Positions 1 through 32,000 of a stretch of DNA of 32,000 nucleotides are shown in pieces. Made by a program: the position numbers and the translations under genes. The notes beneath the pieces were generated by a model, which had not been told where the DNA came from, searched no databases, and saw only the letters and a program-made list of their open reading frames with translations. Location of the stretch: positions 150,001 to 182,000 of the forward strand of contig NZ_JHXR01000002.1 of the NCBI RefSeq assembly GCF_000621645.1, given 5' to 3'. Source of the DNA: Vibrio cholerae ATCC 14035 (GTDB lineage Bacteria; Pseudomonadota; Gammaproteobacteria; Enterobacterales; Vibrionaceae). Position 1 is the stretch's first letter. Each line of letters starts with the position of its first letter.

Positions 1-325
1 TAGAGCAATCAGGAAGAATATTATCTGATTCAGGTATTGAATTAGGGCATTTTAATATTCATTAACGCGTTGCCCGTGTATTCCTTTTATTAAACATTTA
101 GACATCCACTCTCTCTGAATATTGATTAAGTACTCTGATTGGGCAAAACCCTGCGCTATTGATCCATTATTCTATTACTCTTTCCTCGGCTACGCTCACC
201 TACTCCCCTTAGATCAAGCCTGTTGATACCTCAGAGTCTCGTTGTGTCGCATTAAAAACTGCATTTTTCAAATACTCAACTACACTCATACTGCTCAATC
301 CGAGCAAACCATAAGGAAAATCAAA

Positions 326-598
326 ATGGCGAATACAATGTTAGGTGGCTGGGGACTGTTCCATGAGCTCTCCAATGAAGATAAAGCAGCATTTGCAAGC
401 GGCATCGAAGGCTTTGTAGGCGTAAGCTATAAGCCTGTTGCGGTAGCAACACAAGTGGTTGCTGGCTGCAACTACGCCTTTTTCTGCAATGCCGAGATGG
501 TTTACCCCGGCTCTCAACCTTACCCAGCCATGGTTCACATGTTTAAAGACTTGGAAGGAAAAGTCGGCATTACGCATATTCAGCGTTTGGATTATTAA
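326..598 (+). CDS. Small cytosolic protein (90 aa) with a cystatin-like QVVAG motif; function unknown
   Basis: The ATG at 326 has AAGGA about 8 nt upstream. The TTG start at 242 in the ORF track looks like a spurious extension. There is no signal peptide. The protein contains ATQVVAGCNY, which fits the QxVxG cystatin loop. A strong terminator follows. Confidence 0.6.
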   Translation: MANTMLGGWGLFHELSNEDKAAFASGIEGFVGVSYKPVAVATQVVAGCNYAFFCNAEMVYPGSQPYPAMVHMFKDLEGKVGITHIQRLDY

Positions 599-653
599 AC
601 CAAACCCACTGTGGGACAGGGCTGTTTTCTGTCGTCCACTCATTTTCATGTTG

Positions 654-680
654 AAAGACCTCCGATTGGAGGTCTTTTTC
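654..680 (+). terminator. Rho-independent terminator of the 326..598 gene
   Basis: AAAGACCTCC (654-663) pairs with GGAGGTCTTT (668-677) around a GATT loop, and a T-run follows. Confidence 0.75.
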
Positions 681-809
681 AGTCGTGATTTTTCAATCAT
701 GGTAATCACGCACATCCATCGCCACCCCATTCAAAGCGAATGACATTCCTATTGCGCCTGCAGGTGAGAGCCTTTACTCTTTTTTCATCTTCAATCTAAA
801 TCGAGAGAA

Positions 810-1748
810 ATGATGTCTGCCTCATCCCCCTACCCGATTGGCACTCCCGGTCAGCCTTGGCAAGCTGCAGAGCGCCAAGCTTGGCGAGAACAACGCCATA
901 TTCAACGCGAATATCAACAAGAAGTAGTGCCCAAGATTCTGGCCTTGAACAGCCTATTCGACGTGAGTACTTATGGCGCGCTCTCTTATGACCCAACACG
1001 CTACCCGCTGTATGTAGTGAAAAGCCGCCACTGGGATGCTAACAAGCCAACCGTATTGATCACAGGCGGGGTACATGGTTACGAAACCAGTGGTGTACAC
1101 GGTGCGCTGCAATTTTTAGCGACAGCCGCAGAGCCTTATTTGGCTCACTTTAATCTGCTTGCCGCGCTCTGTGTCAGCCCTTGGGGCTATGAAACCATCA
1201 ATCGCTGGAACCCAAATGCTATCGATCCTAACCGCTCTTTCGTTCAGGATAGTCCTGCAGAAGAAGCAGCTCTATTGATGGCGATGGTGGCAGAGCACGG
1301 GCTGATTTTGCTGCATATTGATCTGCATGAAACCACCGATACAGATGAATCTGAGTTTCGTCCTGCCTTGGCGGCGCGCGATGGTAAAGCCTATCTCGAA
1401 GGCTCGATCCCCGATGGCTTTTACACGGTAGGTGATACGGAAAATCCGCAATTGGCTTTCCAACAAGCGGTGATTGATTCGGTACGCCGTGTCACGCATA
1501 TCGCGCCAGCGGATGAAAACTATGAAATCATTGGTTCACCTGTTGTCGCTGAGGGTGTCATCCTCTATCCGATGAGAGAACTCGGCTTGTGCGGCGGCAT
1601 GACTGCTTGTACTTACAGCACAACCACCGAAGTCTATCCAGATAGCCCTAAAGTCACCGCACAACTCTGCAATGACGCGCAAGTCGCAGCCATCATCGGT
1701 GCACTTGATTATGTGCTTGCCAATGAGCAGAGTCTGCTAGGCGAGTAA
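810..1748 (+). CDS. Zinc carboxypeptidase-like protein (M14 / succinylglutamate desuccinylase-aspartoacylase superfamily)
   Basis: 312-aa ORF. ITGGVHGYETSG supplies an HxxE metal motif and HIDLHETTD supplies a distal His, both typical of this superfamily. The 3' end overlaps the convergent AraC gene by 12 nt. Confidence 0.7.
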   Translation: MMSASSPYPIGTPGQPWQAAERQAWREQRHIQREYQQEVVPKILALNSLFDVSTYGALSYDPTRYPLYVVKSRHWDANKPTVLITGGVHGYETSGVHGALQFLATAAEPYLAHFNLLAALCVSPWGYETINRWNPNAIDPNRSFVQDSPAEEAALLMAMVAEHGLILLHIDLHETTDTDESEFRPALAARDGKAYLEGSIPDGFYTVGDTENPQLAFQQAVIDSVRRVTHIAPADENYEIIGSPVVAEGVILYPMRELGLCGGMTACTYSTTTEVYPDSPKVTAQLCNDAQVAAIIGALDYVLANEQSLLGE

Positions 1749-2462
1749 TCGGCTTTTATACTGCTCCGGGGTTAACCCGGAGTACTTTTTGAACATGGTG
1801 ATAAACGGGCTGGCTTGGTTATAGCCCAAGGTTAACGCCACCTCTTTCACTGCATGCCCTTGACGTAACAATTCCATCGAATAGAGATAGCGCACCCGCA
1901 GCCGCCATTCGGTAAAGCTCATCCCCAGTTCAGCCTGACAATGGCGCGCCAGTGTTCGCTCCGTGGTATGCACTTTTTCCGCCCACTGCTGCAAGGTTGT
2001 GTTATCGGTGGGGTTCTCTTCCACAAAAGCCAAAATCGGCGCTAAATATTTGTGATTGGTTGAAGGAAGAAAATGGTGCTGAGTTTCACGAGTGGCCAGT
2101 TGATCCAGCAACACTTGCACTAAGCGCTTATCTTCACTGCTCTGCGCCACATTGATGTTTCGTTCTCGAAAGTCATCAATGATCGCCGAAACAATCGATG
2201 TCACCTTAATTAAACTGGTTTTAGCGGGAAATGCCGTGGTCAGTTGCGAAGCAATATTCAGTGAACAGTATTCGATGGGCTTGCGGTTGTAGCTTCGATG
2301 ACGAATCCCCGCCGGAACCCAAATCGCCAAATGGGGCGGAGCCAAAAAGCGCGTATCTTCCGCTTCCATCTCCAAAATTCCGCCAGAAATGAGCTGTACT
2401 TGCCCCCAAGGGTGGCTGTGCTCACGAGTTTCTGTATTGGACAGAAACGCTTCAAAATTCAT
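1737..2462 (-). CDS. AraC-family transcriptional regulator (N-terminal cupin, C-terminal HTH)
   Basis: The C-terminus (TLARHCQAELGMSFTEWRLRVR...LGYNQASPFITMFKKYSGLTPEQY) is a classic AraC double HTH. The track start at 2528 is a TTG, so I prefer the ATG at 2462 (MNFEAF...). The start is uncertain. Confidence 0.8.
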   Translation of the reverse strand: MNFEAFLSNTETREHSHPWGQVQLISGGILEMEAEDTRFLAPPHLAIWVPAGIRHRSYNRKPIEYCSLNIASQLTTAFPAKTSLIKVTSIVSAIIDDFRERNINVAQSSEDKRLVQVLLDQLATRETQHHFLPSTNHKYLAPILAFVEENPTDNTTLQQWAEKVHTTERTLARHCQAELGMSFTEWRLRVRYLYSMELLRQGHAVKEVALTLGYNQASPFITMFKKYSGLTPEQYKSRLLA

Positions 2463-2627
2463 AAAAACATCCGAAGGTGGATGCTCGATAGATAATGAGG
2501 GATGCAAGTGTCGAGTGCGTTTTTTCAATCTTGTCTTCCTATCGCTCGCAATGTCTTTTTAGAGATAGTTGTAATTATAAAGACCTGCCACACTATAACC
2601 CAAGGAACAAATTGCGACGAGGCGCAC

Positions 2628-3527
2628 ATGATCTATCTTCTGCCATTTTTTACTGTGCTGATTTGGGGTGGCAACTCGATTGTCAATAAACTCGCGGCCT
2701 CGACCATCGAACCTAGTGCGATGAGCTTTTATCGCTGGCTATTGGCTATGGCGATCCTCACTCCTTTCTGTCTACCTAGCGCTATCCGCCAATGGTCAAC
2801 GGTGAAACGCCACTTGAGTAAACTCGCATTTTTGGCTTTACTCGGCATGGTGCTTAACCAATCCCTAGGCTACTACGCGGGGCTCACCACCACGGCGACC
2901 AATATGTCACTCATCACTTCTTTTGTTCCTTTAATGAGTGTTTTCATTAGCTTGCCGTTACTTAACAAACCCATCTCAGCCCTTAGCGTGGTGGGTGGCG
3001 TACTGTCGCTGAGCGGGCTTGCCTACATGCTCGGAGAAGGAAATCCGCTGTTTTTCCTCCATCAAAGCGTGACCGAAGGGGATGCCTTAATGGTGATGGC
3101 AGCACTGGTGTACGCCTTGTACTGCGTGCTTTTGAAACGCTGGAAAATGCCGTTTAGCAACTGGACTTTAATTTATCTGCAAGGGGTATGCGCCGTATTC
3201 ATGCTGATCCCTTTATGGCTCACCAGCGATACGCTATTACCGACCGAAGGTTCACTCTCTCTGATCGCTTATGCTGGCATTGCTGCTTCTCTATTAGCAC
3301 CTTGGATGTGGGTAAAAGCCATTGATGCGATTGGCGCAGACTCCACCGCCATGTTTATGAATCTGCTACCCGTTTTTTCTGTTTCTTTGGCCGCCACTTT
3401 ATTGGGCGAAAAAGTTCATCCCTACCATTTAATTGGTGATCTATTAGTCATCAGCGGTGTCGCGCTGTCACAATTGAAAATTCAACGTCGAAACGATGAC
3501 GGCGTCGAAAAAGTGACGCAGGTATAA
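2628..3527 (+). CDS. EamA/DMT-family permease
   Basis: About ten hydrophobic segments, with a GGNSIVNK-type EamA N-terminus. The ATG at 2628 has GAGG 5 nt upstream. The track start at 2502 would overlap the divergent AraC gene. Confidence 0.8.
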   Translation: MIYLLPFFTVLIWGGNSIVNKLAASTIEPSAMSFYRWLLAMAILTPFCLPSAIRQWSTVKRHLSKLAFLALLGMVLNQSLGYYAGLTTTATNMSLITSFVPLMSVFISLPLLNKPISALSVVGGVLSLSGLAYMLGEGNPLFFLHQSVTEGDALMVMAALVYALYCVLLKRWKMPFSNWTLIYLQGVCAVFMLIPLWLTSDTLLPTEGSLSLIAYAGIAASLLAPWMWVKAIDAIGADSTAMFMNLLPVFSVSLAATLLGEKVHPYHLIGDLLVISGVALSQLKIQRRNDDGVEKVTQV

Positions 3528-3614
3528 AAGCGAGTATTTTCACGCGCAAAATGGTTCTCTTCACGCTATCTTTAGAGAAGAAAAAACACGCCGCGAGGCG
3601 TTTAAAAATAACGA

Positions 3615-3624
3615 TTGGCTAGGT
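3615..3624 (+). promoter_or_regulatory. Qrr sRNA pairing site in the 5' UTR of the PAS-GGDEF gene
   Basis: TTGGCTAGGT (3615-3624) is identical to plus-strand 21679-21688. It is therefore perfectly complementary over 10 nt to the minus-strand Qrr4 RNA core ACCUAGCCAA. It lies 22-31 nt upstream of the ATG at 3646. Confidence 0.6.
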
Positions 3625-3645
3625 TCCCCAAGCCCGAAGCAACCG

Positions 3646-4611
3646 ATGAAAAATTGGCTGTGTCAGGCAGTGAGAGGTGAGCCTATGATAGAACTTAATA
3701 GAATTGAAGAGCTTTTTGATAACCAACAGTTCTCCTTGCACGAACTCGTGTTGAACGAACTGGGAGTCTATGTCTTCGTCAAAAATCGCCGCGGCGAGTA
3801 TCTCTATGCTAACCCTCTGACTCTAAAGTTGTTTGAAACGAATGCACAATCGTTGCTTGGCAAGACCGATCACGATTTTTTTCATGATGATCAACTCAGT
3901 GATATTTTGGCGGCCGATCAACAGGTGTTTGAAACTCGTCTCTCGGTTGTACATGAAGAACGAGCCATCGCCAAATCCAATGGTTTGGTTCGGATTTATC
4001 GCGCAGTCAAACACCCTATCTTGCACCGAGTGACAGGCGAAGTGATTGGGCTGATTGGAGTTTCAACCGATATCACCGATATCGTGGAACTACGTGAGCA
4101 GCTATATCAGCTCGCCAATACCGATTCTTTAACTCAGCTGTGTAATCGGCGTAAATTGTGGGCCGATTTTCGCGCCGCCTTCGCTCGCGCAAAACGTTTA
4201 AGACAGCCGTTAAGTTGCATCTCTATCGATATTGATAATTTCAAACTGATCAATGACCAATTTGGTCACGATAAAGGTGATGAAGTCCTGTGTTTTCTCG
4301 CCAAACTATTTCAGAGCGTCATCTCTGACCATCATTTTTGTGGTCGTGTGGGAGGTGAAGAGTTCATCATCGTTTTGGAAAATACGCACGTAGAGACGGC
4401 TTTTCATTTGGCTGAACAGATCCGCCAACGTTTTGCAGAGCATCCGTTCTTTGAACAAAACGAGCACATCTACCTCTGTGCGGGGGTTTCCAGCTTGCAT
4501 CATGGTGATCATGACATTGCCGATATTTATCGACGCTCCGATCAAGCGCTGTATAAAGCCAAGCGTAATGGTCGTAACCGTTGCTGTATCTATCGCCAAT
4601 CCACAGAATAA
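3646..4611 (+). CDS. PAS-GGDEF diguanylate cyclase (GGEEF active site), VCA0939-like
   Basis: A PAS-like region (YVFVKNRRGEYLYANP...GVSTDITD) is followed by a GGDEF domain (DIDNFKLINDQFGHDKGD...RVGGEEFIIVL...ALYKAKRNGRN). An alternative start, the ATG at 3685, has a strong GAGGTGA SD. There is no RxxD I-site. Confidence 0.9.
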   Translation: MKNWLCQAVRGEPMIELNRIEELFDNQQFSLHELVLNELGVYVFVKNRRGEYLYANPLTLKLFETNAQSLLGKTDHDFFHDDQLSDILAADQQVFETRLSVVHEERAIAKSNGLVRIYRAVKHPILHRVTGEVIGLIGVSTDITDIVELREQLYQLANTDSLTQLCNRRKLWADFRAAFARAKRLRQPLSCISIDIDNFKLINDQFGHDKGDEVLCFLAKLFQSVISDHHFCGRVGGEEFIIVLENTHVETAFHLAEQIRQRFAEHPFFEQNEHIYLCAGVSSLHHGDHDIADIYRRSDQALYKAKRNGRNRCCIYRQSTE

Positions 4612-4762
4612 GCTTCACCTAGCCTCTCTTATCCTATTTCTTTTCGTTTTTGTGAAAAATGATTAAAAACGAAAAGAAAACGTAAGAAAACGCAAACCAA
4701 GATTTGAAATCAGGCACTGACTCCGTACACTGAAAGCAATTTAAACCATAAGGATATTCCCG

Positions 4763-5524
4763 GTGAAAGCAGTAAAGCGCCATCAAGAAATCATTGAATT
4801 GGTTCAAGCCCAAGGTTTTGTGAGTACGGAAGAGCTGGTTGAGCGATTTGATGTTAGCCCACAAACCATACGGCGAGATCTCAACGAATTGGCCGAAGCC
4901 AATAAATTGCGGCGCAACCATGGCGGCGCAACGATTGCAACCAGTTCGGAGAACTCCTCTTATCACACGCGGCAAGTTTCTTACCAAAATGAAAAAGAGA
5001 AAGTCGCCATGGCCTTGGTTCAGCACATTCCTGACGGCGCCACACTGTTTATTGATATTGGCACTACGCCAGAAGCCATCGCTCGCGCTTTAATGGTTAA
5101 TCATCATCAACTGCGTGTGGTGACCAACAACTTAAACGTCGCCACTATGCTAATGAGTAAGCCTGATTTCAGCATCATTTTGGCGGGGGGAGAAGTCCGT
5201 AATAAAGACGGCGGCGTAACAGGCGAAGCCACATTGGATTTTATTTCCCAATTTCGTTTGGATTTTGGCATTTTGGGGATCAGTGGCATCGATTATGACG
5301 GCTCTCTGCTTGATTTCGACTACCATGAAGTGCGCGTAAAACGCGCGATTATCGAAAATAGCCGCAGTGTCTTCCTCGCGGTCGACCACAGTAAATTTGG
5401 CCGCAACGCGATGGTCAAACTCGGCACATTGGCCGATGTCGATTTGATCATTACTGACCAAACGCCACCGAAAGAGATTGAAGCGTTCGCCAAAGAGAAT
5501 GAAGTCACGATTCAGGTGGTGTAA
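4763..5524 (+). CDS. glpR: DeoR-family repressor, GlpR-like (glycerol-3-phosphate regulon repressor)
   Basis: A GTG start has AAGGA 9 nt upstream. Long stretches match my recollection of E. coli GlpR (VSPQTIRRDLNELAE, LFIDIGTTPEA, GEATLDFISQFRLDFGILGISGID, DHSKFGRNAMV). No glp structural genes are adjacent. Confidence 0.8.
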   Translation: MKAVKRHQEIIELVQAQGFVSTEELVERFDVSPQTIRRDLNELAEANKLRRNHGGATIATSSENSSYHTRQVSYQNEKEKVAMALVQHIPDGATLFIDIGTTPEAIARALMVNHHQLRVVTNNLNVATMLMSKPDFSIILAGGEVRNKDGGVTGEATLDFISQFRLDFGILGISGIDYDGSLLDFDYHEVRVKRAIIENSRSVFLAVDHSKFGRNAMVKLGTLADVDLIITDQTPPKEIEAFAKENEVTIQVV

Positions 5525-5554
5525 TTCGCTAGACAACCGCTCATCAATACCAAG

Positions 5555-5579
5555 AAAAGGCGCTAACGCGCCTTTTTTG
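5555..5579 (+). terminator. Rho-independent terminator after glpR
   Basis: AAAAGGCGC-TAAC-GCGCCTTTTTTGTT: a GC stem flanked by an A-run and a T-run. Confidence 0.8.
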
Positions 5580-5687
5580 TTGCATGCACAAAATGCACAA
5601 ATGATTGCCTGTGTGTAAAAAATTTGTTGTTATTAACTCTATACTTATTTGAGCAAAACGCTCAAAACGAAAATGAAGGATAAGCCG

Positions 5688-6176
5688 ATGAGCAGTGGCA
5701 AACGAGAGATCACATTACGTTTTCTGGCAGAGCCGGGAGATGTCAATTTTGGTGGCAAAGTGCATGGTGGCGCAGTAATGAAATGGATTGACCTTGCGGC
5801 GTATGCTTGTGCTGCGGCTTGGAGTGGTAAATATTGCATCACGGCTTATGCTGGTGGCATTCGCTTTGTCGCTCCAATTCATGTCGGTAACTTGGTTGAA
5901 GTGAATGCCAAGGTGATTTATACCGGAAAAACCTCCATGCACATCGCGATTGATGTGCAGGCGAGCGATCCTAAGTTCCTGAAAAATCATCTCACGACTC
6001 ATTGCATTGTGATTATGGTCGCCGTGGATGAAGCGGGCAAACCGTCTCCTGTGCCCGAATGGATTCCGCAAACTCAGGAAGATCAGGAATTACGCGCTTC
6101 GGCGATCCGCTTAATGAACATGCGCACCGAAATTGGTGAAGAGATGGAAGCGCACGTGAAATATTTGAAAAATTAA
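5688..6176 (+). CDS. Acyl-CoA thioesterase (hotdog fold)
   Basis: FLAEPGDVNFGGKVHGGAVMKWIDLAAYACA and YTGKTSMHIAIDV are typical of hotdog thioesterases. The ATG at 5688 has AAGGA 7 nt upstream. The track start at 5649 is a TTG. Confidence 0.8.
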   Translation: MSSGKREITLRFLAEPGDVNFGGKVHGGAVMKWIDLAAYACAAAWSGKYCITAYAGGIRFVAPIHVGNLVEVNAKVIYTGKTSMHIAIDVQASDPKFLKNHLTTHCIVIMVAVDEAGKPSPVPEWIPQTQEDQELRASAIRLMNMRTEIGEEMEAHVKYLKN

Positions 6177-6187
6177 GGGGCTATTCT

Positions 6188-6216
6188 GCGCTCCAACCAC
6201 TGGGATGGAGCGCTTG
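6188..6216 (+). terminator. Possible terminator hairpin after the thioesterase gene
   Basis: GCGCTCCA (6188-6195) pairs with TGGAGCGC (6206-6213). Only a weak T tract follows. Confidence 0.4.
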
Positions 6217-6286
6217 TCATCGAATTGTCATCAAGCTTTGTTTTAATCCATGCCCATCTTTGGCACATGGATTTCACGCTTCTGTT

Positions 6287-6538
6287 ATGGCGATTACCCT
6301 AGATAAAATCACCCTCACCGAGACGACCCTAACTAACCCCAAAGCGGTCGAATATCAATGGGTAAGAACATTGTACGTGCAAGGTTATCAGCCTGAAGCG
6401 ATCAACCATTACATCCAAACCTGTTTTGGCGGAGACGAGACATTTGCCGACCTTTTCCGTCGGGTCGCCATGCATGAAGAGAGCTTGTATTTACTGCTGC
6501 AATACTTAAGTTGCGCACCTTCCAGCCGTGAGTTCTAA
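6287..6538 (+). CDS. Hypothetical small protein (83 aa)
   Basis: An ORF with an ATG at 6287 (the track start at 6260 is a TTG). There is no clear SD and I recognise no motif. It is retained only because it fills an otherwise empty interval. Confidence 0.35.
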   Translation: MAITLDKITLTETTLTNPKAVEYQWVRTLYVQGYQPEAINHYIQTCFGGDETFADLFRRVAMHEESLYLLLQYLSCAPSSREF

Positions 6539-6676
6539 TTTTTCTGCACCCTCTAAACCAGTTACAAATCAATATTCGATCTGACTCGCATCCTGTTCTT
6601 GTTTCACTGTTGAGAAAATGTGTTGTGCTTATACTGGCAACCGTTTTCGCACCACGAGCTGTCACGGCTTCAGGCA

Positions 6677-6860
6677 TAAAAAAACCCGAGCTAAGCTCAG
6701 GTTTTGGTTACAAAAACTGTTAGTCGTGAACTAGTAAGGAATAGAGCTAACAGCCAGCTATGCGTAACGCCAGAATTGAAGCTTCTTAACTTGTCGGCGG
6801 CCAAACCAATTAATGTTAAGAAGAGACAAAATGGGCGACTTTACGTCGCCCTTATCGTTA
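6677..6860 (-). ncRNA. micX: malG 3'-UTR sRNA region (MicX-like)
   Basis: About 184 nt of noncoding sequence lies downstream of the malG stop. It ends in a strong minus-strand terminator (AACCUGAGC-UUA-GCUCGGGUU followed by U7, 6704-6677). That stem has a G-U pair on the minus strand but a C-A mismatch on the plus strand. This matches the described V. cholerae MicX, which overlaps malG and is processed to a 3'-UTR-only form. The 5' end is not determinable here. Confidence 0.5.
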
Positions 6861-7751
6861 TTATCCTTTCACACCGCCAGCGGTAAGTCCTCCGACAAGC
6901 CAACGCTGTGCAAGTAAAAATACGATAGTGATTGGGAGTGCTGAGAGCACCGCAGCGGCCGCAAAATCACCCCACAGATAGTTTTGAGGGTAAAGATACT
7001 GCTGCATACCAACCGCAAGCGTGTACGAGTTTACATCAGAAAGCAGCAGTGACGCCACCGGAACTTCGCCCACCACACCAATAAATGACAAAATGAATAC
7101 TACTGCAAGTATAGGCACAGACAATGGAAGTAGCACTAATCTGAACGCTTGCCATGGTGTCGCACCATCCAAGGCCGCCGCTTCTTCCAGTGAGCGATCG
7201 ATGGTTTCAAAGTACCCCTTAATAGTCCAAACGTGCAGCGCAATCCCGCCGAGGTAAGAGAAAATCAAACCGCCGTGCGTGTTTAAGCCCAAGAAGGGAA
7301 TGTACTGCCCAAGCTTATCAAACAGAGCATACAATGCGACCAAGGCCAATACCGCAGGGAACATTTGGAAAATCATCATCGCTTTTAAGATGGTTTCTTT
7401 GCCTTTAAAACGCATACGTGCAAAGGCGTAAGCCGAAGTAGTAGAAAGCGCCACAATCAATACCGATGTAATGCCCGCCACTTTTACCGAATTCCACAGC
7501 CATGTCATCACCGGGAATGGCGGTGGAGTGACTGAACCATCAGCATTCTGTACCGCAATACCGAGTGCCAGCTTCCAGTGTTCCAATGAGGGGCGATCCG
7601 GGATCAAGCTGCCGGTTGCGAAGTTACCTTCACGAAATGAGATCGCGACAATCATCAGCAGCGGGAAAATAATCAACGCTAAGAACACCCACAGTGCCGC
7701 GTGGGTTGCCCACACGCGATACTTGAGAGATTTGCCTTGTACCATAGCCAT
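6861..7751 (-). CDS. malG: Maltose/maltodextrin ABC transporter permease MalG
   Basis: 296 aa, near-colinear with E. coli MalG (MAMVQ...[10 protein letters not shown]...[34 protein letters not shown]...LTAGGVKG). AAGGAG SD. Confidence 0.97.
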
Positions 7752-7762
7752 ATGAATGCTCC

Positions 7763-9337
7763 TTATTGTTGGCTCAGCTTAGTAAAGCGCAGGTTGAGCA
7801 GCGCTAACGCGCCCACCAGCAAGAAGATCAGCGTCGCAATCGCACTCGCCAAACCAAAGTCCTGACCACCTGTACCTTCAAACGCAATGCGGTAGGTGTA
7901 ACTCACCAAGAGGTCGGTGTAACCCGCAGGCTCAGAAGTGCCGATCCGGTTTGGCCCACCTTGCGTCAAGAGTTGAATCATTACGAAGTTGTTGAAGTTA
8001 AAAGCAAAGCTGGCAATCAGCAACGGCGTCAGCGGTTTGATCATCATCGGCAGAGTGATTTTGGTGAAGTTATGAATGAAATTTGCTCCATCGATCGCTG
8101 ATGCTTCATACAGATCATCGGGAATCGCTTTCAGTAGGCCCATACATAAAATCATCATGTAAGGAAAGCCCAGCCAAGTATTGACGATCAGCACCATGGT
8201 TTTCGCCAACAGCGGATCCGAGAACCAAGCGGGACTGAGGCCAAACAAACCGTTGAGCACCATGTTGATCTCACCAAAACTCTGGTTGAACAGGCCACGG
8301 AAAATCAAAATCGAGATAAAGGCAGGAACGGCATAAGGCAAGATCAGCAGTACACGATAAACCGCACGACCTTTCAACGCTTCCCACTGCACTACGCTGG
8401 CTAATACAAGGCCAATCATCAGGGTGAAAATCACCGTCAGTACTGAAAAGATGACCGTCCAGATAAAGATATTGATAAACGGCTCTTTGATGCCTTCGTC
8501 TTTCCATACTCGCTCAAAGTTATGGGTACCAATCGACACCACAAATCCTGGTGAGACTCGCTCACCGACAAATTCGCCGCTCTCATTGATAGGTTGATAA
8601 AAACCAATCTCCATATTGGGGCGCAACACCTGACCGGATTGATTGTTGGTGAGTGTTTCACCATCATCCTGCAAGGTATAGAGTGGTTTCACCGCAGCAA
8701 ATTTGCGCAGGCCACTCATTCGAATGTCTTCACCATCAGGGAAATGCAGATCGATACCACTCAATTCGGTGCGATACCCGATGATGGTTTTAATCGGCTC
8801 TACTTCACCGTCAATACCGCCAATCACTTCAAGATTAAGATCGGTCGGTACGTTACCACTGAGCGAAAAAGGCGCGGTCGCCAAACGCTCATCTCCGTCC
8901 TCAATCAATAAGCGGTAGCCTTGCTCGGTTTTATAAAGTTGGAAGGCATAACTTTCACCACTTTGGAAAGTTTGATCCATCAACACTGACTGTGCGCGTT
9001 CAAGAGTGAGTTGGTTTTTCGCGCTGTAGTTTGTAAAAGCAAGACCAACGGTGTAAGCCAGTGGAAACAGAATAAAGAGGATCATCCCTGCAATGCCGGG
9101 ATAAATGTAACGGTGCGCGTACGTTTTACGACTTCCGAAGATATACAGCGCTAATGTGGTAAGGATCAGGGTCAGCAATGCAAACGCCACCTCCCCACGA
9201 GAATACATAAGAATGGTTGCGTAGCCATTCACGATACCTACCGCGCCAAGTACTGCCCATTTTAAAAATGCACGTTTGTCGGCTGGACGTACCGCAGTTG
9301 GATCGGACATAGCCTGTGTACCTTGAACTGACTGCAT
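7763..9337 (-). CDS. malF: Maltose/maltodextrin ABC transporter permease MalF
   Basis: 524 aa with a large periplasmic P2 loop and the EAA motif ([10 protein letters not shown]). It is colinear with E. coli MalF. An alternative start lies at 9310. Confidence 0.95.
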
Positions 9338-9371
9338 AAAGAACCTGCTAGCGTGTTGTTACCAAGAAATG

Positions 9372-9396
9372 TGGAGGGGGAAAGTTACCCCCTCCA
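9372..9396 (-). other. GC-rich intercistronic hairpin between malE and malF
   Basis: TGGAGGGGG (9372-9380) pairs with CCCCCTCCA (9388-9396) around a 7-nt loop. It sits 16 nt downstream of the malE stop. Confidence 0.6.
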
Positions 9397-9411
9397 AGGT
9401 GTGACGATGGA

Positions 9412-10593
9412 TTATTTCGTCATCTGCTTTTCAGCATCAGCCAGAGCGGCATCCACGGTTTGACGACCATCAACGATGTTGATGATGGCGTTTTTCGCAG
9501 AGCTCCAAAACGCGTTCATTTGTGGAATGTTAGGCATAATTTCGCCGTTCATGGCGTTATCCATGGTCGCCGCAATGCGCGCATCCGCATCCAGTTCACG
9601 TTGGAAAGAGTTCAGCGCAACCGCACCTAATGGCTTATCGTTGTTTACCATGCGCAGACCATCGTTAGTCAGCAGATAGTTTTCGATGAATTCCACCGCC
9701 AGATCTTTATTTGGAGAAGCGGTGCTGATACCTGCGGTGAGAACGCCAACGAAAGGTTTTGACGCTTGACCGTTAAATTTAGGCAAAGTGGTCACACCGT
9801 AGTTGATGCCTGATTTCTCGATGTTGCCCCAAGACCATGGACCGTTGATGGTCATCGCGGTATTACCTTGGTTAAAGGCAGACTCAGACACTGAGTAATC
9901 CATATCTGGAGAGATCACGCCTTTATCCACAAGGCCTTTCACGAAGTTCATCGCGTCTTTTACGCCTTTATTGTTGATACCTGCGTCTTTCACATCATAG
10001 CCATCAACACCGTATTTGAATGCGTAACCGCCATCAGCCGCCATCAAAGGCCAAGTGAAGTAAGGCTCTTTCAGGTTCCACATGATGGCCGATTTGCCTT
10101 CTTTCTTCAGTTTGGCATCCAGCTCAGCGACTTCTTCCCAGCTTTTCGGTGGGTTAGGGACAAGGTCTTTGTTATAAATCAGTGATAACGATTCCACCGC
10201 AATTGGATAACCAATGATTTTGCCGTTGTATTTCACTGCATCCCATGCGAAATCTACGATGCCTTCTTGAATTTTTGCAGAAGGTTTGATTTCGACTAAT
10301 AGGCCAGCTTCCGCATAACCGCCAAAACGGTCGTGAGCCCAAAACACAATGTCAGGACCATCACCTGTTGCTGCGGTTTGTGGGAATTTATCTTGTAGCG
10401 CATCAGGATGAGCGACAGTAACTTTGATTCCGGTGTCGGCTTCAAACTTCTTACCGACTTCCGCCAAACCGTTATAGCCTTTATCACCATTGATCCAAAT
10501 AGTGAGTTGTCCTTCTTCAATAGCAGCATGGGCACCAAACGAACCAAGAGCCACCAGAGTGCTCAGCGCGACTGTGCTTAGGGCATTTTTCAT
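9412..10593 (-). CDS. malE: Maltose/maltodextrin-binding periplasmic protein MalE
   Basis: The ATG at 10593 has AAGGA 7 nt upstream. The signal peptide ends in AHA|AIEEGQL. The mature sequence is colinear with E. coli MBP ([20 protein letters not shown]...). Confidence 0.95.
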
Positions 10594-10681
10594 GTTCATA
10601 TCCTTTTCTTTTTGTGTTGTAGGGCTCACCAAGAGGTTTTGCCGTATTTCGCCATTTATGATCAGAAAAAAACGCGTTTAA

Positions 10682-10946
10682 CTCATCCTCCTAACCCCTA
10701 CGCCCTCGATATTATGGCGTATTTTCGTGATCTCTATCGTTTGATGTGAGCGAGCCAAATCACAAAAAACAGGATTGATGTGATCCTACTCAACTTATCC
10801 ACCCTCAATAATTTGAACTGGATCTAACTACGCCTTAGTGCCCCTCCTCCACCTCCTCCTCACCTACTCCCCCTATAAAAAAGCGGAAGAGGAGGATGTA
10901 CGATTTACCTCTTTCACAGAAACTAGCCTCATCCCAGAGAGGATGG
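10682..10946. promoter_or_regulatory. MalT-box cluster and CRP-like site of the divergent malE/malK control region
   Basis: Several matches to the E. coli MalT box GGGGA(T/G)GAGG: GGAGGATGAG (rc of 10682-10691), GGAGGATGTA (10891-10900), GGGATGAGG (rc of 10927-10935) and GAGGATGG (10939-10946). There are also two GGAGGA cores in the minus-strand purine tract (rc of 10841-10873). A CRP-like site, TGTGA-N6-TCAAC, lies at 10779-10794. Confidence 0.5.
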
Positions 10947-11086
10947 TAAGAGCCTTTCCAGTTTACGTGTTGTAACTGGTTCCACCGCCAAGTAGGTTGT
11001 CGATATAAAGTCATGTTTGTGGTGAAAGCGTTACGGGAGAGACATGGCTTTGTGTAGGGGGAAACAACCTACTTTTCGCGGCAGTC

Positions 11087-11130
11087 GGGTGAACGGCTTC
11101 ATAGCCGGAGCGTTCACCCTTTCTTTTCTT
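11087..11130 (+). terminator. Intrinsic terminator inside the malE-malK intergenic region, upstream of malK
   Basis: GGGTGAACG (11087-11095) pairs perfectly with CGTTCACCC (11111-11119), followed by TTTCTTTTCTT. There is no U-tract on the minus strand, so it is plus-strand specific. Confidence 0.7.
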
Positions 11131-11265
11131 ACCCAATAAGGCGGCGCTGCCAACGAAACCACTTGATGTGGTTCACCTTATCCAATTCCTACTGTTATTG
11201 CGTGCACAATAATTCATATAATGAGCCGCGATAACGATTAAAAATCTTGATCGAGGACGAGCTAG

Positions 11266-12387
11266 ATGGCGAGTGTCACGTTAAAAAATGTATGTAAAGC
11301 GTACGGCGATGTGCTGATTTCAAAGAATGTCGACTTAGAGATTCAAGAAGGCGAATTTGTGGTGTTCGTCGGTCCTTCAGGTTGTGGCAAATCCACACTG
11401 CTGCGCTGTATTGCGGGTTTGGAAGACATTACGTCCGGCGACTTGTATATCGGCGAACAGCGCATGAATGATGTCGAACCTTCCAAACGTGGTGTAGGCA
11501 TGGTTTTCCAATCCTACGCACTGTATCCGCACCTCAATCTGTATGACAACATGTCATTTGGTTTAAAACTATCGAAAGCCAACAAGAGCGAGATCAAAAA
11601 GCGCGTTGATCATGCGGCAGAAATTCTACAACTCAGCCATCTTCTGGATCGCCAACCTAAGGCGCTCTCTGGTGGTCAACGGCAACGTGTCGCCATCGGT
11701 CGTACTCTGGTTTCGCAGCCGAATGTGTTTTTGCTGGACGAACCCTTATCGAACCTAGATGCAGCTTTGCGCGTACAGATGCGCTCTGAAATCACTAAAC
11801 TGCAACGTAAACTAGGCTGCACCATGATTTACGTTACCCATGACCAAGTGGAAGCCATGACTATGGCGGACAAAATTGTGGTGTTGGATGCTGGATTCGT
11901 GTCTCAAGTCGGCAAACCACTCGAACTGTATCATTATCCACAAAACCGCTTTGTGGCCGGGTTTATTGGCTCGCCGAAAATGAACTTCATGAGCGTCTTC
12001 ATTGAAGGGGTAGAAAAAGATCGGGTACAGGTCCAGCTTTCTAACGGTACGACCTTCTGGATCCCTGTGGATGGCACTACCGTCACTCGTGGAGAACGCA
12101 TGTCGCTAGGCATTCGTCCTGAGCATCTGGTTGAAGCAGCATATGGTGATGCCAAAATCGAAGGCAAAGTGATGATTGTTGAAAAGTTGGGTAACGAAAC
12201 ACAGGTGTATATGAACCTGAAAGGTTCCGATTCTGATGTGATCTACCGTCAGCCAGACACACTCGATGTCGAAACCGGCGACACACTCACGATTGGCATT
12301 CCAGCGCATCGCTGCCATCTATTCCACAGTGACGGTCGTGCCTGCCGTCGCCTACACCAAGAAAAAGGTGTTGACCTTCCGGCTTAA
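11266..12387 (+). CDS. malK: Maltose/maltodextrin ABC transporter ATPase MalK
   Basis: Walker [10 protein letters not shown], signature LSGGQRQR, Walker [12 protein letters not shown], and a C-terminal regulatory domain. GAGGA SD 9 nt upstream. Confidence 0.97.
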
Positions 12388-12407
12388 TACCTAGCCTTTG
12401 CTTGATT

Positions 12408-12436
12408 AGCCCTTTCATCTTGAAAGGGCTTTTTAT
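12408..12436 (+). terminator. Rho-independent terminator after malK
   Basis: AGCCCTTTCA-TCT-TGAAAGGGCT followed by TTTTT. malK is therefore monocistronic here, with no lamB/malM downstream. Confidence 0.85.
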
Positions 12437-12608
12437 AACCATCATCCATGCTTCTTATGTTCTCTGCTTCGACATTCATCGAATCGGTTCAACCCACTCA
12501 TTTTGCAATAAATTGATGTTATACCCCTTGTGAATAAGCCCTCTCTTCCTCTATGGTCTAAGAAGACCAACCGAGTCGAGAGACTCACAGCATCCTTTAG
12601 GTAAGAAT

Positions 12609-13130
12609 ATGAACAGTCAGTTAACGCTTAGAGCATTAGAACGCGGCGACTTACGCTTTATTCACAATCTCAATAACAACCGCAACATTATGTCCTACTG
12701 GTTTGAAGAGCCTTATGAATCCTTTGATGAACTCGAAGAGCTCTACAACAAACACATTCACGATAATGCTGAACGACGTTTTGTGGTTGAAGATGCACAA
12801 AAAAACTTGATTGGCCTCGTCGAGCTGATTGAGATTAACTACATCCATCGCAGCGCGGAATTTCAAATCATCATCGCTCCAGAGCATCAAGGCAAAGGCT
12901 TTGCGCGTACCTTAATCAACCGAGCTTTAGATTACTCCTTCACTATTCTCAATCTGCATAAGATTTATTTACACGTTGCCGTCGAGAACCCTAAAGCGGT
13001 GCATCTCTACGAAGAGTGCGGATTTGTAGAGGAAGGCCACTTAGTCGAGGAATTTTTCATCAACGGTCGTTACCAAGATGTTAAGAGGATGTATATACTG
13101 CAAAGTAAGTACTTAAATAGAAGCGAGTAA
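12609..13130 (+). CDS. speG: Spermidine N1-acetyltransferase SpeG (GNAT)
   Basis: 173 aa, colinear with E. coli SpeG (YWFEEPYE, RRFVVE, LVELIEINYIHRSAEFQIIIAPEHQGKG). Confidence 0.92.
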   Translation: MNSQLTLRALERGDLRFIHNLNNNRNIMSYWFEEPYESFDELEELYNKHIHDNAERRFVVEDAQKNLIGLVELIEINYIHRSAEFQIIIAPEHQGKGFARTLINRALDYSFTILNLHKIYLHVAVENPKAVHLYEECGFVEEGHLVEEFFINGRYQDVKRMYILQSKYLNRSE

Positions 13131-13134
13131 AGAC

Positions 13135-13380
13135 ATGGTTAGCTGCAGTCAATACGATTACATTGAACTGGCCTGTTTGTTTCATCTGCCAGTCAAATTA
13201 ACAATGAAAAGTGGTGAGGTGTATTACGGAGTCGCCGCCGACACTCAACGTAATAGTCAAAAGCAGGAGTGCATTGCGCTAAGAGGCGAAGAAGAAACTT
13301 GGCTCCTCGAAACTGATCAACTGAGTTCGATGGAAGCCTTAAGCGAACAACCCCATTTCTCTGTTATTCATTTCAAATAA
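13135..13380 (+). CDS. Rof (YaeO)-family Rho-binding antiterminator-like protein
   Basis: 81 aa. C-x2-YDYIELACLFHLPVKLTMKSGE aligns with my recollection of E. coli Rof, CDDYDNLELACQHHLMLTLELKDGE. It starts 4 nt after the speG stop. Confidence 0.65.
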   Translation: MVSCSQYDYIELACLFHLPVKLTMKSGEVYYGVAADTQRNSQKQECIALRGEEETWLLETDQLSSMEALSEQPHFSVIHFK

Positions 13381-13397
13381 ACCACGCTGAAGACAAC

Positions 13398-13435
13398 AAG
13401 GCCGCTCTAGAATGACGAGCGGCCTTGCGTTTTAC
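13398..13435 (+). terminator. Terminator after the speG-rof pair
   Basis: AAGGCCGCTC (13398-13407) pairs perfectly with GAGCGGCCTT (13417-13426), followed by GCGTTTTAC. Confidence 0.7.
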
Positions 13436-13517
13436 ATTTCAGCCAACTGACGCGCCACTTGATGCTATACACAAACTACTTGGAGTTGTAGGTGGGAAGG
13501 CGCTCTTTGAGAATGCG

Positions 13518-14126
13518 TTAGTTTGCAATATCCAGCTTATTACCGCTCACACCATTGGTTCGAAACCAGCCCGCGATACTGACGCGGTCCGCATGCGCTT
13601 CGAGCACTTCATGAGGGAATCGTTCCGAAAGAAATACCACCAGACGTCCCGCAACGGGCGCTAACGTTTCAATCCAGTTATCCTGCAAATCGTAGATTTT
13701 TAATTCGCCGCCATCGGCAGGAGTCCAATTTTCATTGAGATAAAACACCGTGGTTAATTTGCGGTTTTCATTACCGCGAAACGAGTCGAGATGTTTAAGG
13801 TAGAAATCACCGGCCTCGTATTTTGCAAAGTGCGCTTCATATTCAAACAGCCCAAGAAAAAAGTGGCGGTTCACTTCACACCGGATCTGCTCCATCCGCT
13901 CCAAATAGTCTTGAACAGGTTGCCCCATTGATAGATCAAGCCATTGGATTTTATCGCTCCGGATATCCGCAGCACGCTGAATCTCTTCGTTTCTACCAAT
14001 TTTTGCTCGTTTCCAACGTTCAGGAATGCACTCTCGTAGAGCTTGCACTTCTTGTGGGTTCAAAAAATCATCCCACACATACCAACCTCGGTCTGCAATT
14101 GCATCCATTAATCCATCTAACGCCAT
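13518..14126 (-). CDS. 2OG-Fe(II) oxygenase, prolyl-4-hydroxylase (PHD/SM-20)-like
   Basis: HLD (HxD) in YLKHLDSF, a distal His in RFPHEV, and Arg in RVSIAGWF form a typical P4H-type facial triad. I prefer the ATG at 14126 over the GTG at 14135. Confidence 0.75.
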   Translation of the reverse strand: MALDGLMDAIADRGWYVWDDFLNPQEVQALRECIPERWKRAKIGRNEEIQRAADIRSDKIQWLDLSMGQPVQDYLERMEQIRCEVNRHFFLGLFEYEAHFAKYEAGDFYLKHLDSFRGNENRKLTTVFYLNENWTPADGGELKIYDLQDNWIETLAPVAGRLVVFLSERFPHEVLEAHADRVSIAGWFRTNGVSGNKLDIAN

Positions 14127-14341
14127 GATTCTCACTACACGAACAATAAGAAGCGCGTTATATCTGGCCTACCACCAGTCAGCAATTCGAGTTATTAATC
14201 TCCAAGATCAATAATTCTGATGGAGGGATTGTGACTCAAATGATTCAAGCCTATCACGCAAAGAGATTGAGACAATAAGGGAACTTCGCCGCCATTGTGT
14301 AATCCAATCTGAACATCAAAAACATCCCTTGAGGAAATCCC

Positions 14342-14662
14342 ATGATTGTGACAACGACACCCAATATCGAAGGTAAACGCATCGTCCGTTACTGCGGAGT
14401 GATTGCAGGCGAAGCCATTCTTGGTGCTAACATTTTTAAAGATCTGTTTGCTGGGATCCGCGATATTGTGGGTGGACGCTCTGGCACTTATGAACGAGAG
14501 CTAGAAAAAGCGCGCGCCATCGCATTGGAAGAACTACAACAACACGCTGTGGCACTGGGTGCCAATGCCGTAGTCGGTATCGATTTAGATTATGAAACGT
14601 TTGGAAAAGCCAATGGCATGCTCATGGTGTCGGTCAGCGGTACTGCGGTTGTCGTCGAATAG
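14342..14662 (+). CDS. ybjQ: YbjQ-family (UPF0145) protein
   Basis: 106 aa; [14 protein letters not shown]...GGRSG.YE......A...L...[15 protein letters not shown] is the YbjQ signature. GAGGA SD. Confidence 0.85.
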
Positions 14663-14748
14663 TTAACCCGTATGCCTAACCGACTGATGTTTCAGGTACT
14701 CAGAAGGTAATTTCATCTTAATAAATCTAGAGAGATTTGAAAGGTTAA

Positions 14749-14775
14749 AATAAGGCAGTGTGGAACTGCCTTATT
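14749..14775 (-). terminator. Terminator downstream of vpsT (probably bidirectional with ybjQ)
   Basis: AATAAGGCAG (14749-14758) pairs with CTGCCTTATT (14766-14775). On the minus strand it is followed by TTTTAACCTTTC. Confidence 0.7.
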
Positions 14776-14828
14776 GGGGCGAATTTTAGCCTATTGAACT
14801 AAAACTCGAAGAGACATTACACAACGAA

Positions 14829-15503
14829 TTAAGAATTGACTTCCTCAATTCCAATATTATTTTTCGCCCAAATCAGTGCCTGCAAGCGATTTTTGGCATT
14901 AATTTTCTTAAAGACATTATGCAGATGTGTTTTTACTGTATTTTCACTCACAAAGAGTTTATCTGCAATTTCAATATTAGAAGCACCACTACCAAGTAAC
15001 TTGATAATCTGTTGTTCTCTTTTGGTTAATTTTGCGTACATTTGTGAGGTCACGACTGAGTTACCGGCACGATAATGGAGAATGTATTCTTGGGCCAGTT
15101 TACGCGTTAACCACATTTCATCTTGCAAAATTTTACTCATGCCTTTGATCAGGGTATCCATATCATCATCAATATAAAATACTCCAGCCAAATTATTCCA
15201 CTTAAAGAGCAGCTTATGCTCAATATCCTGCGGACAGTTTATGATGACCTCTTTCGCATCAGGACAACTGATGTGCTTAAACGAGCTGTAATCGGTCAAA
15301 ACATCATCAGAAATTCTAGAATAATCAATCACCAGCATCTGAATACTGCGACTTTCTGGTTTATTCTCTTCAAGCCAGAGCTCAGAAAATGGTGTAATTT
15401 CCAGCGCCAAAGGAAGTTTTGATTCTAACGCCTCTTTCAACAATCTGGATTGCATGCAAACATCAGAAAGCATTCTAACGTTTAGTTTGTTTTCATCTTT
15501 CAT
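14829..15503 (-). CDS. vpsT: VpsT, c-di-GMP-dependent LuxR/CsgD-family biofilm master regulator
   Basis: 224 aa with a receiver-like N-domain (D60 in LVID), the c-di-GMP motif W131-L-T-R134 (EMWLTRK) and a C-terminal LuxR HTH (IADKLFVSENTVKTHLHNVFKKI). Confidence 0.97.
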   Translation of the reverse strand: MKDENKLNVRMLSDVCMQSRLLKEALESKLPLALEITPFSELWLEENKPESRSIQMLVIDYSRISDDVLTDYSSFKHISCPDAKEVIINCPQDIEHKLLFKWNNLAGVFYIDDDMDTLIKGMSKILQDEMWLTRKLAQEYILHYRAGNSVVTSQMYAKLTKREQQIIKLLGSGASNIEIADKLFVSENTVKTHLHNVFKKINAKNRLQALIWAKNNIGIEEVNS

Positions 15504-16080
15504 TTCACCCCTCCTAACACATCAAGGCTAACATGGTTAAAACTAACGTTAAGAAGAGGGAAGTCAATGTTCAGAAAATAAGACAAACGTTTAATCAAGC
15601 GGAATCTGAAATTTAATCTGTACAATTCATAAGGTTAAGAAACCTTCTCAATATTAAGAATATCAATAGCTGTAAAATTATTTTTTAACACATATAAGCC
15701 AAGTTGCTTAATAAAAAGCCAATTTATACGCAAAAAGACTCTTATACATTTAATATTCGCCATAAAATAAGTTGAAACACTTACCACTCAATTTATTCAT
15801 AGCGTATCAAACTTAAAACAATAACTCATGAAAATAACCAATGAGTTAACAAAAAGCATTCATATTTTAGATGTTTTCTATGCGGGATATTGAGAAATTT
15901 CAATGAAAAAAATCAGCATCGTCATACAACCTATAACTCAAACGGTTTGACTTTGCTGGTAAACGGAAATAAGTGAATCACCAACGCATAGAAGAGCTCG
16001 ATATGTGTTTGCACACATTTGCGGTCAACACCACTACAGCGTCAAGTAAACAAAAGATAGCGCAATGAATCAGAAAAAGG

Positions 16081-16359
16081 CTAAGTGCGATAAAGCACTT
16101 TAACCACATGCCAACCAAATTTGGTTTTGACCAATTGTGGGGTTAGCACTTCACCTTGAAAGCAGGCTTTGTCGAAAGCAGGAACCATTTGGCCTTGACG
16201 AAATTCACCCAAGTCGCCGCCTTTTTTGCCTGATGGGCAAGTCGAATACTTCTTGGCGAGTACGTGAAACTTCGCCCCTTTCTTGAGTTGAGCCAAGATA
16301 TCATCGGCTTGCTCTTTGTGTTTCACCAAAATATGCAAAGCTGCTGCAGTGCGAGCCAT
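16081..16359 (-). CDS. ppiC: Parvulin-type peptidyl-prolyl cis-trans isomerase C
   Basis: 92 aa, [13 protein letters not shown]...[25 protein letters not shown]...[12 protein letters not shown], colinear with E. coli PpiC. AGGGGA SD. The track start at 16464 is an extension. Confidence 0.92.
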
Positions 16360-16455
16360 AATGTTTCCCCTATTTTGTCGAGCCGCGTAGTGTACTCGAT
16401 CAACAATAAATGTAAACGCATGGCTGAGATCAATACAAAACGGTCGAATATCGAC

Positions 16456-16483
16456 TAAATTCAAGCCATTCCGTTGCCGATAC
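16456..16483 (+). promoter_or_regulatory. Candidate sigma-28 (FliA) promoter for cheV
   Basis: CTAAAT (TAAA at 16456-16459) followed by GCCGATAC (16476-16483), compared with the consensus TAAA-N15-GCCGATAA. The spacing is one nt longer than the E. coli consensus. It lies about 50 nt upstream of the cheV ATG. Confidence 0.4.
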
Positions 16484-16533
16484 GGTAATTTCGTTTAGTA
16501 TAAGTAAGAGTCCGAACTGTTAAAGAAAATATT

Positions 16534-17454
16534 ATGGCTAAAGTCGTCAGTAAAGCGAACCAATCACAAGGAATGTTGATGTTCACGCTCAGTGCCCAGC
16601 AGCAACTTTTCGCTATCGGGACACTGAAAGTCCGGGAAATTGTGACTTATCAACCAATGACTCAGATCCCCTATTCACATCATCATGTGATAGGAACGGT
16701 TACTATTCGTAATCTTACAGTGCCAGTGATTGATATGGCCGCAGCGATTGGCTTTCGTCCAATCCAACCGAGCGAGTATCAGAAGTGCTATTTGATCGTC
16801 ACAGACTGCTTACGCACGGTTGTGGCTTTCATGGTTCGCACTATAGAGAAAATCATCGAGTGTGATTGGCGACAAATCGAATCGTCCCCCGAGACGGCAG
16901 GACATGATGTTTTCGTCACCGGGATCACCCGATTCCAGAACAAAATTGTGCAGTTGCTAGACGTGGAGTTACTGCTCTCTAAAATCTACCCACAATATGA
17001 ATCGACCAAAGTCCCTATGTTGACGGATATCGAGCGTGAGCGCTTAAAACCCCTCAATATTTTGTTGGTCGATGACTCTTCGATTGCGCGTAAACAGCTC
17101 TCTGATGCGCTGGATAGCATCAACATTCCGTATCATATCTGTAAAAATGGCAGTGAGGCGTTGGATTTGATGCGTGATATGGCACGCGATCACCGCGCCA
17201 TCGACATTTTAGTGAGTGATATTGAAATGCCGGGATTAGATGGTTATGAGCTGGCATTTGAAATGCAAAACGATCCGCAGTTAAACCATGCTTATTGTAT
17301 TTTGCACACTTCGCTCTCCAGTGAAATCTGTGTCGATCGTGCCCATCAAGTGGGCGCTCACGAAGCGTTGGAGAAATTTAACGCCACCGAGTTAGTCGAA
17401 GCCATGTTGCGTGGAGCCAAAAAGCTTCAGACGCAGCGTTTGCAAAAATCGTGA
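16534..17454 (+). CDS. cheV: CheV chemotaxis coupling protein (CheW domain plus receiver domain)
   Basis: An N-terminal CheW-like domain, then a receiver domain (ILLVDDSSIARKQL...ILVSDIEMPGLDGYEL). Confidence 0.9.
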   Translation: MAKVVSKANQSQGMLMFTLSAQQQLFAIGTLKVREIVTYQPMTQIPYSHHHVIGTVTIRNLTVPVIDMAAAIGFRPIQPSEYQKCYLIVTDCLRTVVAFMVRTIEKIIECDWRQIESSPETAGHDVFVTGITRFQNKIVQLLDVELLLSKIYPQYESTKVPMLTDIERERLKPLNILLVDDSSIARKQLSDALDSINIPYHICKNGSEALDLMRDMARDHRAIDILVSDIEMPGLDGYELAFEMQNDPQLNHAYCILHTSLSSEICVDRAHQVGAHEALEKFNATELVEAMLRGAKKLQTQRLQKS

Positions 17455-17529
17455 TCGGTTAAGTATTTAACTCAAAGCCAATCGCAAGACTATTTGCTGT
17501 AACAAACAAAACATGAATTCTCGGCAGCC

Positions 17530-18054
17530 CTAGCGCTGCCGAGAATTCAGCAAATCAGGTATACACCATAGTTGCTCATGATGACTCAGCCACTCTTGTA
17601 ATTGTGTCGATAACGTCTCTTGCTCCACCTCGGAAAACTTGGCGAGCAAACTCGACTGTAAATCACAATACTCTGGTAACCAGAGTTCGATGCGTTGTCG
17701 CCCTGATTCTGTCAGTGTCACCTCAACGTTACGCCTGTCATACCTACTGAGGTTTCTCTCTACAAGTCCTTTGCGTTCAAGCCGCGTTAAACGGTTAGTC
17801 ATAGCCCCTGAGCTGAGCAATAACCGCACTTGCAAGTCCGAAGGGTTTAGGCAATAAGGATGACCGACACCACGCAAGGTCATTAACACTTCAAACTCTC
17901 CAGCGGTCAGTCCCGCTTGTTGATAGAAGGCCTCCATTTTTAACTCAATACGTCTCGCCAACCGTTGTAGCCGATGAAGTACCGACATGGGCAGAGTATT
18001 TAGCTCAGGCAGCTCATTTGCCCATTCCATGACGGATTTTTGCACTGAATCCAT
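17530..18054 (-). CDS. MarR-family transcriptional regulator
   Basis: A winged-HTH core, LTAGEFEVLMTLR...PSDLQVRLLLSSGAMTNRLTRLERKGLVERNLSRYDRRNVEVTLTESG. Confidence 0.85.
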   Translation of the reverse strand: MDSVQKSVMEWANELPELNTLPMSVLHRLQRLARRIELKMEAFYQQAGLTAGEFEVLMTLRGVGHPYCLNPSDLQVRLLLSSGAMTNRLTRLERKGLVERNLSRYDRRNVEVTLTESGRQRIELWLPEYCDLQSSLLAKFSEVEQETLSTQLQEWLSHHEQLWCIPDLLNSRQR

Positions 18055-18225
18055 GCGTTTTATCCTGTGTTGTTCCCTTTATTCCTTGACGTTAGCACTT
18101 CAACGAGGATGAGGAAAATGGCTCGCATTGAGTAGCCTCTCTAGCAAGAACAAATTTGCAGCGTTTCTACAGTAAATCCGCTAATCTTAAGGTTATGAAA
18201 ATGTCTTGCGTATCCGAAACAAGTG

Positions 18226-19242
18226 ATGACAACTGAAGATTTCAAAAAATCCACGGCTAACTTAAAAAAAGTCGTACCTTTAATGATGAAACATCATGTC
18301 GCGGCCACCCCCGTGAACTATGCCTTGTGGTATACCTACGTCGACCAAGCCATTCCGCAACTGAATGCGGAAATGGACTCTGTATTGAAAAATTTTGGGC
18401 TTTGCCCACCCGCTTCTGGTGAACATCTTTACCAACAATACATTGCGACCAAAGCAGAAACCAATATTAATCAGTTACGTGCGAATGTTGAGGTACTTCT
18501 TGGTGAAATTAGCAGTTCAATGAGTGATACGCTCAGTGACACCAGTTCCTTTGCTAATGTGATTGATAAAAGCTTTAAGGATTTAGAGCGCGTCGAGCAA
18601 GACAATCTCTCGATTGAAGAAGTAATGACGGTGATCCGCCGCTTGGTGAGTGACTCTAAAGATATTCGACACTCAACCAATTTCCTAAATAATCAACTGA
18701 ACGCGGCAACACTAGAAATCTCTCGTCTTAAAGAGCAGCTGGCGAAAGTTCAGAAAGATGCTCTGTTTGACAGTTTATCTGGACTCTATAACCGCCGAGC
18801 TTTTGATGGCGATATGTTCACGCTGATCCATGCAGGTCAACAAGTCAGCCTGATCATGCTCGACATCGACCACTTCAAAGCCCTTAATGATAACTATGGC
18901 CACCTGTTTGGTGACCAAATTATCCGTGCGATCGCCAAACGTCTTCAAAGCCTATGCCGTGACGGCGTGACAGCTTATCGTTATGGCGGTGAAGAGTTTG
19001 CACTGATTGCTCCGCACAAATCGCTGCGTATTGCACGCCAGTTTGCTGAATCGGTGCGACGTTCAATAGAAAAGCTCACCGTAAAAGATCGGCGTAGCGG
19101 TCAATCGGTCGGTAGCATTACCGCTTCGTTTGGTGTAGTAGAAAAGATTGAAGGTGACTCTTTGGAGTCTCTTATCGGTCGAGCGGATGGATTGCTGTAT
19201 GAAGCGAAAAATCTGGGCCGCAATCGAGTCATGCCGCTCTAA
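18226..19242 (+). CDS. GGDEF diguanylate cyclase (GGEEF), VCA0956-like
   Basis: A C-terminal GGDEF domain (LDIDHFKALNDNYGHLFGD...YRYGGEEFALIA...LLYEAKNLGRNRV). The N-terminal ~170 aa are helical and uncharacterised. I prefer the ATG at 18226 over the GTG at 18223. There is no RxxD I-site. Confidence 0.9.
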   Translation: MTTEDFKKSTANLKKVVPLMMKHHVAATPVNYALWYTYVDQAIPQLNAEMDSVLKNFGLCPPASGEHLYQQYIATKAETNINQLRANVEVLLGEISSSMSDTLSDTSSFANVIDKSFKDLERVEQDNLSIEEVMTVIRRLVSDSKDIRHSTNFLNNQLNAATLEISRLKEQLAKVQKDALFDSLSGLYNRRAFDGDMFTLIHAGQQVSLIMLDIDHFKALNDNYGHLFGDQIIRAIAKRLQSLCRDGVTAYRYGGEEFALIAPHKSLRIARQFAESVRRSIEKLTVKDRRSGQSVGSITASFGVVEKIEGDSLESLIGRADGLLYEAKNLGRNRVMPL

Positions 19243-19302
19243 ACTCTGCTATACGTACCCACACGTTGTAAATCGACGGCACGGGAAAAGTTACACAGCT
19301 CC

Positions 19303-19336
19303 AAATTGCCACAAAAAAGCCAAGAATTACTGACTC
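19303..19336. terminator. Bidirectional terminator between convergent genes
   Basis: A6-GCCAAGA (19309-15), loop, TCTTGGC (19325-31), T5. The A-run and T-run flank the stem symmetrically. Confidence 0.8.
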
Positions 19337-19360
19337 TTGGCTTTTTCATACGATGGCGGA

Positions 19361-19939
19361 TTAATGTGAAAAACAGTCTCCGAGGAAATATTCGTCACCA
19401 TTTCGAGCTGTATACTCTTTCTCTTCAATACGAGCTTGTGGTCGACCTTGTTCATCGCCTTTGATCAAACTTACCCAGTGGCGAATAGTGGTGCTTGGCT
19501 GTGCGTGGTCATTAGAATGATTGAGTACTGTGCACGTTTCTAATTGAATGTCTGCGATTTCTCGTAACTCAATGCAACCCGTGCCGCGCTGGCAACCTAA
19601 TGTCATTTCAACATGACTACCTTGCCCATCACGAAACAGAAGATGGCTTGGATTTTCTTTACTGCCATTAAACGCCACAAACTGTTTTGGGTATTTCAAG
19701 CCACTATGACGTCCATCTTGAAAGTAAGCGAGCAGATGGTTGTAATCTATCACGTATGCGGTCACATCTTGGTGAGTACCATTTTCAAGCGGAAACAGAC
19801 GATCCAATAACTGTTTGGCTTTGGTTTGTTTTTCACGCTGTTGATTGGCGGCGACCGTTTCTACGGCGAACACAGCTTCAGCGATAAAGGGTTTGTTTTG
19901 GTGTTGGATTTCTGTTTTATCAAACGTCAGCATGTTCAT
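19361..19939 (-). CDS. Hypothetical protein (192 aa)
   Basis: The ATG at 19939 has GAGGGA 6 nt upstream. I recognise no motif. It is divergent from the XRE-family gene. Confidence 0.6.
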   Translation of the reverse strand: MNMLTFDKTEIQHQNKPFIAEAVFAVETVAANQQREKQTKAKQLLDRLFPLENGTHQDVTAYVIDYNHLLAYFQDGRHSGLKYPKQFVAFNGSKENPSHLLFRDGQGSHVEMTLGCQRGTGCIELREIADIQLETCTVLNHSNDHAQPSTTIRHWVSLIKGDEQGRPQARIEEKEYTARNGDEYFLGDCFSH

Positions 19940-20087
19940 CGTCGTTCCCTCGTCCAGATTCAATGTCATTTTGCTGCAAAGACACTGGCGATATTTTCGC
20001 CGGATTTGTGACTTCGCTTACTTGGAAGACTAGCGGATTTTTGACTACAATTTCACAACAAAAATTTTACAATGTGAATTTTACAAA

Positions 20088-21605
20088 ATGAGTGTGTCTA
20101 AAAGTCTTGTTCGACAGTCCCATTTTCTGGGCACTAAAGTCAGAAACCTTCGGAAAAGGAACCACTTAACCATGGAGGATCTTTCTGCGCGCTGCATTCG
20201 TGTTAGCCCTGAATACGCACCATCGGTTTCTTATCTCTCTATGATTGAGCGCGGAAAACGAGTACCGAGCGTTGAGATGCTGGAAGTGATCGCGGAAGTG
20301 TTTCAAAAAGATCCCATCTGGTTTTTAGATGATGAGCCAGAGCAAATTGATATCACTCCCGAAAAAGGCAATCGTGGTGGCATTAGTGGAATGGCTCTTG
20401 AGCCCAGTTTTTTGTTTTCCAATGATATTTTACAAATCGCTATTCCCGAGATGCTCTCGCAAACTGGGATCACTGGCCGCCAATTTGCTCATCTCTTGAT
20501 CCGAGCCCATCAAGAAAGTCTGCAAAATCATTTCCCAGATCTTGAACGCGCTGCAGAAGAGGTGGGGCTAAAACGCCTTAATTTATCTGTCACCGATTTG
20601 CTGGACATTGCCAAAGGGCTTGGATTGGACGTGCGTTGGGTAAAGCGTACGCCGCATGATGTAACAGACGAACTTGGGGTGAGTGCCAAACAGCTCGTTA
20701 CCTCTTTTTTTGAGCCGCCAGGCCGCATTTACCTAAATGAGATCCTGCGTGAATACCCAACGCGATTGAAATATGACCTTGCGGTTTATATCGGACATAA
20801 TGTGCTGCACAACAAAGATGGCCTAAAAAGTGTCCTCTCCGTCGGCCACACTCAAGGGTGGGATGAGATGGTGGAAACCTCCCCCTCTTCAGAGCTGAAT
20901 TCACAAGATATCTTGCAAGCTTGGCGAGATTTTGAATCCAGCTTTTTTGCTGGGGCACTGCTGTGCCCTAAGGTGCCCTTCCGGCAACTGCTCGATCGTA
21001 ACGGATATGAAATCAGCGTTCATCAGAAAGCGGGAGTCTCACCTTCTGTCGCCATGCGGCGGATGACCGTCGTTTCGCCCTATCCCCACTGGCACTATTT
21101 TGATGCCTATGGTGAAGGGAAACTCAAGGCCGTATACCGTGGAAATGGTATCCCACTTCCTTGGGGAAATATGCGTAAAGTGAATGATCCTTGTCAGCAT
21201 TGGGCCGTTTTTCGTCGTCTTTCACAACCACAGCAAGGCAGTTCAGCCCAAATTTCGATTTTAACTGTGGGCGACGAGCCTCGAATTTACTGTTGTGAAT
21301 CACTCAATGTTGTGGATCCTGCCGGCAACAACCGTGTCTTGTGTGCGGGCATCGACCTCAATCCTGCGATTAATGCACAAGGTGGGGACGCTCTCGCCAT
21401 TGCTCAAGAGCTCAAAATGAGTTGTGTGCAGAAAGGAGGAACTACCGCGATTCCAGCGCCGATTAAACGTGATTTGCGCACTATCGCCAAAATTCTCAAC
21501 ATCAACTGGGTTGAACGAGGTATCGAGAATGAAGCGAGATTAATTTGCTCACGCGGTGCGGTTTGTCCACGAAAGCCAAGATGCTATGGCGAATGTGGTG
21601 AATAA
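20088..21605 (+). CDS. XRE-family HTH regulator with a large uncharacterised C-terminal region (505 aa)
   Basis: N-terminal XRE HTH (LGTKVRNLRKRNHLTMEDLSARC...SYLSMIERGKRVPSVEMLEVIAEVF). The middle region has GHNVLH where ImmA/IrrE-like proteins carry HExxH. The C-terminus ends in C-x5-C-x5-C-x3-C. Confidence 0.75.
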   Translation: MSVSKSLVRQSHFLGTKVRNLRKRNHLTMEDLSARCIRVSPEYAPSVSYLSMIERGKRVPSVEMLEVIAEVFQKDPIWFLDDEPEQIDITPEKGNRGGISGMALEPSFLFSNDILQIAIPEMLSQTGITGRQFAHLLIRAHQESLQNHFPDLERAAEEVGLKRLNLSVTDLLDIAKGLGLDVRWVKRTPHDVTDELGVSAKQLVTSFFEPPGRIYLNEILREYPTRLKYDLAVYIGHNVLHNKDGLKSVLSVGHTQGWDEMVETSPSSELNSQDILQAWRDFESSFFAGALLCPKVPFRQLLDRNGYEISVHQKAGVSPSVAMRRMTVVSPYPHWHYFDAYGEGKLKAVYRGNGIPLPWGNMRKVNDPCQHWAVFRRLSQPQQGSSAQISILTVGDEPRIYCCESLNVVDPAGNNRVLCAGIDLNPAINAQGGDALAIAQELKMSCVQKGGTTAIPAPIKRDLRTIAKILNINWVERGIENEARLICSRGAVCPRKPRCYGECGE

Positions 21606-21710
21606 AAAAAAGGCCAACCACAAGAAGTGTGATTGGCCGTCTATAAGTGTGAACAATGGTGTTCACTAACAACGTCAGTTGGCTAGGTGACCCTCGGCTT
21701 AGAAGGGTCA
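21604..21710 (-). ncRNA. qrr4: Qrr quorum-regulatory sRNA (Qrr4, the chromosome II copy)
   Basis: The minus strand reads UGACCCUUCUAAGCCGAGGGUCACCUAGCCAACUGACGUUGUUAGUGAAC..., the conserved Qrr sequence. It has three stem-loops, including the terminator GGCCAAUCACA-CUUCU-UGUGGUUGGCC followed by U8. The 5' end sits 12 nt downstream of the sigma-54 -12 GC. Confidence 0.93.
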
Positions 21711-21717
21711 ATCTAAT

Positions 21718-21737
21718 AAATGCAGATTACGTGCCAA
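21718..21737 (-). promoter_or_regulatory. Sigma-54 promoter of qrr4
   Basis: The minus strand reads TTGGCACGTAATCTGCATTT. The GG lies at -25/-24 and the GC at -13/-12 relative to 21710. Confidence 0.9.
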
Positions 21738-21831
21738 CTTTTCATTAGCGACTTTTGCATGAAAATCGGGCAAAAAACGAACAGTTTCATTACAACCACA
21801 CTCATAAACGAATGACGAAATGCGATTTCTA

Positions 21832-21866
21832 TTGCAAATTGCAAAATCAAAATTTGCAAAATGCAA
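21832..21866. promoter_or_regulatory. Two LuxO binding sites (upstream activating sequence for qrr4)
   Basis: TTGCAAATTGCAA (21832-21844) and TTGCAAAATGCAA (21854-21866) both fit TTGCA-W3-TGCAA perfectly. They lie at about -122 to -156 from the qrr4 start. Confidence 0.85.
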
Positions 21867-21884
21867 AGGCGAGCGTGGTAAAGA

Positions 21885-23258
21885 TCAAAAGCGATAGAGT
21901 GGGTTTTGCCTACGCTTAGCGGTATACATACGTTCATCGGCCAGTTTGAACATTTCATCAGGTGTGGCAAACGACTGGTCATACAAAGCATATCCGATAC
22001 TTACACGAACATGGATAAGCTTGTCGTCATAAACGATGGGCGTTTCAGAAATCCTTTTTAAAATATTGTCACTGACTTTAAGCACGTCTTGTTCACGATG
22101 AATTCGTGGAATTAACACGAGAAACTCATCCCCCCCAATCCGCGCCACCAGATCGGAAACCCGCAGGCTCGATTTAATTCTTTCCGCACAAGCCACCAGC
22201 ACTTTATCGCCTGCGCTATGTCCATGGGAATCGTTGATAGATTTAAAACGGCCAATATCAATGTTCAACAAAGCAAAGTTACCTTCGCTATGAGAGCGCT
22301 TAGCATTTTCAAAGTAGTGTTCAATGGTATAGATAAAATAGCGCCGATTCGGCAAGTGGGTTAAAGGGTCATGTAGCGCACGCTCCTCCGCGACTTGATA
22401 AAGGCGCATGATAACGCCAAAGCCTGCCATCAATACCAATAACACCGAGTATCCCAACAAGCGCACTGCATTTCGGGTATACCAAGATAACTGCTGTAGT
22501 AAATCTTGCTTTTCAGCGACCGCAATTCGCCAACTTCCGTAAGGGAAATAGACATTCTCTTGTGCAAAAGCGTGCTCAAATACTCGAGGCTCTCCAAAAA
22601 ACACGTCCCCCTCACTGCCACGGCTGTCTAAACCACGAATCGCAACCTGAAAATGCTCCCCAAAGCTGTAAATACTGGTTGCTGAAAGCAATGAATCCCA
22701 ATCCATCACCACACTCAGTACCCCCCAATAACGCGTATCCTTCGGTGGGTCGTAGAATATCGGTTCTCGAATCACCAGCGCGCGCCCACCTTGAACGAGA
22801 TCGACAGGTCCAGAGACGAACGTCTGTTTGATTTCACGTGCTTTTTTTATTGACTGCCACTGCTGAGGAACGGTGCGGTAATCCAAACCGAGTAGTGCAT
22901 TGGTTTGAGGAAGCGGATAGCTGAAAGCGACCACATCATTAGGGGCGATACCTAATGAGCGTAAGTGATCGCTATTCCTGATCACCGCCGCTGAAAGCGG
23001 CTCCCATTGATAGATATTGAGGTCGGGATCTAGGGTTAACAGGGTTGTTAAACCTTTTACGGTATAGATATCACCCAAAATCTCAGCTTCTAATTGAAAA
23101 CGTACGATGGAAAGATCTTCTTTAGCTTGTTGACGTAAACCCTCTTGTAGATCACGTGTATGGCTAATATGAAGGGATTCAATAACCGCAATGCCCAAAA
23201 AGAGTAAGGCGAGAAAATAAATTGAGACATACTTATATTTGTGCGAGGTTAACCCCAT
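21885..23258 (-). CDS. Membrane sensor diguanylate cyclase (periplasmic sensor domain plus GGDEF), VCA0960-like
   Basis: Two TM segments flank a ~230-aa periplasmic domain (CHASE/Cache-like; LVQGGRALVIREPIFY). The GGDEF domain carries RIGGDEF. It has a canonical I-site, RVSD, five residues upstream. Confidence 0.9.
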   Translation of the reverse strand: MGLTSHKYKYVSIYFLALLFLGIAVIESLHISHTRDLQEGLRQQAKEDLSIVRFQLEAEILGDIYTVKGLTTLLTLDPDLNIYQWEPLSAAVIRNSDHLRSLGIAPNDVVAFSYPLPQTNALLGLDYRTVPQQWQSIKKAREIKQTFVSGPVDLVQGGRALVIREPIFYDPPKDTRYWGVLSVVMDWDSLLSATSIYSFGEHFQVAIRGLDSRGSEGDVFFGEPRVFEHAFAQENVYFPYGSWRIAVAEKQDLLQQLSWYTRNAVRLLGYSVLLVLMAGFGVIMRLYQVAEERALHDPLTHLPNRRYFIYTIEHYFENAKRSHSEGNFALLNIDIGRFKSINDSHGHSAGDKVLVACAERIKSSLRVSDLVARIGGDEFLVLIPRIHREQDVLKVSDNILKRISETPIVYDDKLIHVRVSIGYALYDQSFATPDEMFKLADERMYTAKRRQNPLYRF

Positions 23259-23329
23259 CCCTCAATCCTCAGTTTTATTATTGTTTGTTGATTACTGAGT
23301 GAACCACACAGATCCATTCGCAAGCGTAC

Positions 23330-23457
23330 TATACCCAAACAACTTGGCGTTGCAGGTAGGCGGAAAGTCAGTTCATCTCCCTGAGCATAGATAAACTATG
23401 TGATTGAGGTCAACGAACGTAGTCAACACCGCTGCAGCTTCAAGTAGGAAGGGCATA
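23330..23457. repeat. ERIC/IRU-like palindromic intergenic repeat, copy 1 (full length)
   Basis: TATACCCAAACAACTTGGCGTTGCAGGTAGGCGG...CACCGCTGCAGCTTCAAGTAGGAAGGGCATA. It is homologous to the copies at 24208, 30324 and 31081. The centre resembles the ERIC core GTGAATCCCCAGGAGC...GTGACTGGGGTGAGCG. Confidence 0.8.
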
Positions 23458-23599
23458 CAACTTATCGCTACTCAAACACGGCCTGCTTTACAGTAGCGAA
23501 GAAGATAAGCCATCCAAATATCACGACGAGCTTATTTAATAGATTAACGCAAATGTACAATAAAGAAACTAACTGATTATAAATTTGTAAATATAACTC

Positions 23600-24208
23600 A
23601 TGATGAAAAAACTGTTTTTGGATACTCATTCCGCTTCTGGCGAGATAAAGTTAACTGATGGTTTACTCTACTGGTTTCCGCAATTTCTCACCCCGATTCA
23701 AGCCGACCAAGCTTTTCAGCAAATGCTCACACACTTGGATTGGCAGCAGAAAAGTATTCGTCTATTTGGTAAAAGCGTGCTTCAACCGCGACTTATCGCT
23801 TGGTATGGAGAAAAAGGCTACCGTTATTCAGGTCTCTCTTTATCTGCTCAACCCTTCCCGCCACCGTTGCTTACTTTAAAGACGCAGTGCGAACAGGCCG
23901 CACAAGCCCCCTTTAATTCTGTACTCGCGAATCTTTATCGCGATGGGCAAGACTCGATGGGCTGGCATCAAGACAATGAGCCAGAATTAGGCTCTAATCC
24001 GGTAATTGCCTCCCTCTCTTTAGGAGAGAGTCGCCGATTTCTGTTGCGCCATCACAAGGATCATGCGTTGCAAGTCGAATGCGAATTGAATCATGGGGAT
24101 TTGCTGATTATGGCAGGGAACACTCAGCACTTCTGGCAACACGCTATCCCTAAAACTCGTCAAACCAAGCAAACACGGATTAATCTTACTTTCCGTAATA
24201 TTCTTTAA
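23600..24208 (+). CDS. alkB: AlkB-family 2OG/Fe(II)-dependent DNA/RNA demethylase
   Basis: MGWHQDNE (HxD), a distal His in FWQHAIPK, and RINLTFRNI with the C-terminal Arg, all typical of AlkB. Confidence 0.85.
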   Translation: MMKKLFLDTHSASGEIKLTDGLLYWFPQFLTPIQADQAFQQMLTHLDWQQKSIRLFGKSVLQPRLIAWYGEKGYRYSGLSLSAQPFPPPLLTLKTQCEQAAQAPFNSVLANLYRDGQDSMGWHQDNEPELGSNPVIASLSLGESRRFLLRHHKDHALQVECELNHGDLLIMAGNTQHFWQHAIPKTRQTKQTRINLTFRNIL

Positions 24209-24328
24209 TACCCAAACTACTTGGCGTTGCAGATAGGCTGAGTTTATTCTCATGAGCATAGGTAAACTAGGTGATTGGGATGAACGAACCTAGCCAACAC
24301 CGCGGCAGCTTCAAGTAGGAAGGGGATA
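24208..24328. repeat. ERIC/IRU-like repeat, copy 2 (full length)
   Basis: It begins at the last base of the alkB stop codon: ATACCCAAACTACTTGGCGTTGCAGATAGGC...CGCGGCAGCTTCAAGTAGGAAGGGGATA. Confidence 0.8.
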
Positions 24329-24494
24329 GTAATTCAAAGTGTTGATGCCGTATCGCTTACGTTGTCGATAAATGAGACGTGTTGACACAAACTCGGATTA
24401 TTGACATACCACTAACCAGAGCCTCACATCGACCCAGCTCCGCTGCGCTAGAGTTTTTTGGTCTAAAAATGCGCAAATTTGATCGGATACTGTC

Positions 24495-25280
24495 ATGATG
24501 AACAAAACTCAAATAGCGGTTGTCTCTAGCCTTATCACGGCACTGATTCTTCCCACTTTTACGAGCTACGCACAAACTCATCCTTTGGAGGTACCGCCCA
24601 AAGCCCAAAATCGCGCACAGAATTCTCTCGAACACTTAGGCCACGACATAGCGCCATCACCAAGCGTAGTCGCCCCCGTTTCGTTTCAAGCAACCGCTAA
24701 CCTCATTAAACAAACTTATGAAAGCCAACTGTTTACACTGCCCGGCTTTAAAGAAGGTCACTATGCACTGCGTATGTATCGCCAAACCTTAGATGATAAA
24801 TACGCGGCGGCGATTGGTAGTGATTTATCACGAGTCGCCAGCGGTTTGAACTACTTTGCCGCTGAAGTGAACACGCCTGAGCAAATTCAACGTTACGCTC
24901 AGAAGCGTCTAAAACGCTATCAACACAGTGATGACGAGCGCACTCAACGCCGTTTCGCCGCGACGCAAACGATGCCGGAGTATCTCTATCTCGGGATCGA
25001 TTTGCTCGGCCCAATGGCTCGCGCCAACGAATATGGGCTGCAACATAAGGAAGACGCCAAGCTGCGCCAAGTTTTACGTCGGTATGACTTCACACCCTAC
25101 GCCACAGACAGAGCGATGATTGAAGCTTGGGCAGCACAATTAGCCAATCAGGTGTATTGGTTACGTCAACTCGGTGAACAAGACGTGGTTGAGCCTTTTA
25201 TCCAAGCCTTTCGTGATACCTATCCAGATCAGCGTGATTGTGAGCTGAATGACCAACAATACGGCAATAAACTGGTATGA
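24495..25280 (+). CDS. Exported hypothetical protein (261 aa)
   Basis: The N-terminal signal peptide is MMNKTQIAVVSSLITALILPTFTSYA|QT. I recognise no motif. Its stop overlaps the next start (ATGA). Confidence 0.65.
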   Translation: MMNKTQIAVVSSLITALILPTFTSYAQTHPLEVPPKAQNRAQNSLEHLGHDIAPSPSVVAPVSFQATANLIKQTYESQLFTLPGFKEGHYALRMYRQTLDDKYAAAIGSDLSRVASGLNYFAAEVNTPEQIQRYAQKRLKRYQHSDDERTQRRFAATQTMPEYLYLGIDLLGPMARANEYGLQHKEDAKLRQVLRRYDFTPYATDRAMIEAWAAQLANQVYWLRQLGEQDVVEPFIQAFRDTYPDQRDCELNDQQYGNKLV

Positions 25281-25699
25281 CGCATATTATCTTTGCGGAC
25301 TCAGAATACTACCAACATCCGGTGAGTCAGCAGCAACATCAGTGGATTTACGACTATTTCCGCGCCAACATAGACACTATTTTGCTGCGCGCTAAGCCAG
25401 ACATTGTGGCCGAAGTCGGCATTGCCTTCCTACTCGCAGGGCTAGAAGATGATCCTGTGGTACTCAAAACCCGCCAGTTTATTCAAGCGGCCGTCGATAA
25501 AGAGCAAGGAATGATCCCTTCCACTTCTGGTGATTTCAATTTATCCCTCGGTGAGCACCGTAATGTGTTGGCCATTATGCTGCTTGATTGGCGTTCGGTA
25601 AACCCAGCCCCGCTGGCAGGTAAGCACTCCAAAGTCTTTGCTGATCTGCCTTATGGCTTAATCAAAAAAGCACCCAATCCATTAAAAGGCCAAGGATGA
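25277..25699 (+). CDS. Hypothetical protein (140 aa), translationally coupled to or split from the 24495..25280 gene
   Basis: ATGA start/stop overlap. It has no SD of its own beyond the upstream coding sequence and no signal peptide. Confidence 0.5.
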   Translation: MTHIIFADSEYYQHPVSQQQHQWIYDYFRANIDTILLRAKPDIVAEVGIAFLLAGLEDDPVVLKTRQFIQAAVDKEQGMIPSTSGDFNLSLGEHRNVLAIMLLDWRSVNPAPLAGKHSKVFADLPYGLIKKAPNPLKGQG

Positions 25700-25723
25700 A
25701 ATAAGCCTCGACCAGTCATATTA

Positions 25724-26647
25724 CTAAGCGGATTTTAATCTGGTTTTTCGCTCAGTTAAGCGAGGTAGAATCCCATTAATCACAGTGGTGACTATGATCA
25801 CTGCCAGCCCGACTTGCTGGGCGAGCGTGTAGTCGACATCAAAAAACAGCACTTGCCATAGGGCGCTGAACAGCAGATTCGTAAAGATAAGTGGAGCCAG
25901 TTGCGAGCCCGATTTCGCTAAGCGATAAGCTTTTGCGCGAAATACTTGCGTATTGACGACGAGGATGGCGCTGAGCAATAAAGCCGCGAATGTCACAGCT
26001 CCTGAGATATCCCAACTCATCCCTAAACTTGCCCCAACATCGCTACTCCAAGGCACCAACAATAACAATGGGCTGAGTAATAACGCTGCGACCAAAAATG
26101 TCCAGCCATGAATTTCTATCGAGCGCATGTCACTTTGCGCTGCACGATACAAACTTAACTGCGAACCCGCATTAAATAAACCTGCGCTCAGACCTGCAAG
26201 CAATTCTGGTCGCCACTCAATTGAGCCCGTATTACCTGCCAGCATAACCACTCCAACGAAGATAATGCACACACTCAGCACCGTGCGCCAAGCCAATTGA
26301 CCACCCCATAACCACTTTTCCAATAAAGGAATGAAGAGTGGACCAGTACTGAATAGCACGACGCTTTCCACCAGCGAAAGGGATTGCAATGCATAGATAA
26401 AACAGAGCTGACTGCCCGCAATACAAACGGCACGGATCAACAAAGAAAACCACATGTTTCTCTGCGGCCAACGAAAGTGGGTCAACTTCATTGCAACCAG
26501 TAAAAATAGCGCCGGAATAATAAAACGTAAAAATCCCAATAGGGTGATGGGGATAATGTGCGACAAATATTGAGTCAGTAAACCGGTTAACGACAAACTA
26601 AAGGTAGATAACAACATAAATAACACTGGTAAAACATGGTTTGGCAT
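25724..26647 (-). CDS. EamA/DMT-family permease
   Basis: 307 aa with ten hydrophobic segments. It is divergent from the LysR regulator. Confidence 0.8.
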   Translation of the reverse strand: MPNHVLPVLFMLLSTFSLSLTGLLTQYLSHIIPITLLGFLRFIIPALFLLVAMKLTHFRWPQRNMWFSLLIRAVCIAGSQLCFIYALQSLSLVESVVLFSTGPLFIPLLEKWLWGGQLAWRTVLSVCIIFVGVVMLAGNTGSIEWRPELLAGLSAGLFNAGSQLSLYRAAQSDMRSIEIHGWTFLVAALLLSPLLLLVPWSSDVGASLGMSWDISGAVTFAALLLSAILVVNTQVFRAKAYRLAKSGSQLAPLIFTNLLFSALWQVLFFDVDYTLAQQVGLAVIIVTTVINGILPRLTERKTRLKSA

Positions 26648-26747
26648 ACAACTCTCCTTACATTGCCGCCAATTGTAAGCAGATGACCGGATAAAAAATA
26701 ACGAGTAATATTGACCAAACCTGTTAGAGATACTTACAGATCACTTT

Positions 26748-27653
26748 ATGCGTAAATTGGCCCCCTTAAAATCTCTCTACTCTTTTGTCGCTGTGGCAGA
26801 AACAGGCAGCATGACACTTGCAGCAGATGCACTCAACGTCAGTCACTCGGCCATCAGCCAAGCGATAAAGTCATTGGAATTACAACTCGGTCAGCCCCTT
26901 TTTCATCGAGTAGGTCGTCAAGTTGTCCTTAATAGTGCAGGCAAACGCTATTACCAAAAAGTAGCGCCCGCTCTGGAGCAAATTGTCGAAGCGACGGAAT
27001 CTTTACTCAAACCCATGCACTCCAATCGTATCACCTTGAATATGATCAACTCGTTGGCTCTTCACTGGTGGATTCCACGCTTCAGCAGTTTTCAAGCCTT
27101 TGCGCCAGATGTTGATGTACGCATTTCAACCTTAACCGGTGCTTTTTCTTTGGAGGAGCAAGGCGTCGATGTTGCTTTAATCCACGGTCAATGGCGCGAA
27201 TGGCAAGACTACTATTGTGAGCAATTAGCCGATGATGAGCTGGTAATGGTCATCAGCCAAAACATGATTTCGGCGAACATGCCTCTCAAGCAAGCATTAG
27301 CTCAATTTCCAGCGATTTTTGTCAATAATCCAAGGCGGCAAACCGATTGGGATATTTGGTGTCAAGCCAATCAAGTCACGCCACCGCCACAACAGCGCAA
27401 TCTTTCTTTTTCGGCATCAGCGCAAGCGCTGCAAGCCACATTGAGTGGTTTAGGCGTCTTTGTCACCCACAAACTGTTTATTAAACAAGAATTGGAGAGT
27501 GGGATTTTAAAAGAAATTGGTCAGCCCGTGACTCATCCCGATCAGGGATACTATTTCGCTTGCCGACCTGAAGCATTGCGTTCTGAAGCGGTATTGACAC
27601 TAAGAAGTTGGTTACGTAATGAATTCCAAAAAAATCAAAACAGACAAAAGTAG
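26748..27653 (+). CDS. LysR-family transcriptional regulator (GcvA-like)
   Basis: N-terminal HTH LKSLYSFVAVAETGSMTLAADALNVSHSAISQAIKSLELQLGQPLFHR, followed by a substrate-binding domain. Confidence 0.88.
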   Translation: MRKLAPLKSLYSFVAVAETGSMTLAADALNVSHSAISQAIKSLELQLGQPLFHRVGRQVVLNSAGKRYYQKVAPALEQIVEATESLLKPMHSNRITLNMINSLALHWWIPRFSSFQAFAPDVDVRISTLTGAFSLEEQGVDVALIHGQWREWQDYYCEQLADDELVMVISQNMISANMPLKQALAQFPAIFVNNPRRQTDWDIWCQANQVTPPPQQRNLSFSASAQALQATLSGLGVFVTHKLFIKQELESGILKEIGQPVTHPDQGYYFACRPEALRSEAVLTLRSWLRNEFQKNQNRQK

Positions 27654-27804
27654 TAGATTATTTTTATGTAATTTGGACAAGCATCATTATATTAAATGAA
27701 GAATGTAGAGTTGCATATCAAAAAGATGAATAAAATCACACTATTTCGTTATTTTTCGCCTTCAAACAAGCCAATATCATCTAAACTTTAGCTAACTTTA
27801 CCGA

Positions 27805-28995
27805 ATGGATCGAATTTGGATGGATAGCTTTGCTGGCAACCAATTAAAAGAGATGACAGAGATGCGTTTTGCTCGTAAGCAGCATATTGTCCTGATCAGC
27901 TCTGGTGTTGCTACCGCTATTTTTCTTGGGTTTGCCCTTTACTACTATTTTAACCATCAACCCCTGTCATCCGGTTTATTGTTATTAAGCGGTATTGTCA
28001 CCTTATTGAATATGATTTCGCTGAATCGTCACCGCGAATTACACACTCAAGCCGATTTAATTCTGTCATTAATTCTGCTCACTTATGCGCTGGCCTTAGT
28101 CAGCAATGCTCAGCATGAATTATCGCATCTCTTATGGTTATATCCGCTCATCACCACTTTAGTCATGATTAACCCTTTTCGGTTAGGCTTGGTTTACAGT
28201 GCAGCGATATGCTTAGCGATGACCGCCTCTATCCTTTTTAATCCGGCACAAACTGGCTCGTACCCTATTGCACAGACCTATTTTTTAGTAAGTCTATTTA
28301 CGCTGACGATTATCTGTAATACCGCTTCTTTCTTTTTCTCAAAAGCGATCAATTATATTCATACCCTATACCAAGAAGGTATTGAAGAGTTGGCTTATCT
28401 TGATCCGTTAACGGGCTTAGCCAATCGTTGGAGCTTTGAAACTTGGGCCACAGAAAAGCTCAAAGAACAACAGAGTTCGAATACCATTACCGCGCTTGTT
28501 TTTCTGGATATTGATAATTTCAAACGCATTAATGACAGTTACGGCCATGATGTTGGCGATCAGGTGTTAAAACATTTTGCACACCGTCTACGCAATAATA
28601 TTCGTAATAAAGATCGAGCCACCAATCAACATGATTATTCCATTGCTCGATTTGCTGGTGATGAGTTTGTGCTCTTGTTATATGGTGTGCGAAATTTGCG
28701 TGATCTCGATAATATTCTCAACCGTATCTGTAATCTCTTCGTCGACCGCTATCCTGAGACGGATATGCTCAACAACCTCACGGTGAGTATAGGGGCAGCT
28801 ATTTATCCCAAAGATGCGATCACTCTGCCGGAACTAACCCGCTGCGCAGATAAAGCCATGTATGCCGCTAAACACGGTGGAAAAAATCAGTACCGCTATT
28901 ACCATGATGCCGCTTTCCCTCCGGCTGTAGAAACCGTATTAGGCAGTCAGCCCGTTGAGGCTCCTAACGTAACTCCACTGAAAAAAGCGCACTAA
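27805..28995 (+). CDS. Membrane diguanylate cyclase with a variant AGDEF active site, VCA0965-like
   Basis: About six N-terminal TM segments. The GGDEF domain (LDIDNFKRINDSYGHDVGD...) carries RFAGDEFVLLL in place of GG(D/E)EF. Confidence 0.9.
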   Translation: MDRIWMDSFAGNQLKEMTEMRFARKQHIVLISSGVATAIFLGFALYYYFNHQPLSSGLLLLSGIVTLLNMISLNRHRELHTQADLILSLILLTYALALVSNAQHELSHLLWLYPLITTLVMINPFRLGLVYSAAICLAMTASILFNPAQTGSYPIAQTYFLVSLFTLTIICNTASFFFSKAINYIHTLYQEGIEELAYLDPLTGLANRWSFETWATEKLKEQQSSNTITALVFLDIDNFKRINDSYGHDVGDQVLKHFAHRLRNNIRNKDRATNQHDYSIARFAGDEFVLLLYGVRNLRDLDNILNRICNLFVDRYPETDMLNNLTVSIGAAIYPKDAITLPELTRCADKAMYAAKHGGKNQYRYYHDAAFPPAVETVLGSQPVEAPNVTPLKKAH

Positions 28996-28997
28996 GC

Positions 28998-29279
28998 TCA
29001 TCCAAACATGTACATCAGCCATAAACATACTGCGCCAAAGACGGCCATCCAGGCTGCATAGCGAGCGGTGTTAGGCTTATCAGGCTTAGGTTTAACCACC
29101 TGTTTCAACGCCGTCCGTTTAGCGTATTGCATAAAGCTAGGATCAGCCTCGCGTATTTCTTCACGCTTATGCTGGGCAGAATTCGCCGCCTGCGTGAAAC
29201 GCTGCAACTGCTCTTTGGTCAGATCTTTGCTTGGATCGTAATTCGGATATCGATCGTTATGTTTGGGCAAAATAGCCAT
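28998..29279 (-). CDS. Small tail-anchored membrane protein (93 aa), hypothetical
   Basis: The ATG at 29279 has GGAGGG 7 nt upstream. A single C-terminal TM segment (YAAWMAVFGAVCLWLMYMF). Its stop lies 2 nt from the convergent cyclase stop. Confidence 0.5.
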   Translation of the reverse strand: MAILPKHNDRYPNYDPSKDLTKEQLQRFTQAANSAQHKREEIREADPSFMQYAKRTALKQVVKPKPDKPNTARYAAWMAVFGAVCLWLMYMFG

Positions 29280-29468
29280 GGCAATCCCTCCCATTCATGC
29301 GTTGTCCTTCGTCTTGAGTGTAACGGCTAATCTTAGGCTGACCCGCACCATCACTCCCCAATCATTCAAATTTCTCGAATATGAAGCTCAACTTCCCCTG
29401 CTGCTCATTCATCTCTGGCTTATCTACAATTTCCCTCATCATCGCTCAGTCTGCAATGGAGAAGTCTT

Positions 29469-30317
29469 ATGACTAAAGACCGCGAAATTCGCCAAACAGT
29501 TCCCGCACAACCCACCTCAGATGGTGATGGTGTCAAAATTCAGCGTATTGCAGGATTTCAACGCCCCAATTTCTCGCCGTTTTTGATGCTCGATGAACTG
29601 AAAGCCGATTCTCAAGCCGACTACATCGGTGGTTTTCCGCCTCATCCACATCGCGGTATTGAAACCTTGACTTATATGCTGCAAGGGCATTTTCAGCACC
29701 GAGATCAGATGGGAAATGTGGGCGAATTACGATCCGGCGGCGCGCAATGGATGGCAGCAGGACGTGGCGTGATCCACAGTGAAATGCCGATTATGCAAGA
29801 AGGGCAATTGCACGGCTTCCAAATCTGGATTAACCAGCCGGCTCGCAACAAGATGTCGCCTGCGAAATATCAAGATTTCCAGCCTGAAAGTATTGTTGAA
29901 CACCATCATCCACAACAAGGTTTACTGCGCGTGATTGCCGGTTCCGTCGAGATTGAGGATCAAACGATAACAGGCCCATTAACCGATACTGGCGTGCCTG
30001 CCACCGTTGTCGATTGGCGAGCAGAAGCGGGGCAAGACATCAGCATCAACACACCGCCTCACTTTAATGCCATGTTGTACGTCTATCGTGGGAGCCTGAA
30101 CGTTGGGAAACAGTCGGTCAAAGCAGGACACATGGCCATGCTGACAGCCGGAGAACAGCTCACCCTGCGTGCAGAGCAACCTTGCGGCAGCTTGCTTTTA
30201 ATGGGGCAACCCATCGATGAACCCGTTGTGCATTATGGACCATTCGTGATGAACAGCATGGCTGAGATTGAGCAAGCGATCCGCGATTACAATGCAGGGC
30301 ATTTTGAGACCTACTGA
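29469..30317 (+). CDS. Pirin-family protein (bicupin)
   Basis: GFPPHPHRGIETLTYML metal-binding motif, with a pirin C-terminal domain. Confidence 0.9.
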   Translation: MTKDREIRQTVPAQPTSDGDGVKIQRIAGFQRPNFSPFLMLDELKADSQADYIGGFPPHPHRGIETLTYMLQGHFQHRDQMGNVGELRSGGAQWMAAGRGVIHSEMPIMQEGQLHGFQIWINQPARNKMSPAKYQDFQPESIVEHHHPQQGLLRVIAGSVEIEDQTITGPLTDTGVPATVVDWRAEAGQDISINTPPHFNAMLYVYRGSLNVGKQSVKAGHMAMLTAGEQLTLRAEQPCGSLLLMGQPIDEPVVHYGPFVMNSMAEIEQAIRDYNAGHFETY

Positions 30318-30323
30318 TGTTTC

Positions 30324-30367
30324 ATACCCAAACGACTCGGCGTTGCAGGTAGGCAGTAAGTCAGTGA
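30324..30367. repeat. Truncated ERIC/IRU-like repeat (left arm only), copy 3
   Basis: ATACCCAAACGACTCGGCGTTGCAGGTAGGCAGTAAGTCAGTGA matches the first ~44 nt of the other copies and then diverges. Confidence 0.6.
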
Positions 30368-30422
30368 CAAAGTTCTCTGGAACCAATATGCACAGCCATC
30401 GACTGGCCTTTGGAGAGAGTAT

Positions 30423-30450
30423 GCCACACCTGTAAAGGTGTGGCTTTTTT
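30423..30450 (+). terminator. Rho-independent terminator (pirin gene; abuts the ppnP stop)
   Basis: GCCACACC-TGTAAA-GGTGTGGC followed by T6. Confidence 0.85.
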
Positions 30451-30454
30451 CAAC

Positions 30455-30742
30455 TTAAGCAGGCAAAAATTCACACAGATAAGCGGTCGCGACTTCCACT
30501 TGCAGATCAAAAGAGGAATTACCCGCCACTTCAAACGCTTCACCTGCAGTAAAGGTAACCCAGTCAGCATCGGTGACACGCTTAATAGTCAGCGCACCTT
30601 TGACTACCGTCATGCGCTCTGGTGCACCAGTACCGAAAGTGTATTGGCCAGGAGCCATCACACCAACCGTACTCTCTCCATCTTGCTGGCTGAAGCCCAG
30701 TGACTTTACGTTGCCATCAAAATACACGTTTTCCTTGATCAT
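30455..30742 (-). CDS. ppnP: Pyrimidine/purine nucleoside phosphorylase PpnP (YaiE, DUF1255)
   Basis: 95 aa, MIKENVYFDGNVKSLGF...VGVMAPGQYTFGT..PE.MTVV.GAL...YLCEF, colinear with E. coli YaiE. AGGAAG SD. The track start at 30769 is an extension. Confidence 0.88.
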   Translation of the reverse strand: MIKENVYFDGNVKSLGFSQQDGESTVGVMAPGQYTFGTGAPERMTVVKGALTIKRVTDADWVTFTAGEAFEVAGNSSFDLQVEVATAYLCEFLPA

Positions 30743-31080
30743 TTTTTCTTCCTGTCTGTCATCAATCACTACAGTCGTTTGACTGCAAAATTCAAGCGAG
30801 AGTTGTAACCCATCACTTCACTTTGTACAAGTGCCAGCAATACGCCTTTTGCTAGGAGGTATATACTCATAACAAGGGTGAGAGCATTGACTCGGTATCG
30901 GATATGAAACATTCCTCACGAAGCACTCATTTTATTTGAGGATAAAATCACGCTTTTACCGTATGCTTTTTGCGGTTAGAGGTCGCTTAGCACAAGCTAG
31001 GCAGCGGCATAAACCAAGGCACGATGCCTTGTCGCCAAATCCAACATTTTGGGTTATCCGATGCCCTTAACGCCATGAAC

Positions 31081-31207
31081 TATACCCAAACGACTTGGAG
31101 TTGCAGGTAGGCGGCAAGTCAGTGAATCCCCATGAGCATAGGCAAACTATGTGATTGGAGTGAACGAACGCAGCCAACACCGCTGCAACTTCAAGTAGGA
31201 AGGGTAT
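31081..31207. repeat. ERIC/IRU-like repeat, copy 4 (full length, best match to the ERIC core)
   Basis: TATACCCAAACGACTTGGAGTTGCAGGTAGGCGGCAAGTCAGTGAATCCCCATGAGCATAGG...GTGATTGGAGTGAACGAACGCAGCCAACACCGCTGCAACTTCAAGTAGGAAGGGTAT. The arms ACTTGGAGTTGCAG and CTGCAACTTCAAGT pair. Confidence 0.85.
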
Positions 31208-31280
31208 CAAGTTCTACACTGAGCGTTGGGTGATTATTTGTTTGCCATAAACCGTTGTTTGTCATAAACCAAGTGAGAAA

Positions 31281-31721
31281 ATGTCAAAAGAGCTGGTCTT
31301 TAAATCTGTATTCTGGTCATCACTCTCTATTCTCGGGGTGGCATTTGCTATGCTGCTCTACGTGAGTTATCAAGACTACGTGAATCCTAAACACGTTTTC
31401 GGTTCTTGGATTGAAATCGGTGCACCGAATTACCAAACCGAAGTGCTGCGTTTTAATGAACAAGGTGTCTATCGCAATGATCGCTTGATCAGTACCAACT
31501 TTGAATTTGACGGAGCTGCCATCACCATTCGTACTGGCAATGGCATCTTCGTTTACGAGCTCTCAGGTACCTTTAACTCGCCACAATTGAAACGAACTCA
31601 ACCGATCAACCCTGTGCAGCGTTTTATTCGCCAAGGGTTTGAACATACTGTCAGTGATCAGGGAAATAACGCCGCGCAGCTTAGACGCTCGGCGTTATCC
31701 GAACACTTCAACGAAAAATAG
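31281..31721 (+). CDS. Hypothetical membrane-anchored protein (146 aa)
   Basis: One N-terminal TM segment (VFWSSLSILGVAFAMLLYV). I recognise no motif. Confidence 0.6.
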   Translation: MSKELVFKSVFWSSLSILGVAFAMLLYVSYQDYVNPKHVFGSWIEIGAPNYQTEVLRFNEQGVYRNDRLISTNFEFDGAAITIRTGNGIFVYELSGTFNSPQLKRTQPINPVQRFIRQGFEHTVSDQGNNAAQLRRSALSEHFNEK

Positions 31722-31729
31722 CCTCCCGT

Positions 31730-32000
31730 TTAACACTCCGTTGCACGAGATAATCTCTCTTTCTCCCCCATTTCTTGCTCTCGCTGCGCCAAGTAGTACA
31801 AACCCATCATGGCTAAGCACAAAACAAAACAGAGCCCGTATAACCACTGTGCGTTGAGATATTCGATCATCATACCTCCAGCCAGTGGAGCAATCGCAAA
31901 ACCTAACGAATAAAGCGCTGCCGCACCAAAATAAGAGCCTCGTAAATGAGCGGGGGCTAAACGGTCAATCTGCACATTTAGCGTCGGAAATGCGATCACC
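31730..32000 (-). CDS. MFS-type transporter, C-terminal fragment (continues beyond the window)
   Basis: Hydrophobic helices (GAAALYSLGFAIAPLAGGMMIEYL, LYGLCFVLCLAMMGLYYL). The ORF is open to the window edge. Confidence 0.55.
   Translation of the reverse strand, partial: VIAFPTLNVQIDRLAPAHLRGSYFGAAALYSLGFAIAPLAGGMMIEYLNAQWLYGLCFVLCLAMMGLYYLAQREQEMGEKERLSRATEC

Follow-up and report, generated by a model that had tools for sequence, protein, structure and literature searches.

The closest described systems to the element studied here are two small RNAs encoded between malE and malK in Vibrio. Vsr217 of V. tasmaniensis LGP32 was characterised by Luo et al. (mSphere 2021; PMC8265627), who describe an sRNA "generated from the malK 5' UTR" that is conserved in Vibrio and whose transcription from promoter P1 requires both MalT and maltose. 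Abundant and stable, it persists with a half-life of ~7.5 min compared to ~30 s for the malK transcripts, and long vsr217-malK transcripts were detected together with heterogeneous malK 5' ends (PMC8265627). Deletion of the element halved the half-life of the malK mRNA and slowed growth on maltose, a defect that was rescued by malK in trans and not by the sRNA; Vsr217 is needed in cis for full malK expression and stabilises the malK mRNA (PMC8265627). In trans, Vsr217 represses fbp, and an fbp-gfp fusion was repressed in E. coli only with Hfq (PMC8265627).

The V. cholerae homologue, ncRNA586, was named "ctrR" by Pierle et al. (bioRxiv 2023; PMC10370196). Its expression is CRP-dependent, it is co-transcribed with malK, and it affects sugar transporters and aminoglycoside uptake, its trans targets in V. 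cholerae being largely predicted (PMC10370196). Conservation of the CtrR secondary structure has already been reported (RNAalifold, Fig. S2B, PMC10370196) and, to judge from the reference list of that paper, the region had been entered as an ncRNA by Liu 2009 and Krin 2018. Induction by MalT and maltose and Hfq-dependent regulation in trans are experimental for Vsr217 only, and CRP dependence for ctrR.

The structured element upstream of malK corresponds to ctrR

In the 32,000-nucleotide stretch of V. cholerae DNA analysed here (the window), a preliminary description had pointed to a structured, terminator-capped element at 10968-11130 as a candidate maltose-regulated sRNA or attenuator, and had mentioned no named V. 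cholerae sRNA at this position. In fact, ncRNA586/CtrR is there. With a probability of about 0.93, the element covers the 3' four-fifths of ctrR, the V. cholerae Vsr217-family sRNA of the malK 5' leader. All the sequence-testable defining features of the Vsr217/CtrR family are present, including the location in the malE-malK intergenic region, 5' of malK and on the malK strand. The two genes are divergent, malE being on the minus strand and ending at ~10596 and the malK ATG lying at 11266, and the region between them is unusually long (~670 bp).

The position of ctrR follows from published V. cholerae primers and probes, which match the window exactly and place the sRNA gene at 10931-11128 on the plus strand. 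The gene-specific part of cloning primer 4347 begins at 10931 (match 10931-10959) and the reverse complement of cloning primer 4348 terminates at 11128 (match 11104-11128). Probe ML455 matches exactly at 10976-11000. Primer ML466, which introduces G157C/G158C, changes 11087/11088, and its wild-type version matches 11068-11091 at 100%. ML457 and both EMSA primers, the latter mapping to 10617-10636 and 11149-11169, also match at 100% and at the expected places, and the exact matches include 10933-10952. The dRT-PCR primer ML456 (reverse complement CTTTGTGTAGGGGAAACAAC; 11049-11068) has four Gs against the five of the window, which reflects either a misprint or a difference between strains; exact matches were obtained with the remaining oligonucleotides compared, except for the two deliberate base changes of ML466. 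The resulting length is 198 nt, given as "197 bp" by the ctrR authors (PMC10370196), and in V. cholerae both ends rest on the cloning primers and on homology to Vsr217. The features of the locus are as follows.

10749-10764, unstranded: CRP site AGCGAGCCAAATCACA, common to the divergent malE and ctrR-malK promoters (CRP ChIP-seq list)
10890-10899, plus strand: P1 MalT box AGGAGGATGT, with its centre near -36.5 relative to the start of the sRNA (conservation; labelled "P1 (MalT box)" in FIG S2 of PMC8265627)
10919-10924, plus strand: likely P1 -10 element GAAACT, 6 nt 5' of +1 (conservation; position read from the sequence)
10931-11128, plus strand: ctrR (ncRNA586) sRNA gene, Vsr217 homologue, 198 nt (primers 4347/4348, ML455 and ML466; homologous Vsr217 RACE ends)
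10931-10947, plus strand: transcribed 5' end AUCCCAGAGAGGAUGG, a 5' stem-loop in most species (conservation and MFE folds)
10958-10979, plus strand: hairpin 2 (CCAGUU...AACUGG) with a variable loop (cross-species comparison, folds)
10985-11081, plus strand: long composite hairpin (MFE; covariance-model helices 1-4)
11082-11091, plus strand: predicted target-pairing stretch of CtrR (nt 152-161), including G157/G158 (PMC10370196; ML466 mapping)
11087-11130, plus strand: 3' hairpin (11087-11119; covariance-model helices 5-6) with a U-tract at 11120-11130, a probable leaky intrinsic terminator that would also be the 3' end bound by Hfq (covariation, energy, Vsr217 3' end)
11185-11234, plus strand: Rfam malK-II motif (RF03008; 72.7 bits, E = 3e-12)
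11266-12387, plus strand: malK coding sequence (ORF; 98% identical to V. metoecus and V. mimicus MalK)

The hairpin-plus-terminator element is thus the published CtrR/Vsr217, and its recovery is a rediscovery of something already known: the sRNA, its control by MalT and CRP, the read-through into malK and the conserved structure have all been published (Vsr217 in 2021, CtrR in 2023). What the present analysis adds is limited to a revised extent of the gene, a covariance model and comparative data in favour of an intrinsic terminator. Overall, the part of the early interpretation that stood is the sRNA and the read-through. A maltose-regulated sRNA had been proposed, and the homologue Vsr217 is indeed maltose- and MalT-dependent in experiments (PMC8265627); read-through into malK was detected for Vsr217 (PMC8265627) and, with RT-PCR, in V. 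cholerae (PMC10370196). What did not stand is the position of the 5' end, the choice of promoter and the claim of novelty. Reading of the sequence alone nevertheless recovered a real regulatory RNA, whose gene boundaries and promoter are now corrected.

Promoter P1 and the MalT and CRP sites

The preliminary description had placed the 5' end near 10980, as that of a ~150-nt RNA, downstream of an extended -10-like motif and of an "inverted MalT-box pair". We found the start ~50 nt further upstream, at 10931, from the ctrR cloning primer and from the RACE-mapped 5' end of Vsr217 (ATCCAAGAG / ATCCAAGAGTGGATAGTAAGAACCC; FIG S2, PMC8265627), which is homologous to the ctrR 5' end. The coordinates 10968-11130 omit the first 37 nt of ctrR, the RNA is ~198 nt long, and the supposed pair of MalT boxes is its transcribed 5' end, the first 17 nt of the RNA (10931-10947). 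The motif TGTTGTAAC, present at 10968-10976, lies within the transcript, in the variable loop and 3' arm of the conserved hairpin 2.

We aligned 73 Vibrio loci, including the window, anchored at +1. AGGAGGATGT was at least 90% conserved at -41 to -32, and gAAACT was conserved at -12 to -7 (AaAcT at -11 to -7). In E. coli mal promoters, the promoter-proximal MalT site sits at about the same position, -41 to -32. GAAACT is likely the -10 element of P1 and, judging by conservation in the 73 Vibrio loci, the real promoter is P1, made up of the MalT box at 10890-10899 and GAAACT at 10919-10924. As in the rest of the family, P1 is followed by a 5' end at a conserved AUCC(A/C)AGAG. A generic scan for promoters and terminators called neither at the element.

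Upstream of the P1 MalT box, a pyrimidine-rich tract CCCCTCCTCCACCTCCTCCTCACCTACTCCCCC at 10840-10875 holds the conserved CTCCTCC and CTACTCCCCC. Both are MalT-like boxes when read on the malE strand, and both keep a fixed distance from the ctrR +1 in the 73 loci; they are probably common distal MalT sites of the divergent promoters. The site AGCGAGCCAAATCACA is the CRP ChIP-seq site reported for VCA0945<>VCA0946 (PMC6050953), and CRP, which binds this region, was also studied by EMSA on the malE-malK intergenic fragment (PMC10370196). A second CRP-like motif, TGTGATCCTACTCAAC, is found at ~10779-10794.

Secondary structure of the RNA

As read directly from window positions 10500-11500, the sequence features that had been listed for the element are all present where they had been placed. 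The outer stem (AAGTAGGTTGT at 10990-11000, ACAACCTACTT at 11064-11074) is complementary at 11 of 11 positions, and the inner stem (AAAGTCATG at 11007-11015, CATGGCTTT at 11043-11051) has one G-U pair. For 10980-11135, the plus-strand fold reaches -60.2 kcal/mol and is much more stable than those of shuffled sequence (z = -4.49), none of 200 shuffles being as stable; the minus strand of the same segment folds at -45.8 kcal/mol (z = -2.07), and the full 198-nt RNA gave z = -4.07. The fold of the element is more than chance, and the description of the element as structured is confirmed.

Four structural parts follow each other along the RNA. The first ~32 nt are highly conserved, and AUCCA/UGGAU pairing was seen in the MFE folds of the most diverse species shown. 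In hairpin 2, the CCAG...CUGG stem is retained, the loop differing in length and sequence among species. The long composite hairpin consists of a CCGC/GCGG helix, the outer 11-bp helix (10990-11000/11064-11074), an inner helix (11003-11018/11040-11055) and an apical stem, with near-invariant G-rich internal loops at ~11034-11040 and ~11057-11062. In the covariance-model alignment described below, these helices (1-4) are 79-90% paired, and 26 of their 28 pairs vary on both sides. The last part is the 3' hairpin.

We also observed that GUAAGAG (10946-10952) is complementary to UUCUUAC (11126-11132), just beyond the U-tract. The two segments are paired in the MFE folds of most species shown and are both near-invariant across Vibrio, an invariance that leaves no covariation. 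Since the mature sRNA ends at 11128, the full pairing would be formed only in read-through transcripts.

Conservation of the element across Vibrio

We retrieved 80 Vibrio malE-malK loci, in most of which the intergenic region measures ~650-670 bp. With blastn, full-length similarity to the element was found only in V. metoecus, V. mimicus and V. chanodichtyis. An insertion specific to this clade was ruled out by the intergenic lengths, by visual comparison, in which the layout of the orthologous stretch was the same, and by the covariance-model matches: almost every Vibrio has an orthologue, diverged in sequence. When 63 sequences were aligned with MAFFT without guidance, RNAalifold recovered the 3' hairpin only, with compensatory changes at 6 of 8 pairs in an alignment that was not fitted to the structure; the other stems were missed because indels misalign them.

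The preliminary description had suggested a covariance model across Vibrionaceae. We built one from 12 Vibrio species outside the cholerae clade, the window being left out. It matched the window at 10980-11132 on the plus strand (78.3 bits, E = 7e-17), and 76 of the 80 Vibrio loci had exactly one plus-strand copy 5' of malK. The model alignment showed strong structure-preserving covariation: both members vary in 34 of 39 pairs, the covariation score is 0.466 compared to 0.169, and 89.8% of pair cells are paired, compared to 71.4% in the shuffled control and 37-50% with partners displaced by 1-3 columns, counts that lean towards structure in an alignment fitted to its model. The slide control, the 3' hairpin in the MAFFT alignment and independent single-sequence folds all agree with the model structure, the independent MFE folds of diverse species giving the same architecture. 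In addition, G-U cells (339) were far in excess of A-C cells (39), which designates the plus strand as the functional strand.

Several loci depart from this pattern. In Vibrio TH_r3 and MA40-2 (L075:2576-3000, L077:2579-3000), the malE-malK spacer is ~420 bp and has no match to the model; in the first of these, a P1-like GGAGGATGTA...CAAACT promoter lies directly 5' of malK. This arrangement suggests that a module made up of the sRNA and promoter P2 was inserted into, or lost from, an ancestral arrangement in which a MalT promoter preceded malK. In V. anguillarum and V. ordalii, weak minus-strand matches of 28 and 24 bits (L009:2832-2982 and L018:2832-2982, both on the minus strand) cover the spacer from the terminator to malK and are probably an artefact of palindromic sequence.

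The search of E. coli genomes gave no ctrR homologue, in line with the lack of homologues outside the Vibrionaceae reported by the authors. With Rfam 15 at E up to 10, only noise was obtained over 10931-11130, no family covering the sRNA, and 20 orthologous loci had no gathering-level Rfam match except malK-II. A 77-sequence structural alignment and a covariance model now exist for this sRNA family missing from Rfam 15.

The 3' hairpin and the origin of the sRNA 3' end

The stem of the 3' hairpin (GGGTGAACG at 11087-11095, CGTTCACCC at 11111-11119) is complementary at 9 of 9 positions and is followed by TTTCTTTTCTT at 11120-11130. The whole hairpin has 13 pairs and an energy of -19.4 kcal/mol, and 7 of the 9 nt after it are U; across 74 species, the median energy is -18.2 kcal/mol. 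Its GC-rich base (GGGUG...CACCC) is near-invariant and the stem covaries above it. It has the make-up of an intrinsic terminator, a GC-rich stem-loop directly followed by a U-rich tract on the transcribed strand. The U-rich segment CCCTTTCTTTTC ends at 11128 and carries the UUUUC motif found in 74 of 80 sources. A simple terminator scanner, limited to loops of 3-8 nt, called nothing at this hairpin. The likeliest reason is its interrupted stem, with 15 nt between the perfect arms, more than the loop limit allows. We judged this miss to be a limit of the scanner criteria and not an absence of terminator. A transcript end 9 nt past a stem is the textbook position for intrinsic termination. The Vsr217 3' end (GGGTGGG...CCCACCCACTTTTTTC) was the same in all RACE clones, 9 nt past the hairpin (PMC8265627). 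Taken together, these comparative data suggest that the sRNA 3' end arises at a leaky intrinsic terminator, which we consider the more probable origin.

The origin preferred by the Vsr217 authors is different: a ribonuclease would cut the sRNA from a long P1 transcript covering ctrR and malK, the hairpin and U-tract serving only to protect the product and bind Hfq. They reported no terminator, none being predicted by their software, and both the long vsr217-malK transcripts and the heterogeneous malK 5' ends fit such a cut (PMC8265627). Moreover, deletion of the last 13 nt (polyT) lowered Vsr217 100-fold, abolishing the sRNA without altering its precursor or malK levels, so that neither vsr217-malK nor malK mRNA was raised (PMC8265627). 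This result argues against a strong terminator and fits a U-tract that mainly stabilises the sRNA; the unchanged precursor, however, argues equally against the motif as a processing site, as the authors also note (PMC8265627). A covarying GC-rich hairpin with 6-7 U among the 9 nt after it in 62 of 74 species and the single 3' end of all Vsr217 clones likewise speak against cleavage, which we regard as possible and clearly less probable than leaky termination. It is unlikely that the hairpin and U-tract (11087-11130) form a deliberately leaky terminator whose read-through is itself modulated, for instance by Hfq or another factor on the G-rich loops; if this were true, ctrR would not only act in trans as an sRNA but also serve as a checkpoint at which transcription of the maltose transporter is regulated. 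Still more improbable is that the element is mainly an attenuator or riboswitch-like checkpoint acting in cis, its G-rich-loop hairpin sensing a ligand or protein to set read-through into malK. The terminator does lie inside a MalT-driven leader with read-through transcripts, the internal-loop G-runs GGGGGAG and GGGGGAA are near-invariant, and deletion of the element lowers malK mRNA in cis. An attenuator of this kind, also put forward in the preliminary description, found no conserved antiterminator pairing to work with: in the search for duplexes between the terminator 3' arm and upstream sequence, the best alternative partner was no better than in shuffles and inconsistent in position (median z = +0.55, 0 of 77 below -2). 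Nor was there an Rfam riboswitch or leader family match, and in V. tasmaniensis the polyT deletion did not alter malK mRNA, the stability of this mRNA or growth on maltose. Over half of the malK 5' ends lie at P2, downstream of the terminator, and the free RNA has an Hfq-dependent effect in trans on fbp-gfp in E. coli.

Two further readings concern the transcript as a whole. That an independent ~150-nt RNA would start at ~10980 from TGtTGTAAC (10968-10976) is suggested by a resemblance only, agreement at four of the six TATAAT positions and a preceding TG. We consider it highly improbable, since this motif falls in the loop and 3' arm of hairpin 2, a segment variable in length and sequence, the promoter scan found none, the ctrR clone and the Vsr217 RACE 5' end both begin 50 nt upstream, and the conserved MalT box and -10 element are positioned for a +1 at 10931. 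The long, nearly perfect nested palindrome and the unusual length of the intergenic region could also recall an intergenic repeat or mobile element (REP, ERIC or MITE-like), or a structure arisen by chance and without function at the transcript level. The chances of this are negligible: the element is single-copy in the window and syntenic in the 76 loci, one copy per genome, always 5' of malK and on the malK strand, its compensatory changes and G-U bias are strand-specific, and its experimental detection has been published.

With leaky termination as the preferred origin of the 3' end, RNA polymerase would start at A10931 and make the 5' stem-loop, the second hairpin and the long composite hairpin, before meeting the conserved GC-rich hairpin and U-tract at 11087-11130 as a leaky intrinsic terminator. 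Termination would release the 198-nt sRNA with a U-rich 3' tail suited to binding by Hfq, and read-through would give the ctrR-malK mRNA. It is the termination step that differs from the processing model preferred by the Vsr217 authors, and the comparative evidence for a terminator bears on the point left open in their paper, whether the sRNA is made by termination or by processing. A role as a CsrA sponge, considered for the several GGA motifs, was dropped, the Δvsr217 phenotype (Fbp and PpsA up) being opposite to that expected from CsrA release according to what is known of CsrA in E. coli.

The 3' arm of the terminator and its tail are also directly repeated: GTTCACCCTTTC (11112-11123) and GTTCACCTTATC (11171-11182) are 83% identical. 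In RNA that reads through, the 5' arm of the terminator could pair with the second copy, located after the sRNA and before malK-II. The "weak MalT-like box" CCTTATCC (11176-11183) of the preliminary description falls inside this second copy.

The neighbouring malK-II motif and promoter P2

The Rfam malK-II motif is a separate 50-nt hairpin that lies outside the element, no malK-II match falling within it. Its loop holds the TATAAT at 11217-11222, which Luo et al. call promoter P2 (PMC8265627). In addition, the AphA ChIP-seq site reported for V. cholerae malK (GCGTGCACAATAATTCATAT) lies at 11200-11219 (PMC6855506), so that three annotations coincide at 11185-11234: the malK-II hairpin, the P2 -10 and the AphA site. 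Expression of malK is MalT-dependent despite the consensus -10 at P2. A literature search on "malK-II" returned no papers.

Comparison with known systems

CtrR/ncRNA586 occupies the same locus as the element described here, in the malK 5' UTR, with CRP dependence, read-through by RT-PCR and the same sequence save the one G of ML456 (PMC10370196). Its orthologue, Vsr217 of V. tasmaniensis, likewise lies between malE and malK (PMC8265627). The two share the P1 MalT box (GGGAGGATGT in Vsr217), the 5' end ATCC(A/C)AGAG, the G-rich motifs ACGGGGGAGA and GGGGGAA, the 3' hairpin with UUUUUUC and, in independent folds, the same architecture. In contrast, the primary sequences of their stems have diverged, the V. 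atlanticus relative (L071) scoring 41 bits and the window 78 with the same covariance model, and cross-species overexpression does not complement (PMC10370196). The reported trans targets also differ, fbp for Vsr217 compared to manA, malE and lamB for CtrR.

Other systems resemble ctrR in part. RF03008 malK-II lies, like ctrR, in the same leader and on the same strand 5' of malK, 55 nt downstream of the sRNA. The SreA/SreB SAM riboswitches of Listeria and rnTrpL of Sinorhizobium (cited in PMC8265627) are, as ctrR would be, 5'-leader fragments set free by premature termination that act in trans, and, as for ctrR, the sequence that yields them also works in cis on the gene behind it. They differ from it as ligand- or translation-controlled attenuators with alternative structures, neither an antiterminator nor a ligand being evident for ctrR. 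MicX (V. cholerae malG) and MalH (E. coli malG), although derived from 3' UTRs and distinct from ctrR in this respect, are like it sRNAs embedded within operons for maltose transport, with a role in adjusting porins, transporters and carbon use.
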